Positions 1 to 64,000 of a DNA stretch of 64,000 bases are shown piece after piece; position 1 is the stretch's first letter, and every line of letters begins with the position of its first letter. The notes below the pieces were generated by a model that saw nothing but the letters and a program-made list of their open reading frames with translations, did not search any database and was not told where the DNA came from. This DNA is from an uncultured Gammaproteobacteria bacterium (lineage in GTDB: Bacteria; Patescibacteriota; Microgenomatia; Levybacterales; UBA12049), in assembly GCA_965230895.1 (NCBI GenBank), contig OZ246394.1, positions 916,668 through 980,667 on the forward strand, written 5' to 3'. Made by a program: the position numbers and the translations under genes.

Positions 1-488
1 TCATGAACTATGACTTCTTTGGATTTATCAACTCGCATACGCAAAATCCAGTCTCCACGAGCAATCATTTCTTCAACTGTTTTTGGTGGTTCTTCATCAG
101 TTTGAGTAATTTGCTTAGCTTCATTTTTTTGCGTGTAATCTTTTTTCTGACCAGCCTCCGCTTTTGCATAATACGCAAAATATGCTAAATCCTTATCTAG
201 TAAATCCTGAGCATACTTATGATAAATAGCCAGACGTTCAGATTGGCGATATGGCCCATGAGATCCACCTTTTCGCACACTTTCAGATTCCGTGAGACCA
301 AACCAATCTAGCGCGGAGAAAATAACATCCTCGGAGCCTTCCACAAAGCGTGCACGATCTGTGTCTTCAATACGTACGAGAAATTTCCCATCTTGTTTCT
401 TCGCATAGGCATAGTTAAATAACGCCTGATAGATAGTACCAATATGTGGATAGCCTGTAGGACTTGGAGCGATTCTTGTTCTAACCAT
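1..488 (-). CDS. gltX: Glutamyl-tRNA synthetase (class I), N-terminal part only; the gene continues past the window start
   Basis: Manual translation of the minus strand from ATG(488): [51 protein letters not shown]... It shows a HIGH-type motif (HIGT) and the RIEDTD box typical of GluRS/GlnRS. The frame is open to position 1. It is absent from the ORF track because there is no in-window stop. Confidence 0.75.
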
Positions 489-526
489 TCTTGCATTATA
501 GGTAAAATTTACCCTATACTCAAGTT

Positions 527-1693
527 ATGACCCTACATAATACTGCAGAGTTTATGAAAAAAGCCGGAATCGCTTCATCGATCGGCCTTGGAGGCATAAT
601 CCTCATCGTTATTTTCTTTAGAATTGGAATTGTTGTAAAGAATATTCTTTTTCCACCAAAAATTCAGCCTGCAAATCAGGCTTATGGAAAAATTCCGTTC
701 TTGGAGTTTCCTCAAAGCACAGTGGAAGGAGATTTTACGTACGATATTGATACATTGTCTGGCGACTTACCGGAATTTCCAGACCGAGTTAACGTATATC
801 CAGTCATAAATAACCCTCCAAATCTTCTTAATCTTGATACTGTAAAGAGAAAAGTTGTGGCAATGGATATGGTCGATACGACAGGAAATATCTTACCTGA
901 AATTCCAAGAGGAGGTCCGATGTACGAATGGGATGAAACAACTGGTTTGGAGCGAAAAGTCATTTTTGATATTGTTTCGCTTAACTTTACACTTACTTCA
1001 GAATATCTCAGTTCAAATACAGTACTTCGTGCTGCTAGGTTTAGAGATCTTCAAGATGAAACAGGCGCTGTCCCGACAGTCCAATCATTCTTGCAGGACA
1101 TCACATCTTACCCTGAGGATATTGATTTAGAGAAAACACGTAATCCTGATCCAAAACTTAACTATATTACAAAGCCGCAGATGTACACAATCCAAGGAAG
1201 TGAACTTGTCCCTGCAACCAGTCTTTCAAATGCTCAGGTAATTCGTGTTGACCTCTATCAAAAGAATGTTAAATATGATCTGGAAGCTGGACGGGAAGGC
1301 GATCTTACGAAGTTCAGAAAATTTGAAATGGACATGCCAATACTCTATCCAAAACCTCCTTATTCGACTATGAACTTTCTCGTAGCGTCAGGCAATAGTA
1401 ATGTTGAAATTGTTTCTGCTATCTTTAACCATAAAGATTTGAATTTAAAACCAGATGAAATTGGTACATATCCAATTAAAACTGCCGAGCAAGCATTTGA
1501 AGACCTAAAAGCTGGGAATGGATATGTCGCAGCATATAACGGCGGAGATAACCAAATACTTATTAATAATATTTACTTAGCATATTATCTCGGAGAATCT
1601 GAACAGGAATATCTTATGCCTGTTGTTGTTTTTGAAGGACCAAATGGTTTCTTTGCCTATGTAAACGCGGTAAAAGATGAAGCCATGGAATAA
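527..1693 (+). CDS. Hypothetical membrane-anchored protein (N-terminal TM helix, large extracytoplasmic domain)
   Basis: 388-aa ORF. A hydrophobic segment GIASSIGLGGIILIVIFF follows a probable start at MKKAG. No recognisable catalytic motif. Confidence 0.45.
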   Translation: MTLHNTAEFMKKAGIASSIGLGGIILIVIFFRIGIVVKNILFPPKIQPANQAYGKIPFLEFPQSTVEGDFTYDIDTLSGDLPEFPDRVNVYPVINNPPNLLNLDTVKRKVVAMDMVDTTGNILPEIPRGGPMYEWDETTGLERKVIFDIVSLNFTLTSEYLSSNTVLRAARFRDLQDETGAVPTVQSFLQDITSYPEDIDLEKTRNPDPKLNYITKPQMYTIQGSELVPATSLSNAQVIRVDLYQKNVKYDLEAGREGDLTKFRKFEMDMPILYPKPPYSTMNFLVASGNSNVEIVSAIFNHKDLNLKPDEIGTYPIKTAEQAFEDLKAGNGYVAAYNGGDNQILINNIYLAYYLGESEQEYLMPVVVFEGPNGFFAYVNAVKDEAME

Positions 1694-1694
1694 A

Positions 1695-2939
1695 TTATTT
1701 CTCTTCAAGCGAATCTAATGATGGAGAAACATACTGTACATTTTCCTCAATAAAGTTCATCAATATACTTGTATCTGTAAATCTATCTTGACTTTGCATA
1801 ACCACAATAATATACGTATGTCCATTCTTAACTGTGGATGTTACGAGAACTTCTCCAGCACCTTCTGTAGTCCCCGTCTTGATTCCTGTCACCCCATTAC
1901 TTCCAAGCAACCTGTTTAGATTGGTTAATGGATAACTTCTGGTGTACGCTAAATTGTTTATTGTCTTATATCTTGTTGATGTAATGTCTACAAAAACTGG
2001 GTGCGTAATAGCATGCGATGCAAGCCGTGCAAGATCGACAACAGTTGTATAGTCACCATCGTCATCAAGTCCAGAAGGATCAGCATAATGTGTTTTTGTA
2101 AGATGTAGTGAAGCGGCTTTTTCATTCATTTTCTTTATAAATTCAGCAGACCCGCCAGGATAATTATCAGCAATAGCTTGTGCAGCATCATTGGCGGATG
2201 GAAGCATCATCGCATACAGTAAATCTTTAAAGCGGAATTTATCTCCAGGAACTAATCCTAAACCAGAGCCTTCAACACCGTATGATTTGATTGTCAAAAT
2301 TGCATCCAATGCATAATAATCTAACCCTGTTAATGCAGTCATTATCTTTGTCGTAGATGCCATTGAGAAACGTAACTGAGGATTCTTTGAGAATAGAATT
2401 ACTTGAGAATCAGCATCAACAATAATTGCTGCATTTGCTGATATATCAGGTGTTGCTACCTTCTGAACAAATGGATACGGATGCAGTTTTGTATTCACTC
2501 CGGATGCATGGAATTCTTCGACGGCTAATGCTGCCACCATTTGGCTATTAATAACATTTAAAGTAACGAGAATCATGAGCAGTATTAATGGAAAGAGCAC
2601 AAGTTGCAGATCAGATTCGTTTTTTTGCAGAAACTTACGGATGTTTTTGTGCCTCCTGATAAATCGCAGTTTTGACAGCGGTACAGGCTTAATTGTATTC
2701 TTCCACGAAACAATTGCGTTTTTGAAAGCCTCAAAATAATTATGGCTATTTGTAACTTGCGGGGTGACTGTATCGCTAGATGTACTCTTTTCTTGCGCTA
2801 ATTCTTTAATTGCGTTCTCAACAAGTATATCTTTTGGTTTAGTCTTTTTTGCCTTTACGAACTTTTTCGGTTTTTTCTTCGATAGCTGAAAATCTTTCAT
2901 CAATACGCTCCATATCTCGCGGGAACATAGCTGCCTCAC
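1695..2939 (-). CDS. D-alanyl-D-alanine carboxypeptidase (serine peptidase S11, PBP5/6-like) with a Lys-rich N-terminal tail and a TM anchor
   Basis: SxxK active-site motif ASTTKIMTA and overall PBP5-like layout. Hydrophobic segment LVLFPLILLMILVTL. An alternative start at MKDFQ (2900) would reduce the overlap with the aspS 3' end. Confidence 0.7.
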   Translation of the reverse strand: MRQLCSREIWSVLMKDFQLSKKKPKKFVKAKKTKPKDILVENAIKELAQEKSTSSDTVTPQVTNSHNYFEAFKNAIVSWKNTIKPVPLSKLRFIRRHKNIRKFLQKNESDLQLVLFPLILLMILVTLNVINSQMVAALAVEEFHASGVNTKLHPYPFVQKVATPDISANAAIIVDADSQVILFSKNPQLRFSMASTTKIMTALTGLDYYALDAILTIKSYGVEGSGLGLVPGDKFRFKDLLYAMMLPSANDAAQAIADNYPGGSAEFIKKMNEKAASLHLTKTHYADPSGLDDDGDYTTVVDLARLASHAITHPVFVDITSTRYKTINNLAYTRSYPLTNLNRLLGSNGVTGIKTGTTEGAGEVLVTSTVKNGHTYIIVVMQSQDRFTDTSILMNFIEENVQYVSPSLDSLEEK

Positions 2940-4230
2940 GAATATTTTTTAGACCAAGCACTTGCATTGTAATACGTTCTGCGCCAAATGCAAATCCTCC
3001 TTCAGGTGGGACACCATAACGAAACGCTTCCATGAACATACTTATTTTATTTGGATCCATCTTCCAAGCTTTTACATGCTCTTGAAGCTGCTTGTAATCG
3101 TTAATTCTTCTTCCACCGGATAACCACTCTACACCACGGCAGAGTAAATCCATACCTTCATTATACTCAGGTTCCTCAGGGTTTGGATAGACATAAAATG
3201 GTTTTTTCTTTGTCGGATAGCCATAAATAAACACTAAATCTGAACCAGTCTCTTCTTTAATAATTGCACAGATCTCCCGTTCATCTTCAGGGTTTAAATC
3301 TTTCTCCCCACGTACATCTCTTTTGGAATGTTTATAAATTCTCTCTTGTGCTTCGCGCAAACTTAACGTTGGAGTTTTCTCAATCATTTGCGGTAATGCT
3401 ACACCAAACATCTCGAGTTCTTTTTTACATTTCTTTTCTAATTCACCAAATATAAATCGTACCGTAGCTTCAGCCATATCTCGAACATCTGTCCATGTCT
3501 CAATAAAAGACATTTCGGCGTCGAGGGAAACAACTTCAGTAAGATGTCTTGCTGTAACACTTGGCTCTGCGCGGAAAACTTTATTGACTGAGAATACTCG
3601 TTCAAATGCACTCATTACAATTTGCTTGTAGAGCTGTGGACTTTGAGAAAGATAAGCTTTGTGCTGGAAATATTCTACTTCGAAGACTTCTGCACCACCT
3701 TCTGCAACTGCAGGTGCAATTGATGGAGCTTGGAACTCGAAAAACTCTTGTGATTTCATAAACTCTCGGAACGAATCAATAATCACTGCCTGCACTTTAA
3801 ATATTGCCTGCACCTGAGGATGACGAAGAGATAAAGCTCGATGATCCAAAAGTGTTGGTAATTCCAAATTTAAGGTCTCTGCACCCATATCAAATGGTAA
3901 TGTCTCAGCTTCTGCAAGAATCTCAACATCTGTTGCTTCAACTTCAACTGTGCCACTCGCAATCTTCTCATTAATTAATTTTTCTGGACGAGCATTTACT
4001 AAGCCTTTGATTGCAACAACAAATTCTGGTCGGAATGTTGTTGCAGCTTGATGTGCTTTTTCTGAAACTTTTGGATTGAAAACAACTTGTACTAAACCAG
4101 TACGATCTCGTAGATCAATAAATATCAATTTTCCATGATCACGTCGCGCGTGAACCCATCCTTGAATAAGTACTTCTTCGCCTACTTGTTTTGGTGTCTG
4201 TGCAGATAATGTTCGTTGTAAACCTTTCAT
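2839..4230 (-). CDS. aspS: Aspartyl-tRNA synthetase, class IIb, archaeal/eukaryal type (may be non-discriminating)
   Basis: Motif 2/3 region VFRAEPSVTARHLTEVVSLDAEM and C-terminal GGFAFGAERITM...FPRD. The N-terminus MKGLQRTLSAQTPKQVGEEVLIQGWVHARRDHGKLIFIDLRDRTG aligns with the AspRS anticodon-binding OB fold. The track ORF extends to 4287; I chose the internal Met at 4230. Confidence 0.8.
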   Translation of the reverse strand: MKGLQRTLSAQTPKQVGEEVLIQGWVHARRDHGKLIFIDLRDRTGLVQVVFNPKVSEKAHQAATTFRPEFVVAIKGLVNARPEKLINEKIASGTVEVEATDVEILAEAETLPFDMGAETLNLELPTLLDHRALSLRHPQVQAIFKVQAVIIDSFREFMKSQEFFEFQAPSIAPAVAEGGAEVFEVEYFQHKAYLSQSPQLYKQIVMSAFERVFSVNKVFRAEPSVTARHLTEVVSLDAEMSFIETWTDVRDMAEATVRFIFGELEKKCKKELEMFGVALPQMIEKTPTLSLREAQERIYKHSKRDVRGEKDLNPEDEREICAIIKEETGSDLVFIYGYPTKKKPFYVYPNPEEPEYNEGMDLLCRGVEWLSGGRRINDYKQLQEHVKAWKMDPNKISMFMEAFRYGVPPEGGFAFGAERITMQVLGLKNIREAAMFPRDMERIDERFSAIEEKTEKVRKGKKD

Positions 4231-4370
4231 TCTGTTGCTTATCATACCTGAAAACTCGTCACTTGACAAGCTGATTCTCCTTACCATATACTTACACTAA
4301 CTTATGCAAACGTATCAATCTTGCCGCCACAATTTTATGATTAAGAATCTCTATGTCCTCTGGACTAACG

Positions 4371-4450
4371 GGAGATTGGTGACGTGAGAAATACAAGAAA
4401 AGTATAAAACAACAAAGAACCAATCTCCTCAAAAAGGAGATTTTTTTTTG
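4371..4450 (+). promoter_or_regulatory. Attenuator-like RNA switch in a divergent intergenic region: a 10-bp long-range pairing that competes with a terminator-like hairpin plus U9
   Basis: ggagattggt (4371-4380) is the exact reverse complement of accaatctcc (4419-4428). The latter overlaps the hairpin aatctcc-tcaaaaa-ggagatt, which is followed by ttttttttt (4441-4449), 17 nt before the ATG at 4467. Confidence 0.3.
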
Positions 4451-4466
4451 GAAAGAAGACAAAAAT

Positions 4467-5909
4467 ATGACAAATATAGAAACATCAAGACAATCAATCA
4501 GACGACCAGCAACATTGCAGGCTTTCGATTCCGCATGCAGTACAACTGAAGTTGGAAAAGTTGTCGTAGGGAACAAGCTTGCACAATCAAGCGACATTAG
4601 AAGATTAGGCAGTGAAGTTGCAAGAGGTGCAGAGGCAAATCCAACTCGAGTTGGAGAACTTTCTGAAAAAGTAAACGGCGCAGTCTATGGTGCGTTGAAA
4701 AGAATGTATGATTTAGCACCAGAAACTGAAACCGGAGACGGAGAGACTCCACAAGCCTTTTTTCAAAGACATATGGGCATTGCCGAGAGTACAGTTCGAA
4801 GATTAGCAGAGAGCGTAAATCCAAGTGACCCATTATTGGATGAGCCCCCGCATGAATTTGCATCACCAGCAGATGTTATCAAACACCTGTCGTCACCCGG
4901 TACTACGCCGGAGTCGCGAAGAGCGGTTACAACGAGATTGGCTTTTGGATTAACGTCAGCAGAAATGGAGCAACACTTTGAAGGAACAACTGAAGTCCTT
5001 CAGGAAGTTGATGGCATGATTGGATCCGCAATTATTGTTGGTCCACGCGGTTCAGGAGATATTTTTACAGTTCATGATAATAGAACCAATACTCTTGCAC
5101 GAGCAGCGATTACATTGCAAGCATTGTTTGAAGAACCTTTGGATCCTGATGTACACGTTAAGCAACATGATCTCAATGGAGATTTCCAACACATAGGTCA
5201 AACTGAGGATCAAACTGTTGGTTTGGTTGCTGTACGATCACGAATTAAATCGGGAGAGACTGCTTTATTAAAAACCGTTCGAGAAGCAATTTTGAGAACA
5301 GAAAAAGCAGATGAAGATACTACTGAAGCAGGCAATTTAAATGCATCAGATACACAAGATAGAATTGGTTCAACATTCGTGGCTCTTGAGGCAGAGCACA
5401 GTTATGATCAGAAAGTTAGTGCATTGAGAGACAGTGTCTTGAAACAATTCCAAGCACTCTACCCCAATCTAACTGAAGAAGATTTCGTAGAAGATTCAAA
5501 GACAAACCAACGACCTGATTCTGTTGACTTTACATTCCAGAGAGTACTTGTAAATAATATTCCAGGAATTGATGGATACTATGAAATAATGTTCTTCGGA
5601 CAGGATTATTTCAACTATAAATATGCTGTTGGTGATACAGATCCTGAAACTGGTAGACCTGACGGATGTGCTCATTCATTGTATGAAGGAACAAGGTTTT
5701 TCAAAACATATAATGAGATATTTAAACCAAACAATCCTGAAGGTATTGAAAGAAATATGTATGCAGACAGAGTAGAACAGTTACTTGATGATAACAGAAT
5801 CGATACCGCCGATCTGAAAAAGAAATATGAGGAGCAGCAAGAAGGGGCGAGTTCTGAAGTATTTGTGAGAAGACTCCCAAATACTGGAGTCGTATTTAGT
5901 ACGGTTTAA
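4467..5909 (+). CDS. Hypothetical acidic soluble protein (480 aa), no recognisable domain
   Basis: Long clean ORF with slightly higher GC than its neighbours. It is preceded by an attenuator-like hairpin and U-run. Confidence 0.5.
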   Translation: MTNIETSRQSIRRPATLQAFDSACSTTEVGKVVVGNKLAQSSDIRRLGSEVARGAEANPTRVGELSEKVNGAVYGALKRMYDLAPETETGDGETPQAFFQRHMGIAESTVRRLAESVNPSDPLLDEPPHEFASPADVIKHLSSPGTTPESRRAVTTRLAFGLTSAEMEQHFEGTTEVLQEVDGMIGSAIIVGPRGSGDIFTVHDNRTNTLARAAITLQALFEEPLDPDVHVKQHDLNGDFQHIGQTEDQTVGLVAVRSRIKSGETALLKTVREAILRTEKADEDTTEAGNLNASDTQDRIGSTFVALEAEHSYDQKVSALRDSVLKQFQALYPNLTEEDFVEDSKTNQRPDSVDFTFQRVLVNNIPGIDGYYEIMFFGQDYFNYKYAVGDTDPETGRPDGCAHSLYEGTRFFKTYNEIFKPNNPEGIERNMYADRVEQLLDDNRIDTADLKKKYEEQQEGASSEVFVRRLPNTGVVFSTV

Positions 5910-7576
5910 TTTGGCAAAATTAAATCTCTAATTTTTAATTGTAATTTTGTATTCCCGTTCCATGTGTTTTCATCGAGAACATATGCAATAGCAATCTTTT
6001 GCCCGACTTTAAGTTCTGCAGCCAATTCACCCATTCCAAAGGCAATTGCCTCAAATGATTTACCATTTTGAGAAACCATAAGCTTGAGATGATTTGCTTC
6101 TTTTCCAAGTACTCTTATATTTTCGACAGTAACTTCTCTACTGGCAAAGACCGGCTCAGGATTTGCCATACCAAATGGCGCAAGTGTTTGAATCTTTTCA
6201 TATAGTTCCTCATCGAGTAGATCCAAAGATAATTCTAAATCAATCTTTAAGCTTCTCGTTAAGATTTCCTCATCCAATAGATCAAGTGATGCTTCTTCTA
6301 AAAGCGTTTGTAACTCTTCAAATTTTGCTGTCTCAATTGTAAAGCCTGCAGCCATAGGATGCCCACCAACGTTTACAAAATGTTCTTCGTGCAATCTAAG
6401 AAACTCAATAATATTAAATCCACTTACAGACCGAGCAGATCCTTTACTATGTGTCTCACCAATCGAAAGGACAATTGAAGGACGATAGAATGATTCAACT
6501 AATTTGCCTGCAACCAATCCAATGACACCTTCTTTATACGTTTCATGTCCAACTATTAATATATGTTTTGGAGCATCAAATGAATTCACATGCATGATCG
6601 CATGCTCTGCTGCTTCTTTTAGGAGAAATTGTCTTTCTTTATTTGTGAGTTCTAATTGTGAAGAAAGTAATGTTGCACGTTGCTTATCTTTTGTACAAAG
6701 TAACCGCAAACTATCCATAGCAGATTCGATCCTTCCAGCAGCATTAAGACGAGGCCCGATGATATAACCAATTTCATAGACACCTATTGCCTCTTGGTTG
6801 ATTCCTGATTGTGTAAAGAGAGCGACTAAACCTATCCTTTTTGTTCGACGAAGTTTTTCCAAGCCATGCATTACAATAGTTCTATTTGCACCAGTCAGCG
6901 GTACTAAGTCAGCAACTGTCCCCAATGCAGCAAGTTCAAGGTGCTCATCGGATTCAGCATTGAAACCACCGTATTGTTTTCGAAGTTCTTTAGACAAAAG
7001 ATATGCCACCCCTGCACCACACAAATTTGTTGTATGAACGATAGCATGCGCATCAGGCTTTGTTTCACCAACAGCATGATGATCAGTGATAATAACATCA
7101 ATTCCGGCTTGATTTGCAAACTGCACAGCTTCATGAGCAACGATTCCATTATCAACTGTTATGATAAGTTTTATATCTTTAATCTTTTCTTGTACGTTAG
7201 TAATTCCTTTAAGTGAAAGGCCATATCCTTCATCAGATCTATTTGGTATGTAGGGTAAGCACTTAGCTCCGATATCATGAAGTGTTTCCCAAAGGATTGC
7301 ACTTCCAGTAATACCATCAACATCGTAATCACCAAACACGACAATCTGTTCTTTACTTTCAATTGCTTTTGCAATTCTTTTAATTGCGGTTTGTAGCGCT
7401 TTCTCATCAAGTCCAACTACCGAAGGTGTCACATCTTCCATTTTTGGATGAAGAAAAGTATCAATATCTTTCTTGGTTGTAATTCCGCGATTATTAAGGA
7501 GTAATTTTATAATAATCTCGATATCAAGCTTCTGTATTTTGTCAGAAACAAACGTCCATTTTTTCTTTGCTGGCAT
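5906..7576 (-). CDS. recJ: Single-stranded-DNA-specific exonuclease RecJ (DHH/DHHA1)
   Basis: DHH motif ITDHHA, VDGITGSAIL, GGGH-like GGHPMAAGF (DHHA1), and a C-terminal OB fold. Confidence 0.85.
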   Translation of the reverse strand: MPAKKKWTFVSDKIQKLDIEIIIKLLLNNRGITTKKDIDTFLHPKMEDVTPSVVGLDEKALQTAIKRIAKAIESKEQIVVFGDYDVDGITGSAILWETLHDIGAKCLPYIPNRSDEGYGLSLKGITNVQEKIKDIKLIITVDNGIVAHEAVQFANQAGIDVIITDHHAVGETKPDAHAIVHTTNLCGAGVAYLLSKELRKQYGGFNAESDEHLELAALGTVADLVPLTGANRTIVMHGLEKLRRTKRIGLVALFTQSGINQEAIGVYEIGYIIGPRLNAAGRIESAMDSLRLLCTKDKQRATLLSSQLELTNKERQFLLKEAAEHAIMHVNSFDAPKHILIVGHETYKEGVIGLVAGKLVESFYRPSIVLSIGETHSKGSARSVSGFNIIEFLRLHEEHFVNVGGHPMAAGFTIETAKFEELQTLLEEASLDLLDEEILTRSLKIDLELSLDLLDEELYEKIQTLAPFGMANPEPVFASREVTVENIRVLGKEANHLKLMVSQNGKSFEAIAFGMGELAAELKVGQKIAIAYVLDENTWNGNTKLQLKIRDLILPN

Positions 7577-7593
7577 GGTATAATTTTAACAGC

Positions 7594-8997
7594 ATGAAGC
7601 AAGTTGTGCCAGAAGAAATTAAAAAAATATATGAACAATTTCGCGGTGCTGGTTTTCGCTTATATCTCGTCGGTGGATCGGTCCGCAATATACTGATCTA
7701 CAAAGAAAATGCCCTTCAAAATATCAAAGATTGGGATATGACAACTGATGCAACACCTGAACAAATGCTCGAGCTATTTCCCAATGCCTTTTATGATAAT
7801 GCATTTGGAACGGTAGGTATTCCAGTTAAAAGCTTGCTTGAGACAGAACATCCTGGCGTAGTAGAAATTACGACCTTCCGTACTGAACGCGGTTATTCAG
7901 ACAGAAGACATCCAAGTGAAGTCACATGGGGAAAAACAATTGAAGAAGATCTTGCACGCCGTGATTTTACAATGAATGCAATCGCTATGGAATTTAGTGG
8001 TGATACAGCAGAGATTGATACGGAACAATTAATTGATTTATATAACGGAGCAGAAGACATCCAAGCAAAAATCATTAGGACTGTTGGCGATCCAATGGAG
8101 CGATTTAAGGAAGATGCGTTGCGTCTCATGAGAGCTATCCGTTTTGCATCTCAACTCGGATTCCAAATTGAAGCGACAACATTAAAAGCAATAACTGAGG
8201 ATGCTCCGCTACTTGCAAGTATTGCACGAGAAAGAGTTCGAGATGAGCTGATGAAAGTTCTTGCAAGTGAATATCCTTACGAAGGAATTATGCTCTTAAG
8301 AAATACTGGACTGTTAGAACAAATTCTTCCAGAACTTCTTGAAGGCATTGGAGTCTCACAAGCGCGCCCAGGAAGACACCACAAAGACGATGTCTTTACA
8401 CATAATGTTCTTTCACTAAAACATTGTAGCTCAACCGATCCAATTGTTCGATTTGCAACTTTGATCCATGATATTGGCAAACCCCGTGTCGCTTCCGCTG
8501 ATGAAGATGGTTTTGTCATCTTTCACAATCATGAGATTGTTGGAGCAAAAATCGCTTATGAAATTTGCGATAGATTACGCTTTTCCAAAAAGAATAAAGA
8601 GAAAGTTGTAAAACTTATACGGTGGCATATGTTTACCGTTGACGAACATATAACCGATAGCGCGATCAGAAGATTTATCAGAAGAATTGGCAATGAAAAT
8701 GTCAAAGATATGATGGATTTGCGCGTGGGAGATAGACTCGGTGGAGGGACACAAACAGCTGAAAGTTGGAGATTAAAATTATTCAAAAAACGAGTTGAAG
8801 AGCAATTGGCTCCTGCTCCTTTCTCTATAAATGATATGGCTATTGACGGGAATGACATTATGAAAGAACTAGACATTAAACCAGGAAGACATATCGGAGA
8901 ACTTTTGCAAAAACTATTTGAAGAGGTTGATGAAGATTTGAATAATAACACTCGTGAATATTTACTCAAGCGGGTAAAGGAAATATATCAAAAATAA
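7594..8997 (+). CDS. cca: CCA-adding tRNA nucleotidyltransferase with HD domain
   Basis: Pol-beta NTase head LYLVGGSVRN...DWDMTT, and an HD motif LIHDIGKP in the C-terminal half. The track ORF begins at TTG 7567; ATG 7594 is preferred because it avoids overlapping the recJ start. Confidence 0.8.
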   Translation: MKQVVPEEIKKIYEQFRGAGFRLYLVGGSVRNILIYKENALQNIKDWDMTTDATPEQMLELFPNAFYDNAFGTVGIPVKSLLETEHPGVVEITTFRTERGYSDRRHPSEVTWGKTIEEDLARRDFTMNAIAMEFSGDTAEIDTEQLIDLYNGAEDIQAKIIRTVGDPMERFKEDALRLMRAIRFASQLGFQIEATTLKAITEDAPLLASIARERVRDELMKVLASEYPYEGIMLLRNTGLLEQILPELLEGIGVSQARPGRHHKDDVFTHNVLSLKHCSSTDPIVRFATLIHDIGKPRVASADEDGFVIFHNHEIVGAKIAYEICDRLRFSKKNKEKVVKLIRWHMFTVDEHITDSAIRRFIRRIGNENVKDMMDLRVGDRLGGGTQTAESWRLKLFKKRVEEQLAPAPFSINDMAIDGNDIMKELDIKPGRHIGELLQKLFEEVDEDLNNNTREYLLKRVKEIYQK

Positions 8998-9432
8998 TTA
9001 TTTCTTTTTAGGAGTCACCTTCTGTACTGAAGTACAAAATGCACAGCGTTTTGCTTCCAATGGAATTTCACTCAAACACTCTGTACATTTCTTTGAAGTC
9101 GGATCTAAAGGTTTTTTATTTTTTTGCATATTTGTCATAAGCTTGTTCATCGGTGTAACGACGAAGAAATAGATAACTGCTGCGTTAATGAAGAAAGCGA
9201 TAAGGACATTTACGAAATCGCCAACTAAAAATTTTGAATTATTAATAGTAAAACTTATCTGCGAAAAATCTGGTTGTCCACCAATTGCGGCAATAAAAGG
9301 AGTAATTAAATCTTTAACGAGAGCGTTAACAACTGCACTGAAAGAAGCACCGATAATGATACCGACTGCCAAATCAACAGCATTTCCTTTAACAATAAAC
9401 TGTTTAAAACCCTGAAGTGTTTCTTTAATCAT
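8998..9432 (-). CDS. mscL: Large-conductance mechanosensitive channel MscL with an atypical C-terminal CxxC...CxxC zinc-ribbon tail
   Basis: N-terminus KEFIVKGNAVDLAVGIIIGASF and TM2 are typical of MscL. The C-terminus KKCTECLSEIPLEAKRCAFCTS carries four Cys. Confidence 0.8.
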   Translation of the reverse strand: MIKETLQGFKQFIVKGNAVDLAVGIIIGASFSAVVNALVKDLITPFIAAIGGQPDFSQISFTINNSKFLVGDFVNVLIAFFINAAVIYFFVVTPMNKLMTNMQKNKKPLDPTSKKCTECLSEIPLEAKRCAFCTSVQKVTPKKK

Positions 9433-9475
9433 TAATTTGTATTATATGAAATCTTACTCATCTGTCAATAGTGTG

Positions 9476-9510
9476 CTTGCATTTGCGAACAATACTATTA
9501 TAATAGTAAT
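9476..9510 (+). promoter_or_regulatory. Candidate sigma70-like promoter (TTGCAT-16nt-TATAAT) upstream of the ABC transporter gene
   Basis: ttgcat ttgcgaacaatactat tataat, read directly in the divergent intergenic region. It sits inside a 9-10 bp long-range inverted repeat (aatcttactc / gagtaagatt). Confidence 0.3.
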
Positions 9511-9628
9511 GCAGAGTAAGATTTGCCCGCTTTGCAAAAGTTTTGAATACAATTTTTATGATGACCCTGCAAACATATTAACCTCTTGTATTTCCAACTC
9601 GCAAACTGGCATCCTATCTTAATTTTCT

Positions 9629-11389
9629 ATGTTAAAACATATACCAAAAGAACCAATTGCATATGGGATCTATCTCACAAAGATGCATAAACGATGGGCC
9701 TTCGTGGCTTTACTTTGTGTGTTTATTGCCACGGCGTTTGATAGATCATCTGTTATTTTTCTCAAAAACTTAACTGATTCAATTACTTTAGGACCAGGAG
9801 CCTTAGACCAGATATGGGTGTGGGCCATTGGCTATCCACTTGTATTGTTGAGTGCACATATCTTTTGGAGGGGTAGTGGTTTTTCCGGAATGCGGTGGTT
9901 CATGAATTTTAGAGCTTCATCATATGAGTCTCTTTATAACTATCTTTCGCTTCACAGTAAAGATTTTTTCAGTAGTAGATTTGCTGGAGCATTGACGAAC
10001 AAAATCAATAATGCGACTGACGGTTCTGAAAGTATTTTCGAAAAAGCGCTATGGCAATTCATCCCTTTAGTAATTGGACTTGTTTGGTATGTAGTTTTTG
10101 CATGGACGCAGAATTATATTCTAGGAGTTATTATTGGCTGTTGGTCAGTACTTTTTATTGGAATAAATATATGGTTCGCAAAAAAGCTCCAACCACGATC
10201 GTATAAGTCTGCTGAGACCTTATCGAATTTGAAAGGGCGTATTGTTGATTCGCTTTCAAATATTTCTTTAGTACATGAATATGCCAATGTTACTGGAGAA
10301 AGAAATTACATACAAGGATATATTCACTCACATAAAAATGCTGGACTAAAACATTGGACGATGAGTGAATTGATACTTACTTTTAACGGAATCTTCATAA
10401 CTTTATTTGTACTTTTAATGACATGCACATCAGTATACTTATTTCAGAGTGGAGCGATCAGTATTGGGACAGTTGTGATGATCATCGCCATTGTTAGTAA
10501 TCTTTATGGGCAATTACTTTTTATTGGACAGGAACTTCGTGATGCAGCAACGTATTATGGAGAAGCAAAAGAAGGTTTATCAGAGATATTAAAAGACCAT
10601 GCAATTGTCGATGCACCTCATGCAAAAACAGTGGACATAAAAAAAGGAGCAATCACTATTGATGGCATAGATTTCCAATATGAAGAAAAGAAAATATTTA
10701 ACAACTTTTCTCTTAAAATTCCTGCCGGACAGAAAGTTGGACTTGTTGGAAGGAGTGGAGCTGGAAAAACAACGTTTGTATCATTATTGCTTCGCCATTT
10801 TGAGTTGAATGATGGAACTATAACAATTGATAATCATGATATATCGCAGATTACACTGAACAGTCTGAGAAACGCAATTGCATTTGTGCCACAAGATACA
10901 AGCCTTTTTCATCGTACTATTAAAGATAATATCCGATACAGCAATGAGAACGCTTCAGATGAAGCAGTCAGGAAAGCCGCAGAACAAAGTCAATCGAGTG
11001 AATTTATTGAAAGTTTGCCAAAAAGATATGACACGCTCGTTGGTGAGCGGGGTGTAAAACTTTCTGGAGGGCAACGACAAAGAATTGCTATTGCCCGAGC
11101 ATTCTTAAAAGATGCACCGATTGTTATTTTCGATGAGGCAACGAGTAGCCTAGATAGTCAAAGTGAGCATGCTATCCAAGAATCTATTGAAAACTTAATG
11201 GCAAATAGAACTGTTATCGCTATTGCACATAGACTTTCGACGTTGAAGAAAATGGATAGAATTGTCGTTATAGAGAATGGAAAGATTGTCGAAGATGGTG
11301 TACCTGATGAATTACTCAAGAAGAAAAAAGGAGTATTTAAAAATCTTTGGGACCATCAAATTAATGGATTTATCATGGACGAGCAATAA
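9629..11389 (+). CDS. ABC transporter, fused permease plus ATPase (MsbA/exporter type)
   Basis: Six-TM N-terminal domain. Walker A GRSGAGKTT, signature LSGGQRQR, Walker B IVIFDEATS, H-loop AHRL. Confidence 0.85.
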   Translation: MLKHIPKEPIAYGIYLTKMHKRWAFVALLCVFIATAFDRSSVIFLKNLTDSITLGPGALDQIWVWAIGYPLVLLSAHIFWRGSGFSGMRWFMNFRASSYESLYNYLSLHSKDFFSSRFAGALTNKINNATDGSESIFEKALWQFIPLVIGLVWYVVFAWTQNYILGVIIGCWSVLFIGINIWFAKKLQPRSYKSAETLSNLKGRIVDSLSNISLVHEYANVTGERNYIQGYIHSHKNAGLKHWTMSELILTFNGIFITLFVLLMTCTSVYLFQSGAISIGTVVMIIAIVSNLYGQLLFIGQELRDAATYYGEAKEGLSEILKDHAIVDAPHAKTVDIKKGAITIDGIDFQYEEKKIFNNFSLKIPAGQKVGLVGRSGAGKTTFVSLLLRHFELNDGTITIDNHDISQITLNSLRNAIAFVPQDTSLFHRTIKDNIRYSNENASDEAVRKAAEQSQSSEFIESLPKRYDTLVGERGVKLSGGQRQRIAIARAFLKDAPIVIFDEATSSLDSQSEHAIQESIENLMANRTVIAIAHRLSTLKKMDRIVVIENGKIVEDGVPDELLKKKKGVFKNLWDHQINGFIMDEQ

Positions 11390-11406
11390 TCTGCTATAAT
11401 AGATGT

Positions 11407-11856
11407 ATGAACAAACAAGAACTTAAAGACGAACTAAAGAAATCGATGCTTGCGAAAGATACTGAAAAGACCGGTGTACTTCGTATGGTTATCTCTGCAT
11501 TAGGATATTATGAAATTGAAAAAGGTGGAGCAGGTTATGAAGCAACTGAAGAAGATGTAATGACTGTTCTACAGAAGCAGGTAAAGCAACGCCGTGACTC
11601 AGTAGAACAATTTAAAGCTGGTGGGCGAGATGATCTTGTAGAAAACGAGATGAAAGAGATTGCCATGCTTGAACCTTATTTACCACAACAAATGGGTGAA
11701 GAAGAGATCGCAAAACTCGTTGATGAAGCAATCTCATCAACAGGCGCATCTTCAGCACAAGATATGGGAAAAGTAATGGGAGCACTTATACCAAAAACAA
11801 AAGGTAAAGCCGATGGAGCAATTGTCAGCAGAATTGTACGAGAAAAACTTCAATAA
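11407..11856 (+). CDS. yqeY: GatB/YqeY-domain protein
   Basis: 149 aa with the LKDELKKSMLAKDTEKTGVLRMVISAL pattern typical of YqeY. Confidence 0.65.
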   Translation: MNKQELKDELKKSMLAKDTEKTGVLRMVISALGYYEIEKGGAGYEATEEDVMTVLQKQVKQRRDSVEQFKAGGRDDLVENEMKEIAMLEPYLPQQMGEEEIAKLVDEAISSTGASSAQDMGKVMGALIPKTKGKADGAIVSRIVREKLQ

Positions 11857-12272
11857 GACTCTCCATAAGAAATCGCTTTCAATATAGATTCTTTATAAAA
11901 ATCAGGAATATTGAGCATATCTAACTCATTTACTGAGAATTGTTTAAACTCCGCTTTACCTCCTTCGCCCTCTAATTCGAACTCTCCGACCTTCCTCACA
12001 GCTTCACATAAATATGTCACAATCAAAACTCCATGAGATTCATCAATTGATTGTTTGACTGTGTACATATGCGCTTGCAACAGATCACGAACTCGAACTT
12101 CAAACCCTAATTCTTCCTCCATTTCACGAATTACTGTCTGCTCTGGTTGCTCACCTTTTTCCAATTTACCTCCTGGAAGTTCCCATTCTTCACGTTCATT
12201 TTTGCGCAACCAAACTTTGCTATTTTCTATAACTAATCCTTTTACAGAGACAGGTATCATATATGTATTCAT
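11850..12272 (-). CDS. NUDIX hydrolase
   Basis: NUDIX box GGKLEKGEQPEQTVIREMEEELG. Confidence 0.7.
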   Translation of the reverse strand: MNTYMIPVSVKGLVIENSKVWLRKNEREEWELPGGKLEKGEQPEQTVIREMEEELGFEVRVRDLLQAHMYTVKQSIDESHGVLIVTYLCEAVRKVGEFELEGEGGKAEFKQFSVNELDMLNIPDFYKESILKAISYGESY

Positions 12273-12736
12273 ACTAAAGCTCCAATTTTTTTTAATTCTT
12301 TCTCTAAATCTTTTGCATTAGTAAATAAAATCCCATGCATTCCTAATGCATTCGCTGCATCAATGTTTACTTGTAGATCATCTACATAAAACGTCTCATG
12401 TGGCGCGGCTTCAACCTTTTCGAGCGCTAGTAAGTATATTTCGGGATCAGGCTTTCGTTTATTAACTTGATACGAGAATATTAATTCATCAAACTCATCA
12501 TATATCCCTTTTTGTGTTAAATAGAGCGCATGCTCTGCTACTGTATTGGAAAGAACAGCAAGAGGCATCTGAATGTTTTTCAATTGCTTCACTATTTCCA
12601 TAACATCGTCATGAATATAATGATTACGGAATTCCTCTTCGGTGAGAGATTCGTGATCAATAAGAAAATCTTCGGGAGAGAATAGTGTACTTTTATGAAG
12701 CACACCTCCAACATCAAAAATGCCTGCCGTTATCAT
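12269..12736 (-). CDS. HAD-superfamily hydrolase (phosphatase-like)
   Basis: N-terminal DxG motif FDVGGVL and a C-terminal DD motif (FYVDDL). Its start overlaps the upstream gene's stop by 4 nt (translational coupling). Confidence 0.55.
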   Translation of the reverse strand: MITAGIFDVGGVLHKSTLFSPEDFLIDHESLTEEEFRNHYIHDDVMEIVKQLKNIQMPLAVLSNTVAEHALYLTQKGIYDEFDELIFSYQVNKRKPDPEIYLLALEKVEAAPHETFYVDDLQVNIDAANALGMHGILFTNAKDLEKELKKIGALV

Positions 12737-13170
12737 AAACCAAATAAATTCTTTACCTTTTGTACAAATGATGAACTTTGAGCGGCAGGCTGTGTAGGCT
12801 GAACAACCTGGACACTAACATTGTCTCCACCTTGAGCCTGAATCTGCGCAGCTTGCTCTGGTGTCAACTGTAATTGATTAGGATCAATTTGTACCGTTTG
12901 AGTATTTTGTCCTTGTTGGGAAAGGGCTTGCTGGACAACTCCGCTGGAAAATAGGTCACGAATTTTTGTATTCATAAGATTATTATTGCCTGCCATTCCC
13001 AATAGCTGCTGGAACTTTTCAGGGCTAATATGCATTGCCTGCATAACCATGCCTTGCGCTTGCGGATTACTTTTGAGAACTTCACCCAATGTTTGATCAA
13101 GGATACCTTGATGCTGTTGAGCCATTTGTAGAGGAAGTGTATGATTACTGTCTGTTGTTTGATCAGCCAT
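12733..13170 (-). CDS. Hypothetical Gln-rich low-complexity protein
   Basis: 145-aa ORF coupled by a 4-nt overlap to the downstream HAD gene. No alternative ORF fills this space. Confidence 0.35.
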   Translation of the reverse strand: MADQTTDSNHTLPLQMAQQHQGILDQTLGEVLKSNPQAQGMVMQAMHISPEKFQQLLGMAGNNNLMNTKIRDLFSSGVVQQALSQQGQNTQTVQIDPNQLQLTPEQAAQIQAQGGDNVSVQVVQPTQPAAQSSSFVQKVKNLFGL

Positions 13171-13190
13171 GCATTTAGTATAACAGATTA

Positions 13191-14102
13191 CTATTTTCTA
13201 CGATTTTTCTTCTTCTCTGCCCATTCCTGCCAGACAACAAGCAATGGAGCTGCGTTAAAGATTGAAGAATATGTACCTGCTGCCATACCGATAAGCATAG
13301 CTACGATAAACCATCGGATTGTTTCTCCTCCAAAAATAAGGAGTGTTACAAGAACAAGCATTGTTGTCAGTGAAGTGTTTAATGAACGCACAAGAGTCTG
13401 GAGAATAGAATCATTCGCTACTTGTGCAAATGGTGCTTCAATATTTCGTCGAAGATTTTCTCGAATACGATCAAATACTACAATGGTGTCATGAACTGAA
13501 AATCCGAGCACAGTTAATAGGGCCGTGACAAACAAACTATCAACTTCTACGTTGAAGAAGTGGCCCAGAAGTGAGAAGATACCGATCACAACTAAAGCAT
13601 CATGCAACATCGCGATAATCGCACAAACACCAAATCTCCATGAACTTACTGGCTTGCGAACTCCACGGAAAGACCATGCAATATAAAGGATGATAAGTAA
13701 TGATGAAATTCCGATTGAACTGAGAGCGTTAATCGCAGTTTCTTGACCGATAACAGGACCAATTGTCTCAAATTGCTCTTGCGTTACTTTACCGGTTTTA
13801 TTCTGCAGTTCTTTGAGAAGTGCTACGTCTTGTTTATCGTTAATTGGTTTTGTACGAATGATTACTTGTTCGTCTGATGGTTGCACAGTAACTATTTCAA
13901 TCTTTTGGGATTCGAAGACATCACGGATCTCTTCAACTTTTTGCTCATTTACGGTTTGCGGATATTGAAGAACGATACGTGAACCACCTGTAAAATCAAT
14001 TGAGAGCTTCAATCCCCACAAGAAAAGAGATACTACTCCTGGAATAATAATCAGAAGTGAGAGTGCAAAATACCAATTTCTTTTTCCAATAATATTTAAC
14101 AT
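13191..14102 (-). CDS. secF: Protein translocase subunit SecF
   Basis: Six-TM SecD/F-family C-terminal domain. It lies immediately downstream of secD. Confidence 0.85.
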   Translation of the reverse strand: MLNIIGKRNWYFALSLLIIIPGVVSLFLWGLKLSIDFTGGSRIVLQYPQTVNEQKVEEIRDVFESQKIEIVTVQPSDEQVIIRTKPINDKQDVALLKELQNKTGKVTQEQFETIGPVIGQETAINALSSIGISSLLIILYIAWSFRGVRKPVSSWRFGVCAIIAMLHDALVVIGIFSLLGHFFNVEVDSLFVTALLTVLGFSVHDTIVVFDRIRENLRRNIEAPFAQVANDSILQTLVRSLNTSLTTMLVLVTLLIFGGETIRWFIVAMLIGMAAGTYSSIFNAAPLLVVWQEWAEKKKNRRK

Positions 14103-14105
14103 AGG

Positions 14106-15497
14106 TTAGTCTTTTTTATAGAAAATTTGTAACAGTGTACGTGTGACAAAAATTGCTGAGAACAATGAAACAATGATACCAAGTGCAAGGGTAAAAGCAA
14201 ACCCACGAACCACACCTGTTCCAAAGTAGAACAGTACAGAACTCGTAATCAAACTTGCCATGTTAGAGTCTCGAATCGAAAGCCATGCTCGCTCAAATCC
14301 CATTTCAATTGCTGCTTTGTTGGATCGACCGCGACGCTGTTCTTCTTTCATTCTTTCAAAGATAAGAATGTTTGCATCAACCGCAATACCAACAGAAAGG
14401 ATAAATCCAGCAATACCTGCAAGTGTTAATGTAACTGGGATTAATCTAAACAATGCAAGCAAGATGAGTGAATAAACTGCGAGAGCAATTGAAGCAATAA
14501 AACCAAGACGTCCATAAAGAACTGTCATAAAGATGACCACTACAACGAAGCCAATTAATCCGGCAACAAGACTTTTCTGGACTGATTCTTGACCCAATGT
14601 CGCTCCAATTGCTTGTTGCTGGAGAACATTAAGAGAAACAGGGAGCGCACCAGCATTTAATTGAATTTGTAAATTGTTCGCAGTCTGCGTATTAAATTCG
14701 CCAGTGATTACGGCACTACCACCAAAGATCGGTTCATTAACCCGTGGTGCTTCAATAAGTTGATCATCAAGAGCGATTGCGATAATTTTCCCGACATTTC
14801 GTTCTGTAATATCACCAAATTTTTTCGCTCCATCTGTTGTAAATTGGAGTTCTACCTGGGGTTTCCCTGTATTTGGATCAAAAACGACTGATGCTTTCTT
14901 AAGATCTTTTCCATCAAGTTCTGTTTGCTTAGCTGTTGGTCCAAGAAGTTGAGGAATACCAAGTGGTTTTCCTTGAGCTGCTAAAGCAGCCGCCTCACTT
15001 GCTGTTTCCGCTGACCCTGTTGCAAGAGGTTCTCCTTCTTCCCAAAATGTTAATTTCGCTGTTTGTCCAACCAATTGGACAGCCTGATTAACATCTGTAA
15101 CTCCTGGAATTTCGACTAAGATACGGTATTCATTTCCTGCCTTAGAAGTTTGCACTAAGGGTTCAGAAACTCCAAGGAAGTTGATACGTTTTTCAATGAC
15201 TTCCTTCGCTGAATTTAAGGCATTATCGCGCTCTGCTGTCGGAACATCTTTCATATCCGCACGCAAAGTAATACTTGTTCCTCCTTGCAAATCTAAACCA
15301 CGCTTGAATGAAAGATCCCGTCCAATATTTTGTAACAAAGCAATTCCGTGATAATCATATTTAACTGGGTAAGATTGGCCGGTAAATGGATTTGGGATTG
15401 AGAAATCGACTTTAAGAGGAGTAGCAAGATTAATAACAATACTGACGATTGTTACAAAGAGGATTAAAAAGAATGCCATGCGTGGGCTCTTAATCAT
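14106..15497 (-). CDS. secD: Protein translocase subunit SecD
   Basis: N-terminal TM, large periplasmic P1 domain, C-terminal six-TM SecDF domain (GLIGFVVVVIFM...GIAVDANILIFERMKEE). Confidence 0.85.
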   Translation of the reverse strand: MIKSPRMAFFLILFVTIVSIVINLATPLKVDFSIPNPFTGQSYPVKYDYHGIALLQNIGRDLSFKRGLDLQGGTSITLRADMKDVPTAERDNALNSAKEVIEKRINFLGVSEPLVQTSKAGNEYRILVEIPGVTDVNQAVQLVGQTAKLTFWEEGEPLATGSAETASEAAALAAQGKPLGIPQLLGPTAKQTELDGKDLKKASVVFDPNTGKPQVELQFTTDGAKKFGDITERNVGKIIAIALDDQLIEAPRVNEPIFGGSAVITGEFNTQTANNLQIQLNAGALPVSLNVLQQQAIGATLGQESVQKSLVAGLIGFVVVVIFMTVLYGRLGFIASIALAVYSLILLALFRLIPVTLTLAGIAGFILSVGIAVDANILIFERMKEEQRRGRSNKAAIEMGFERAWLSIRDSNMASLITSSVLFYFGTGVVRGFAFTLALGIIVSLFSAIFVTRTLLQIFYKKD

Positions 15498-16069
15498 GTC
15501 AATAGTCCTTCCTCGTCTCCAATAATCATAACTCGTGAACTGGAGAGAATACCAACAATAAAAGGATCATTTCTTTGCTTTCGGAACTTAAACTCCTCTT
15601 CGGTCATCGCAGTGTAATTAATTTCAGTCCCAAGTCGCATTTCTTCATTTCGGACAAGGATTGCGAGTTCAGGGAGAACAACAGTGCCTACCACAATCAA
15701 ATCAACTTCTTCAGGATTTTCCTTTACTCTTCTGACAAACTTCCCAGAGAACATAGCAAACTTTATCTTTCCTAACTTTGGACGATTCTCAAGTATTTGT
15801 TGTCCTAACCCAATCGTTTTTGCACCGATCTTTAACAGGTCAAAATAGAAAGGATATTCTTTATTCAAAGAATAGTAAACTCTGTTTGCGCGCTGCTCTT
15901 TTTGGAGTACACCTTTTTTTTCGAGAGAGAGAAGTTCACGTCGTACGGCGTTAATTTCTTCTTCTGTTCGACGGACGCATTCCCGAACGTGGTACATATC
16001 ATTAGGTTGTGTGAGGAAGAGATTGAGCAGTTTTATTCGGGTTTTTGATGTAATTAAATCTGAGAACAT
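15494..16069 (-). CDS. Winged-helix DNA-binding domain fused to a minimal nucleotidyltransferase (Pol-beta-like) domain
   Basis: N-terminal wHTH-like segment IKLLNLF...VRRELLSLEKKGVL. C-terminal G[S]x9-13-D-h-D pattern FSGKFVRRVKENPEEVDLIVVG. Confidence 0.4.
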   Translation of the reverse strand: MFSDLITSKTRIKLLNLFLTQPNDMYHVRECVRRTEEEINAVRRELLSLEKKGVLQKEQRANRVYYSLNKEYPFYFDLLKIGAKTIGLGQQILENRPKLGKIKFAMFSGKFVRRVKENPEEVDLIVVGTVVLPELAILVRNEEMRLGTEINYTAMTEEEFKFRKQRNDPFIVGILSSSRVMIIGDEEGLLT

Positions 16070-16171
16070 ACTTTTGAGAGCCTTTGGAGATTATAGCAAA
16101 GATGTGTTCATTTTGACTAGATTGAGTTTTACTATAGATCTTTTTTTAAGTGAGATTTATAATTTTGAGGA

Positions 16172-17326
16172 TTATTTAACGTTAACATCAGCACCAATTG
16201 CTTGAACTTCAAACCAGATCTTACCAGGATTAAACTTAATTTCTTGCCCACTGCTATCTGTCAAACTAAGATGCGCCTGTCTATCAGCTTTTTCCCAAGT
16301 TGCTTCAATCTCTTTGCCGCCCACAAAGACAAGCGCGTCACCTGAACCCTTTGTGCCATAAAGCATATGTGCATTATTTTCGTACCCATCATTTGCATGA
16401 CTTTCCTTCATGAAGAGTACAACAACATTTGTGGTACTAAGCTGCTTCTTTGTATTACGATCCATGTGTGGATCTCCACCATTCTTTCGAAGATATACAT
16501 TAGTCTTTGGATCATACGTCCATGTTACTGAATAATCTGGATAATCCCATGGAATATCAATAACTTGCGCTTTTGTTCCCACTACTGGCTTAGAATTAAA
16601 TGAGTATGAAGTAAATGATTCATTCCATTCCTTTCCATCTTTATCAACATTTGTCAGACCTCGTTCTTTTCCAACGTCCCAAAGCTTTGTTGTTACAGAA
16701 TACATAGTATGCTCTGTTGCAACCTCTCGACCTAATCTACTTTCATCACGTTTGAACGTAGGGAACCCAATTGAGAACTGGCTTAAATCATTATAAGAAC
16801 CCCATCCGTAATCATTAATTTGTCCAAGAGCATTTGCTGGTCCAGGAGTATTTGCGCCACCTACGTGAGCATAGAGAGGATATTCACCATACTCAGAAAC
16901 AAAATCAAGGAAATAAGTACGAGCTGAACGAACTGGTCCAACAATACCTGCATCCTGACAATAATAGATATTAAGAGTACGAGTAATTCCACCTTCAGCA
17001 ATAACTTCATATGTTATATCTGCTGCTTCTATACCTGATTGTGGGCGAGCATCAAGATGATTCTCAATCATCACTCCAAGTGGTCCGTGGCTTTCCCACC
17101 ATGCACGTTGGTCCTTAGGATAAAGAACACCAGTTAAAGGACATGCTTCAGTTTTCTCGCCTTCAAAAGTAAGGGCTTCATAAGCATTCGTTACTTTTCC
17201 ACCATCTGCTTTTGGAGAATCATTCCCTGCCAATTTTGTTAACGAAGGTTGTTGGGAAAAAATTGCATATGATGCACCTGCGGTAATAAGGTAAACTACA
17301 AATCCTAGTAAAAATATTTTTTTCAT
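16172..17326 (-). CDS. Secreted protein with signal peptide; DUF3048 (YerB-like) family suspected
   Basis: Signal peptide MKKIFLLGFVVYLITAGASYA. Internal RPQSGIEAADITYEVIAEGGITR resembles DUF3048 signatures as I recall them. Confidence 0.45.
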   Translation of the reverse strand: MKKIFLLGFVVYLITAGASYAIFSQQPSLTKLAGNDSPKADGGKVTNAYEALTFEGEKTEACPLTGVLYPKDQRAWWESHGPLGVMIENHLDARPQSGIEAADITYEVIAEGGITRTLNIYYCQDAGIVGPVRSARTYFLDFVSEYGEYPLYAHVGGANTPGPANALGQINDYGWGSYNDLSQFSIGFPTFKRDESRLGREVATEHTMYSVTTKLWDVGKERGLTNVDKDGKEWNESFTSYSFNSKPVVGTKAQVIDIPWDYPDYSVTWTYDPKTNVYLRKNGGDPHMDRNTKKQLSTTNVVVLFMKESHANDGYENNAHMLYGTKGSGDALVFVGGKEIEATWEKADRQAHLSLTDSSGQEIKFNPGKIWFEVQAIGADVNVK

Positions 17327-17343
17327 ATCGGCAGTATTTTGTC

Positions 17344-17811
17344 TCACTTGTTTGAACTTTCAGCCATTTTAATAGCTTTCTTTTCTTCTTCAGAGAGCTC
17401 TAATTCTACTCCTTTTCCTCGGGAAACTTTTTTGGTATACCATCGAGTTCCTGTTCGAGAATAAAGTGCTGTAATGACGATTCCAGTATCATGAGCATCT
17501 ACTAAAGCCAAAATAAAACTTTGATCTCCGCCTGTATCTTTAAACGGATTAAAGCGAAGAAGACCGATCTTTTGGATATGATACCTTCCGTCTTTTTCTA
17601 TTCTATCACAATGAGCAATTAGTTTGGCAATATCTTTTTTATTCTCATGAATATCTGTTACAACGCTACTGAGAATATCGTCAAGATTTTTTTTACTACC
17701 TCCTTGCGATAAATTAACATAATTTGAACGTAATTTTCGGAAAGAAAGGGTTAGAAAAATAAGCCAAATAATAACGATTATAAGACCGACAATTGTAAGC
17801 TGAACTACCAT
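17344..17811 (-). CDS. Small membrane-anchored protein (single N-terminal TM plus cytoplasmic domain)
   Basis: 155 aa, TM IVGLIIVIIWLIFLTL. The start overlaps the stop of the downstream gene. Confidence 0.4.
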   Translation of the reverse strand: MVVQLTIVGLIIVIIWLIFLTLSFRKLRSNYVNLSQGGSKKNLDDILSSVVTDIHENKKDIAKLIAHCDRIEKDGRYHIQKIGLLRFNPFKDTGGDQSFILALVDAHDTGIVITALYSRTGTRWYTKKVSRGKGVELELSEEEKKAIKMAESSNK

Positions 17812-17868
17812 ATGCCAATATTAGCCTCTTGACATAGGTTTAGTCAATAGTGTAACCTAGGCTCATTC

Positions 17869-18198
17869 ATGCCTAAAAAGAAACGTACACGTCAACAAAA
17901 GATACAGACAGATGTTAAGCGTCAGTCCCCTTCTCCAAGAACTCACGTAACATCATCAGCAGCAGTTACACGTGAAGTAAAAGAATCTCGTAATGAAGCT
18001 TCTGAAGCATTAGGCACATTCTCCCTTCCTCAGAAATATTTACAACAAGCAGCTACGGCTACGCACGTCCCACCAAAAGCTGTTGCAATAACAACATCTG
18101 AATATGGGTACCTTCGTGGAGATCTTCTCAAAACGACATTACTTACATTTGGTATTATCGCACTTGAATTGGTTATACACTTTTTCGTAATGAATTAG
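17869..18198 (+). CDS. Small protein with basic N-terminus and C-terminal TM helix
   Basis: 109-aa ORF with a Lys/Arg-rich start and C-terminal LLTFGIIALELVIHFFV. Confidence 0.35.
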   Translation: MPKKKRTRQQKIQTDVKRQSPSPRTHVTSSAAVTREVKESRNEASEALGTFSLPQKYLQQAATATHVPPKAVAITTSEYGYLRGDLLKTTLLTFGIIALELVIHFFVMN

Positions 18199-18324
18199 TG
18201 ATGAGTATTATCACCATTGTATGCAATGGCCGTTACTTATGAAACATACGATATTATTCGCAATTGCACCCCATACTCTGTTATGCAGTTCTATGAGGTA
18301 TATGAAGGGAGGTGAATGATAACT

Positions 18325-18468
18325 ATGGCATCAATGTATTGTGTTAAATGTCGCGCAAAGAAAGAAGTCGACAATCCAGAAAAGGTTACTATGAAGAATG
18401 GTAAACCAGCTTTGAAGGCAAAGTGCCCAACTTGTGGTACAGGTATGTACAAAATTGGCGCAAACTAG
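18325..18468 (+). CDS. 47-aa zinc-ribbon protein (CxxC-x24-CxxC), missed by the ORF track
   Basis: Manual translation: MASMYCVKCRAKKEVDNPEKVTMKNGKPALKAKCPTCGTGMYKIGAN. A strong SD GGGAGGTGA sits 8-9 nt upstream of the ATG. A canonical intrinsic terminator lies 72 nt downstream. Confidence 0.6.
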   Translation: MASMYCVKCRAKKEVDNPEKVTMKNGKPALKAKCPTCGTGMYKIGAN

Positions 18469-18540
18469 TCTCAAGTACTTTTGTTATCACAATGTGATAG
18501 CAAAGCTTCTCCTTGAAGCTAAAACTTCAAGGAACACAAT

Positions 18541-18570
18541 AAAACCCCGCTTAAGCGGGGTTTTTATTTT
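18541..18570 (+). terminator. Rho-independent terminator (6-8 bp GC stem, 4-nt loop, U-run)
   Basis: aaaaCCCCGCttaaGCGGGGtttttatttt, read directly. It is preceded by a 9-bp hairpin (18510-18533) and a 15-nt palindrome tatcacaAtgtgata (18485-18499). Confidence 0.7.
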
Positions 18571-18627
18571 TCATTTAAACCTACTGCGCCTTGACAGCAA
18601 ATTTGTGGAGATGAAACAATAGATGTA

Positions 18628-20220
18628 GTGAAATCAATCATTAACTTCTTCAAAGCAATCGGAAATTTTCTGAATAAATCAGAAGACTATATGGACGATC
18701 GTGTGCGGACAGGATTATTTGTTGATGATATTAAGGAATTGGACCGCGAAGGTAAAGAAAAAATCACAAAGGAAAGTAAAAAAATCTCCAGTAAAATAGA
18801 AAAATCTTCTTCTTTTCAAAAGTTTGTTGCTATTCTTCGTTTCATATGGAAGCTACTTCTAAAAATACCTTTTTTTGAGACTTTTTATATCTTAGTGCGT
18901 ATGATGTTAGTAATCGTATTCAAATACTACGCAATACTTTTTATTACTTTTGCATTTACCTTCCCAACGCTTGTTCTCCTAATGAATTTTTTCGACTCGA
19001 ATGTGGTGTACTTTTTTATTGGATTATTACCTATTGTACTTTGGAATATTTATTGTTTGTCTGCGTTATACATATGTATCCAAAAACGAGAGAAAGGTGA
19101 AAGAATCCAATTGTGGCCTTGCTATGGAGTTGCATTAAAGCAATTAGGTTCAGTAACTTTTATCAGTCTTGCACAACTTGCAGTCTTTATAGAAGTCATG
19201 GTTCTCTATTCAATCGTCCTGCTCTTCTTTAGTTATTTTTTTGATGCTATGGGCTTGCCATGGGGAGATTCTTTCATCTATTGGTTTGTAACCATATTTT
19301 TTGGATTGCTTCTTCTTATTGGTTTATTTATTTTTACAATTATTCTCCATCAGGCATATTTTTCATCCCTTTTCGAAGCTAAAAAGACAAATGAAGCTTT
19401 CCATGCAGGCCTTTACACTGTTAAGACATATGCCTCACCAATAATAGTTTTTTATCTCTTAGTGTATATTCTCGCTTGTGCAATTATATATTGGGCGTCA
19501 CTATACTATTTATATATAGGTTTTGCGCTTAGTATTTACTTATTACTTCATATGAGTATTTTCCTCGGATTTCTCTTACGAAAACATTTTTTTAATACCA
19601 TACCTATTCCATCGAATAAAGTAAGTTCAAAACCTCAACTCACATTTTCTATTCTTATACTATTTGGGTTTATTAACTATATTTTGAGCGCATTTGTCAT
19701 TACAAGCCAGTTCCAATATATTACAAGTTCTATTGAGAAATATAGAGACAACTATTTTCTTACCCGAGAGCTTGTAACATATACCAATGATATCTATAGA
19801 TTTATGATCCAATATCCACAGAACTGGGCAGATTATAAATGGAGAGGTAGTTCTGTAACTTTCTACAATAACTACACTGGGACAGAGACTGGGGGTATCT
19901 GGCTTAATATTTCTGTAACATCATATTCTGACAAGGAGTTCTTGAAACTTTATGAAGCTCGCCCTGGAATTGTTTCTGTGGACGAGACTACTCAGGATGT
20001 AACTACAAAAGTATCAAATATTTCAGTTCAGGGCTATCCTGGGGTCAATTACACATTTTATCATCCGCAAACTCCATACCCACAATATCAGACGCATTAT
20101 ATTATTCATAAAGACCAGTATATTTACAAAATTACGTTTACAACACTAGATAAAGATGTTGAAGGCAATAATACAGACTTGTTCGAAAGAATAGTTGGAT
20201 CTTTCAGATTTATTGAGTAG
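18628..20220 (+). CDS. Polytopic membrane protein (about 10 TM) with a C-terminal soluble domain of about 170 aa; GTG start
   Basis: 530-aa ORF with many hydrophobic helices and a Tyr/Thr-rich C-terminal domain. GGAGA lies 17 nt upstream of GTG. Confidence 0.5.
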   Translation: MKSIINFFKAIGNFLNKSEDYMDDRVRTGLFVDDIKELDREGKEKITKESKKISSKIEKSSSFQKFVAILRFIWKLLLKIPFFETFYILVRMMLVIVFKYYAILFITFAFTFPTLVLLMNFFDSNVVYFFIGLLPIVLWNIYCLSALYICIQKREKGERIQLWPCYGVALKQLGSVTFISLAQLAVFIEVMVLYSIVLLFFSYFFDAMGLPWGDSFIYWFVTIFFGLLLLIGLFIFTIILHQAYFSSLFEAKKTNEAFHAGLYTVKTYASPIIVFYLLVYILACAIIYWASLYYLYIGFALSIYLLLHMSIFLGFLLRKHFFNTIPIPSNKVSSKPQLTFSILILFGFINYILSAFVITSQFQYITSSIEKYRDNYFLTRELVTYTNDIYRFMIQYPQNWADYKWRGSSVTFYNNYTGTETGGIWLNISVTSYSDKEFLKLYEARPGIVSVDETTQDVTTKVSNISVQGYPGVNYTFYHPQTPYPQYQTHYIIHKDQYIYKITFTTLDKDVEGNNTDLFERIVGSFRFIE

Positions 20221-21766
20221 TATATTGAGTCGGATGAACTAGTTTAAATACTTTTACATTTGGAAGTTCCCACTCACCTGCAATTTTCGCATTAGCATCA
20301 AAACCTGAAACTTCATACATAGGGCTACCCAAAGGTTTACATGCTTTATCCTCGCATATTACAAGGAGTTGATCAGTTCTTGTATGTCTTGACGGATCTA
20401 CCTCAGGAGGCTCTATTGTAACAGGCTTTCGACCATACAATTCCAAATAATATCTATATGCATGATCGGAATTACCTGGTGTCGCAAGTGCAAAGTTGTA
20501 TGGCTTATTATCTGTTTTTGAAACAACAAATTCAGCAATACTTTTCACCTGGTCCTTTTGCCTGTTTGGCTCATCTTTGAAAGGATTATCTATAAGGTTT
20601 AGCACAAGAAGTCCAGCAAGCAAAAGTCCAGCAAAATATACACCATAATAAATCTTCCCTTTTTTCAGTTCTGTTATCCGGGAAAAGACGTTTCCAATTA
20701 AGAAGAATGGCACAGGGAATAAGAAAACAAGATAATAATCAAAAATTGGTTTTTTATACAAACCAAACAGAAGGACGCCAATAGTTAACCAAACCCCTAA
20801 CATCATTACTGCAAATTTATTTTTATGCCGAAGTAAAAGAATCAAAGAAATAATTGCAGCAATAATGATACCTAATCCAAGTACTTGCAATTGTATCAGC
20901 GGAAATTGTGTGTAATCTCCAGAGACTGGGAAGTCAAAAATAAGCCTTGCGAAGGTTCTGAAAAATACATCGGCAATAGGTTCATAAAATGCGTTATATG
21001 TAGCATATCCACTCTGCGTCGAGTCAGTAGAAATAAATGAAATAATAGTTTTTATATTGGGGAATCCATGACGCACTTCAAAAGCGAGAAACGGCGCGAA
21101 ACCTACAAGAAATCCGATAAATATTTGCAGGTAGTATTTAATTGTCTGAACTATTTTAATCTTTCCATTTACATACCAATTCATAGCGAAAACAAGGATT
21201 GCTATCGCAACTGCAAGAAAGAGGGAGATATAGTGAAGCTGTACGCAAATACCTAAAAAGACTCCTGTTAATAGGTAATACTTCCAGGAACGCGCGCTTG
21301 TAACAGCTTTAAGGAGCATGTACATTGTAAGTAATGAAAAGAATGGAACAACATTTGGATTCCATGAAGAACGGGAATACTGCAAGACTAAAGGAGACAC
21401 AGCATAAAGTGCTGCTGCAATTAATCCTGTTTTTTCATCAAATAGCTTTCTCCCCATCAGATAGACAATCCAGACGGTTATCGTACCAATAAGACCAACC
21501 ATAATTGCCGGGCCTACTGGATCTAGTTGCCAGAGCCATAAGAAAGGCGCCATCATATAATAATAAATAGGGCCAGTAAAGAAATCTCCAGCAGATGCGC
21601 GAGGACCAAGTAGTGTCAGGTTACCTTCAAGTATTCCTTTTACGACAAGAGCATCACGTCCTTCATCCCCGAGAAAGGTCATATAGTCAGAAACTCTATA
21701 GAGGCGCAGGAACGCTGCAACCAACAGAATAATTATTAAAATTATTATTGATTTATGCTTCCACAT
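20210..21766 (-). CDS. GT-C glycosyltransferase, family 39/83 (ArnT/PMT-like); uses polyprenyl-phosphate sugar
   Basis: About 12 TM, with the first-loop DE motif FLGDEGRD characteristic of ArnT/PMT GT-C enzymes. Confidence 0.7.
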   Translation of the reverse strand: MWKHKSIIILIIILLVAAFLRLYRVSDYMTFLGDEGRDALVVKGILEGNLTLLGPRASAGDFFTGPIYYYMMAPFLWLWQLDPVGPAIMVGLIGTITVWIVYLMGRKLFDEKTGLIAAALYAVSPLVLQYSRSSWNPNVVPFFSLLTMYMLLKAVTSARSWKYYLLTGVFLGICVQLHYISLFLAVAIAILVFAMNWYVNGKIKIVQTIKYYLQIFIGFLVGFAPFLAFEVRHGFPNIKTIISFISTDSTQSGYATYNAFYEPIADVFFRTFARLIFDFPVSGDYTQFPLIQLQVLGLGIIIAAIISLILLLRHKNKFAVMMLGVWLTIGVLLFGLYKKPIFDYYLVFLFPVPFFLIGNVFSRITELKKGKIYYGVYFAGLLLAGLLVLNLIDNPFKDEPNRQKDQVKSIAEFVVSKTDNKPYNFALATPGNSDHAYRYYLELYGRKPVTIEPPEVDPSRHTRTDQLLVICEDKACKPLGSPMYEVSGFDANAKIAGEWELPNVKVFKLVHPTQYTTQ

Positions 21767-22928
21767 GATGTTCTGGTTTTTTCAAATATTGCGTTTTCCA
21801 AATAACTTTATTATAGATAAGATAGTTCATTGGAATAACGAGTAACAAAATGGTTGGGACTAATATAACCATTGATGTCGGAACATTATACCCTAGTATA
21901 TATACGTGTTCACCTAGCGTATGGACAGCGATATACACAACCAGTGTCTGCAGCCCGATCGAACCGAGAGATGCTGCATTGAACTTTACTAAACGCTTAA
22001 AGAAGCTCCCTTGCTCAGAGATTGATTTTGTGTCGCCAAACGTCCAAAGATTGTTGAGGACGAAATTAGATAATATTGCTGCTTCTCCACCAATTGTCGC
22101 TGCGATAAATTGCTCAACTCCGAATCTGTATAAAACATAAACGGTTAAAAACTGAAGGAAAAATCCCGTACCGCCAATAACAAGAAACTTTATGAACCGC
22201 TTTCGTGAATATAAACCTAAGCGTAAAACTACATAAAAAGATTCAAATTGGTCTTTCTGGCTAATCTTGCTTGTCCCTTTCTCTCGCTCCAGAAAAACAA
22301 TTGGAACTTCTTTCACCTTTGCCCCAATTTTTACAAGATCATGGAGAATTTGCATCTTGTAAGCAAAATTATTTGAGAGGAGATTATCTAGGTCAACTTT
22401 TTTAAGTACTGACGTTCTTGTAAGTTTAAACCCTGAAGTCATATCATGAATAGAAAAGTTACCCCATACAACACGCGTAAATAAATTCCCAAAGACACTA
22501 AGAATTTTTCGATCTAAACCCCATTCCTTGGGAATAGAGCCACCTTCAATATACCGGCTTCCAATGACAGCATCAGCACCACCATCCATGGCTTTCACTA
22601 ATCGAGGAATATCATGTGGATTATGCTGAAAATCAGCATCAAATTCCATAACAGCATCAGCACTCATTTTATTCATGGCATGCTTCATCCCTCTTACATA
22701 GGCATACCCTAAACCTTTTTTATCTCCTGACAGTAATGTAATATTTTTCCATTTCTTCATGAACTGTTCTACCTCTTCAGCAGTTCCATCAGGAGATTTA
22801 TCATCAACTACAAGGATATGCATAGAATGATTTTTGATTTGCGGAAAAATTTCTTCTTCAAGAAGTGGGATAAGACGGGAAATATTCACACGCTCATTAT
22901 ACGTGGGTAGAATAATAACAATTTTCAT
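21753..22928 (-). CDS. GT2 polyprenyl-phosphate glycosyltransferase (Ppm1/DPM1/ArnC-like) fused to a C-terminal GtrA-like 4-TM domain
   Basis: IILPTYNE...VVDDKSPDGT GT-A fold with DxD, plus a C-terminal hydrophobic GtrA-like module. Confidence 0.8.
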   Translation of the reverse strand: MKIVIILPTYNERVNISRLIPLLEEEIFPQIKNHSMHILVVDDKSPDGTAEEVEQFMKKWKNITLLSGDKKGLGYAYVRGMKHAMNKMSADAVMEFDADFQHNPHDIPRLVKAMDGGADAVIGSRYIEGGSIPKEWGLDRKILSVFGNLFTRVVWGNFSIHDMTSGFKLTRTSVLKKVDLDNLLSNNFAYKMQILHDLVKIGAKVKEVPIVFLEREKGTSKISQKDQFESFYVVLRLGLYSRKRFIKFLVIGGTGFFLQFLTVYVLYRFGVEQFIAATIGGEAAILSNFVLNNLWTFGDTKSISEQGSFFKRLVKFNAASLGSIGLQTLVVYIAVHTLGEHVYILGYNVPTSMVILVPTILLLVIPMNYLIYNKVIWKTQYLKKPEHHVEA

Positions 22929-23047
22929 GCATTTCGAAAAGCTCGATTTGTCGACGTCATATTAAGTGTAACACAATTTACTTGCATACTAGTATGATAC
23001 TAAAATCCGTAAGCTATTGGAAGAGTTGTAAAATCAAGCTAAGAAGG

Positions 23048-24025
<978 letters not shown>

Positions 24026-24030
24026 CTATT

Positions 24031-24990
24031 CTATACGATATCGCGCCAATAGTCTAGTATCTCTTGCAATGTTTTTTCAAATGAAATTTCAGGATTCCAT
24101 CCCGTTACCTTATTAAATTTACTGTAATCGCACACAATTTCAGGGACGTCAATTGGCCGGAAGCGGGAAGGATCGACTTTTACTTCAACTTTTGCACTAG
24201 AATAGGACAGTAGTTGCTGGAGCATGTCATTTATTTTATGCGACTTCCCTGATCCAATATTATAGACCTCACCTGATACACCTTTCTCTAAAGCAAGCTG
24301 ATATGCTTTCACCATGTCTCGTACATCAGTAAAATCCCGTTTCGCTTCGAGATTACCAACAGAAATTATTGGCTCTCTTTTCTGCTTTTCTATCTCAACA
24401 ATTTGCTTAGCAAAATCCGCAACAACATATCCTTCTTTTTGCCCAGGTCCTATATGGTTGAATGGTCGGACTCGAACAACATCTAATTTATATGCATAAA
24501 AATATTGGAGAGATAAATAGTCTTGCGCAATTTTTGACACAGAATAAGGACTCACGGGCTTTAAAGGCGTTAATTCGTCAATAGGGATATCCATTGGATC
24601 GACAATCCCGTACATTTCGCCTGTAGCAATAGTCAGGAGCCTTGAGGAAGAAAGATCATTATTCTTTAATGCTTCAAGGATATTTAATTCTGCAGTTATA
24701 TTATTAATAATTGTTTCTCGTGGTGCTTTAAAGCTTACTTGCGGAGAAGCTTGTGCAGCTAAATTATATATTTGATCAGGACTTATATCCTGAAGCAATG
24801 ATGAAACTGCATCTGCATCATTGAGATCAAGCTGCCGTAATGAAACTTTTCCATTAAGCTCTTTGAGAGTTTCAAGAGATTTCTCAGATCTATATGTTCC
24901 GATGATTTCGAAGTTGCTAAGGGAGAGAAGATGTTGAGCCAAATGCTGGCCGACAAAACCTGAAATACCAGTTATAAGTACTTTTTTCAT
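24031..24990 (-). CDS. NAD(P)-dependent SDR epimerase/reductase; probably GDP-4-keto-6-deoxy-D-mannose reductase (Rmd) or GDP-fucose synthase-like
   Basis: Rossmann TGISGFVGQHL and YSVSK catalytic pair. It lies immediately downstream of gmd. Confidence 0.6.
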   Translation of the reverse strand: MKKVLITGISGFVGQHLAQHLLSLSNFEIIGTYRSEKSLETLKELNGKVSLRQLDLNDADAVSSLLQDISPDQIYNLAAQASPQVSFKAPRETIINNITAELNILEALKNNDLSSSRLLTIATGEMYGIVDPMDIPIDELTPLKPVSPYSVSKIAQDYLSLQYFYAYKLDVVRVRPFNHIGPGQKEGYVVADFAKQIVEIEKQKREPIISVGNLEAKRDFTDVRDMVKAYQLALEKGVSGEVYNIGSGKSHKINDMLQQLLSYSSAKVEVKVDPSRFRPIDVPEIVCDYSKFNKVTGWNPEISFEKTLQEILDYWRDIV

Positions 24991-26279
24991 TATCTTCCAA
25001 CACCAATATAGTTAAAGCCTAATGCTCGGGCTTTTTCAGGATCATAGAGATTACGAGCGTCTACAATAAGTGGTGACGTAAGCCATTGCTTTACTTCTTC
25101 GAGCTCTAAATCTTTAAACTCATTCCATTCAGTTAAAACTAACATTGCATCAGCATCTTTAAGAGCTTCTTTTGCAGATTTCGCAAATGTTATATCAGGG
25201 ATAACTTTTGCGGCAGTTTCTAACGCTTCAGGATCATACGCAGAGATAACTGCTCCATCATTTTTGAGTAGTTCTACTATATCAATTGCTGGTGCGTCAC
25301 GCATATCATCAGTATTTGCTTTAAATGCTAACCCAAGAACACCGATGCGCTTTCCTCTAAGATCACCCAAAGCATTTCGGACCTTTTTGACAACGTCACG
25401 TTTTGCTTGAGAATTAACTTGCTCTGTTTGGTTAAGCAAACCAAAGTCATAATCATAATCTTTCGCAATGGTGATCAAAGCTCTGACATCCTTCGGGAAA
25501 CAACTACCACCATAACCTGGTCCTGGTGCCAAAAACTTATCTCCAATACGTTTGTCCATACCAATTCCTTCAAGGACTTTGAGACCATCAGCGCCAACAA
25601 GTTCAGATAACTTGGCAATTGCATTTGCGTAGGAGATCTTTAATGCCAAAAATGAATTAGCTGCATATTTAATAAGTTCCGCAGTATCAAAGTCTGTCGA
25701 AACAATTGGAGCATCTACAGGCTTATGTAAATCAGTTAATAATTTCTTCGCCCGTTCACTTTCAGTACCAACAATAACTCTGTCTGGATGCAACGTATCT
25801 GAGATTGCACTTCCTTCACGTAAGAACTCAGGTACTGACGCATAATCAAATTCTGCTCCCTGTGGTTTGTTCTCGTTAATGATTCGGCTCACTTTTCTAT
25901 TGGTTCCTGCTGGAACGGTACTCTTTGTTGCTACCACAGTGTAACCTGATAGATTCTTAGCAATCTTCTCAGCAACACTCAATACACTCTTCAAGTTCGC
26001 ATCTCCCGTCTTTGTCGTTGGAGTTCCAACAGCAATAAAGACCGCATCTGAATCAGGGATAGCTGGTTTATAATCAAGTGTAAAAATAAGCCGCTTTGCT
26101 TTAATATTCTTTTTTACAAGTTCTGTAAGACCTGGCTCATAAAATGGAGCTATACCTTTGTTAAGATTATCAATTTTTTCCTGCGTGTGTCCGATGACAT
26201 AGACTGTATTCCCAAAATCTGCAAAAACAGCTGCTGTTACTAACCCTACATACCCATGTCCAATGAATGTTACTGTCAT
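24990..26279 (-). CDS. Nucleotide-sugar 6-dehydrogenase (UDP-glucose/GDP-mannose dehydrogenase family)
   Basis: N-terminal Rossmann FIGHGYVGLVTAAVFA, catalytic Cys region GGSCFPKD, C-terminal UDPG_MGDP_dh domain. Confidence 0.8.
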   Translation of the reverse strand: MTVTFIGHGYVGLVTAAVFADFGNTVYVIGHTQEKIDNLNKGIAPFYEPGLTELVKKNIKAKRLIFTLDYKPAIPDSDAVFIAVGTPTTKTGDANLKSVLSVAEKIAKNLSGYTVVATKSTVPAGTNRKVSRIINENKPQGAEFDYASVPEFLREGSAISDTLHPDRVIVGTESERAKKLLTDLHKPVDAPIVSTDFDTAELIKYAANSFLALKISYANAIAKLSELVGADGLKVLEGIGMDKRIGDKFLAPGPGYGGSCFPKDVRALITIAKDYDYDFGLLNQTEQVNSQAKRDVVKKVRNALGDLRGKRIGVLGLAFKANTDDMRDAPAIDIVELLKNDGAVISAYDPEALETAAKVIPDITFAKSAKEALKDADAMLVLTEWNEFKDLELEEVKQWLTSPLIVDARNLYDPEKARALGFNYIGVGR

Positions 26280-26281
26280 AA

Positions 26282-27145
26282 TTATTTTAATTCCAAGAGG
26301 CCTTCTTCGAAGGTTTTCATTTGTACTCCAAGTTGCTCTATTTTATCATTATTCATTGTTAAGTCAAATGGTCTTGGCGCTTTGCCTACAAAATATTCTG
26401 CTCGAGTTGTCTTACCAATTAATGAAGTATCATATCCAAAGTTTTTCGCGATTAACATACTCGCATCATATGGAGTAAGGCTCTGACTACCAACCACATG
26501 ATAAATACCGGTCGCGTCATTTCTAAGAAGCGCATCTATCGCAGGAGCGAGATCATCTATAAATGTTGGTGTAAAAATATGATCTGTAATTCCCTTAATT
26601 GGGAGTCCTTGCTCTAATCTCCCTGCAACGGCTCTAACAAAATCTTTCTTCGCCTCAAATTCCTTTCTATATGGATATGCAATTCTCATAATAATATATG
26701 GAATGCCAGCTTTCTTTACAACTTCTTCACCCTTTTCTTTCGTCTCTGCATACCATCCAAGTGGCAATGGCGTATCATCCTCTGTGTAGCCTCCTTCTGG
26801 AGTATTATCACCATTAAATACGAAGTCTGTAGAAATATAAATCATTTTTTTCTTCCCAATTTTGCAGGCAGCTGCCACATTTTGTGTTCCTCCCACATTA
26901 ATTTTATATGCTTGCCCCTCTTCACCTAGAGGTTTATCTTGTTCACAACCATCAACATCAGCTTTTGCTGCAAGATGTAATACTACATCATGATCAGTAT
27001 CTGATTTTATAATTTCCAAACTATCAGGATTGGTTATATCAACTCCACTTGTTAAGCTCAGATCATCAAACTCATATTTATCCCGCAACAGCTCTACAAT
27101 TCTTGAGCCAACTAACCCTGATCCACCTATTGTATATATTTTCAT
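26282..27145 (-). CDS. rmlD: dTDP-4-dehydrorhamnose reductase-like (RmlD family)
   Basis: MKIYTIGGSGLVGSRIVELL with 287 aa length and the RmlD substrate-binding domain pattern. Confidence 0.65.
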   Translation of the reverse strand: MKIYTIGGSGLVGSRIVELLRDKYEFDDLSLTSGVDITNPDSLEIIKSDTDHDVVLHLAAKADVDGCEQDKPLGEEGQAYKINVGGTQNVAAACKIGKKKMIYISTDFVFNGDNTPEGGYTEDDTPLPLGWYAETKEKGEEVVKKAGIPYIIMRIAYPYRKEFEAKKDFVRAVAGRLEQGLPIKGITDHIFTPTFIDDLAPAIDALLRNDATGIYHVVGSQSLTPYDASMLIAKNFGYDTSLIGKTTRAEYFVGKAPRPFDLTMNNDKIEQLGVQMKTFEEGLLELK

Positions 27146-27669
27146 AGTTTTCCTTCTTCCCGCATCTTCTTAAATAATAGCAGAGCGGCTATGTGTGATG
27201 CAGCACGAACTTTCCCTTCCTCAACTTTTTTAATAACTTCATCAAGAGGCATTTTAACAATTGTGATATCTTCATCCTCTTCAAGCGCAGTTTCACCTTC
27301 AGTCAAATCGGTCGCTGCATAAACATGAACTTTGGCGCGCATATTAATATTAAGATCCCAAAGACCTAATGTATGCCACGTCTTTGCTGTGAGACCTGCT
27401 TCTTCTTTTAGCTCTTTCTTTGCTGTTTCTAAAGGTTCTTCGCCTTCTTCAACGTGTCCAGCAACAATCTCTAACGATCTTTCCCCCAGCGCATCACGAA
27501 ATTGAGATTCCATATAAATTTCATTATCCGCTGTGTACGGGATAATTATTGTTACAGCATTACGTTCAATAAAATCCTTTGTAAACGTTCTGCCATCTCG
27601 CTCGATCTGTTCCTGCTGAATTCTAAAGTATTTTGAAGAATAAACTGTTTTGCTTGAAAGTACTTTCAT
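27142..27669 (-). CDS. NUDIX hydrolase (GDP-mannose mannosyl hydrolase / nucleotide-sugar pyrophosphatase-like)
   Basis: NUDIX box GHVEEGEEPLETAKKELKEEAGL. Embedded between rmlD and rmlB. Confidence 0.6.
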   Translation of the reverse strand: MKVLSSKTVYSSKYFRIQQEQIERDGRTFTKDFIERNAVTIIIPYTADNEIYMESQFRDALGERSLEIVAGHVEEGEEPLETAKKELKEEAGLTAKTWHTLGLWDLNINMRAKVHVYAATDLTEGETALEEDEDITIVKMPLDEVIKKVEEGKVRAASHIAALLLFKKMREEGKL

Positions 27670-28679
27670 CTGTCTTCGTATTGTTTCTGATAATATTCTG
27701 CGTATGCACCAGACTTAATTCTTTGCCACCACTCTGGATTATCTCGATACCAGGCAACTGTCTTTTCGAGCCATTCATCAAAACTATGTTGTGGTTCCCA
27801 GCCTAATTCATTTTTGATTTTTGTCCAGTCAACATCATATTTACGATCATGACCTGGACGATCTTTTACATATTCAATTGAACTTTCATCTTTACCTAAG
27901 AGCTTGATGATTTTTCGTGCAATTTCAATATTTGGAGAAAGTTCTGTCATGCCACCAACTAAATATGTCTCCCCAATTTTTCCTTTTTGGAGCACCATAT
28001 CAATTGCACGGCAATGATCTTCTACATATAACCAATCACGGACATAGAGTCCGTCTCCGTAAATTGGAACTTTCTTCCCTTCAAGTAAATTGGTAATGGT
28101 CAATGGGATGAACTTTTCTGGGAATTGATAAGGACCGAAATTGTTTGAACAATTGGTAATCGTCACTGGCAAACCAAAGGCAATATTATATGCTCGAACT
28201 AAATGATCTGAACCAGCCTTACTTGCGGGATACACACTTCGAGGTTCATAATTGGTTGTTTCTGTAAATTTCCTTTTATCTTCGAGTGCTATATGTCCAA
28301 ATACCTCATCAGTTCCTATATGGTGGAATCGTTTCACTTGGTTTTCCAAAGCTGCATCGAGAAGGACTTGCGTACCAACAACGTTTGTCAGGACTGTAGT
28401 CAACCGATCCATATTTGCACGGTCATTATGACTTTCAGCTGCGAAATGAACGACAGTATCAATTCCTTGCATCGCAGCGTTTACTGCGTCAGGATCACTG
28501 ATATCTCCTTGTATAAAAGAATAGTTTTCGTTGTTTTCAACAGATTTGAGATTTTCTAAGTTTCCAGCGTACGTTAATTTATCGAAGTTAACTATGTGGT
28601 CTTCCGGATGATTTTTCATCCAGTAAAGAATAAAATTAGAACCAATAAATCCGGCACCGCCGGTCACGAGTAATTTCAT
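27666..28679 (-). CDS. rmlB: dTDP-glucose 4,6-dehydratase
   Basis: MKLLVTGGAGFIGSNF, YxxxK, 337 aa, close RfbB-like pattern. Confidence 0.85.
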   Translation of the reverse strand: MKLLVTGGAGFIGSNFILYWMKNHPEDHIVNFDKLTYAGNLENLKSVENNENYSFIQGDISDPDAVNAAMQGIDTVVHFAAESHNDRANMDRLTTVLTNVVGTQVLLDAALENQVKRFHHIGTDEVFGHIALEDKRKFTETTNYEPRSVYPASKAGSDHLVRAYNIAFGLPVTITNCSNNFGPYQFPEKFIPLTITNLLEGKKVPIYGDGLYVRDWLYVEDHCRAIDMVLQKGKIGETYLVGGMTELSPNIEIARKIIKLLGKDESSIEYVKDRPGHDRKYDVDWTKIKNELGWEPQHSFDEWLEKTVAWYRDNPEWWQRIKSGAYAEYYQKQYEDR

Positions 28680-28689
28680 ATGAGACAGA

Positions 28690-29430
28690 TTATTTAAGTT
28701 CGCCGGATTTTACTTTTTCCTGAACCAAAACATTTGCGCGGATGAGCTCATCATAGGAGGTCCCAGCATCAATCCACCAATCAATTAATTCAAATGACAT
28801 TGTACCTTCTTTAACATAAAAATTGTTAAGATCGGTAACTTCAAGTTCCCCTCGAGCTGATGGAGATAATCCTTTAATAAAATCAAAAACTCGACTATCA
28901 TACATATAAATGCCTGTCTGGGCATAATCTGACTTAGGAAATTCAGGTTTTTCTTCAATAGAAAGTACTTTACCGCTTTCATCAGTTTCAATTACACCGT
29001 ATTGCTTCGATTCTGTTGGCATACTAATGCCAAATATTTTTGCACCTTTTTCTTTTGCTTCCATCTCTTCAACTGATTTTTTGAGATTGTGTCCAAAGAT
29101 ATTGTCTCCGAGAAGTACGGTGATTTTTTCTCCACGAGCGAATTCATCCGCAAGCATCATTGCATCAGCGATACCACCTTTTGGATTCTTTTGCACTGCA
29201 TAATAAAGTTTCAGTCCAAACTCTTCACCCGCACCGAGAAGACTTGCGAAATGCCCTGCGTGATCTGCTGAAGATGTAAGAAGAACTTCCTTAATGCCTG
29301 CTTTTGCCATTGCCTCAAGCGGATAGTAAATCATCGGCTTGTTGTAGATAGGAAGGAGATGCTTATTGGTTACGTATGTAAGTGGACGGAGTCTTGTTGC
29401 CAAACCTCCAGCTAAAATAACACCTTTCAT
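28690..29430 (-). CDS. rmlA: Glucose-1-phosphate thymidylyltransferase-like sugar nucleotidyltransferase (short RmlA form)
   Basis: MKGVILAGGLATRLRPLT...KPM signature of NTP_transferase. Confidence 0.7.
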   Translation of the reverse strand: MKGVILAGGLATRLRPLTYVTNKHLLPIYNKPMIYYPLEAMAKAGIKEVLLTSSADHAGHFASLLGAGEEFGLKLYYAVQKNPKGGIADAMMLADEFARGEKITVLLGDNIFGHNLKKSVEEMEAKEKGAKIFGISMPTESKQYGVIETDESGKVLSIEEKPEFPKSDYAQTGIYMYDSRVFDFIKGLSPSARGELEVTDLNNFYVKEGTMSFELIDWWIDAGTSYDELIRANVLVQEKVKSGELK

Positions 29431-29477
29431 AGATTACTTGTCATTATACTACAAGAGTTTCACTTTCTCAAAGTGAA

Positions 29478-30413
29478 TTAATTTTGCACTTTTAATCGTG
29501 ATAACGCTCTTTTTTGCATAAGATCAATTCCTTTAAAAATTCCCCACTGTACTAAAGCAGGATATTTATCATGATAATTCTTTTTATAAAAAATTCTCAT
29601 TGCATCAAACCGCCAACCCTGTGCTCGCCTTTTTCCTTCAACATTTGCGGTTGTGACATTTTGTGAGGCTGCTTTTATGCCACTTGATGCTCCACCGATA
29701 TGCATGATTTGCACTTCTCCAACATAATAAATGTTATATCCAAGCTTTTGAATGTCATAACAGAATTGTAAATCTTCACCATAGAAGAAGTAATCATCAT
29801 CCCACCAGCCGACTTTCTCTCCTACTTCTCGACGAACCATCATAAAGGCACCCTCCAAAGCATCAATTTTATGTGTTGTATTTAGATCCTTCCATCCTTG
29901 CGTGTATCCAGCAAATAACCGGCTTTTAGGAAATTTCCGTTGCAAGCCTGAAAAAAAAGTGAATGCATTCCAAGGAGTCGGGAAACCTCTATGACAATTA
30001 AAATCCATATCGCCATGCTTATTCATTAATTTACAAGTCGCTGCGCCAGCGTCAGGATGAGAATCCATAAATTGCAACAAATACGTTAAAGTTTTAGGGT
30101 AAACGATTGTGTCCGGATTAAGAAAGAGAATGTATCTTCCTTTTGCATAAGGTAACCCTTTATTATTACCGGCAGCAAATCCTATATTACCGCCATTATC
30201 AACAGGATGAAATGATTTTATTTTTGTATGTTTTCTATATTCCTTAAAAGCCTGGAAGGATCCATCAGGAGATTGATTATCTGTTACGATTACTTCAAAA
30301 TTTCCTGATGAAACATCTTTGGGGTAATTTTTCTCAATTGATTTAATTGCGTCAAGAGTTATGTCTTTTGTGTTGTACGAAAGAATTATTATGGATAAAT
30401 CAACTTGAGCCAT
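29478..30413 (-). CDS. Glycosyltransferase family 2
   Basis: IIILSYNTKD...VIVTDNQSPD GT-A/DxD pattern. Confidence 0.7.
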   Translation of the reverse strand: MAQVDLSIIILSYNTKDITLDAIKSIEKNYPKDVSSGNFEVIVTDNQSPDGSFQAFKEYRKHTKIKSFHPVDNGGNIGFAAGNNKGLPYAKGRYILFLNPDTIVYPKTLTYLLQFMDSHPDAGAATCKLMNKHGDMDFNCHRGFPTPWNAFTFFSGLQRKFPKSRLFAGYTQGWKDLNTTHKIDALEGAFMMVRREVGEKVGWWDDDYFFYGEDLQFCYDIQKLGYNIYYVGEVQIMHIGGASSGIKAASQNVTTANVEGKRRAQGWRFDAMRIFYKKNYHDKYPALVQWGIFKGIDLMQKRALSRLKVQN

Positions 30414-30481
30414 ATCAAGATCATTATATACAGATTAGTCTTAAATGAACAGCTTCAGGGTAATTAGTATATAATAGACAT

Positions 30482-31411
30482 ATGAAACATGTTGCAGTTG
30501 TAACAGTTAATTTTAATACTGAACAGGACACTATTGATTTCCTCCACAGCCTTGAAAAGGTAAACAAGCCAAATATCCGATTAGACACCATTATTGTTGA
30601 TAATGGTTCGAAGGAAGTTTTTGAGCTTCCCCATAATATAAAGAAAGAACACATAAAATTGATCCGCTCTGATAGGAATACAGGCTTTTCAGGAGGATAT
30701 AATATTGGCATGAAAGAAGCATTAGCTAACGGTGCAGAATATATATTGATTGTGAATAATGATACATTGATGGATCCAGATATGATTGTTTATCTTCTTT
30801 CAGTTCTTGATAGTGATGCAAAAATTGGTGTAACAACTCCAAAGATATATTTTGCAAAAGGACACGAATTCCATAAAAATAGATACAAAAAAGAAGACCT
30901 TGGGAAAGTTTTCTGGTTTGCTGGAGGACATACAGATTGGGCAAATGTCCAAAGCATCCATCGCGGTGTTGATGAAGTTGATCATGGTCAATATGATAAA
31001 ACCGAAGAAATTGAATTCGCAACCGGTTGCTGCATGATGTTTAAGAGAGAAGTCTTGGAAAAAGTTGGCATGCTTGATGATGACTTTTTCTTATATTATG
31101 AAGATGCTGATTTGAATGAGCGAGTGCGGAGAGCTGGATACAAAATATTTTATGTTCCAGATGCAGTCCTAACACATGTCAACGCAGCATCTTCTGGTGG
31201 AGCTGGAAATGGCAATGTATTACAAGATTATTTTATAACCCGGAATAAAATGTTATTTGGAATGAAGTATGCACCATTTCGTACAAAGATTGCACTAATA
31301 CGGGAAAGTTTGCGGCTTTTAAGAACCGGCAGAGAATTTCAGAAATATGCAATTAAAGACTACTATCAAGGAAAGTTTAATAAAGGTACGTTCTTCGAAA
31401 AGCGGAAATAA
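30482..31411 (+). CDS. Glycosyltransferase family 2
   Basis: VAVVTVNFNT...IIVDNGS...IVNNDT pattern. Confidence 0.75.
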   Translation: MKHVAVVTVNFNTEQDTIDFLHSLEKVNKPNIRLDTIIVDNGSKEVFELPHNIKKEHIKLIRSDRNTGFSGGYNIGMKEALANGAEYILIVNNDTLMDPDMIVYLLSVLDSDAKIGVTTPKIYFAKGHEFHKNRYKKEDLGKVFWFAGGHTDWANVQSIHRGVDEVDHGQYDKTEEIEFATGCCMMFKREVLEKVGMLDDDFFLYYEDADLNERVRRAGYKIFYVPDAVLTHVNAASSGGAGNGNVLQDYFITRNKMLFGMKYAPFRTKIALIRESLRLLRTGREFQKYAIKDYYQGKFNKGTFFEKRK

Positions 31412-31412
31412 T

Positions 31413-32294
31413 CTAAAGTACTTCTAATGCTTTTGTATAGGTTTCAACCAAGTATGGCTTCTTTGTTACTTTTCCGAGAGCAATCAACGATTTTGCCTTT
31501 GTCACCATCATTGATTTCACAATTAAATACTCTGCAGGAGAACGATGCTTTTTATAAAAATACAACAAATTTTTATAAATATTTACGATCGCAAATGTTT
31601 TATTAGTACTTCCATGTTCTTTGTGTAACACCATAACGTTAGGATAGAAATAAACATCTTTCCTTGCCAAATGTGCACGATAGCATAATTCCATATCTTC
31701 AATATACATAAATATTTTCTCATCAAAACCACCGAGTGCATCAAACTCTGATTTTTTCGCCATCAGAAGACCACCCTTTACCCAATCAACTTTTTGAATC
31801 TTATTAGGGCTTTTGTCGAGCAACCCATACCTTTGTCCACCTGCAAGAAGCAATGCAGCATATTCAAGAGTGTAAAACTTTCCTGTTGAAGCTTGCAGTG
31901 AACCATCAAAGTTACGAAGCTGTCCGCCCATTATTGCAATATTTCCATGCTCGTCCATATATTTTGCCATTGCAAAAATACCATGATCTTTTACGATAGT
32001 GTCATTATTGAGAAAAAGAAGATATTTTCCTTTTGCTGATGCTGCTCCTAAATTGCATCCTGATCCAAATCCACTATTCTTTGGATTAGCGATAAGATGC
32101 ATATTTTTATACTCTTTACTTTTTATTTCTTTACGAATAGTCTGAACAGAATCATCTTGTGAATCATTATCAACGATAATTAATTCAATCTCGCCTTTTT
32201 CAAATTCATGTCTAAACACTTCGTACAATGATTGCATGCAATCAAGTGTCAATTCTTTTCTTTTATAATTAAGTGTAACTATCGAAAGTGTCAT
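31413..32294 (-). CDS. Glycosyltransferase family 2
   Basis: LSIVTLNYKR...IIVDNDSQD pattern. Confidence 0.75.
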   Translation of the reverse strand: MTLSIVTLNYKRKELTLDCMQSLYEVFRHEFEKGEIELIIVDNDSQDDSVQTIRKEIKSKEYKNMHLIANPKNSGFGSGCNLGAASAKGKYLLFLNNDTIVKDHGIFAMAKYMDEHGNIAIMGGQLRNFDGSLQASTGKFYTLEYAALLLAGGQRYGLLDKSPNKIQKVDWVKGGLLMAKKSEFDALGGFDEKIFMYIEDMELCYRAHLARKDVYFYPNVMVLHKEHGSTNKTFAIVNIYKNLLYFYKKHRSPAEYLIVKSMMVTKAKSLIALGKVTKKPYLVETYTKALEVL

Positions 32295-33244
32295 ACTTTA
32301 TTTTCCTTCAAAATAGATCTATCTGTTCGTACAAAAAGTTTCTTTGCTCGATATCTGGAATCTTTGACTCGATCCATTTGAGCAAGGGCAAGAAAGAATC
32401 CCTGAATAAAAACTAGATCACGACGCAAAACTGCCTTGAGCAAATGATACGGCATCCAGAGAATATGCGATAAAAGTAATCCTCGATCAGTAATGTTTTT
32501 CCAGATGAAAAAGTATTGATTTCTATAGGCAATCTTCTGGATATGCTTTGGTTTGAATTTCGTTTTGATAGCACCTTCTTCATGTTCATGCACAACAATA
32601 CTACGCGGTTCAAAAACAATTTTATAACCTGACTTCCAGGCTCTATACGAAAGATCTATATCTTCCCAATAAAACGGATTAAATAAATTATCTAACCCAC
32701 CTAATTTATCCCAAATCTTTTTATTAAATGCACTACTTCCTCCACTTGCCCAAAGAGATTGACCAGCCGAAACATCTGCAGCTTTATGTTGGAGAAACCC
32801 ACGCTGCCACCAACCAATTGCTCTACCTCGAGGGACACTTTTTCCTTCTTCTATACTTTCATCCAAACACCCGACTGCAAATACTTTATCATCAGAAAAA
32901 TGCGCAAGCAGTGGAGCAAGGAATTCTTTATAAGGTCGAACATCTGAATTGAAGAGAATAAGAATATCTCCACTTGCCAATTGGACACCACGATTTACAT
33001 TTTTTGAGAAACCAGCTTCTTCTCTTTTGAGATTATTAATCGTTTTACCAACAATATGCTTTTCTTTAATTGACTTGATAAAAGCTTCAATGACTTCTGT
33101 TGATTTATCTGTCGAAGGATCATTGGGGATAATAATTTCAACCTTACCTTCTTTATAATCTTTTACTGATTCAAGGACATGAGGAAGGTTTTTCTTTAGA
33201 ATTTTCTCTCCGTTGTAGTTAGGGATAACAATGCTTATATTCAT
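32291..33244 (-). CDS. Glycosyltransferase family 2
   Basis: ISIVIPNYNG...LFNSDV pattern. Internal Met start chosen at MNISIV (33244); the track ORF extends to 33301. Confidence 0.7.
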   Translation of the reverse strand: MNISIVIPNYNGEKILKKNLPHVLESVKDYKEGKVEIIIPNDPSTDKSTEVIEAFIKSIKEKHIVGKTINNLKREEAGFSKNVNRGVQLASGDILILFNSDVRPYKEFLAPLLAHFSDDKVFAVGCLDESIEEGKSVPRGRAIGWWQRGFLQHKAADVSAGQSLWASGGSSAFNKKIWDKLGGLDNLFNPFYWEDIDLSYRAWKSGYKIVFEPRSIVVHEHEEGAIKTKFKPKHIQKIAYRNQYFFIWKNITDRGLLLSHILWMPYHLLKAVLRRDLVFIQGFFLALAQMDRVKDSRYRAKKLFVRTDRSILKENKV

Positions 33245-33254
33245 AGAACCTCGT

Positions 33255-33515
33255 CTATACACTAAATAGGTACAGGGAGAGTACCACACCCAGGCAGGCA
33301 ATCAAAATATACTCAATAACTAATCGGACATGCAATTCGTGATGGACATAATGGTGAAGTAATGACCATATGAAATAACATGTTGCCGTCATAGTAATAA
33401 TTAATGCTTGTAACTTACTACTCTGGCTATTAAGTGTAATTAATGCCAATCCTAATCCAAAGATCAACAGTGTTGAACTGTAATACCAAATATGTTTGCG
33501 TATATCCTGAATCAT
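33255..33515 (-). CDS. Small two-TM membrane protein
   Basis: 86-aa hydrophobic ORF with a 1-nt overlap to the upstream CAP-domain gene. Confidence 0.3.
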   Translation of the reverse strand: MIQDIRKHIWYYSSTLLIFGLGLALITLNSQSSKLQALIITMTATCYFIWSLLHHYVHHELHVRLVIEYILIACLGVVLSLYLFSV

Positions 33516-34453
33516 TATAAAATTACTCCTCTACCAATAATTATACCCGCTATCAAAATGAATAAAAGGAAAAGAATATGATCGATATTATGTGAGAATG
33601 CTCGGACGATCTTTTTGCGTTCAATGATAATTGCATCAAGTACGAGAACAAAGATAAAGAATAACAGGAAGAAATATGAGATGTTTTGTTTGATAGAGTT
33701 AGCATCGATCAATGGAGAACTTTGTACAGAAGCTACTCCAGCAAGATCTTTTGGATTTTCATCGGTGCTTGCTGTAATAGGAGCAGGCGTCGGCGTAGGT
33801 TCAGGAGTCATGGTTGGCTGGTTATTTGTATTAACTGGCGGTGCTAGCCCCGTTGGCACAACAGCCAATTGTCCTTCCTCATCTTTAGGTGTGTATGGAC
33901 TTCCAAACATTTGAACCACGAGCACAGTATCTGATCCAGTTAATGTTCCTGGTAGGACAGCAAAGCCGATATCGGTATAATTTGGTGACAGCATATTCTC
34001 ACGATGAGTAGGGCTATCCATCCAGGCATCAACGACAGCCTTTCCGCTATCAAACCCTCTTGCAAGATTCTCTCCTGCGTATAAATATTGATAGCCAGAA
34101 TCTTTGATAAATACCCAAGGAGTTGTACCATCAGGCGCGACATGTGCCCAATAATTCTTCGCAAACATATGATGTGCTTTATGATCTGCTGCCGAAGACA
34201 ATTTCGCGTTTAATTTTAGCGGCGCTAGACCATTTGCCTGACGTTTGATATTTGTATAGGTCAACAGATCCTGAATAGATATACTTGTAGAATCTCCAAG
34301 CACTGCAGGATACTGTTTTTCCACGCCAGCCATTGTTATCAAGCCTGACATCAAAAACGCCACGATCAAAAAGATAATTTCATAATGCAAAACTCGTGGA
34401 CGATAATTATTGGTATGGCGAGGAATTAAAAGATGATGGAGAAAATTTCTCAT
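33515..34453 (-). CDS. CAP/SCP/PR-1 domain protein with N-terminal TM, a Pro/Thr linker and a C-terminal TM
   Basis: HHMFAKNYWAHVAPDGTTPW...GENLARGF...HRENMLSPNYTDIGFAV CAP-domain signatures. Confidence 0.7.
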   Translation of the reverse strand: MRNFLHHLLIPRHTNNYRPRVLHYEIIFLIVAFLMSGLITMAGVEKQYPAVLGDSTSISIQDLLTYTNIKRQANGLAPLKLNAKLSSAADHKAHHMFAKNYWAHVAPDGTTPWVFIKDSGYQYLYAGENLARGFDSGKAVVDAWMDSPTHRENMLSPNYTDIGFAVLPGTLTGSDTVLVVQMFGSPYTPKDEEGQLAVVPTGLAPPVNTNNQPTMTPEPTPTPAPITASTDENPKDLAGVASVQSSPLIDANSIKQNISYFFLLFFIFVLVLDAIIIERKKIVRAFSHNIDHILFLLFILIAGIIIGRGVIL

Positions 34454-34508
34454 ACTATGTAAAGTATACAGTGTCCTCCGCGAAGAGTAAATTAGATTTC
34501 ATTCAGTC

Positions 34509-34826
34509 CTAGGAATAAACGGCTTCAACTGCTTCTCCAACTTTTTTTCCGTTAATAGGAACTTGTAAGAGTTGCCCTAATGTATTTGCAATTGTTATGC
34601 CAACCCGCAATCCGGTAAAAGAACCAGGACCAACGTTCACTTCAATTTCAGTAATATCTTTCAAGTCTATATGATTATCCGCAAGCACGGATTGAATCAT
34701 CGGTAATACAATCTGACTTTTTCGGTGATTTGGAATTTGCGTACGAACATCTTCTCTAGCATCAATTTTTAAACGGATCACAGTTTCCTTATTGTTTGAA
34801 GTATCAATGTATAAAATATTTTTCAT
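34509..34826 (-). CDS. tsaB: TsaB (YeaZ)-like protein, truncated to the N-terminal ASKHA half-domain (105 aa)
   Basis: MKNILYIDTS...GPGSFTGLRVGITIANTL matches the TsaB N-terminus. It ends about 120 aa short of a canonical TsaB. Confidence 0.55.
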   Translation of the reverse strand: MKNILYIDTSNNKETVIRLKIDAREDVRTQIPNHRKSQIVLPMIQSVLADNHIDLKDITEIEVNVGPGSFTGLRVGITIANTLGQLLQVPINGKKVGEAVEAVYS

Positions 34827-35396
34827 TTAAGTATGTACAGCTCCTTGGCGTAAGATTTTCCATGGATCATCAACTACTGAAATGACAGTCGATGCTTCCT
34901 TAGTAAAAGTTTCTCCAGGGACAACGTAATCAACTAATTTTACCAATTCTGGATCGAGATCTTCAAATGCATAGGGTGTTTTTTCTCCAGGGAAATTTGC
35001 CGAAGAACCAAGGATAGGAACACCAACACCATTGATTATCTCAAGTGTTGTGAGATGATTTGGTACTCGAACTCCGAGAGTATTATCCTTTCGAACTAAT
35101 GAAGGTATCTTATCAGTTTTACATCGGAGTACAATTGTAAGACCACCTGGCCAATGCGGGCTAATAAGTTTGGTAATTACGTCTGGAGAAACTGGCTCAA
35201 TATACGGCTCAAGCATTTCAAGGCTTGCAGCAAGAACAGGCGTTGCTTTGTCCTCAGGTCTTCTTCTTAGTGCGAACAATCGCTTCACTGACTCTTCATT
35301 ATCGATTCTGCAACCGATACCAAAAGCTGTATCTGTAGGGAAGATAACGACTCCACCGTCTTTGATAATTCTTACCGCTTTTTGCACATGATCCAT
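34827..35396 (-). CDS. tsaC: L-threonylcarbamoyladenylate synthase (YrdC/Sua5 domain)
   Basis: VIFPTDTAFGIGC...RPEDKATPVL...LTIVLR YrdC signatures. Confidence 0.8.
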   Translation of the reverse strand: MDHVQKAVRIIKDGGVVIFPTDTAFGIGCRIDNEESVKRLFALRRRPEDKATPVLAASLEMLEPYIEPVSPDVITKLISPHWPGGLTIVLRCKTDKIPSLVRKDNTLGVRVPNHLTTLEIINGVGVPILGSSANFPGEKTPYAFEDLDPELVKLVDYVVPGETFTKEASTVISVVDDPWKILRQGAVHT

Positions 35397-35466
35397 GAGT
35401 GCATTTTATCATAATTTGAGCTTGACAAGCCTCACTCTTCCCATCTATGCTTAAGATGAGGTCATA

Positions 35467-36063
35467 ATGGATCAAAACACTGAAACTGCCACTTCTTATT
35501 ACAACGCACATCGAAGAAAATCTTTTTTTCTTTCTCGCCTTTTCGTTCTTATTTCAATGCTCGTTCTTATCGTGACTTTGGGTGTAAATATTGCAGTCCT
35601 GTATCAACAAAGAACTTCCGCAACCACAAGAGCATCTGGTCCAGTTGGCCAAAATAATCTTCCTGCGCTTCCACAAGGCTGTGAATATGAAACAAAACAG
35701 AATGGCGTAGTAGTTGTTTGCCCTACAGAAACACCACAAGCATCTCCAACGATTGCTTCAAATCCTAAGTTTCCAATTAATGTAGAGCTACCCGAGCTTC
35801 CGGAGCCATGTACATATGCTTCTTCAAATGGTGGATTTGAGGTAAATTGCACCAGTCCAAATGCAGTCATACCAACCTCTCCAGTAAGAACAGTTACCTC
35901 ATGCCAAGTAGGAACTGAGAAAAACACATTAATTTGTCGCGAAACTACTGGAGAAAAAGTTGTTGTACCTTTACCACCATTACCTGCAGGCTGCGAGTAT
36001 CAAGTTGTAGCAAGAAATTATTTTGTTAGCTGCAAACCAAGTAAAGTTTCAGTACAGAACTAG
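35467..36063 (+). CDS. Secreted or membrane-anchored protein with four tandem Cys-pair repeats (LPxLPxxCxY...VxC)
   Basis: N-terminal TM LFVLISMLVLIVTLGV. Repeats LPALPQGCEYETKQNGVVVVC / LPELPEPCTYASSNGGFEVNC / TSCQVGTEKNTLIC / LPPLPAGCEYQVVARNYFVSC. Confidence 0.5.
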   Translation: MDQNTETATSYYNAHRRKSFFLSRLFVLISMLVLIVTLGVNIAVLYQQRTSATTRASGPVGQNNLPALPQGCEYETKQNGVVVVCPTETPQASPTIASNPKFPINVELPELPEPCTYASSNGGFEVNCTSPNAVIPTSPVRTVTSCQVGTEKNTLICRETTGEKVVVPLPPLPAGCEYQVVARNYFVSCKPSKVSVQN

Positions 36064-36488
36064 GAGCTAAACGTAATACTTCTTTCGTCATCTTCCAAAT
36101 ATTCAAAGTAAATATCAATCCTGTCTTTTGGCAGAATACTCTCAATCTTTTCAGGCCATTCAATAGCGACAATGTTTTCCCTTTCTCCAATCAGTTCAAG
36201 CAAACCTAATCCCTCAACATCTTTTTCAGAAGCGATTCGATACAAATCTACGTGGAATAGATTCTGAATTGGAGAATCTGCAACTTCATATGTTCGCATG
36301 ATTATAAAAGTAGGAGAAATAATATTCCGTTTAATCCCCAATCCCTTTGCCAAACCCTGCATAAATGTCGTTTTGCCAGAACCCAAATCACCATGCAGCG
36401 CAAGGACTTCTCCTCCTTTTAAGGCCTTTGCAAGTTCTAAACCTAGTTGTTGCGTCTCTTTAAAACTTTTTGTAATTATTTTTTTCAT
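36060..36488 (-). CDS. tsaE: tRNA t6A biosynthesis ATPase TsaE (YjeE)
   Basis: Walker A GDLGSGKTTF and the TsaE-typical SPTF motif. Confidence 0.8.
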   Translation of the reverse strand: MKKIITKSFKETQQLGLELAKALKGGEVLALHGDLGSGKTTFMQGLAKGLGIKRNIISPTFIIMRTYEVADSPIQNLFHVDLYRIASEKDVEGLGLLELIGERENIVAIEWPEKIESILPKDRIDIYFEYLEDDERSITFSS

Positions 36489-36489
36489 A

Positions 36490-37368
36490 TTATGTACGCT
36501 GCTTCAGTTTTTTCAGAAATATGACAACAGCACAGGCAATTATAAACCCTGCACCCAAAATTGTAAAAAGGGCTGGTGCACTAGAAGCACCCTTTACTTT
36601 CACAGGAATAGACGGAAGAGGAATACGGGTTGGTTCATTTGCTTTGGTCTTAGCACCAAGAATTGCTGTAGGATATGCTCCACGACTTGCAACTTTTGCG
36701 GAAGCATTTGCTGGACGAATCGTCGGAGAGAGACGAATACTGGTTGGTGTTGGCAAAGAAGTTGAACTCCGAACCGTAGGAGTTCTTGTCGCTGTTGATC
36801 GAGAGATTGTGGAACCTGATTGCGCTTGCGTTGATGAAGAAACTCCTTGAGAAGCTGCAGTTTTTGCTGTGGGTTCTGGTTCGGGAGTATTCGTAGGCAT
36901 TGGTCCAGAATTTGGACTGCCTTTTGTTGTACTGGAAAGATACGCAAAGCTTCCATTCCCATCTGGAAATCTTCCCATAGCAACATCATACCCAGGCCCA
37001 TCCGTATAAGTCAGTTGATCCGCTATAGAACCGCTGGAACTAAAAAGAACGACAGTATCACCATCATTGTTAAACATTGATGCAGTCAATTCAATGTAAT
37101 AATGTTGACTATCACTCCCAGCAACAACACCGTCTAAGCTCTTTTTTGCACTTCCACCATTATCGTTGGCAAAATCAGTGTCATCATCGATCCAGTAATT
37201 CTTCAAATCACTACTATCTGTCACATACAACTCTACCCATTCTTTATTTCCAGCAGTTGGATGAGCGAGTACTTCATTAATGGTGACAGGACTTGCTGCA
37301 TATGCTTGGTTTGGAAAGTTCACCAGTAAAATAAGAAGAGAACCTAGTATAATGAGAAGAGACTGCAT
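36490..37368 (-). CDS. Secreted lamin-tail-domain (LTD) protein with a Pro/Thr/Ser-rich linker and a C-terminal TM anchor
   Basis: Signal peptide, then PVTINEVLAHPTAGNKEWVELYVT (LTD signature), a PT-rich low-complexity stretch, and C-terminal ALFTILGAGFIIACAVVIFL. Confidence 0.55.
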   Translation of the reverse strand: MQSLLIILGSLLILLVNFPNQAYAASPVTINEVLAHPTAGNKEWVELYVTDSSDLKNYWIDDDTDFANDNGGSAKKSLDGVVAGSDSQHYYIELTASMFNNDGDTVVLFSSSGSIADQLTYTDGPGYDVAMGRFPDGNGSFAYLSSTTKGSPNSGPMPTNTPEPEPTAKTAASQGVSSSTQAQSGSTISRSTATRTPTVRSSTSLPTPTSIRLSPTIRPANASAKVASRGAYPTAILGAKTKANEPTRIPLPSIPVKVKGASSAPALFTILGAGFIIACAVVIFLKKLKQRT

Positions 37369-37410
37369 GATAGTTTAATCATACATGAAAACTATAAGAA
37401 AGAGAATGTA

Positions 37411-38583
37411 TTAGTTATACCAACCGTATTGAGAGATGCTAGAGTAATAATCGGAGAATTTAAGATCAGGCCCATTCCATGGATCATTCATGATGTAATT
37501 TCCTGCTGATCCACTCTTCAAAACGACAAAGTGAGAATTGTTTTTGACACCAACAATAACTGGCTCACCACTTGCCAGCTTACTATCAATTGCAGATTGG
37601 TTATTTCCCCATGCTGAAGAGAATTTGCCTCCACCCCATGGAATAGCCATATATGCAGTGTTTGAGAAGAAATATGAACTATTACTTGTCACTGATGCTG
37701 GAGTAACGTCTTCTCCATGCTTTTTCATAATCATAGCCATAGAAGTTGCAAGACATCCAACTTCCCAAACATATTCAGGAGATGATCCCATATTTGAATT
37801 ACCCCATCGGGAATCCCGCTGATTGAAGTACCACCCATCAGGACTTGCTTGTGGAGGAAGCACAGATCCACCATGGCCTCGCGCGAAAGATTTCATTGAA
37901 TTAACTTGCGCACGCGCCTGAGACAATAAAGTCTGGTAATGAGCTTCATCGTTCTTTGTAGCTGTCAATAAACTTTGTTTACTCGCCTTATCTTTATCAA
38001 GTTGTACTTGATAGCCTTCAAGCTGTTTGTTTAGTTCTTCAACTTTCTTCTTTTTCTGCTCAAGAATCGTCTTTTGATTTGCATAATCATTCCTTGCCTG
38101 TTGAGTATCATAAAGCAATTGTCGGTCATGACTCTGAACAATCTTCAGATAATTTGCACGAGACATAAGATCAGACATATTTCCAGAAGCTAGAAGAACC
38201 TGCAGTTCTTTTGCATCGCCAGCTTGGTATGTTGCGACAATTCGATTAAGTAATACCTTGGTTGTGTTATCAAGCGAACCCTCAAGGTTGTTCATGCGCT
38301 TGCCCGCTGATTCGATATCAAGAGTTATATCCATAACTTCTTTTTGTGTCGCATCGATACGATATTCAGTTAATGAGATTTGTCCATCCATAGCAGCAAT
38401 TTGTGAAGATAAAGAATTTCCTTGAGATTTAAGATCTGAGACTTTTCTTTCAAGTTCGCGGATACGATTATTAAGGTCGTTTACTTGCTGCTGGTTACCT
38501 GTAGATTGTGTTTGTGCATACACAAATGCACCGCTTACTCCAAAACCTACAATAGCAAGAATAAAAATTAGTAATCTCTTCAT
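37411..38583 (-). CDS. Secreted coiled-coil protein with a C-terminal papain-like (Peptidase_C39-like) domain; candidate FtsEX-regulated peptidoglycan hydrolase (PcsB/CwlO analogue)
   Basis: Signal peptide, about 220 aa of heptad-rich coiled coil, then QRDSRWGNSNMGSSPEYVWEVGCLATSMAMIM...NSHFVVL (Q...C...H arrangement as in C39-like domains). It lies directly downstream of ftsEX. Confidence 0.55.
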   Translation of the reverse strand: MKRLLIFILAIVGFGVSGAFVYAQTQSTGNQQQVNDLNNRIRELERKVSDLKSQGNSLSSQIAAMDGQISLTEYRIDATQKEVMDITLDIESAGKRMNNLEGSLDNTTKVLLNRIVATYQAGDAKELQVLLASGNMSDLMSRANYLKIVQSHDRQLLYDTQQARNDYANQKTILEQKKKKVEELNKQLEGYQVQLDKDKASKQSLLTATKNDEAHYQTLLSQARAQVNSMKSFARGHGGSVLPPQASPDGWYFNQRDSRWGNSNMGSSPEYVWEVGCLATSMAMIMKKHGEDVTPASVTSNSSYFFSNTAYMAIPWGGGKFSSAWGNNQSAIDSKLASGEPVIVGVKNNSHFVVLKSGSAGNYIMNDPWNGPDLKFSDYYSSISQYGWYN

Positions 38584-38620
38584 AATGATTCGGGCCGTTC
38601 AATTATACGACCAAGTTGTT

Positions 38621-39487
38621 TTATTTCAAGTACCGGCGTACAGCAAGTGAGCTGGCGAGGATGCCAAGGAAAACTGCAATAACTAACTCACCAAGCAAAA
38701 GCGCTACTAAGAATACTGGTGATACCGGAAGCACAGGAATTCCCTTTAAGAACGTTTCAAGATATGGTGTCGCATAGAGAAGTCCACCTGAAGCAACAAG
38801 CCAGCCGATAAGTGTTCCAAGAATACCATAGAAAATACCTTCCAGAATAAAAGGCATGCGGATATACATATTGGTCGCGGAAAGGAGCTTCATAATTTCG
38901 ATTTCTTCTTTCTTTTGCGAAACTTTAAATCCGATGACAGTCATCATGATAAAGACAGATACAAGTGCCAACACAGCAATAAGCGTTATCCCAACAATAC
39001 GAACAGCATTGGTCCAGCTTGCCAAAGTCGAGACAATATCTTTTTGGTAGATTACTTCATTAACATACGGCGATGCTCGAAGTGTATTGGAGACAGGTTC
39101 GAGATCTTCAATTTTATAGGTAGAGATTTCCAGCGAAGCAGGCAAGATATCTTCTGTTACCAAATCAAGTAATAACGGATCGTTTTTATTTTGTTCTTTA
39201 TAGATCTGCAATGCTTCTGCTTTGGATACATATTTTGTTGAAGCAATTTGTCCTGTTTGTTGGAGTTGTGCACGAAGTTGATCAATATCTTGAGGCTTTG
39301 CTTCATCTTTAAAGAACGCTGTAACTTGTGGCTTTGATTCAAAATATTGAATGACCGCTGAAGATCCAAACACGATGAAAGAGAAAATCGTTATAGAAAG
39401 AAATGTCAGCATCATGATAAAAACAGCTGCCATTGACTGATATGGACTTCTTCGAATGTGTTTTAACGTTGTCTTAGTTGCTCGCAT
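38621..39487 (-). CDS. ftsX: Cell-division ABC transporter permease FtsX
   Basis: N-terminal TM, large extracellular loop, three C-terminal TMs. Start chosen at MRATK (39487), 4 nt after the ftsE stop; the track ORF overlaps ftsE by 47 nt. Confidence 0.75.
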   Translation of the reverse strand: MRATKTTLKHIRRSPYQSMAAVFIMMLTFLSITIFSFIVFGSSAVIQYFESKPQVTAFFKDEAKPQDIDQLRAQLQQTGQIASTKYVSKAEALQIYKEQNKNDPLLLDLVTEDILPASLEISTYKIEDLEPVSNTLRASPYVNEVIYQKDIVSTLASWTNAVRIVGITLIAVLALVSVFIMMTVIGFKVSQKKEEIEIMKLLSATNMYIRMPFILEGIFYGILGTLIGWLVASGGLLYATPYLETFLKGIPVLPVSPVFLVALLLGELVIAVFLGILASSLAVRRYLK

Positions 39488-39491
39488 ACAT

Positions 39492-40187
39492 TTATTCCTC
39501 TTTTTTAGCGTGAGCTTTTGTTTCACGCTTATCATCACGGGTTAAAATACCTTTTTCGAGAATCAATGTTCTTTTCTGCATACTGTTCACAATATCGGCA
39601 TTATGTGTTGCCATAATAATAGTTGTACCACTATCGTTGATATCCTGCAAAAGTTTTACGATTTCCCATGTTGTCGCATTATCTAAATTACCTGTCGGTT
39701 CGTCAGCAAGAAGAATTTCAGGATTGAAAGCTAGTGCTCTAGCGATTGCTGCTCGTTGTAATTCTCCTCCAGATAATTGGATTGGGAATTTATTTATGTG
39801 CTCCTGAATTCCCACACGTTCGATAATCTCTTCTACTCGCTTTTTTGCATCGTGTGTATCCATGTTCCCTACTTCGAGCGGAAACATAATATTTTCAAAA
39901 ATTGTCCTATCACGCAAAAGCTTTAAATCCTGAAATACCATTCCGATATTTTTTCGCAAATGATGCACTTTCTTATGAGGAAGTTTCACAAGATCCCAAT
40001 CCCCTATATGGATTGCACCACTTGTCGGGACAGTATCACGGATAAGCAAGCGGAACAAGGTAGTCTTCCCGGATCCAGACGGTCCAACTAAAAAGACAAA
40101 TTCTCCACGATCAATCGTGAAGGTAACATCAGCAAGAGCTGTATTTCCAGTCGGATATGCTTTGGTAACATTTTCTAGTCGTATCAT
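39492..40187 (-). CDS. ftsE: Cell-division ATP-binding protein FtsE
   Basis: MIRLENVTKAYPTGNTAL, Walker A GPSGSGKTT, LSGGELQR, Walker B LLADEPTGNLD. Confidence 0.85.
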   Translation of the reverse strand: MIRLENVTKAYPTGNTALADVTFTIDRGEFVFLVGPSGSGKTTLFRLLIRDTVPTSGAIHIGDWDLVKLPHKKVHHLRKNIGMVFQDLKLLRDRTIFENIMFPLEVGNMDTHDAKKRVEEIIERVGIQEHINKFPIQLSGGELQRAAIARALAFNPEILLADEPTGNLDNATTWEIVKLLQDINDSGTTIIMATHNADIVNSMQKRTLILEKGILTRDDKRETKAHAKKEE

Positions 40188-40269
40188 AGGTCATTGCAGG
40201 GATATATTTTGGGCGGCAATCTCCTCCCCGACGAGATTGCTGCTCCCGCCGAATGACGGATCGTCGAGA

Positions 40270-40821
40270 CTATTGTACCTCAACTCGTCCAACATCCATG
40301 AGCCAGCCAGCATGCTGTGCGGTTTGCGTAGCGCCCCATACTTTTACTTTTTGATCTACGAACTTTGAAAGATCAACTGTTGAAGAAGTCATATACACAT
40401 TTTGACTTTCACCACCTGGACGCTCTAAATGATATTGCCCTTCTCCTTCGATACCGCCTTCTTTGAGTGTTCCTTCAGCTGTATCTTTATATGCCGATGT
40501 GTCATCGGAGCCAAAAGTTTCACCTTTCGCTGGAGCATTCGGATTGAGCGCACTTGGTACAACACTCTTTTGTCCAGGCTTGGATGTAAAAGCTGCAACT
40601 CCATATCCTGTTCCAACACCAAGAGCAGCCATCACTAAAAGTACAACGAGAATTTGGATTGTTGATGGTGCTTTTTTTGTCTCCTTAAATGATTGCATCG
40701 TTGGTCCTGACTGTTTGCCATCAAATGCAGATTTTGAAGCAGTTGATCCATCTGTCTTTGAAGCAGATGAACTTGAAGCTGGGGCTGCTGTTGATGGTTT
40801 TGGTGTTTCTTTATTTTCCAT
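40270..40821 (-). CDS. Hypothetical single-TM protein with a low-complexity N-terminus and a 110-aa extracytoplasmic C-terminal domain
   Basis: 183 aa, TM IQILVVLLVMAALGVGTGYGVAAF. It is the first gene of the ftsEX-containing operon. Confidence 0.4.
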   Translation of the reverse strand: MENKETPKPSTAAPASSSSASKTDGSTASKSAFDGKQSGPTMQSFKETKKAPSTIQILVVLLVMAALGVGTGYGVAAFTSKPGQKSVVPSALNPNAPAKGETFGSDDTSAYKDTAEGTLKEGGIEGEGQYHLERPGGESQNVYMTSSTVDLSKFVDQKVKVWGATQTAQHAGWLMDVGRVEVQ

Positions 40822-40911
40822 ACGGATTTCTTACCTAGCCGTTATCCTTAGTAAAACATATTTACCATCATTTGGCAACACTCGCAGATACGCTGGTATA
40901 ATACAACAATC

Positions 40912-41745
40912 TTGAATAATACGCACAAAGTTAAAATCATGGGAATTCTCAATGTAACTCCCAACTCATTTTCCGATGGAGGTCTTTATACAAATGTTCA
41001 TGCAGCTTTAAAAAGAACAGAAGTAATGCTTTATGAAGGTGCAGATATTATTGATATCGGGGGCGAATCAACAAGGCCAGGCTCAGAAACAGTAACTGAA
41101 ACAGAAGAACTGAAACGAGTTCTTCCTGTAATTAAAGCTATAAGAAAAGCATTTCCAAAGTGCATCTTATCAATTGATACAAACAAAGCGATAGTCGCAA
41201 AGGCAGCAATTGATGAAGGGTGCACAATAGTAAATAGTCTTGGAGGATTTAGTTTTGATAAAGAAATGGCACATATTGTGGCTGACTCTGGTTCACAATG
41301 CATTATCTACCATATAAAAGGTATCCCAAAGACAATGCAGAAAGGGGCAATAGCATATACAAATATCATCCAAGAGATTACACAGTTCTTTAGAGAACAG
41401 ATCGGAATTGGTATAGACGCAGGAATGAAACACGAGCAATTTATCATTGATCCCGGCATCGGATTTGGAAAAACAGTCGAACAGAATCTAGCAATAATTA
41501 GACACCTTCATGCGTTTGCATCACTTGATTGCCCAATCGCAATTGGTGTTTCAAGGAAGAGCCATTTAGGAGCAGTATTGAAAGAGCAGCTCAAGCTTGA
41601 TACACTTCCAACCGTTGATGAACGACTCGAAGCATCTTTAGCAGAGACAGCGGTTGCTATAATTAGTGGGGCAACGATAGTTAGAACCCATGATGTCCTA
41701 CAGACAAAGAAGTTTATAAGTGTTTTAGAATCAATAATTTCATGA
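40912..41745 (+). CDS. folP: Dihydropteroate synthase
   Basis: GILNVTPNSFSDGG, IIDIGGESTRPG, and a pterin-binding TIM-barrel pattern. Confidence 0.85.
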   Translation: MNNTHKVKIMGILNVTPNSFSDGGLYTNVHAALKRTEVMLYEGADIIDIGGESTRPGSETVTETEELKRVLPVIKAIRKAFPKCILSIDTNKAIVAKAAIDEGCTIVNSLGGFSFDKEMAHIVADSGSQCIIYHIKGIPKTMQKGAIAYTNIIQEITQFFREQIGIGIDAGMKHEQFIIDPGIGFGKTVEQNLAIIRHLHAFASLDCPIAIGVSRKSHLGAVLKEQLKLDTLPTVDERLEASLAETAVAIISGATIVRTHDVLQTKKFISVLESIIS

Positions 41746-42488
41746 ATATCCAACCATATAAAACAAACAAAATAGTTGCAGGAAATGATCTATACCAAGT
41801 CCTTGATGCTTCCTTGCCGAAACTTACTGAGAAGTCTGTCGTTGCAGTTACTTCGAAAATCGTTGGTATATGCGAAGGACGATTAGTTAAAGCGGGGACA
41901 CTTGAAGACAAATTCAAGCTTGCTGAAACTGAAGCAGATTATTATTTACCTCCAGGAGAGAACCAATATGGCATTATGCTTTCTATCAACCATAACCTTT
42001 TAGTCGCATCCGCTGGCATCGATGCTTCAAATAGCGATGGATATTTCAGCCTTTGGCCAAAAGACCCACAAAAAAGTGTTAATCAGATCAGAGAATATCT
42101 AACAAAAAAACATCAACTCAAACATGTCGGGGTTATTCTAACAGACAGTAAGCTCAGTCCGCTTCGCTGGGGAGTCACAGGATATGCTATTACACACAGT
42201 GGGTTCAAGGCTTTAAACAGCTATATTGGGACAGAGGATTTATTTGGACGAGAAATGCATATGGAACAGACAAATGTCATTGATTCACTCGCTTCAGCAT
42301 CTGTCGTTGTTATGGGAGAGGGCTCCGAGCAAACTCCACTTGCTGTAATCACTGATGTCCCTTTCATAGAGTTTCAAGATAGAAATCCGACCGAGAAAGA
42401 ACTCGATGCACTCAAAATAAATATTAAGGATGACGTCTATGCTTCAATGCTTTCGGCAGTTCCATGGAGGTCGAAAAGAAGAAAGTGA
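41742..42488 (+). CDS. CofE-family gamma-glutamyl ligase (F420-0:gamma-glutamyl ligase fold); candidate alternative folylpolyglutamate synthase (FolC2-like)
   Basis: VVAVTSKIVGICEGR, SAGIDASN, GVILTDSKLSPLRWGVTGYAITHSG, DLFGREM and VMGEGSEQTPLAVI match CofE block-for-block. Its start overlaps the folP stop by 4 nt. Confidence 0.7.
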   Translation: MNIQPYKTNKIVAGNDLYQVLDASLPKLTEKSVVAVTSKIVGICEGRLVKAGTLEDKFKLAETEADYYLPPGENQYGIMLSINHNLLVASAGIDASNSDGYFSLWPKDPQKSVNQIREYLTKKHQLKHVGVILTDSKLSPLRWGVTGYAITHSGFKALNSYIGTEDLFGREMHMEQTNVIDSLASASVVVMGEGSEQTPLAVITDVPFIEFQDRNPTEKELDALKINIKDDVYASMLSAVPWRSKRRK

Positions 42489-42905
42489 TCAAACCCATTT
42501 AATTCCAAATAAGGACATTTGCTCATGAGGCTGATGGCGAGCAACAAAAACATCCCTTTCTATCTCAAAGCTTAAAGGGATTTGTTCTCCAGGTTTTACA
42601 CGAGCAGCCAAGATTCGCTGCCGAAGCTCAAATCCCAACGATTCATTTTTCATACTAATCGCATCGACTACACCTCGTACTTTGCCGTCTGACTCATTAT
42701 TTGCATAGGCTGCGAGCTCATCTGCAAGTGATTCAACATGTAGTTCCTGCTGCAAACGATCTTTAGCCTCAGTAATTTTTCCAGGCTTCCGAAGCGACAT
42801 CAATGCAGAAGCCATTTTAAAAACTGTGCTAACCTCAACATCAGCTTCCAAATGTCTCTCCGTTTCAGGTGCCCGGAAAGAAGATCGTGGACGTTTTTCA
42901 ACCAT
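42489..42905 (-). CDS. Hypothetical protein (138 aa)
   Basis: ORF downstream of prfB. ATG chosen at 42905; the track start at 42941 is a TTG. Confidence 0.35.
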   Translation of the reverse strand: MVEKRPRSSFRAPETERHLEADVEVSTVFKMASALMSLRKPGKITEAKDRLQQELHVESLADELAAYANNESDGKVRGVVDAISMKNESLGFELRQRILAARVKPGEQIPLSFEIERDVFVARHQPHEQMSLFGIKWV

Positions 42906-42943
42906 AGCAAGAAGTATACCACTTACTATAAGTCTTATCAAGG

Positions 42944-43951
42944 TTAAGAGAGGCTGCGGAGTTCTTCTTCGATAAATTGATCTAAATCTCCATCCAGTAC
43001 TGCATCGGTATTTCCTGTTTCGACATTGGTACGAAGATCTTTTACCATCCTATATGGATGCAAAACATATGATCGGATTTGATTTCCCCAACCCGGGGTT
43101 TTGTAACCCCCTTTTAAAGCAGCTTCTTCCTTTTTTCTCTTCTCTTCTTCGATGGCCCAAAGCTTAGCTTTGAGAAGTTTCATCGCAAATTCACGATTTG
43201 CACCTTGATATCGTTCGGTTTGTGCAGTGACGACTATGCCTGAAGGTTTGTGCTTTAATCGAACAGCAGTTGAAACTTTATTGACATTTTGCCCACCATG
43301 TCCGCCTGAACGAAAAGCATCAAATTCTATATCATCATCTTTGATTTCAATTCCTGAATCTTGTACCAACTCAGGCAATACTTCAACCATGGCGAACGAT
43401 GTTTGACGAAGCGCATCAGCATTAAATGGCGACAAGCGAACCAAACGATGGACACCAGCTTCATGCTTTAAATATCCATACGCATACTTCCCTTCAACAG
43501 AAAGTGTGATACTTTTGAGACCGGCTTCTTCACCAGGTGTTTGATCCAAAATATCATATGCCCAACCTCTTTTTTCGAAAAACTTTGTATACATACGGAA
43601 AAGTATGGAAACCCAATCCATCGCTTCTGTCCCACCCTGGCCGGAATGAATTGCAAAGATGGCATTGGATTTATCATTGGGAGAAGAGAAGAACATCAAC
43701 AGCTCCATTTTCTTCAAGAGCTTTTCGACTTCATCGGTTTCACCTTCCTCCATCCATAATTCAAGAAGTTCTACTTCTTCAACTTCTTTTTGCAGCGAAG
43801 ACATCTCTTTCATTTTTGCAGCCGCGGTTTGGTGATCATCCCAAAAACCAGGCTTCATACTTTCTGCCTCAAGCTCACGAATCCGTTTACGCTTTTCGTC
43901 TGCATCGATCTTCTCAATTAATTTGGTAACACGATTCTTTAAATCATCCAT
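42944..43951 (-). CDS. prfB: Peptide chain release factor 2 (contiguous, no programmed frameshift)
   Basis: SPF tripeptide LSPFNA, GGQ motif [12 protein letters not shown]. Start chosen at MDDLKNRV (43951). The reading frame is uninterrupted. Confidence 0.85.
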
Positions 43952-44031
43952 AATCTGTACATTATACATGAGAGTTTTATGGCTGAGTGGAACGAAGTGT
44001 AATCGAAACCTTCGACTACGCTCAGGCATTA

Positions 44032-44346
44032 TTATTTTTCTCTATTCGTTATATTGTGGAGTTGTTCTTCAGAATAATCTCGGACACTTTGTAGATCTTC
44101 AGGGATTTTCTGGAATCTCTGGAAGAACCCGATAATGTCTCCTATCGTGACATTGCTTGCACTATCCGCTGCTTTTTCTGCTTGCTGTCCAATATCTGAT
44201 TGGATTTCGCCACTCACCTCTTGTGCTTTTTGTGTGCTTGCACCTTTCACGCCGACTGTTTGTTGAGCTAAGCCATAATAATTACTAACGCCATAAACAA
44301 TCGCAGCAAGAACCAAAAAAGCAAGGAGATTCCTCAGGACAGACAT
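44032..44346 (-). CDS. Small N-terminally anchored membrane protein
   Basis: 104 aa, [16 protein letters not shown]. Confidence 0.35.
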
Positions 44347-44395
44347 ATAAGTAGTATAGCAAATATAATCCTGATCTTTACTTTGTTGACGATTT

Positions 44396-45454
44396 TTGAC
44401 ATACTTAGTTATGGATCACCATTTTTCTGTTGTAAACAACCCACACACCTTTCCTGACTTCCCACTTGCAGAGCTACACACGCATATAGGCTCAGCAATT
44501 AATCCATTCGTCTATTGGCAGATTGCGCATGAACAAGGAGAAAAACTTCCGAAGAAAGATTACCACGAATTTGTCGAACATATAACACTTTCTCCACATC
44601 GAAAAATGAAATTAAATGAATATCTCAAAAAGATTTATCATCCTGTTTTGGATAAATTAAGTTCTGGGACATTTGCTCTTGAAAAAGCTATGTACGAAAC
44701 CATGGGCGGTGCTTATAGAAATAATATTAAGCATATCGAAATCCGCGGCAATATCATGCGTCACAATAACAATGGCGAACAAGATTTAGATCATATCATT
44801 ATGGCAATGCTTCGTGGAATGGAACGAGCATTTCTCGAATATCCAAATCTTTCTGGTGGATATATCTTTTGTCTCGCTCGAGAATTTGATATTGAAAAAA
44901 ATGCAATTATTATTGAGAAAGCCATTAAGTATCGCAAACGTGGCGTTGTCGGGATAGATATCGCAGGGGGTACAAATCCAAATTTCAAACTCAAAGACTA
45001 TAAAGGACTTTTCCAAAAAGCAAAGCGCGCAGGACTCAATCTCACTGCACATACAGGAGAAACCAACGATGAAAATGATATGTGGGAAGCAATTGAATAT
45101 TTAAAACCAAAACGAATCGGTCATGGGATTAAAGCAGCCTATGATAAATCGTTGATGAAAGAACTTGTCAAGCAGGATATTGTTCTAGAAGTTTGCCCAC
45201 TGAGTAACCTGATGACCAAAGCAGTTGAAAACGAAGAAGAATTGAAATTTATTCTGCGGACATTCATTGATAATAATGTGAAATTTACCATCAATACAGA
45301 TTGGCCTGAAATGATTGCAGATGCGCATTTATGGAGACAGTTTGCATTTCTTCGGGATAAAGGGATTCTGACTGAAGAAGAACTAAAGCGCTGCAATAAG
45401 ATTGCCTTTGCCTCCGCTTTTGCTCCAAAAGGTGGCCTCAACGCGTACTTGTAG
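44396..45454 (+). CDS. Adenosine/adenine deaminase-family metal-dependent amidohydrolase
   Basis: ELHTHIGSAI (HxH), EVCPLSNLMT, TINTDWPE (resembling the DD/DP of the A_deaminase family). Confidence 0.55.
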   Translation: MTYLVMDHHFSVVNNPHTFPDFPLAELHTHIGSAINPFVYWQIAHEQGEKLPKKDYHEFVEHITLSPHRKMKLNEYLKKIYHPVLDKLSSGTFALEKAMYETMGGAYRNNIKHIEIRGNIMRHNNNGEQDLDHIIMAMLRGMERAFLEYPNLSGGYIFCLAREFDIEKNAIIIEKAIKYRKRGVVGIDIAGGTNPNFKLKDYKGLFQKAKRAGLNLTAHTGETNDENDMWEAIEYLKPKRIGHGIKAAYDKSLMKELVKQDIVLEVCPLSNLMTKAVENEEELKFILRTFIDNNVKFTINTDWPEMIADAHLWRQFAFLRDKGILTEEELKRCNKIAFASAFAPKGGLNAYL

Positions 45455-45466
45455 TATAATACTTCT

Positions 45467-46108
45467 ATGGACGAGAAAAATGTATGTACTATGTATATAG
45501 TCCGTCATGGACAATCAGTCGCAAACGCGCAAGGCAAACATGGCATGGACACACCATTGACCGAGACAGGCCGCGAGCAAGCGCGGGAAGCAGCTCAAAA
45601 ATTGAAAGATATTCACTTTGATGCCGCCTTCTCTTCTCCATTACAACGAGCTCACGAGACTGCACAGACTATTGCTGCAGAACATAATTTACTTATCACA
45701 ACCAGAGAAGCATTGCGCGAACGAAATGAAGGAACGCTCGATGGAAGGTTAAGTCATGAAGTTCGTGAAGAATTAAAAGATCTATACGAAATGCGCCACA
45801 CCCTTCCATATGAAGAATGGAAATCAGTAAAACTCACTGAAGGATATGAAAGTGATGAAGAATTAATGTCCCGATTCATTACAGAACTTCGAGAAATTGC
45901 TATCGCCTATCCTGGCAAAACTGTTCTTGTTGGAAGTCATGTTGGCTTAATGAAAACACTCCTTATCCATTTGGGAGAAGGAACCCATGCGACACTGAAA
46001 GGTCAGGCTTTTAAAAATACGGGTTACATTGTCCTTAAATCAGATGGTGTCGATTTCGAAGTTGCAGAAACATACGGAATCAACAAACCAGAAGACCAAT
46101 TAAAGTAA
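45467..46108 (+). CDS. Histidine phosphatase-family protein (phosphoglycerate mutase-like)
   Basis: YIVRHGQSVANAQG RHG motif, and a second His in GSHVGLM. Confidence 0.7.
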   Translation: MDEKNVCTMYIVRHGQSVANAQGKHGMDTPLTETGREQAREAAQKLKDIHFDAAFSSPLQRAHETAQTIAAEHNLLITTREALRERNEGTLDGRLSHEVREELKDLYEMRHTLPYEEWKSVKLTEGYESDEELMSRFITELREIAIAYPGKTVLVGSHVGLMKTLLIHLGEGTHATLKGQAFKNTGYIVLKSDGVDFEVAETYGINKPEDQLK

Positions 46109-46132
46109 TCCTCAAATGGTATAATCCAACCT

Positions 46133-46810
46133 ATGGTAGACAAATCAAACTGGACAGTTTCCAAACACGCAAACGAATATATCGAAGAGAATTTCATCCA
46201 ACCTGATGATGCGTTGGATTTCGCAATAAAGAATAGTAAGAAAAATAATCTCCCACCAATTCAAATCAATGCAGTTATCGGACGCATGCTCTATCTCCAA
46301 GCAAAATCAATCAATGCCAAAAGTATGCTGGAAATTGGAACACTCGGAGCTTACAGCACGATTTGGTTGGCAAAAGCATTACCTGAAGATGGAAAACTTA
46401 TCACTATTGAACATAATCCAAATTATGCAGCTGTTGCTCAGGAGAATATCGATCATGCCAATCTTTCTCCCCAGATTGAAATTCAACAAGGTGAAGCTTT
46501 GGAAGTCTTACCAAAAATAAATGAAACATTTGATCTCTTTTTTATTGACGCGCACAAGGAGGAATATACCCAATATGTTGAACACGCAATCCGAATGAGT
46601 CGTCCAGGAACAATTATCATTTGTGACAATGTGCTGAGAAATGGATGGGTTACCAAGGAAACTTTTGAAAAAGAATACTATGCAAAATTACATGAGTTCA
46701 ATCAATGGCTTGCAAAGAATGATCGACTCGAATCAACAATCATTCCCACAGTTCTGCCATTAAAAGATCGGGATTATGTGGATGGAATTAGTGTAAGTGT
46801 AGTTAAGTAA
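46133..46810 (+). CDS. Class I SAM-dependent O-methyltransferase (family 3, caffeoyl-CoA OMT-like)
   Basis: LEIGTLGAYSTIWLA...FIDAHKEEY pattern. Confidence 0.7.
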   Translation: MVDKSNWTVSKHANEYIEENFIQPDDALDFAIKNSKKNNLPPIQINAVIGRMLYLQAKSINAKSMLEIGTLGAYSTIWLAKALPEDGKLITIEHNPNYAAVAQENIDHANLSPQIEIQQGEALEVLPKINETFDLFFIDAHKEEYTQYVEHAIRMSRPGTIIICDNVLRNGWVTKETFEKEYYAKLHEFNQWLAKNDRLESTIIPTVLPLKDRDYVDGISVSVVK

Positions 46811-48961
46811 TTACAATGATGATGAAAGCTCACGGAGAAAAAGATTATAGTCGCCACTTTCGACTTTTCCATTATCATCAAGGTCTGTATTTATCGCAGG
46901 AACATGCACTTGGCAAACAGGTTTATTGAAAGGTGCATTCGGGTCACTAATAGGGAGCGGATTAATTACTCCATATCCACAATCAAGAAAAGCATTGTAA
47001 TCCATAACATTGATCAAGTTATCCCCTGTCACATCTCCTGCATTAAGCGAAATTTGAGAGAGAGCATTTTCTTCGTTAGAAACTAAGGAAATAACTACAT
47101 TCTTTTGTAAATACCTATCACTTTTAATGCGCATGCTATATGTCCCTGAAGAGAAATTACTTCCCAAATCGACTTTGCCTATAAAGTTTCCAGAAGCAAC
47201 ATCATAAGTGATGGTAGCTGATTTGCTAGCAACATTATTATTGGTACTATCAAAAAGACTTACTGATACATTCCGTTGCGGAGTTTGCGGAGATTTATTG
47301 CTTAAGCTTCCTCCTCCAGGATTTGAATTATCTCCTGATGAACCAATTCCATGAAGAGCAATTGTAAATGAAAGTATTGTAGAAGATCCCCCAAGATTTG
47401 GCGTTGTTGGAGTAATTGTTGAAGCACCTGTCGGTTGTGGTGTAAAAAATGGTGTTGGCGGAGTTGACCCAAAATTGATAGCTACTGTCGCTTGTGTTGC
47501 TATCGCTGTCTTTGTTTGCACTGAAATCTTGTTGTCCCCATCGAAAAATACCATGCCCGGCTCAAGTGCCGAATCCGCAAATGTTGTAGTTGCTGGGTTT
47601 GCATCGAGGAGGACAACATCACAGCTGTCTCCACTAGGACATTCTACTGGCGCAAGACGGATACTAACACCCTTAAAAATATTGGATGCAGGACGCTCCT
47701 GAAGAGGTAGATAGTCAAAAAAATTAATGAATTGATCGACACCATATGGTTGACGATATTCCAGATAATAATACTGCTTCTGGCCAGAAGCTGTCGTTGT
47801 GTTTCTTGGGATTTTAATAAGCTGAACCGATGAGGATGTCTGTTCTTGTGGAACAATCGTATATGTACCTGCAGATGTCACTTCCTGAATATTTCCTGAC
47901 GCATACCATCCTGCTGATTCTTTATGTACATTACTGATATGCCCCAAACCGCCACCTAGTGGCTCATACGGATCTCCCGCATCATCTATGCAGTTATTAC
48001 TGATCGTAACTCTTTTGCCAGAACTATCCGTGCAGGAAAAAGCATAAGCATGCCGGAGATAACCATCTGTCGTTTGTCCAGACCCATAGGGCAAAGTATG
48101 AGCAATTTCATGGAGAAAAACATGCTTGTACGAAGACACCGGATATGTAGGATCTGAGATAATAATATAGCTATTGTTCGCACTTGATAACCCGACAAAT
48201 CCCTTACATCCATTCGTCACAGGGAATACAAAAATGAATTTATCATATCCTGTCATATCTTTTCCTGCTTTTTGCGCTTCTTGTTTAGCGAGCTCTCCCC
48301 AATTCAGAATTTGTTCGTTTGCACATTCGGATTTAGGAGTACCAACAACAAGATCATAAGGAACGGTATACCACCCAAATACATCCCCATCAGGACTAGT
48401 TTTGCCTTGCAAATTGTATAAACCATAAGAAGCCTCTTTAAAATAGTTTTTAATGGAATCTGTGTCAGTAAAAATTGTCTTTTTTGTAGCATCTTGTGTA
48501 AATGGTTGCCTTGTATTATTTCTGAAGTTAAACAAGATCACAGCAGTTCTAATATTTTTAACTGTTGCGGCAGCTGTGACTTGAGATCGAGGTTCATCAA
48601 GGATTTGGACCGCGTTGAGGTCTTTGGCATCAACTGTTAATATATCCTTTTCGATTACGCCAGTGAGTTTCACGTGTGTATCTGGTGCAAATTGTAAAGG
48701 TTTTCCATTTGAAAAGCGTACTTGGAATGTTTTTTTATCCAGAGTTCTTAGTGAATACTCCATCGTTGATTTTCCGGATTCTTGGTCGAGAATAAAGATC
48801 GTAATGGTTCCCTCAATCGTTCTTGTTTCTGACTGCATAGATGCACGAGAACGGATGTCATTTCTTTCTGTTTGGAAAATGGTTATCGGTAAGATGACTA
48901 AGCCAATAAGTAAAATGCTCAGGACTACAAAAACTGGAGTATTACGGAATTTTCGCCCCAT
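46811..48961 (-). CDS. Membrane-anchored secreted Zn-metalloprotease-like protein (HExxH) with a Thr/Pro linker and a C-terminal dockerin-like Ca-binding repeat pair
   Basis: N-terminal TM. VFLHEIAHTL zincin motif. C-terminus GDVTGDNLINVMDYNAFLD...DLDDNGKVESGDYNLFLREL (two dockerin-type-I-like loops). Confidence 0.5.
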   Translation of the reverse strand: MGRKFRNTPVFVVLSILLIGLVILPITIFQTERNDIRSRASMQSETRTIEGTITIFILDQESGKSTMEYSLRTLDKKTFQVRFSNGKPLQFAPDTHVKLTGVIEKDILTVDAKDLNAVQILDEPRSQVTAAATVKNIRTAVILFNFRNNTRQPFTQDATKKTIFTDTDSIKNYFKEASYGLYNLQGKTSPDGDVFGWYTVPYDLVVGTPKSECANEQILNWGELAKQEAQKAGKDMTGYDKFIFVFPVTNGCKGFVGLSSANNSYIIISDPTYPVSSYKHVFLHEIAHTLPYGSGQTTDGYLRHAYAFSCTDSSGKRVTISNNCIDDAGDPYEPLGGGLGHISNVHKESAGWYASGNIQEVTSAGTYTIVPQEQTSSSVQLIKIPRNTTTASGQKQYYYLEYRQPYGVDQFINFFDYLPLQERPASNIFKGVSIRLAPVECPSGDSCDVVLLDANPATTTFADSALEPGMVFFDGDNKISVQTKTAIATQATVAINFGSTPPTPFFTPQPTGASTITPTTPNLGGSSTILSFTIALHGIGSSGDNSNPGGGSLSNKSPQTPQRNVSVSLFDSTNNNVASKSATITYDVASGNFIGKVDLGSNFSSGTYSMRIKSDRYLQKNVVISLVSNEENALSQISLNAGDVTGDNLINVMDYNAFLDCGYGVINPLPISDPNAPFNKPVCQVHVPAINTDLDDNGKVESGDYNLFLRELSSSL

Positions 48962-49012
48962 AAATCCATTATCGTAGCTTAGTGGAACAAAGTAAACTCT
49001 CTTGAAAGTAAT

Positions 49013-50152
49013 TTAATAATTTTCTCCAGCATTCGTGATGAGGAGTGAATGAGGATGGGATTCGGTGAGACTTGCTTGGGTGATTTGGAGAAATTGTGCT
49101 TTCTTTTGAAGTTCTGGAATTGATTTTGCACCCACATAGTACAAACCTGATTTGATTCCACCGATTGCTTGGTCGAGGACAGACTGGACAGAACCTTTGA
49201 CTGGAACTAAGCCTTCAACACCTTCCGCAACTAAAACTCGATCTTTATAATCTTTGCCATGATATTCGTCCTCGGATTTGATCTTGGTTCCTTTTTTCAT
49301 CGCACCAATTGAACCCATACCGCGATATTCTTTGAACACATATGATGATTTATTTTTCTGAAAAATGCTTTGGAAACGATGCGGAACTTGTGCTTTCGTC
49401 AACGTCACTTTCTTTCCAGGAGATTCTTTCGTTGAGGCGAAGAAGCTTCCCATCATTACAGCTGCCGCACCAGTCGCAAACGCTTTAACCATGTCACCTG
49501 AATATTTAATACCACCATCAGCAATAACCGGGATCCTTTTCTTCGAAGCACTGCGTACGACCTCAGTAAGCGCAGTAATTTGAGGAACTCCCATTCCTGA
49601 GATAATACGAGTTGTACAAATTGCACCCGGTCCCATACCAACTCGGAGACAATCTGCACCAGCTGCAATCAAAGCTTCAGCGCCATCAAATGTTGCGATA
49701 TTTCCACCCATGATATCGATCTTTGGATATTTTCCCTTAATAAACTTGATGGCATCGATGATTTGCTTGGTAAATCCGTGAGCAGAATCAACAACAAGCA
49801 ATGAAACATCTGCTTTGATCAATGCTTCAACCCGTTCCTGATAATTCCCACTTGCTCCAACCGCAGCACCAACGAAAAGCTTTTTCTTACGAACTGCACT
49901 GACATGTTTTGCTTGATCGTTGATTGAGAGATTGCGGTGAATAATACCAATCCCACCCATTTCTGCTAAAGCAATTGCAAGTTCGGATTCGGTAACAGTA
50001 TCCATCGGAGCGGAGACAAAAGGAGCGGTCAGTGTAATATTCTTTGTTAACTTCGTAGATAAATCGATGTCGCCCCGAGAAAAATCTGCATACCCTGGGA
50101 CAAGAAGAACGTCGTCAAAGGTCAAACCGAGAGGAAGAGTTTGCTTAACCAT
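49013..50152 (-). CDS. IMP dehydrogenase/GMP reductase-family TIM-barrel enzyme lacking the CBS subdomain
   Basis: GIGIIHRN, catalytic-Cys loop [19 protein letters not shown], 379 aa. Confidence 0.8.
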
Positions 50153-50165
50153 AATTCAATTTATA

Positions 50166-50468
50166 TCATTTACGTCGCCATGTCAACGCTTTTCGCCAAC
50201 GCTTATAAAAAGGTTCTGCATGTTTTACCTTAATTTTAAAATCTTCTATTACCGGATTTGCTAAGAATCCATCGGAAAAGACAGTCACTTGGGCTCTCGC
50301 ATCTTTTTTTGAGGAGGCAGTAATTCTAAAATCATAGGCTTTACCTGCGCGCAGGTTAACAACTTCATGCCCTTTTCTCCCCAGCGCATCAGCAATTGCA
50401 TTGGCTTGAGGGTCTCTGATTTCAGATTTATAGTTTGTTTGGACGTGGACGAGAAACTCTCTCGACAT
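50166..50468 (-). CDS. purS: Phosphoribosylformylglycinamidine synthase subunit PurS-like, with a basic C-terminal extension
   Basis: IRDPQANAIADAL, LRAGKAYDF, FLANPVIEDF align with canonical PurS blocks (VLDPQG...AL / RIGKY / LLANPVIEDY). Confidence 0.6.
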   Translation of the reverse strand: MSREFLVHVQTNYKSEIRDPQANAIADALGRKGHEVVNLRAGKAYDFRITASSKKDARAQVTVFSDGFLANPVIEDFKIKVKHAEPFYKRWRKALTWRRK

Positions 50469-50674
50469 AAGCTCATTATATAAAGAAACTTTACTCTGTC
50501 AAGATTATACTTCTTAGCTCATCAATTCCCTACCTAAATAAGAGGAACTGAAATTATTTGCAGCAAAAATATAATGTAACTGTATGAGTTTGTGTGTTAT
50601 ATTGACACCCAAACTAGCTTCATGATAGCTTTAATTAGGGCCTGTTTTTTACAGAATTCTTACTGCTTTCAAAA

Positions 50675-52510
50675 ATGATTAGATTAATTGGGGTGACCCA
50701 AAAAGACAAAAATATACTTCTCTATTACGCCTATACCAAGAATGGCAAAAATTTCTTCAAATGTGTAGCAAGTGATGATGGATTTGAATTTAACGGTGCT
50801 ACGAAATATGTCATAGTTACAGATGCAAAAGGCCGTGAAGAATCAAAATATGAATTTAAGAACTTTAATATAACACCTCAAGGTGAAAAGTTTGTGGTCG
50901 CATTCAAAGCAAATGAGAAAGCAAAAGATTTGACCTTTGCGATTTCTGACCAGCTACTCCGTTGGACAAAGGTTGCTAAGGAAGAATCCATTAAGGAAGC
51001 TGGTGCATTAGTTCCAGATTATAAGTACAAACATCGCCATGTACTGTACACCGGAGAGAAAAATATAAAGGTTGCTTACTCGTCTCAGCTTGAAAGCTGG
51101 AAGACTGTAGACAAGCCTGTCCTCGAAAGCCGAGCAGGCTTTTTTGATGATGGAGATCTGGAAATAGCGAAGGTATTTATGCACGCAGAACAGATCCTGG
51201 TAATTTACTATTCAAAGTCTAAGCAAGGCAATCATACAGTCCACAAAGTTGGAGCAGCGTACTTTGATCCAAAGAATCCAGAACATCTTCTTTGGAGATC
51301 AGACAAACCTCTTTGGGAACAACCTGTCCACAAACACGCAGATCCACTCCAACCACTTGATGTTGAAATGGCGAAAGAATACCTTATTCTTTATTGGTCA
51401 GTGAATGATTCAAATATCTATGCTGTGACTTGCCCACTTCCAGGTGGAAGCCTCCGGGATAAGGATGTCCAAATCCTTCTGAAGAAACCGCATCAAAATC
51501 CTATTTTAAAGCCTCGCCCTGATAGAGTTTGGGAATCACGTGCTGTATTTAATTCCGCTGCGCTTTATGAAGATGGCAAAGTCCATTTCCTTTATCGAGC
51601 ATTGGGAGATAGTGATCTCTCTGTTATTGGGTACGCTGCAAGTTCCGATGGATTGACAATTGATGAGCGATCAGAAGAACCAATTTATCTTCCACGTGAA
51701 CCATTTGAAACTCCTGGCGGACAAGCATTTAAATCCTTTGCAGATCATTTCGCATCAGGTGGTGGATATGGTGGCATTGAAGATCCTCGAGTTACAAAAG
51801 TTGATGATACAGTTTTTATGACATATGTCGCTTACGATGGGTGGACTCCGCCAAGAGCTGCTTTGACTTCAATACCACTCGAAGATTTCCTTGCAAAGAA
51901 TTGGGACAAATGGAAGAAACCAAAACTCATCTCACCTCCTGGTATGGTAAATAAAAGTGCAGTTATCTTTCCCGAAAAGATTAATGGGAAGTATGTAGTG
52001 ATTCATAGAGTCTATCCAAATATCTTGGTGGATGTTTTGGATGATTTAGACTTTGATGATAAATTCCTCACTGGACATCATTTTATTCCACCTCGAAAGG
52101 GACATTGGGATAGTAAAAAGATCGGAGCTGGCGCACCTCCAATGCTTACAAAAGATGGCTGGCTTCTGATCTATCAATCTGTTGGGTACCAGGATCCTGG
52201 ACGCTATAAGATTGGTGCGATGGTTCTCGATAAAGACGATCCAACGAAGGTACTCTATCGAACGAATAACCCGATCGTCTCTCCAGACATGCCGTATGAT
52301 AATGATGGATTTAAAGCTGGGGTAGTTTATCCTTGTGGTGCTGTCATCAAAGACGACAATCTCTTTGTATACTATGGAGGCGCAGATACAATTGTTGCAG
52401 CAGCTACAGCAAACGTGGACGACTTCCTCGATAAGATGAAAAACCATAAAGAACCAAAGATGAGAAAAGTCAAAGCGCCTGTGATACACTCACATCATGC
52501 GCATGCATAA
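50675..52510 (+). CDS. Two-domain GH130-family glycoside phosphorylase-like protein (degenerate N-terminal repeat plus canonical C-terminal GH130 domain)
   Basis: C-terminal half shows GGIEDPRVTKVDD, GAGAPPMLTKDGWLLIYQ, YKIGAMVLDKDDP, YYGGADT. The N-terminal half retains the GAAYFDPKNPEHLLWR-type blade. Confidence 0.7.
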   Translation: MIRLIGVTQKDKNILLYYAYTKNGKNFFKCVASDDGFEFNGATKYVIVTDAKGREESKYEFKNFNITPQGEKFVVAFKANEKAKDLTFAISDQLLRWTKVAKEESIKEAGALVPDYKYKHRHVLYTGEKNIKVAYSSQLESWKTVDKPVLESRAGFFDDGDLEIAKVFMHAEQILVIYYSKSKQGNHTVHKVGAAYFDPKNPEHLLWRSDKPLWEQPVHKHADPLQPLDVEMAKEYLILYWSVNDSNIYAVTCPLPGGSLRDKDVQILLKKPHQNPILKPRPDRVWESRAVFNSAALYEDGKVHFLYRALGDSDLSVIGYAASSDGLTIDERSEEPIYLPREPFETPGGQAFKSFADHFASGGGYGGIEDPRVTKVDDTVFMTYVAYDGWTPPRAALTSIPLEDFLAKNWDKWKKPKLISPPGMVNKSAVIFPEKINGKYVVIHRVYPNILVDVLDDLDFDDKFLTGHHFIPPRKGHWDSKKIGAGAPPMLTKDGWLLIYQSVGYQDPGRYKIGAMVLDKDDPTKVLYRTNNPIVSPDMPYDNDGFKAGVVYPCGAVIKDDNLFVYYGGADTIVAAATANVDDFLDKMKNHKEPKMRKVKAPVIHSHHAHA

Positions 52511-52537
52511 ATGTAGGAAATCAGGTACACTATTATC

Positions 52538-54490
52538 ATGATAAAGCTACAACGTTCTACTAATAATCCTATCCTCAGTCCTGATCCAAATAATCCTTGG
52601 GAACATGATGGAGCGTTCAATGGATGTGTTGTTTTCCATGATGGCGTCTACCATATGGTATATCGTGCTCTTTCTTCAGAAAAAAGACAGAATGGTATCA
52701 GCATGCGTGTCTCCACTGTTGGGTATGCCACAAGCACAGATGGTGTGACCTTTGGTGAGCATCGGCTCCTTTTTGAGCCAACAGAAGATTGGGAAATTTA
52801 CGGTGTTGAAGATCCAAGAATTACCTTCCATAATGGCAAATTCTATATTTTCTATACAGCACTTTCTGTCTATCCATTTGCTGCATATGGTATTAAAACT
52901 GCGGTTGCGATAACGACTGACTTTAAAACTTTTGAAAAGCATCCAGTCAGCACATTCAATGCAAAGGCTCAGGCGCTTTTTCCTGAAAAGATTAATGGCA
53001 AATTCGCTTCTCTGATAACCATTAATACAGATATGCCACCAGCAAAGATTTGTGTAGCAACATTTGATCATGAATCAGATATTTGGTCACCGTATTATTG
53101 GACAGAATGGTATGACAACGTAAACCAACACGCACTTCATTTACTCAGAGATTTACAGGACCAGATAGAACTTGGTGCACCACCTGTCAAAACTCCAGAC
53201 GGATGGTTTGTCATTTATTCATATATTGGGAATTATCTTTCAAATAATAAGAACTTCGGAATTGAAGCGGTTCTTCTAGACCTCGATGATCCAAGAAAAG
53301 TTATTGCAAGAACTGAACATTCACTACTTGATCCTGAAGCAGAATATGAGTTGCATGGAGATGTCCCAAATATCGTTTTTCCTTCAGGCGCTTTAGTAAA
53401 AGATGATGAGCTATTTGTCTATTATGGTGCTGCTGATACTCGAGTCGGTCTCGCATCTGCAAAACTTTCAGACATCATTGCAGAGATGAAACCAGCAGAT
53501 TCAGCAAAGAACCTATCGTTGTATGCAGAAGAAAAGCACGCGAATGCTTCCAAGACGAAATTTCAAAGATATGAAGGAAATCCGATTATTGTTCCTGCAC
53601 TAGAATCTGATTGGCAGGCATTTGGAACATTTAATCCGGCTGTCGTCTATGAAGATAATAAATTCCATATTGTCTATCGTGCTCAAGCAGTTAATGGAAC
53701 TTCTGTCATGGGGTATGCAATGAGTAAAGATGGCTTTACTATCGATGAAAATTTAGAAGAGCCGATTTACTTTCCCCGTGAAGCATTTGAGCAAAAAATT
53801 CATGAGACCGGGAATTCAGGCTGCGAAGACCCTCGAGTAACTAAAATTGATGATCGCTATTATATGCTCTACACAGCTTATGATGGTGTTCATCCACCAA
53901 GAGTTGCGATGTCTTCGATTGCTGTGGATGACTTTTTAAAAAAGCAATGGAATTGGTCACCTGCACAACTTATTTCACCACCGGAGGTCGACGATAAAGA
54001 TGCATGTATCGTCAAGGGCAAAGCAGCAGGAACGTATTTGGCGTTCCACCGATTAGGTTATGATATATGGCTGGATATTAGAAAGGATCTTGTTTTTAAT
54101 GAATCTGATTGGCTCAAAGGAGAAGTCATTGCGCATCCTCGAGCTGATCATTGGGATAATGTAAAACTTGGTATCAGCGCTCCACCAATCGAAACAGAGA
54201 AAGGCTGGCTCCTTCTTTATCATGGCGTGTCAGAACCAGGAAACGTTTATAAAGTTGGTGCTATGCTTTTAGATTTCGACGATCCTAGAAAAGTTCTAGC
54301 AAGGACCGATGATCCTGTATTTGAGCCGGAAACAGAATACGAGAAAGTTGGGGTTGTACCAAATGTCGTTTTCCCTTGCGGAGCTGTGAATGTAAATGGA
54401 ACTATATTTATGTATTATGGGGGCGCTGATAAAGTAATTGGTGTTGCGACAATGAAACTTGATGATCTAATGAAACTTCTTAAATATTAA
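52538..54490 (+). CDS. Tandem double GH130 glycoside phosphorylase (two complete GH130 domains)
   Basis: Domain 1: NPILSPDP...VEDPRITFHNGKFYIFYTA...GAPPVKTPDGW...YYGAADT. Domain 2: NPIIVPAL...CEDPRVTKIDDRYYMLYTA...ISAPPIETEKGWLLLYHG...YYGGADK. Confidence 0.8.
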   Translation: MIKLQRSTNNPILSPDPNNPWEHDGAFNGCVVFHDGVYHMVYRALSSEKRQNGISMRVSTVGYATSTDGVTFGEHRLLFEPTEDWEIYGVEDPRITFHNGKFYIFYTALSVYPFAAYGIKTAVAITTDFKTFEKHPVSTFNAKAQALFPEKINGKFASLITINTDMPPAKICVATFDHESDIWSPYYWTEWYDNVNQHALHLLRDLQDQIELGAPPVKTPDGWFVIYSYIGNYLSNNKNFGIEAVLLDLDDPRKVIARTEHSLLDPEAEYELHGDVPNIVFPSGALVKDDELFVYYGAADTRVGLASAKLSDIIAEMKPADSAKNLSLYAEEKHANASKTKFQRYEGNPIIVPALESDWQAFGTFNPAVVYEDNKFHIVYRAQAVNGTSVMGYAMSKDGFTIDENLEEPIYFPREAFEQKIHETGNSGCEDPRVTKIDDRYYMLYTAYDGVHPPRVAMSSIAVDDFLKKQWNWSPAQLISPPEVDDKDACIVKGKAAGTYLAFHRLGYDIWLDIRKDLVFNESDWLKGEVIAHPRADHWDNVKLGISAPPIETEKGWLLLYHGVSEPGNVYKVGAMLLDFDDPRKVLARTDDPVFEPETEYEKVGVVPNVVFPCGAVNVNGTIFMYYGGADKVIGVATMKLDDLMKLLKY

Positions 54491-56154
54491 CCTCCGTAGT
54501 GTTCATATGAGTTATTAATAACAGGTAAATACGCCTTTTCGAAATAATCCCGAAGCATCCTTGTTGCGCTAAATTGGTTAAGGATCAAATCTCTCCCATC
54601 CCGTTGCATTGTTTGCCACTTTGATTTATCTTGATCGTAATAAGCAGGAACGACTTGTCTTTCCAATGTATCCAAAAGACTTGTTTGGATTGTTTCGCTA
54701 TCGAAAGACCAACCAATTTTATTGATATCTATTTCATCCATCCATCCGTCTTTCGTACTCAATGGTAAAACGCCATTAAGACTCGCTTTCATACCACTTG
54801 TCCCACACGCTTCCGAACCAACGACTGGAGTATTAAGCCAAACATCAGCACCACTAATCATCAATTTCGCTAACGTCTTATTATAATCAGCAAGATAGAC
54901 GACATTGCCTGCCAAACGATTCTGTAGTAATTGCTGCAATTGATTTATTAAATCACGTCCTTCATCATCAGCTTGATGAGAGATACCTGCCATAACAACC
55001 CGGACAGGCCGATCAGCATTTGTTGCCAAAGCGACAAATCGTTCGAGATCACTGAACAACGCCAACGGCCGTTTGTAACGGACCATCCTTCTCGCCCACC
55101 CAAGGAGCAACTCATTCTCTCCCCATTGCTGCCCAGTTTCTTTAGCAATATATGATAATAGTGCTTTTTTACTGGTATCATGATATGCCATGCTTTCCCA
55201 ACTTGGCGTATGGATACCATTCGTTACTGGCTCCCAAACAAAATCCGGCCATAGCTTATTTGCTTCTTTCACATGTAATTTACTCACACCATTGATCTTT
55301 CCAGCCAATCGCATCGCAAAAACTGCAAGATAAAAATCATGCGAATCTTTAATCGTTCCTAAATCGGAAATCTTTGTCACAGGAATTTCAAGTTGGCTTG
55401 CATACTTACTGAGCATCATATGGAGTAATTCATTACTGAAGATATCATTTCCCGCTGGAACCAAAGTATGATTGGTGAAGACAACATGATGTGAAGCTAA
55501 TTTTGATGCTTCGTCAAATGATATTTTTCTTTTCTGTATCTCATGACGGATAATTTCAAGAACAAGAAGCGCTGAATGCCCTTCATTCATGTGATAAAGG
55601 GACGGTTGTACGCCAAGCAATTCGAGCAATCGAAACCCTCCAATACCCAGAATGATTTCTTGTTTCAGACGAACCTGCTTATCTGAATCATAGAGTTTAA
55701 ACCCAATTGCTCGATCCTCAGGAGAATTTTCAGGGACATTCGTATCGAGAAGATATAATGGAATTGAATGATGCTGCCATATCCAACTTTTTACTAACAC
55801 TTCATGGTCCCCTACTGGAACAGAGATAATTAAAGGCTTTTGATTTTTATCCAAAACTGGCTTCAAACCTTGATTCTCAGGAGTTGGCAGGATGTGCTCA
55901 TTGTCCTTGTCATGATGCGGATCAAATCCATATCGACTCTGATAGTAAAGACCAACCGAAACAGCCGGGATATGACGATCTGCCAATTCTTTTATAAAAT
56001 CACCTGCAAGGATACCAAGCCCACCTGCATAGGTTGGAATCTTATCTGAGAGTGCGTATTCAATACTAAAATAGGCTAATGGTTTTTTCTGAAGAAGCTG
56101 ATAAGGTTTGGTCTTACGAAAATCCTCGAACCAAGCTGCATGTTCATTTGCCAT
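54487..56154 (-). CDS. glgP: Alpha-glucan (glycogen/maltodextrin) phosphorylase, short GT35 form
   Basis: PLP-lysine region EACGTSGMKA, 555 aa, N-terminal AYFSIEYAL...GGLGILAGD. Confidence 0.8.
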   Translation of the reverse strand: MANEHAAWFEDFRKTKPYQLLQKKPLAYFSIEYALSDKIPTYAGGLGILAGDFIKELADRHIPAVSVGLYYQSRYGFDPHHDKDNEHILPTPENQGLKPVLDKNQKPLIISVPVGDHEVLVKSWIWQHHSIPLYLLDTNVPENSPEDRAIGFKLYDSDKQVRLKQEIILGIGGFRLLELLGVQPSLYHMNEGHSALLVLEIIRHEIQKRKISFDEASKLASHHVVFTNHTLVPAGNDIFSNELLHMMLSKYASQLEIPVTKISDLGTIKDSHDFYLAVFAMRLAGKINGVSKLHVKEANKLWPDFVWEPVTNGIHTPSWESMAYHDTSKKALLSYIAKETGQQWGENELLLGWARRMVRYKRPLALFSDLERFVALATNADRPVRVVMAGISHQADDEGRDLINQLQQLLQNRLAGNVVYLADYNKTLAKLMISGADVWLNTPVVGSEACGTSGMKASLNGVLPLSTKDGWMDEIDINKIGWSFDSETIQTSLLDTLERQVVPAYYDQDKSKWQTMQRDGRDLILNQFSATRMLRDYFEKAYLPVINNSYEHYGG

Positions 56155-56163
56155 TCCTCTATT

Positions 56164-57702
56164 TTAAGCTAATTGTCTCGGAGATGCTACTGTTGCGGTA
56201 ATTTCTTTTCTTTTTGCGGCGACCCTTTTATACCAACTATCATACTGTGTGGCAGCATGACTCCATGAGAAGTCGCTTTCAAGACAATTCTTCACAAGCA
56301 ATTTCCATAGTTTTGGATGATTATAAATAATAAGCGCCTGCATGATCGTACCGTACAATGACCACGCATCTTTATTTTTGAACGAGAAGCCATTTCCTTC
56401 TTTCGTTGCTGGATTATAATCGGTAATGATATCACTTAATCCACCAGTTCTTCTGATGAGAGGGACACATCCGTATCGCAATGCTTCAAGAGCAATAATA
56501 CCACCCGGTTCAAAAAGACTTGGAATTAGCATCATATCTGCTCCAGCAAAGATCTTTTTAGGCAGGCGGAAATCAGGACGCAAATGAAGTCCAACTTGCT
56601 CAGGAAATGTCTTCTGCAGCACGGTCAGCTCAAGTCGATAGCGTTCTTCGCCACTTCCAAGAAATACGATTTGGACATCAGGACGCTCGCTCAATAAATG
56701 AGGTAATGCTTCCAGAACAATATCTAATCCTTTCTGCTTAACCATTCTTCCACTAAGAGCTAATAATGGCCGGTGAACATCTGGTGTAAGCCCAAAAAGC
56801 TTTTGGAGTTCTCTTTTATTCTCTTCTCTAGCATGTACAAAAGAATTTGTATTGAAATTCTTTTTGATAAACTTATCTGTATGGGGATTAAATTTTTCTG
56901 TGTCCAAACCATTAAGAATACCGGTAACTCTATCTTTGACTGATTGCAGCACTTCATCCAATCCTTCTGCATATTCAGGAGTCATTACTTCAACTGCATG
57001 CGTTGGACTAACAGTATTGATAGCATCAGCAAAAAGCAAACCTCGTTTCAATGGATTCTGTAATTGTAAAGATGGCGCTGTCAAAGGAGCTGGCAAAATC
57101 TCTCCACTATCAAATTCTTCTTTCGGACAATAGCGAAAGTCATAGTTTCCTTGTAACGAAAAATTATGCACCGTAAATACTATTGGAGTCTTGCGAAAAA
57201 GCTCTTTGTAGCGTGGGTGTCTACGCGCTAAATCAATAAAATACCCAGTATGCCAATCATGTGCATGTATAACATCTGGTTTCCACTCATTATGATTAGT
57301 TTGATTTTGTAACATCCACTCAAGACAGGCTTTAGAAAGTAATGCAAAGCGTGTGTGATCGTCTTTGTATCCATAGACATTTGCGCGAAGTTCATAGTAT
57401 TCTCTATTCTCTAAGAAATATGCTTGAATTTTTGAGCCCTTATCCCGATAGGATTTTACATTACAGATAATCGATTTATTTTCCTGATCGTTGTCATCAG
57501 GAACGATTAAATCAGGATACTCCATTTGTAATTTCCAGTTTCCTTCAATTGTGGTTTCATCCATTGCCCCATATTTAGGAGTAAAAATACGGACATCATG
57601 CCCGAGCTTACGGAGTTCTTTTGGGAGAAAATACATGAACTGACTCAAACCACCAACTGAAACAAATGGAGCAACTTCAGCAGCAAGAAAGAGAATATTC
57701 AT
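56164..57702 (-). CDS. glgA: Glycogen (starch) synthase, GT5
   Basis: MNILFLAAEVAPFVSVGGLSQF (K-x-GGL motif region) and a GT-B C-terminal domain. Confidence 0.85.
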   Translation of the reverse strand: MNILFLAAEVAPFVSVGGLSQFMYFLPKELRKLGHDVRIFTPKYGAMDETTIEGNWKLQMEYPDLIVPDDNDQENKSIICNVKSYRDKGSKIQAYFLENREYYELRANVYGYKDDHTRFALLSKACLEWMLQNQTNHNEWKPDVIHAHDWHTGYFIDLARRHPRYKELFRKTPIVFTVHNFSLQGNYDFRYCPKEEFDSGEILPAPLTAPSLQLQNPLKRGLLFADAINTVSPTHAVEVMTPEYAEGLDEVLQSVKDRVTGILNGLDTEKFNPHTDKFIKKNFNTNSFVHAREENKRELQKLFGLTPDVHRPLLALSGRMVKQKGLDIVLEALPHLLSERPDVQIVFLGSGEERYRLELTVLQKTFPEQVGLHLRPDFRLPKKIFAGADMMLIPSLFEPGGIIALEALRYGCVPLIRRTGGLSDIITDYNPATKEGNGFSFKNKDAWSLYGTIMQALIIYNHPKLWKLLVKNCLESDFSWSHAATQYDSWYKRVAAKRKEITATVASPRQLA

Positions 57703-57772
57703 GCCTATATGATATCAAAAAATGTAGAACAAAGCGAGGAGCAGACTGACCAGACAATCTAAACGGAGTATT

Positions 57773-58339
57773 TTAAAGCGGCTTCTTCTTGAGTTTTAGT
57801 ACATAGCCTAAATATGTTCCTGCTGGATGAATAATAATCCACATAAAAAGAATTAAAATGTACTGATACCATTCCAATGGAACATAAAACCATGTAAATA
57901 AAATTCCACCAAGAATAAAATCTATTTGATCGAATGGGACCCAACTTCTTCCAGGTTGAATATTTTGTCGTCGTTTAAAGAAACTCTTCACTGCATCTCC
58001 CGCTAATGCACCAAAACCTAGCAAAAATCCTAAAAGAATTGGATCTACTTCATTATAATTTATAGGAAGTATACTTCTCTGCCACTCTATATTGTTATAG
58101 AAAAAGATCTGTAGATAAACTCCTATGATTGCAACGAGTGTTCCAAATATAAAACCGCGAATTGTCTTATGACTTCCAAGAATCCTTTTCCCCTGGAACT
58201 TTAAGCCAAAATCTACAGGATAATTATATGGTTTCAAAAAGAAAATTTTCCCAGAACCAAATGCCACGACGTTTGCGAGTCCTGCGGGTCCAAAAAACCA
58301 AAATGCAAAGAAGATTTCTTTAAGAAGATGCTCAACCAT
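57773..58339 (-). CDS. CTP-transferase-like membrane protein resembling CDP-archaeol synthase (CarS/DUF46), distantly related to CdsA
   Basis: Five-TM 188-aa protein with PAGLANVVAFGSGKIF and DFGLKFQGKRILGSHKTIRGFIFG, which I recall as DUF46/CarS signatures. Assignment is from memory of the motif, not a search. Confidence 0.4.
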   Translation of the reverse strand: MVEHLLKEIFFAFWFFGPAGLANVVAFGSGKIFFLKPYNYPVDFGLKFQGKRILGSHKTIRGFIFGTLVAIIGVYLQIFFYNNIEWQRSILPINYNEVDPILLGFLLGFGALAGDAVKSFFKRRQNIQPGRSWVPFDQIDFILGGILFTWFYVPLEWYQYILILFMWIIIHPAGTYLGYVLKLKKKPL

Positions 58340-59000
58340 TTGTTAATATTATCTTATTTTTAATACGATTTACCAATGGGCAAAGTAATGTATAAATTGG
58401 CGCTCTTTTCCGAGACAATTCTGGATTTACCAAGAGATGTTTGAGAGATCTTCGTGTAGGCATTTCTGAAACCATACTAAATGTTTTTCCCATCCCCATA
58501 ATGCAATGAGAATCACTACTTGCTGCTTGTGATTTTTGATAGAGATTTGCGAATGCGAGAGCCTCCATAGGTTTTCCGCGGACTTGCCCACGGCCATTAA
58601 AGACTTCAACAATATCAATATCATCTTTAATTTTATCCAAACTTGATTGCTGTAATCCTTTTCTGAAAATCTCGTATGGATGAGGTATATAAACAAGCGC
58701 ATCCTGTTGTTTTATTCGATTAACTGTTTCGACAGCATCAAGTCCAGCAGGAATTGTTTCTTTGAGGAAAAGCCCGATGATCTCACCTTCACTTGTTGTT
58801 ATTTCCTCACCAATGATAATTTTATCCCCATGTTTTTGCTGCATTATCCTCGCAAAACTCGTTTCGTTATGGTCTGTGATCGCAATACAATCAAGCCGTT
58901 CTGTCTCCAGTAAGCGCTCATATTCCTCAGCCGTAATACCACCATCATGTGATATGATTGAATGTGAATGCAGGTCAACTTTATAATGCGTTTTATCCAT
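58332..59000 (-). CDS. PHP-domain phosphoesterase (histidinol-phosphatase-like metal-dependent phosphatase)
   Basis: DLHSHSIISHDGG, ITDHNE, HPYE, SDSH: the four PHP metal-ligand blocks. Start chosen at MDKTHYKVDLHSHS (59000); the track ORF extends to 59132. Confidence 0.7.
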   Translation of the reverse strand: MDKTHYKVDLHSHSIISHDGGITAEEYERLLETERLDCIAITDHNETSFARIMQQKHGDKIIIGEEITTSEGEIIGLFLKETIPAGLDAVETVNRIKQQDALVYIPHPYEIFRKGLQQSSLDKIKDDIDIVEVFNGRGQVRGKPMEALAFANLYQKSQAASSDSHCIMGMGKTFSMVSEMPTRRSLKHLLVNPELSRKRAPIYTLLCPLVNRIKNKIILTNG

Positions 59001-59586
59001 GTTAAGTAAAAGCAAACAATCAGTAGAGAAAGTTTTGGAGCCAATAGTCAAACCTTTGTCTAAGGTAAATCCGAACGTGCTGACTCTCTTAGGTAGTATA
59101 CCACCTCTTCTTTTCTTTGTCGCTATCATCAATCACATCTATTGGCTAGCAATTCTTGCTTTTATAGGCAATCTTTTTGATCTTATCGACGGGATGGTAG
59201 CAAGGAAATATAAAAAAGTAACAGCTTTTGGAGGATTTCTTGATTCAACACTTGATCGGGTCGGAGATTTCTTAATAATTACTTCATTCTCTTTTGCAGG
59301 AATTGTCCGATGGGAGTTAACAATACCATTATTACTTTTTGCCTTCTTGACTAGTTATATCCGAAGCCGAGGAGAGTTGGCAAAACCGTCAGTAAGTTTT
59401 GCAGTTGGAATTGTTGAAAGAACAGAGCGGCTCATTGTTGTGGTCCTTGCTCTCGTTTTGCACATGTTTTTTCCAAACTATTCTTTCGCAGGATTTAATG
59501 TGATGGAGGTCAGTTTCTTATTCTTAGGAATTTTATCTTTCTATACAGTTTTACAACGCGTTGCCCATGCGCATAAAAATCTTTAA
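58999..59586 (+). CDS. Small CDP-alcohol phosphatidyltransferase (PIP/AIP-synthase or DIPPS-size class)
   Basis: DLIDGMVARK...GGFLDSTLDRVGD = D-G-x2-A-R-x8-G-x3-D-x3-D. 195 aa, about 6 TM. Confidence 0.75.
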   Translation: MLSKSKQSVEKVLEPIVKPLSKVNPNVLTLLGSIPPLLFFVAIINHIYWLAILAFIGNLFDLIDGMVARKYKKVTAFGGFLDSTLDRVGDFLIITSFSFAGIVRWELTIPLLLFAFLTSYIRSRGELAKPSVSFAVGIVERTERLIVVVLALVLHMFFPNYSFAGFNVMEVSFLFLGILSFYTVLQRVAHAHKNL

Positions 59587-59619
59587 TAAATCGTTCCTTC
59601 ACGCCTATTGAAGTCCTGA

Positions 59620-60714
59620 TTAATCTATTTTGTATTTCCGGATAAACTCTTCTACTTTTTCTCGAGCAACTGTGTCAGTGTATTGTTTTGGAGGAGATTT
59701 CATAAAGTATGAAGATGGTTCGACCAATGGACCACCTACATTATTATCCAACGCTAATTTACAGCAACGGATTGCATCAATCACGACACCTGCCGAGTTG
59801 GGGGAATCTTCAACCGACAGGCGCGCTTCAATATGCATTGGGACATCACCAAAGTGACGACTTTCAATTCGAATAAATGCCACTTTATTATCTTTCATCC
59901 ACTCGACATAATCACTTGGACCAATATGAACATTCTCTGGCTTAATTGAGTCATCATGAAGATCAATCTGTGAAGTTACAGATTGTGTCTTTGAAATTTC
60001 TTTTGACTTTAAACGTTTTCTTTCAAGCATATTCTGAAAATCAGTATTACCTCCTACATTTAATTGGTAGGTTCTATCAATTGGCATACCACGATCTAAG
60101 AAAAGATTTGTGAGAACTCGATGAACGATCGTTGCACCAACTTGTGCTTTAATATCGTCGCCAACGATAGGGACATTGGCATCTATAAAACGTTTACTCC
60201 ATTTTTTATCTGTAGCGATAAACACTGGCATGCAATTTACCATACCCACTTTCGCTCGCAAACAAATATCTGCCCAATATTCAACTGCTTTTTGGCTTCC
60301 AACTGGAAGATAGTTAACAAGTATTTCTGCTCCAGAATCTTTGAGAGCTTTTACTGGGTCAGGTATTTTACTTTTTGAAACTTTAATAACATCCTTTACA
60401 TATTCACCGATACCGTCTATCACTTCTGCATTCTTTACTGTAACACCTAACTTTGGAACTTTTGCAAATACTGCAGTGTTGTTTGGATGCGCATAAATTG
60501 CTTCTCCCAAATCTTTACCAACTTTTGTCTCGTTGACATCAAATGCTGCTACAACTTCAATATCACTTATTTTATATCCACCGAAATTTGCATGCATCAG
60601 ACCGAAGATTCTATCATTCTCTTTTGCATTCTTATAGTAGGTTAGACCTTGGACAAGTGATGAGGCACAATTACCAATACCGACAATTGCTATTTTTATT
60701 TTTTTGTTCTTCAT
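59620..60714 (-). CDS. ino1: myo-Inositol-1-phosphate synthase (Ino1 type, NAD-dependent)
   Basis: IAIVGIGNCASSLVQGLTYYKNA, GLMHANFGGY, AAFDVNETKVGKDL, NVGGNTDFQNMLERKRL, SPNSAGVVIDAIR: near-collinear with mycobacterial and archaeal MIPS as I recall them. Confidence 0.85.
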   Translation of the reverse strand: MKNKKIKIAIVGIGNCASSLVQGLTYYKNAKENDRIFGLMHANFGGYKISDIEVVAAFDVNETKVGKDLGEAIYAHPNNTAVFAKVPKLGVTVKNAEVIDGIGEYVKDVIKVSKSKIPDPVKALKDSGAEILVNYLPVGSQKAVEYWADICLRAKVGMVNCMPVFIATDKKWSKRFIDANVPIVGDDIKAQVGATIVHRVLTNLFLDRGMPIDRTYQLNVGGNTDFQNMLERKRLKSKEISKTQSVTSQIDLHDDSIKPENVHIGPSDYVEWMKDNKVAFIRIESRHFGDVPMHIEARLSVEDSPNSAGVVIDAIRCCKLALDNNVGGPLVEPSSYFMKSPPKQYTDTVAREKVEEFIRKYKID

Positions 60715-60781
60715 AAGAATTAACGATAACAGAACAATAACCTATTGTAAAATTAATGTATCTTATGATACATTAATAAAA

Positions 60782-61633
60782 TTAATGTTTGAAGAACTAC
60801 AAAGATTTCTGCTTCTTGTAGAAGAAAGAAATGCAACAAAAGTCGCGGACAAAGTATTTATCACCCAATCTGCGATGTCTCAGTCCATTAAGAGACTCGA
60901 AAAAGAGTTAGGTGTTGTATTAGTCATACAGAAAGGTAAGCAGCTAGAGATTACGAGTGATGGTTTAGCGGTTGCGGAAATTGGAACAAAGATTCTACAG
61001 CTTTGGCAAAAAGCGAAAGACCCTCAGAAGCGTTTTTCGGAGAAGCAAACTATTTCTCTAGGAAGTTTTGATAACGCAGCATTAAAGTTAGGTAAATATT
61101 TTCAAGACTCGATCATAAAAGATACTTTTAAAATTGAACTTACAATTAATGCTTCTGGAAAAATATTTTCACAAATCACACTTGGTATTTATGATATAGC
61201 GCTTTGTGTTGTTGATAAGAGAAAGCATTTACCAAAAAGCTTAATCGAAGTTATGACTTTTAAAGAAGAGCTTATTCCTGTTTCTTCACGAAAATTTGAT
61301 GGAAGGAAAGAATCAATTCCATTTATTTTATATAACGTAGGATCAAATACTCGTGATCAGATCGATTCTATTTTCGCGGAAAACTTTTTTAAGCCAACAA
61401 TCTTTGCGGAATCGACTAGTACAACATTTATGAAAGAGCTTGCACTCCTCGGCAGTGGAATAGCCTTATTACCAAAGAATTCTGTCTTAACTGAAATTTC
61501 TCAAGGGTTACTGAAGAAACATGCTCTGCCCTTCAAGTTTCACCGAGAATATGGTCTATATCTTTCAAAACAAAGTACCGTTACAAAAGATCATCAAATT
61601 ATTAAAGATATTTGTAGAATTTTGAGGAAATAA
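60782..61633 (+). CDS. LysR-family transcriptional regulator
   Basis: N-terminal HTH LQRFLLLVEERNATKVADKVFITQSAMSQSIKRLEKELG, then a substrate-binding domain. Start chosen at MFEEL; the track ORF extends upstream to 60704. Confidence 0.75.
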   Translation, partial: LMFEELQRFLLLVEERNATKVADKVFITQSAMSQSIKRLEKELGVVLVIQKGKQLEITSDGLAVAEIGTKILQLWQKAKDPQKRFSEKQTISLGSFDNAALKLGKYFQDSIIKDTFKIELTINASGKIFSQITLGIYDIALCVVDKRKHLPKSLIEVMTFKEELIPVSSRKFDGRKESIPFILYNVGSNTRDQIDSIFAENFFKPTIFAESTSTTFMKELALLGSGIALLPKNSVLTEISQGLLKKHALPFKFHREYGLYLSKQSTVTKDHQIIKDICRILRK

Positions 61634-62413
61634 TTATTTTTTAGACAATCCCTTCATTGCCTCGAGGACTTCAATAGGTACTGCAAAGACAACAGTATTT
61701 GATTGGTCCGAAGATATATCATTAATTGAATTTAAAGTACGTAGATGTAACGCTCCTGGTGAAGTTGCCATCAATTTTGCTGCTTTTGAGAGGTTTTCTG
61801 CGGCAACAACTTCTCCTTCTGAATTAATAATAGTTGCACGTCTTTCTCTTTCAGCTTCGGCTTGCTTCGCCATTGTTCGCTTCATACTCTCAGGAAGGAC
61901 AATATCTTTAAGCTCTACTGTGAGCACTTCAATTCCCCATCCACCAGTTGTTTCTTTCACAATATCTTTGATACGAGTAGCAACTTTGTCTCTATTTGCC
62001 AAAAGTGAGTCAAGGTCCACTTCTCCAACAATATTTCTCATCGTTGTTTGTGCAAGCTGATGAACTGCAACGTAAAAATTTTCCACTTCCAAGACCGCTT
62101 TTGAAGCATCGGTCACTTTATAATAAATAACAGCGGAGATACTTGCTGATATATTATCTTTTGTAATAGCATCTTGATTTGGAACATCAACAGCCTTGGT
62201 ACGAATATCCACCTTTTGATATGACTGAAAAATCGGGATAACAAGTCGCCAACCTGGTTCCATAACTCCTGAGTATTTACCTAAAGTAAATTTTACTCCA
62301 CGTTGATATTGGTTGATTTGCTTAATCGAGATAAGCAGAATAACTAAAATTGGAAAAAGAAAAACAAGAATATCCATTTGGATTATTGTATACCTGAAGG
62401 TTTTGTAATGCAA
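61634..62413 (-). CDS. SPFH/band-7 (stomatin/HflK-C-like) membrane protein
   Basis: N-terminal TM, QYQRGVKFTLGKY...PGWRLVIPIF SPFH-core pattern, and a C-terminal coiled coil AKQAEAERERRA. Confidence 0.75.
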   Translation of the reverse strand: MHYKTFRYTIIQMDILVFLFPILVILLISIKQINQYQRGVKFTLGKYSGVMEPGWRLVIPIFQSYQKVDIRTKAVDVPNQDAITKDNISASISAVIYYKVTDASKAVLEVENFYVAVHQLAQTTMRNIVGEVDLDSLLANRDKVATRIKDIVKETTGGWGIEVLTVELKDIVLPESMKRTMAKQAEAERERRATIINSEGEVVAAENLSKAAKLMATSPGALHLRTLNSINDISSDQSNTVVFAVPIEVLEAMKGLSKK

Positions 62414-62421
62414 GAATTATT

Positions 62422-63147
62422 TTATTTTGCGAACATTTCTTGAGCTTTTGCGTAATCTTCATGTGTGTCTATCTCAACCCATTTAAGTCCTGTTATATCA
62501 ACTGCATACATTGGACAACCTTTCGCAACTAAGGTTGTGTAACTATCATCATAATACTCTTGCCAATTAGCCTGATCGTTCATTAATGCTTCAAGTTCTG
62601 CAAACAATACTTTCGCAGCATCTGCACTAATCTTTTCTATCCCAATTGATTCACCAGTTGATGCATGTGGATCAAGTTTTTTGCCAACTTGTAATACCTT
62701 GTTATTTTCGTCTGTTATAACTTTTACTTCCTCTGCTTCTAAATTAATATTTTTGTCGATACAGAGTGCACTTGGAACTGGTGCATCTATCAACTTTTTT
62801 AAAACTTCTGTTTCGAAAACAACATCAGCATCAAATTTAATAAAACTATCATCTCCTACAAATTCTTTTGTGAGGAGCAATGAATAACCGGTATTTGTCG
62901 CTTCAAATTTCTCATTATGCATGAATGTTACTTTGAGTTGAGGGAACTTTTCAGCAATGAATGCTTCTACTTGTTCTGCTCGATAACCTGTAACAATTCC
63001 AACTTCAGTCATTCCAACTTCTACCACTGCATTAAGCATGCGCTCAATAATGGAAATTCCTACGACGGGAATAAATGATTTTGGTTTATCATCGGTAAGT
63101 GGTCTAATTCTTGATCCCACTCCAGCTGCTAATAATATTGCTTTCAT
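62422..63147 (-). CDS. Sugar/alcohol-phosphate nucleotidyltransferase (NTP_transferase fold; IPCT- or LicC-like cytidylyltransferase candidate)
   Basis: MKAILLAAGVGSRIRPLTDDKPK signature. 241 aa. It is co-transcribed downstream of a CDP-alcohol phosphatidyltransferase. Confidence 0.6.
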   Translation of the reverse strand: MKAILLAAGVGSRIRPLTDDKPKSFIPVVGISIIERMLNAVVEVGMTEVGIVTGYRAEQVEAFIAEKFPQLKVTFMHNEKFEATNTGYSLLLTKEFVGDDSFIKFDADVVFETEVLKKLIDAPVPSALCIDKNINLEAEEVKVITDENNKVLQVGKKLDPHASTGESIGIEKISADAAKVLFAELEALMNDQANWQEYYDDSYTTLVAKGCPMYAVDITGLKWVEIDTHEDYAKAQEMFAK

Positions 63148-63162
63148 AATACGTATTATACC

Positions 63163-63981
63163 TTATTTTCTCATTGGCATGAGTAATTCTTTAGATCTAT
63201 TCTTTAACTGAGTTCCACGTTCAAATACTCTCCATAATGCCCATATGGTTTGGCTTATTGCCAAAATCCAAAGTACAAGATCGAGACGGTTGCATAATGC
63301 TCCAATCGCAACAAATATTGCAAATTCTGCTTCATCGACAATAAGTAATGTTCTATTCTTTATCCATGAGAATCTCAATGCTTCACTTATATTTTTTGCT
63401 TTTTTTGCATATTGTACCTCCATTGCATGTTCGAGCTTTTGTCTTACCTTTGCAGATTCATCAAAATATTTTGGATTATTTGAAAACGCACTAAACATAG
63501 ATTCCAATTTAATATAATAGCGATATTGGAACATGAAACATGAGATAAAACCAAGAAGCAAATAAGTAATATTATTTGTTTGGAGATAGACCGCAAGACC
63601 TGTAAAAAACGTAATAAGGAAAATCTTTAAGATATCCAAAACTTTGTCCATATAATCTCCCATGATTGAATACTTCTTTGTGATTCGAGCCAATTGTCCA
63701 TCGACATCATCACCGACATATCCGAAGAAAATCATCAAACTACCAAGTACTAAATGGTATGGGAAATTTAAAACGAGGAAAATACATCCTAATGCAAATA
63801 ACGCGAAAGAAACAAGCGTAACATGATTTGGCGTTAAGAATGAGATTTTTGAAAGAGGTTTAACAATAATCCTTGCTAAAGGATATCCAATACGATCTCC
63901 CCAATTACTGTAGTATGTTGATTTTATGACACGGATTGCTGCGGTTGATTTTACAGTTTTAGTCGCTGAAGCTTTCTTCAT
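63163..63981 (-). CDS. CDP-alcohol phosphatidyltransferase-family membrane protein (second copy, 272 aa)
   Basis: GYVGDDVDGQLARITKKYSIMGDYMDKVLDILK = D-x2-D-G-x2-A-R...G-x3-D-x3-D. An AGGAGG SD is visible on the minus strand at 63987-63995. Confidence 0.75.
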   Translation of the reverse strand: MKKASATKTVKSTAAIRVIKSTYYSNWGDRIGYPLARIIVKPLSKISFLTPNHVTLVSFALFALGCIFLVLNFPYHLVLGSLMIFFGYVGDDVDGQLARITKKYSIMGDYMDKVLDILKIFLITFFTGLAVYLQTNNITYLLLGFISCFMFQYRYYIKLESMFSAFSNNPKYFDESAKVRQKLEHAMEVQYAKKAKNISEALRFSWIKNRTLLIVDEAEFAIFVAIGALCNRLDLVLWILAISQTIWALWRVFERGTQLKNRSKELLMPMRK

Positions 63982-64000
63982 ATTATAGGAGGATTATAAC

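Follow-up and report, generated by a model that had tools for sequence, protein, structure and literature searches.

A PHP-type phosphoesterase encoded beside a PIP-synthase-like transferase as a candidate phosphatidylinositol-phosphate phosphatase

Synthesis of phosphatidylinositol in bacteria and archaea takes two steps; the enzyme for the second, a phosphatase, has, to our knowledge, been a gap for 15 years, with only a PgpA-family enzyme of Bacteroides assigned so far. The locus described here raises the question of whether a PHP-type phosphoesterase, whose gene lies head to head with that of a small CDP-alcohol phosphotransferase, could be such a phosphatidylinositol-phosphate (PIP) phosphatase. 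Relatives of the gene pair are found in Saccharibacteria and Levybacteria, episymbionts that lack fatty acid synthesis and must rebuild the lipids of their hosts. Within the window, i.e., the whole 64-kb stretch of DNA that was analysed, four adjacent genes probably encode a short phosphatidylinositol pathway, with the PHP protein as candidate PIP phosphatase.

Layout of the locus and its start sites

The following features of the window are relevant here:
57773–58339, minus strand: CarS-like (CDP-archaeol synthase family) cytidylyltransferase, 188 aa (Pfam CarS-like)
58332–59000, minus strand: PHP/PHP_C-type metal-dependent phosphoesterase, 222 aa, the proposed PIP phosphatase
58958–58987, plus strand: sigma-70-like TTGAAT, 18-nt spacer and TATAAT, a putative promoter
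58998–59001: CATG common to both divergent starts, read directly from the sequence, with an intergenic spacer of zero
58999–59586, plus strand: CDP-alcohol phosphotransferase of the PIP-synthase / archaetidylinositol-phosphate (AIP)-synthase type, 195 aa
59620–60714, minus strand: myo-inositol-1-phosphate synthase (MIPS), 364 aa (Pfam Inos-1-P_synth, TIGR03450)

As stated in the original prediction, the PHP and transferase genes are divergent and their ATG codons overlap by 2 nt. Positions 58990–59001 read gttttatccATG, where the transferase ATG occupies 58999–59001 of the plus strand and the PHP ATG is the reverse complement of 58998–59000. The CarS-like gene starts before the PHP gene has ended, with an overlap of 8 nt, and the MIPS gene converges with the transferase gene across a gap of 33 nt. 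Among the divergent loci of relatives, the exact 2-nt overlap recurs in three (L009, L032 and L068), about 15 others have spacers of 0–10 nt and the remainder spacers of 16–340 nt; the conserved feature is the adjacency of PHP and transferase genes and not the CATG overlap.

In a mechanical list of open reading frames, the PHP frame reaches back to a TTG at 59132, which would yield a protein of 266 aa. We prefer the ATG at 59000 as the start, since 116 of the 120 best homologues measure 214–232 aa, their N-termini align with the MDKTHYKVDLH of the PHP protein and the 44-codon extension would run antisense within the transferase gene. Initiation at 59132, named beforehand as an outcome speaking against the proposal, is thus not borne out by the homologues.

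A TATAAT does precede the transferase gene, as had been claimed, but it lies at 58982–58987, 11 nt before the ATG, and not at 58984–58989 with a distance of 9 nt. Together with a −35-like TTGAAT (58958–58963) at a spacing of 18 nt it forms the best sigma-70-like match between 57600 and 60900 (10 of 12 positions), an interval in which promoter-like sites are no more frequent than in shuffled sequence (12 vs. 10.8 ± 3.1). The element sits inside PHP codons 5–15, and on the complementary strand both hexamers correspond to codons of motif I, the PHP motif with the strongest conservation (H-S-H-S-I and H-Y-K), which explains why the same strings recur in relatives. The hexamers may consequently be a by-product of coding instead of a promoter; a promoter for a leaderless or very-short-leader transferase mRNA is possible, its consensus match being confounded by the coding constraints.

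Families and catalytic motifs of the encoded proteins

The transferase scores 63.5 bits with Pfam CDP-OH_P_transf, and its best NCBIfam models are those of AIP synthase (153.5 bits, cut-off 180) and PIP synthase (107.4 bits, cut-off 170), compared to 34 bits for PgsA. As these best scores still fall below the equivalog cut-offs, its substrate specificity can only be assigned by inference. The best matches among solved structures are the PIP synthases 5d91 and 6h53, and in alignment with MtPIPS and RsPIPS all eight positions of the signature D1xxD2G1xxAR...G2xxxD3xxxD4 are kept. The equivalents of S132, K135 (here R), R155 and R195 of MtPIPS are kept as well, of which the R155/R195 pair binds the phosphate of inositol phosphate in that enzyme, as described together with the other residue roles (PMC4634129). 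The same arginine pair is present in the second type of transferase (type b) found in co-directional relatives, while the second CDP-alcohol transferase of the window (63163–63981) has F at the R155 position. The sequence features therefore suggest a PIP/AIP-synthase-like enzyme of the inositol-phosphate type.

The cytidylyltransferase is a member of the CarS family (98.8 bits with PF01864, threshold 22; 130.1 bits with the equivalog PRK04032, cut-off 148), and a CDP-activated lipid donor is its proposed product. MIPS matches Inos-1-P_synth (PF01658) with 122 bits and, over residues 6–358, TIGR03450 with 485 bits (E 1e-145), which is under the cut-off of 638 of this actinobacterial equivalog. 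That the transferase, the CarS-like protein and the PHP protein all remain under NCBIfam equivalog or domain cut-offs has to be counted against a reading of the latter as PIP phosphatase.

With 25.4 bits, the PHP protein falls just below the gathering threshold of Pfam PHP (26.4), and its membership in the superfamily rests for this reason on fold and motifs; many close homologues do have precomputed matches to PF02811 or PF13263. With the NCBIfam CehA/McbA model (NF038032, cut-off 80) it reaches 53.3 bits and a relative 85.8 bits (locus L160). The AlphaFold model (pLDDT 92.8) is confidently a PHP barrel, featuring the distorted (beta/alpha)7 topology, and Foldseek matched it to the PHP structures 3e38, 2anu and 7ug9 (E 1e-10 to 1e-11, TM about 0.65). 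Across 24 aligned homologues, D9, H11, H13, D19, D43, H44, E65, E66, H107, D163 and H165 are invariant, and the intact metal-ligand motifs HxH, DH, Glu, His and DxH align with those of RNase AM and of a Chloroflexi subfamily.

Identity to any solved structure is below 25%. Transfer of a function from solved structures was attempted by sequence and fold searches and discarded, the matches being confined to PHP proteins of uncharacterised function, RNase AM, PsfC and the PHP domains of polymerases; that the closest of them are uncharacterised proteins or a nuclease likewise counts against the PIP-phosphatase reading. Scans of Pfam and NCBIfam gave PHP-type families only and no similarity to PgpA.

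The PHP proteins are small and soluble-looking. In all three subfamilies the 22 C-terminal residues carry a net positive and the rest of the protein a net negative charge, but the hydrophobic moment of the C-terminal helix is only moderate (about 0.4), which counts against the proposal. Such a basic helix would fit docking on an anionic membrane, a suggestion to which we give little weight.

Gene linkage and the substrate of the PHP protein

The four products can be arranged in a predicted pathway. MIPS would convert glucose-6-phosphate to L-myo-inositol-1-phosphate, and the CarS-like enzyme would form a CDP-lipid from phosphatidate and CTP, in many relatives preceded by a DAGK_cat kinase turning diacylglycerol into phosphatidate. 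The 195-aa transferase would then join CDP-lipid and inositol phosphate to PIP, from which the PHP protein would remove the ring phosphate to yield phosphatidylinositol, acting as a metal-dependent phosphomonoesterase of small size whose C-terminal helix is basic. We infer the substrate of the PHP protein, the order of steps and a diacyl rather than an ether lipid as donor; where a PimA-like enzyme is fused or adjacent, mannosylation could precede dephosphorylation.

A set of 80 species-level PHP loci of Levybacteria and Saccharibacteria (here the CPR loci) was compared. Directly upstream of PHP, a PIPS-like transferase gene is found in 76 of 79 informative loci, in two gene orders (33–34 divergent, 42 co-directional) and with two transferase types, which share only 22–31% identity and both score best on the AIPS/PIPS models. 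Adjacency that is kept through such rearrangement argues for functional coupling of the two proteins. In all 75 informative loci PHP is followed by a CarS-like gene of the same orientation, usually with an overlap of 4–8 nt. A DAGK_cat lipid kinase gene is present in 18 relatives, and in many relatives it lies between PHP and CarS; the 64-kb window contains no DAGK_cat gene.

MIPS is linked far less regularly. Thirteen of the 80 CPR loci have it no more than 3.3 kb from PHP, and that these represent both gene orders speaks for the PIP reading. A range of 10 kb likewise gives 13, only 2 of which belong to the 42 co-directional Saccharibacteria loci. That the other 40 have no MIPS within 10 kb counts against PIP, and in these loci the acceptor could be another phospho-alcohol. 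This argues for a phosphatase of phosphatidyl-alcohol phosphates that acts mainly on a substrate other than PIP, most likely phosphatidylglycerol phosphate (PGP), with the adjacent transferase taking glycerol-3-phosphate or another phospho-alcohol in many genomes. It would agree with every transferase falling under the AIPS/PIPS cut-offs and with the continuing need of CPR genomes for a PGP phosphatase. We nevertheless consider it unlikely: both transferase types reach 77–153 bits on inositol-phosphate enzymes vs. 20–34 bits on PgsA and retain the PIPS arginine pair, MIPS is the next gene in the window and is present, together with a PimA-like gene, in the more distant clusters described below, and genomes without a nearby copy could carry MIPS elsewhere.

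Outside the CPR, a Chloroflexi PHP subfamily is related to the CPR family with an hhalign probability of 99.4. Its operons encode an HTH protein, MIPS, two to three PIM-acyltransferase-like (PatA-like) proteins, PHP, a GT4 glycosyltransferase, DAO and a PIPS-like transferase, with the GT4 scoring 221 bits against PimA of Mycobacterium smegmatis. A third setting is found on one contig (L177), where genes for a PIPS-like transferase and MIPS are directly followed by a gene whose product (P0247) is a fusion of a PimA-like GT4 to PHP (108 bits to PimA, 45 to the next PDB family). CarS genes are missing from both the Chloroflexi and the L177 clusters.

The latter observation bears on a second alternative, namely that the PHP protein has a soluble substrate within the pathway, e.g., pyrophosphate released by CarS, a nucleotide such as CMP, or free inositol-1-phosphate, on which it would act like an inositol monophosphatase. 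In the CPR the link of PHP to CarS is indeed the tightest (75/75), and characterised PHP enzymes, going by NCBIfam names, act mostly on soluble phosphoesters like histidinol phosphate or pAp. As CarS-free clusters retain PHP together with PIPS, MIPS and PimA-like genes, however, the common partner is PIP synthase and not CarS. Furthermore, an inositol monophosphatase would remove the very compound on which the PIPS-type enzyme depends, and a lipid substrate is suggested by the fusion to a lipid glycosyltransferase that associates with membranes, so that a soluble substrate is rather improbable.

The PHP family is also not uniformly lipid-linked, which counts against the PIP reading. The closest-scoring stand-alone relatives outside the CPR, a Chloroflexi group of the ChlA type (P0215 group), have neighbours such as EF-P, exonuclease VII (xseB), formyltransferase or PrsW genes and no lipid genes. 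These housekeeping contexts, RNase AM among the structural neighbours and weak NCBIfam matches to RNase RNM and 3′,5′-bisphosphate nucleotidase could speak for a housekeeping nuclease or nucleotidase (RNase AM / pAp-phosphatase type), with a functionally meaningless position among lipid genes. This is very unlikely, since the matches span only the N-terminal metal motif (19–58 bits vs. cut-offs of 375–400) and linkage to PIPS in three unrelated arrangements plus a fusion is hardly a product of chance. Least probable of all is a phosphatase of a soluble inositol phosphodiester such as di-myo-inositol-phosphate phosphate (DIPP), which also needs a phosphatase and could be made by the IPCT-like nucleotidyltransferase and second CDP-alcohol transferase encoded 3 kb away in the window (62422–63981), since this pair is found with PHP at only 2 of the 80 loci, including a relative of the window (L010), whereas PHP is fixed beside PIPS-like and CarS-like genes.

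PIP phosphatase thus remains our preferred reading of the PHP protein. Across the CPR, Chloroflexi and L177 settings there is a candidate gene for every step of PI/PIM synthesis except the dephosphorylation of PIP, and PHP is the sole hydrolase in all three. With a single step left without an enzyme, the assignment is well supported by context. As would be expected of a PIP phosphatase, PHP is encoded with PIPS-like and MIPS genes in the window, the Chloroflexi operons and L177, and beside a PIPS-like gene in 76 of 79 CPR loci. Further points have to be set against this reading: PHP is not within reach in about 40 other PIPS-MIPS operons from non-CPR metagenome loci, whose neighbours include no obvious phosphatase (found are genes for an RsmI-like methylase, thymidylate kinase, ArsA and an outer-membrane protein), and no archaeal partner was found that would link the PHP family to AIP synthases.

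The role first proposed from the gene arrangement has consequently gained support from CPR synteny, the Chloroflexi operons and the PimA-like::PHP fusion. The suggested survey of PHP genes next to small CDP-alcohol transferases came out strongly positive (76/79 CPR loci in two orders, Chloroflexi and the fusion), and the feared loss of synteny with inositol-phosphate transferases was not seen in related genomes, where the linkage is conserved. On balance, small PHP/PHP_C phosphoesterases may well be an unrecognised family for the step from PIP to PI in at least two phyla: in the CPR/Patescibacteria, together with a cytidylyltransferase of the CarS type and in many cases a lipid kinase, as part of a diacylglycerol-to-PI salvage module, and in the Chloroflexi in, or fused into, complete PIM-type operons.

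Comparison with known systems

PIP phosphatases were described in the original prediction as hard to identify, which is partly outdated. In 2022, this role (PIPPh) was assigned to the PgpA-family protein BT_1525 of Bacteroides thetaiotaomicron, the deletion of which leads to accumulation of PIP (Heaver et al.; PMC9246714). The mycobacterial PIP phosphatase is still called unidentified in papers of 2015–2022 (PMC4634129, PMC9385802). BT_1525 and the PHP protein share the proposed reaction from PIP-DAG to PI-DAG and the clustering with PIP synthase and MIPS. The former, however, belongs to the phosphatidylglycerophosphatase A family and is backed by a deletion phenotype, while the latter has a PHP/PHP_C barrel and is a candidate predicted from sequence and gene context.

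The mycobacterial PI/PIM operon (pgsA1, a patA-type acyltransferase gene and pimA) represents the same pathway with several of the same gene families, and the Chloroflexi operons resemble it in their PIPS-like, PIM-acyltransferase-like and PimA-like genes. The cluster of the window differs by its CarS-like gene and by lacking PimA and PatA. We know of no PHP gene in the mycobacterial operon.

To the archaeal pair of CarS and AIP synthase, the cytidylyltransferase and transferase of the window are related by their best model scores, but both stay under the equivalog cut-offs. Furthermore, the organism is bacterial, as seen from a LysR regulator and CPR relatives, and the DAGK_cat gene in operons of relatives suggests diacylglycerol lipids. 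PgpA, PgpB and PgpC of Escherichia coli catalyse a comparable second step, in which the terminal phosphate of the head group is removed once a CDP-alcohol phosphotransferase has acted, but are unrelated in protein family and differ in the head group on which they act.

The literature searched, which includes few subscription journals, contained no report of a PHP enzyme that acts on phospholipid head groups or dephosphorylates PIP or PGP. The characterised PHP hydrolases, i.e., histidinol-phosphate phosphatase (HisK/HisJ), 3′,5′-bisphosphate nucleotidase (Cv1693 type) and RNase AM (TrpH/YciV), share the fold and the HxH/DH/E/H/DxH motifs with the PHP protein, as do the uncharacterised structures TM0559 (2anu) and BVU_3505 (3e38) in fold and metal-ligand motifs. 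Compared to the characterised enzymes, the family of the window is smaller (about 220 aa) and distinguished by its PHP_C segment, its basic C-terminal helix and its lipid-synthesis context. If the proposed role is true, a PHP-family PIP phosphatase would be a non-orthologous replacement, would fill the last gap in the PI pathway predicted for Saccharibacteria and Levybacteria and would indicate the synthesis of PIM-like glycolipids in Chloroflexi.

Gene identities and start codons of the lipid cluster

The minus-strand 222-aa protein is a PHP-type phosphoesterase (hereafter PHP), although its Pfam score falls slightly below the threshold. All PHP metal-ligand motifs are retained across an alignment of 24 homologues, and the AlphaFold model (pLDDT 92.8) matches PHP barrels, with RNase AM and uncharacterised proteins as nearest structures. 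The plus-strand 195-aa protein is a class I CDP-alcohol phosphotransferase that keeps the eight signature residues, scores 153 bits on the archaetidylinositol-phosphate synthase (AIPS) model and 107 bits on that of phosphatidylinositol-phosphate (PIP) synthase (PIPS) vs. 34 bits on PgsA, and has PIP synthases as top PDB matches. In the enzymes of Renibacterium and Mycobacterium tuberculosis, two arginines bind the phosphate of inositol phosphate (PMC4634129); the alignment shows both equivalents in the window transferase.

57773-58339, minus: CarS-family cytidylyltransferase, downstream of PHP, 8-nt overlap with the PHP stop codon
58332-59000, minus: PHP ORF, 222 aa, ATG as reverse complement of 58998-59000
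58958-58963, plus: -35-like TTGAAT, paired with TATAAT at 58982-58987
58999-59586, plus: transferase ORF, 195 aa, ATG at 58999-59001
59620-60714, minus: myo-inositol-1-phosphate synthase (MIPS), convergent with the transferase

Direct reading of the start-codon region, TTTATAATGCGTTTTATCCATGTTAAG, confirmed that both start codons lie within one palindrome, CATG (58998-59001), as originally noted. In a mechanical ORF list, the PHP frame reaches a TTG at 59132; we favour the ATG at 59000, since nearly all of the best 120 homologues measure 214–232 aa, their N-termini align with the segment MDKTHYKVDLH, and the extension runs antisense to the transferase gene. The TATAAT described upstream of the transferase is present, but its coordinates had been misplaced by 2 nt and it precedes the ATG by 11 rather than 9 nt. 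The TTGAAT/TATAAT pair is the top sigma-70-like match in 3.3 kb, within which such matches show no excess over shuffled sequence. Read as reverse complement, both hexamers (58958-58987) spell the most conserved PHP codons, namely those of the metal-binding motif HSHSI and of HYK just before it, and for this reason the strings recur in relatives; about 15 compact divergent loci show them. If a promoter does lie here, its sequence would double as code for the catalytic motif of the gene on the other strand. A leaderless transferase mRNA is possible. Going by the names of its homologues, the organism belongs to Levybacteria, within Patescibacteria (CPR). Just three other CPR loci share the CATG overlap, and across the CPR loci spacers reach up to 340 nt.

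Conservation and surroundings of the gene pair in CPR genomes

Co-occurrence of PHP with a small CDP-OH transferase, which had been suggested as a comparative check, proved strongly conserved. A scan with one genome per species yielded 80 CPR loci from Levybacteria and Saccharibacteria, annotated by tblastn and HMMs made from window proteins, and a CDP-alcohol phosphotransferase lies immediately upstream of PHP in 76 of the 79 informative ones (75 by script, and L078 manually from the tblastn table). The order is divergent as in the window in 33–34 loci and co-directional in 42, mostly from Saccharibacteria, the latter encoding a different transferase subtype with 22–31% identity to that of the window. 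Both subtypes retain the arginine pair, and their top scores come from AIPS/PIPS models, with poor ones on PgsA. MIPS is located at most 3.3 kb away in 13 loci, with both arrangements among them.

A CarS-like gene follows PHP in all 75 informative loci; 18 of them, within L009-L088, have the gene for a DAGK_cat/YegS-type lipid kinase in between. This combination suggests a salvage route from diacylglycerol via phosphatidate to CDP-lipid in CPR unable to make fatty acids. Pairing of PHP with an archaeal-type, CarS-family cytidylyltransferase is exemplified by L001 (6666-8125) and the window (57773-58339). Saccharimonadia-type loci carry a NUDIX hydrolase gene at a distance of two genes from the transferase (L001 2264-2806; L008 4130-4678); the Nudix gene Rv2609c likewise closes the pgsA1-patA-pimA operon of M. 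tuberculosis, which may be coincidence. Thirteen contigs (L009, L013, L014, L020, L024-L026, L029, L037, L043, L068, L076, L084) are Levybacteria- or Saccharibacteria-like in gene content and protein identities; their titles, including ‘uncultured Gammaproteobacteria’, ‘Lysobacterales’, ‘Acidiferrales’, ‘Limnocylindrales’ and ‘Pristimantibacillus’, probably stem from mislabelling or mis-binning.

Next to the lipid cluster lie large genes of the GH130 (mannoside phosphorylase) family, both in the window (52538-57702), where alpha-glucan phosphorylase and glycogen synthase come after them, and in two distant relatives (L005 8427-12369; L018 3089-6867). A link of mannoside metabolism with inositol (manno)lipids is conceivable. 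A further gene pair, also present in L010, is found in the window:

62422-63147, minus: IPCT-like nucleotidyltransferase, 78 bits on the inositol-1-phosphate cytidylyltransferase/DIPP synthase model
63163-63981, minus: second CDP-alcohol transferase, 272 aa, adjoining the IPCT-like gene

This transferase has F at the equivalent of PIPS R155 and contains a long insert. Together the two genes resemble a CDP-inositol route, comparable to the ‘alternative cluster’ of Bacteroides/Prevotella, itself unconfirmed, or to DIPP synthesis; if so, two inositol head-group pathways may flank one MIPS gene in this genome.

PHP relatives outside CPR

When 1.8 billion representatives were searched with a profile, PHP proved a large family, with 482 clusters at E <1e-30 and 3155 at E <1e-10, and nearly all its members feature a basic C-terminal tail. 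The stand-alone Chloroflexi proteins scoring closest to the CPR family (‘ChlA’, P0215-type) have no adjoining lipid genes, the chief argument against one function for the whole family. A metagenome scan seeded with the window MIPS revealed a more distant Chloroflexi subfamily (‘ChlB’; hhalign probability 99.4 to the CPR family, 26% identity). Its conserved operon comprises an HTH regulator, MIPS, two to three acyltransferases with PIM acyltransferase as best model, PHP, a GT4 glycosyltransferase matching M. smegmatis PimA over full length (221 bits), a DAO oxidoreductase and a PIPS-like transferase.

L160 7935-14725: Chloroflexi operon
L174 3013-10805: Chloroflexi operon
L175 4117-9584: Chloroflexi operon
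L177 4978-8989: three-gene operon of PIPS-like, MIPS and PimA-like::PHP
L177 14327-15016: second, stand-alone PHP/PHP_C paralogue, opposite strand to the operon, 5 kb away

The first three, on Anaerolineae-type contigs and preceded by an ArsR-type HTH gene, look like complete acyl-PIM operons with PatA-like acyltransferases and a candidate PimA orthologue. PIM-type glycolipids usually count as an actinobacterial feature. In L177, a PIPS-like gene (PIPS model, 158 bits) and MIPS are immediately followed by the gene for P0247, a 662-aa protein in which a PimA-like GT4 (108 bits on PimA vs. 45 for the next PDB family) is fused to PHP. As its paralogue illustrates, one genome can hold two family members, whose functions may differ.

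Predicted function of the PHP family

A paper of 2015 and a review of 2022 still counted the PIP phosphatase as unidentified (PMC4634129, PMC9385802), and PI and PIM synthesis was predicted from the genome of a Saccharibacterium of the rhizosphere in a paper that left PIP dephosphorylation unaddressed (PMC6031116). In Bacteroides, the PgpA-family protein BT_1525 was assigned this role in 2022, based on PIP accumulation in a deletion mutant (PMC9246714). Our literature search, incomplete in coverage, found no PHP protein tied to PIP or PGP dephosphorylation.

In the ChlB and L177 clusters, a candidate gene can be named for each step from glucose-6-phosphate to acylated PIM other than phosphate removal from PIP, and PHP is the sole hydrolase. 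PIP synthase, usually with MIPS, is the partner common to CPR, ChlB operons and L177. The original prediction, drawn from the divergent start codons, that PHP takes the phosphate off PIP thus gains support from synteny, the ChlB operons and the PimA-like::PHP fusion; as a prediction, we consider it reasonably probable. In the main alternative, PHP acts on a wider or other range of lipid phosphates, e.g., PGP; this reading weighs most for Saccharibacteria loci where no MIPS was seen nearby. A role tied to the cytidylyltransferase, e.g., pyrophosphate removal, would fit the CPR neighbourhood, but CarS is absent from the Chloroflexi clusters and the shared partner is PIP synthase. This also speaks against an inositol monophosphatase, which would use up the substrate of this very partner.

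In most other PIPS-MIPS operons no PHP was detected, nor was any found linked to archaeal AIP synthases; the role therefore appears restricted to some lineages. We propose PHP as a new protein family for a known reaction, the dephosphorylation of PIP. With PimA fused to it, mannosylation could precede dephosphorylation, in parallel to the two-step synthase/phosphatase pathways that exist for sucrose and mannosylglycerate.
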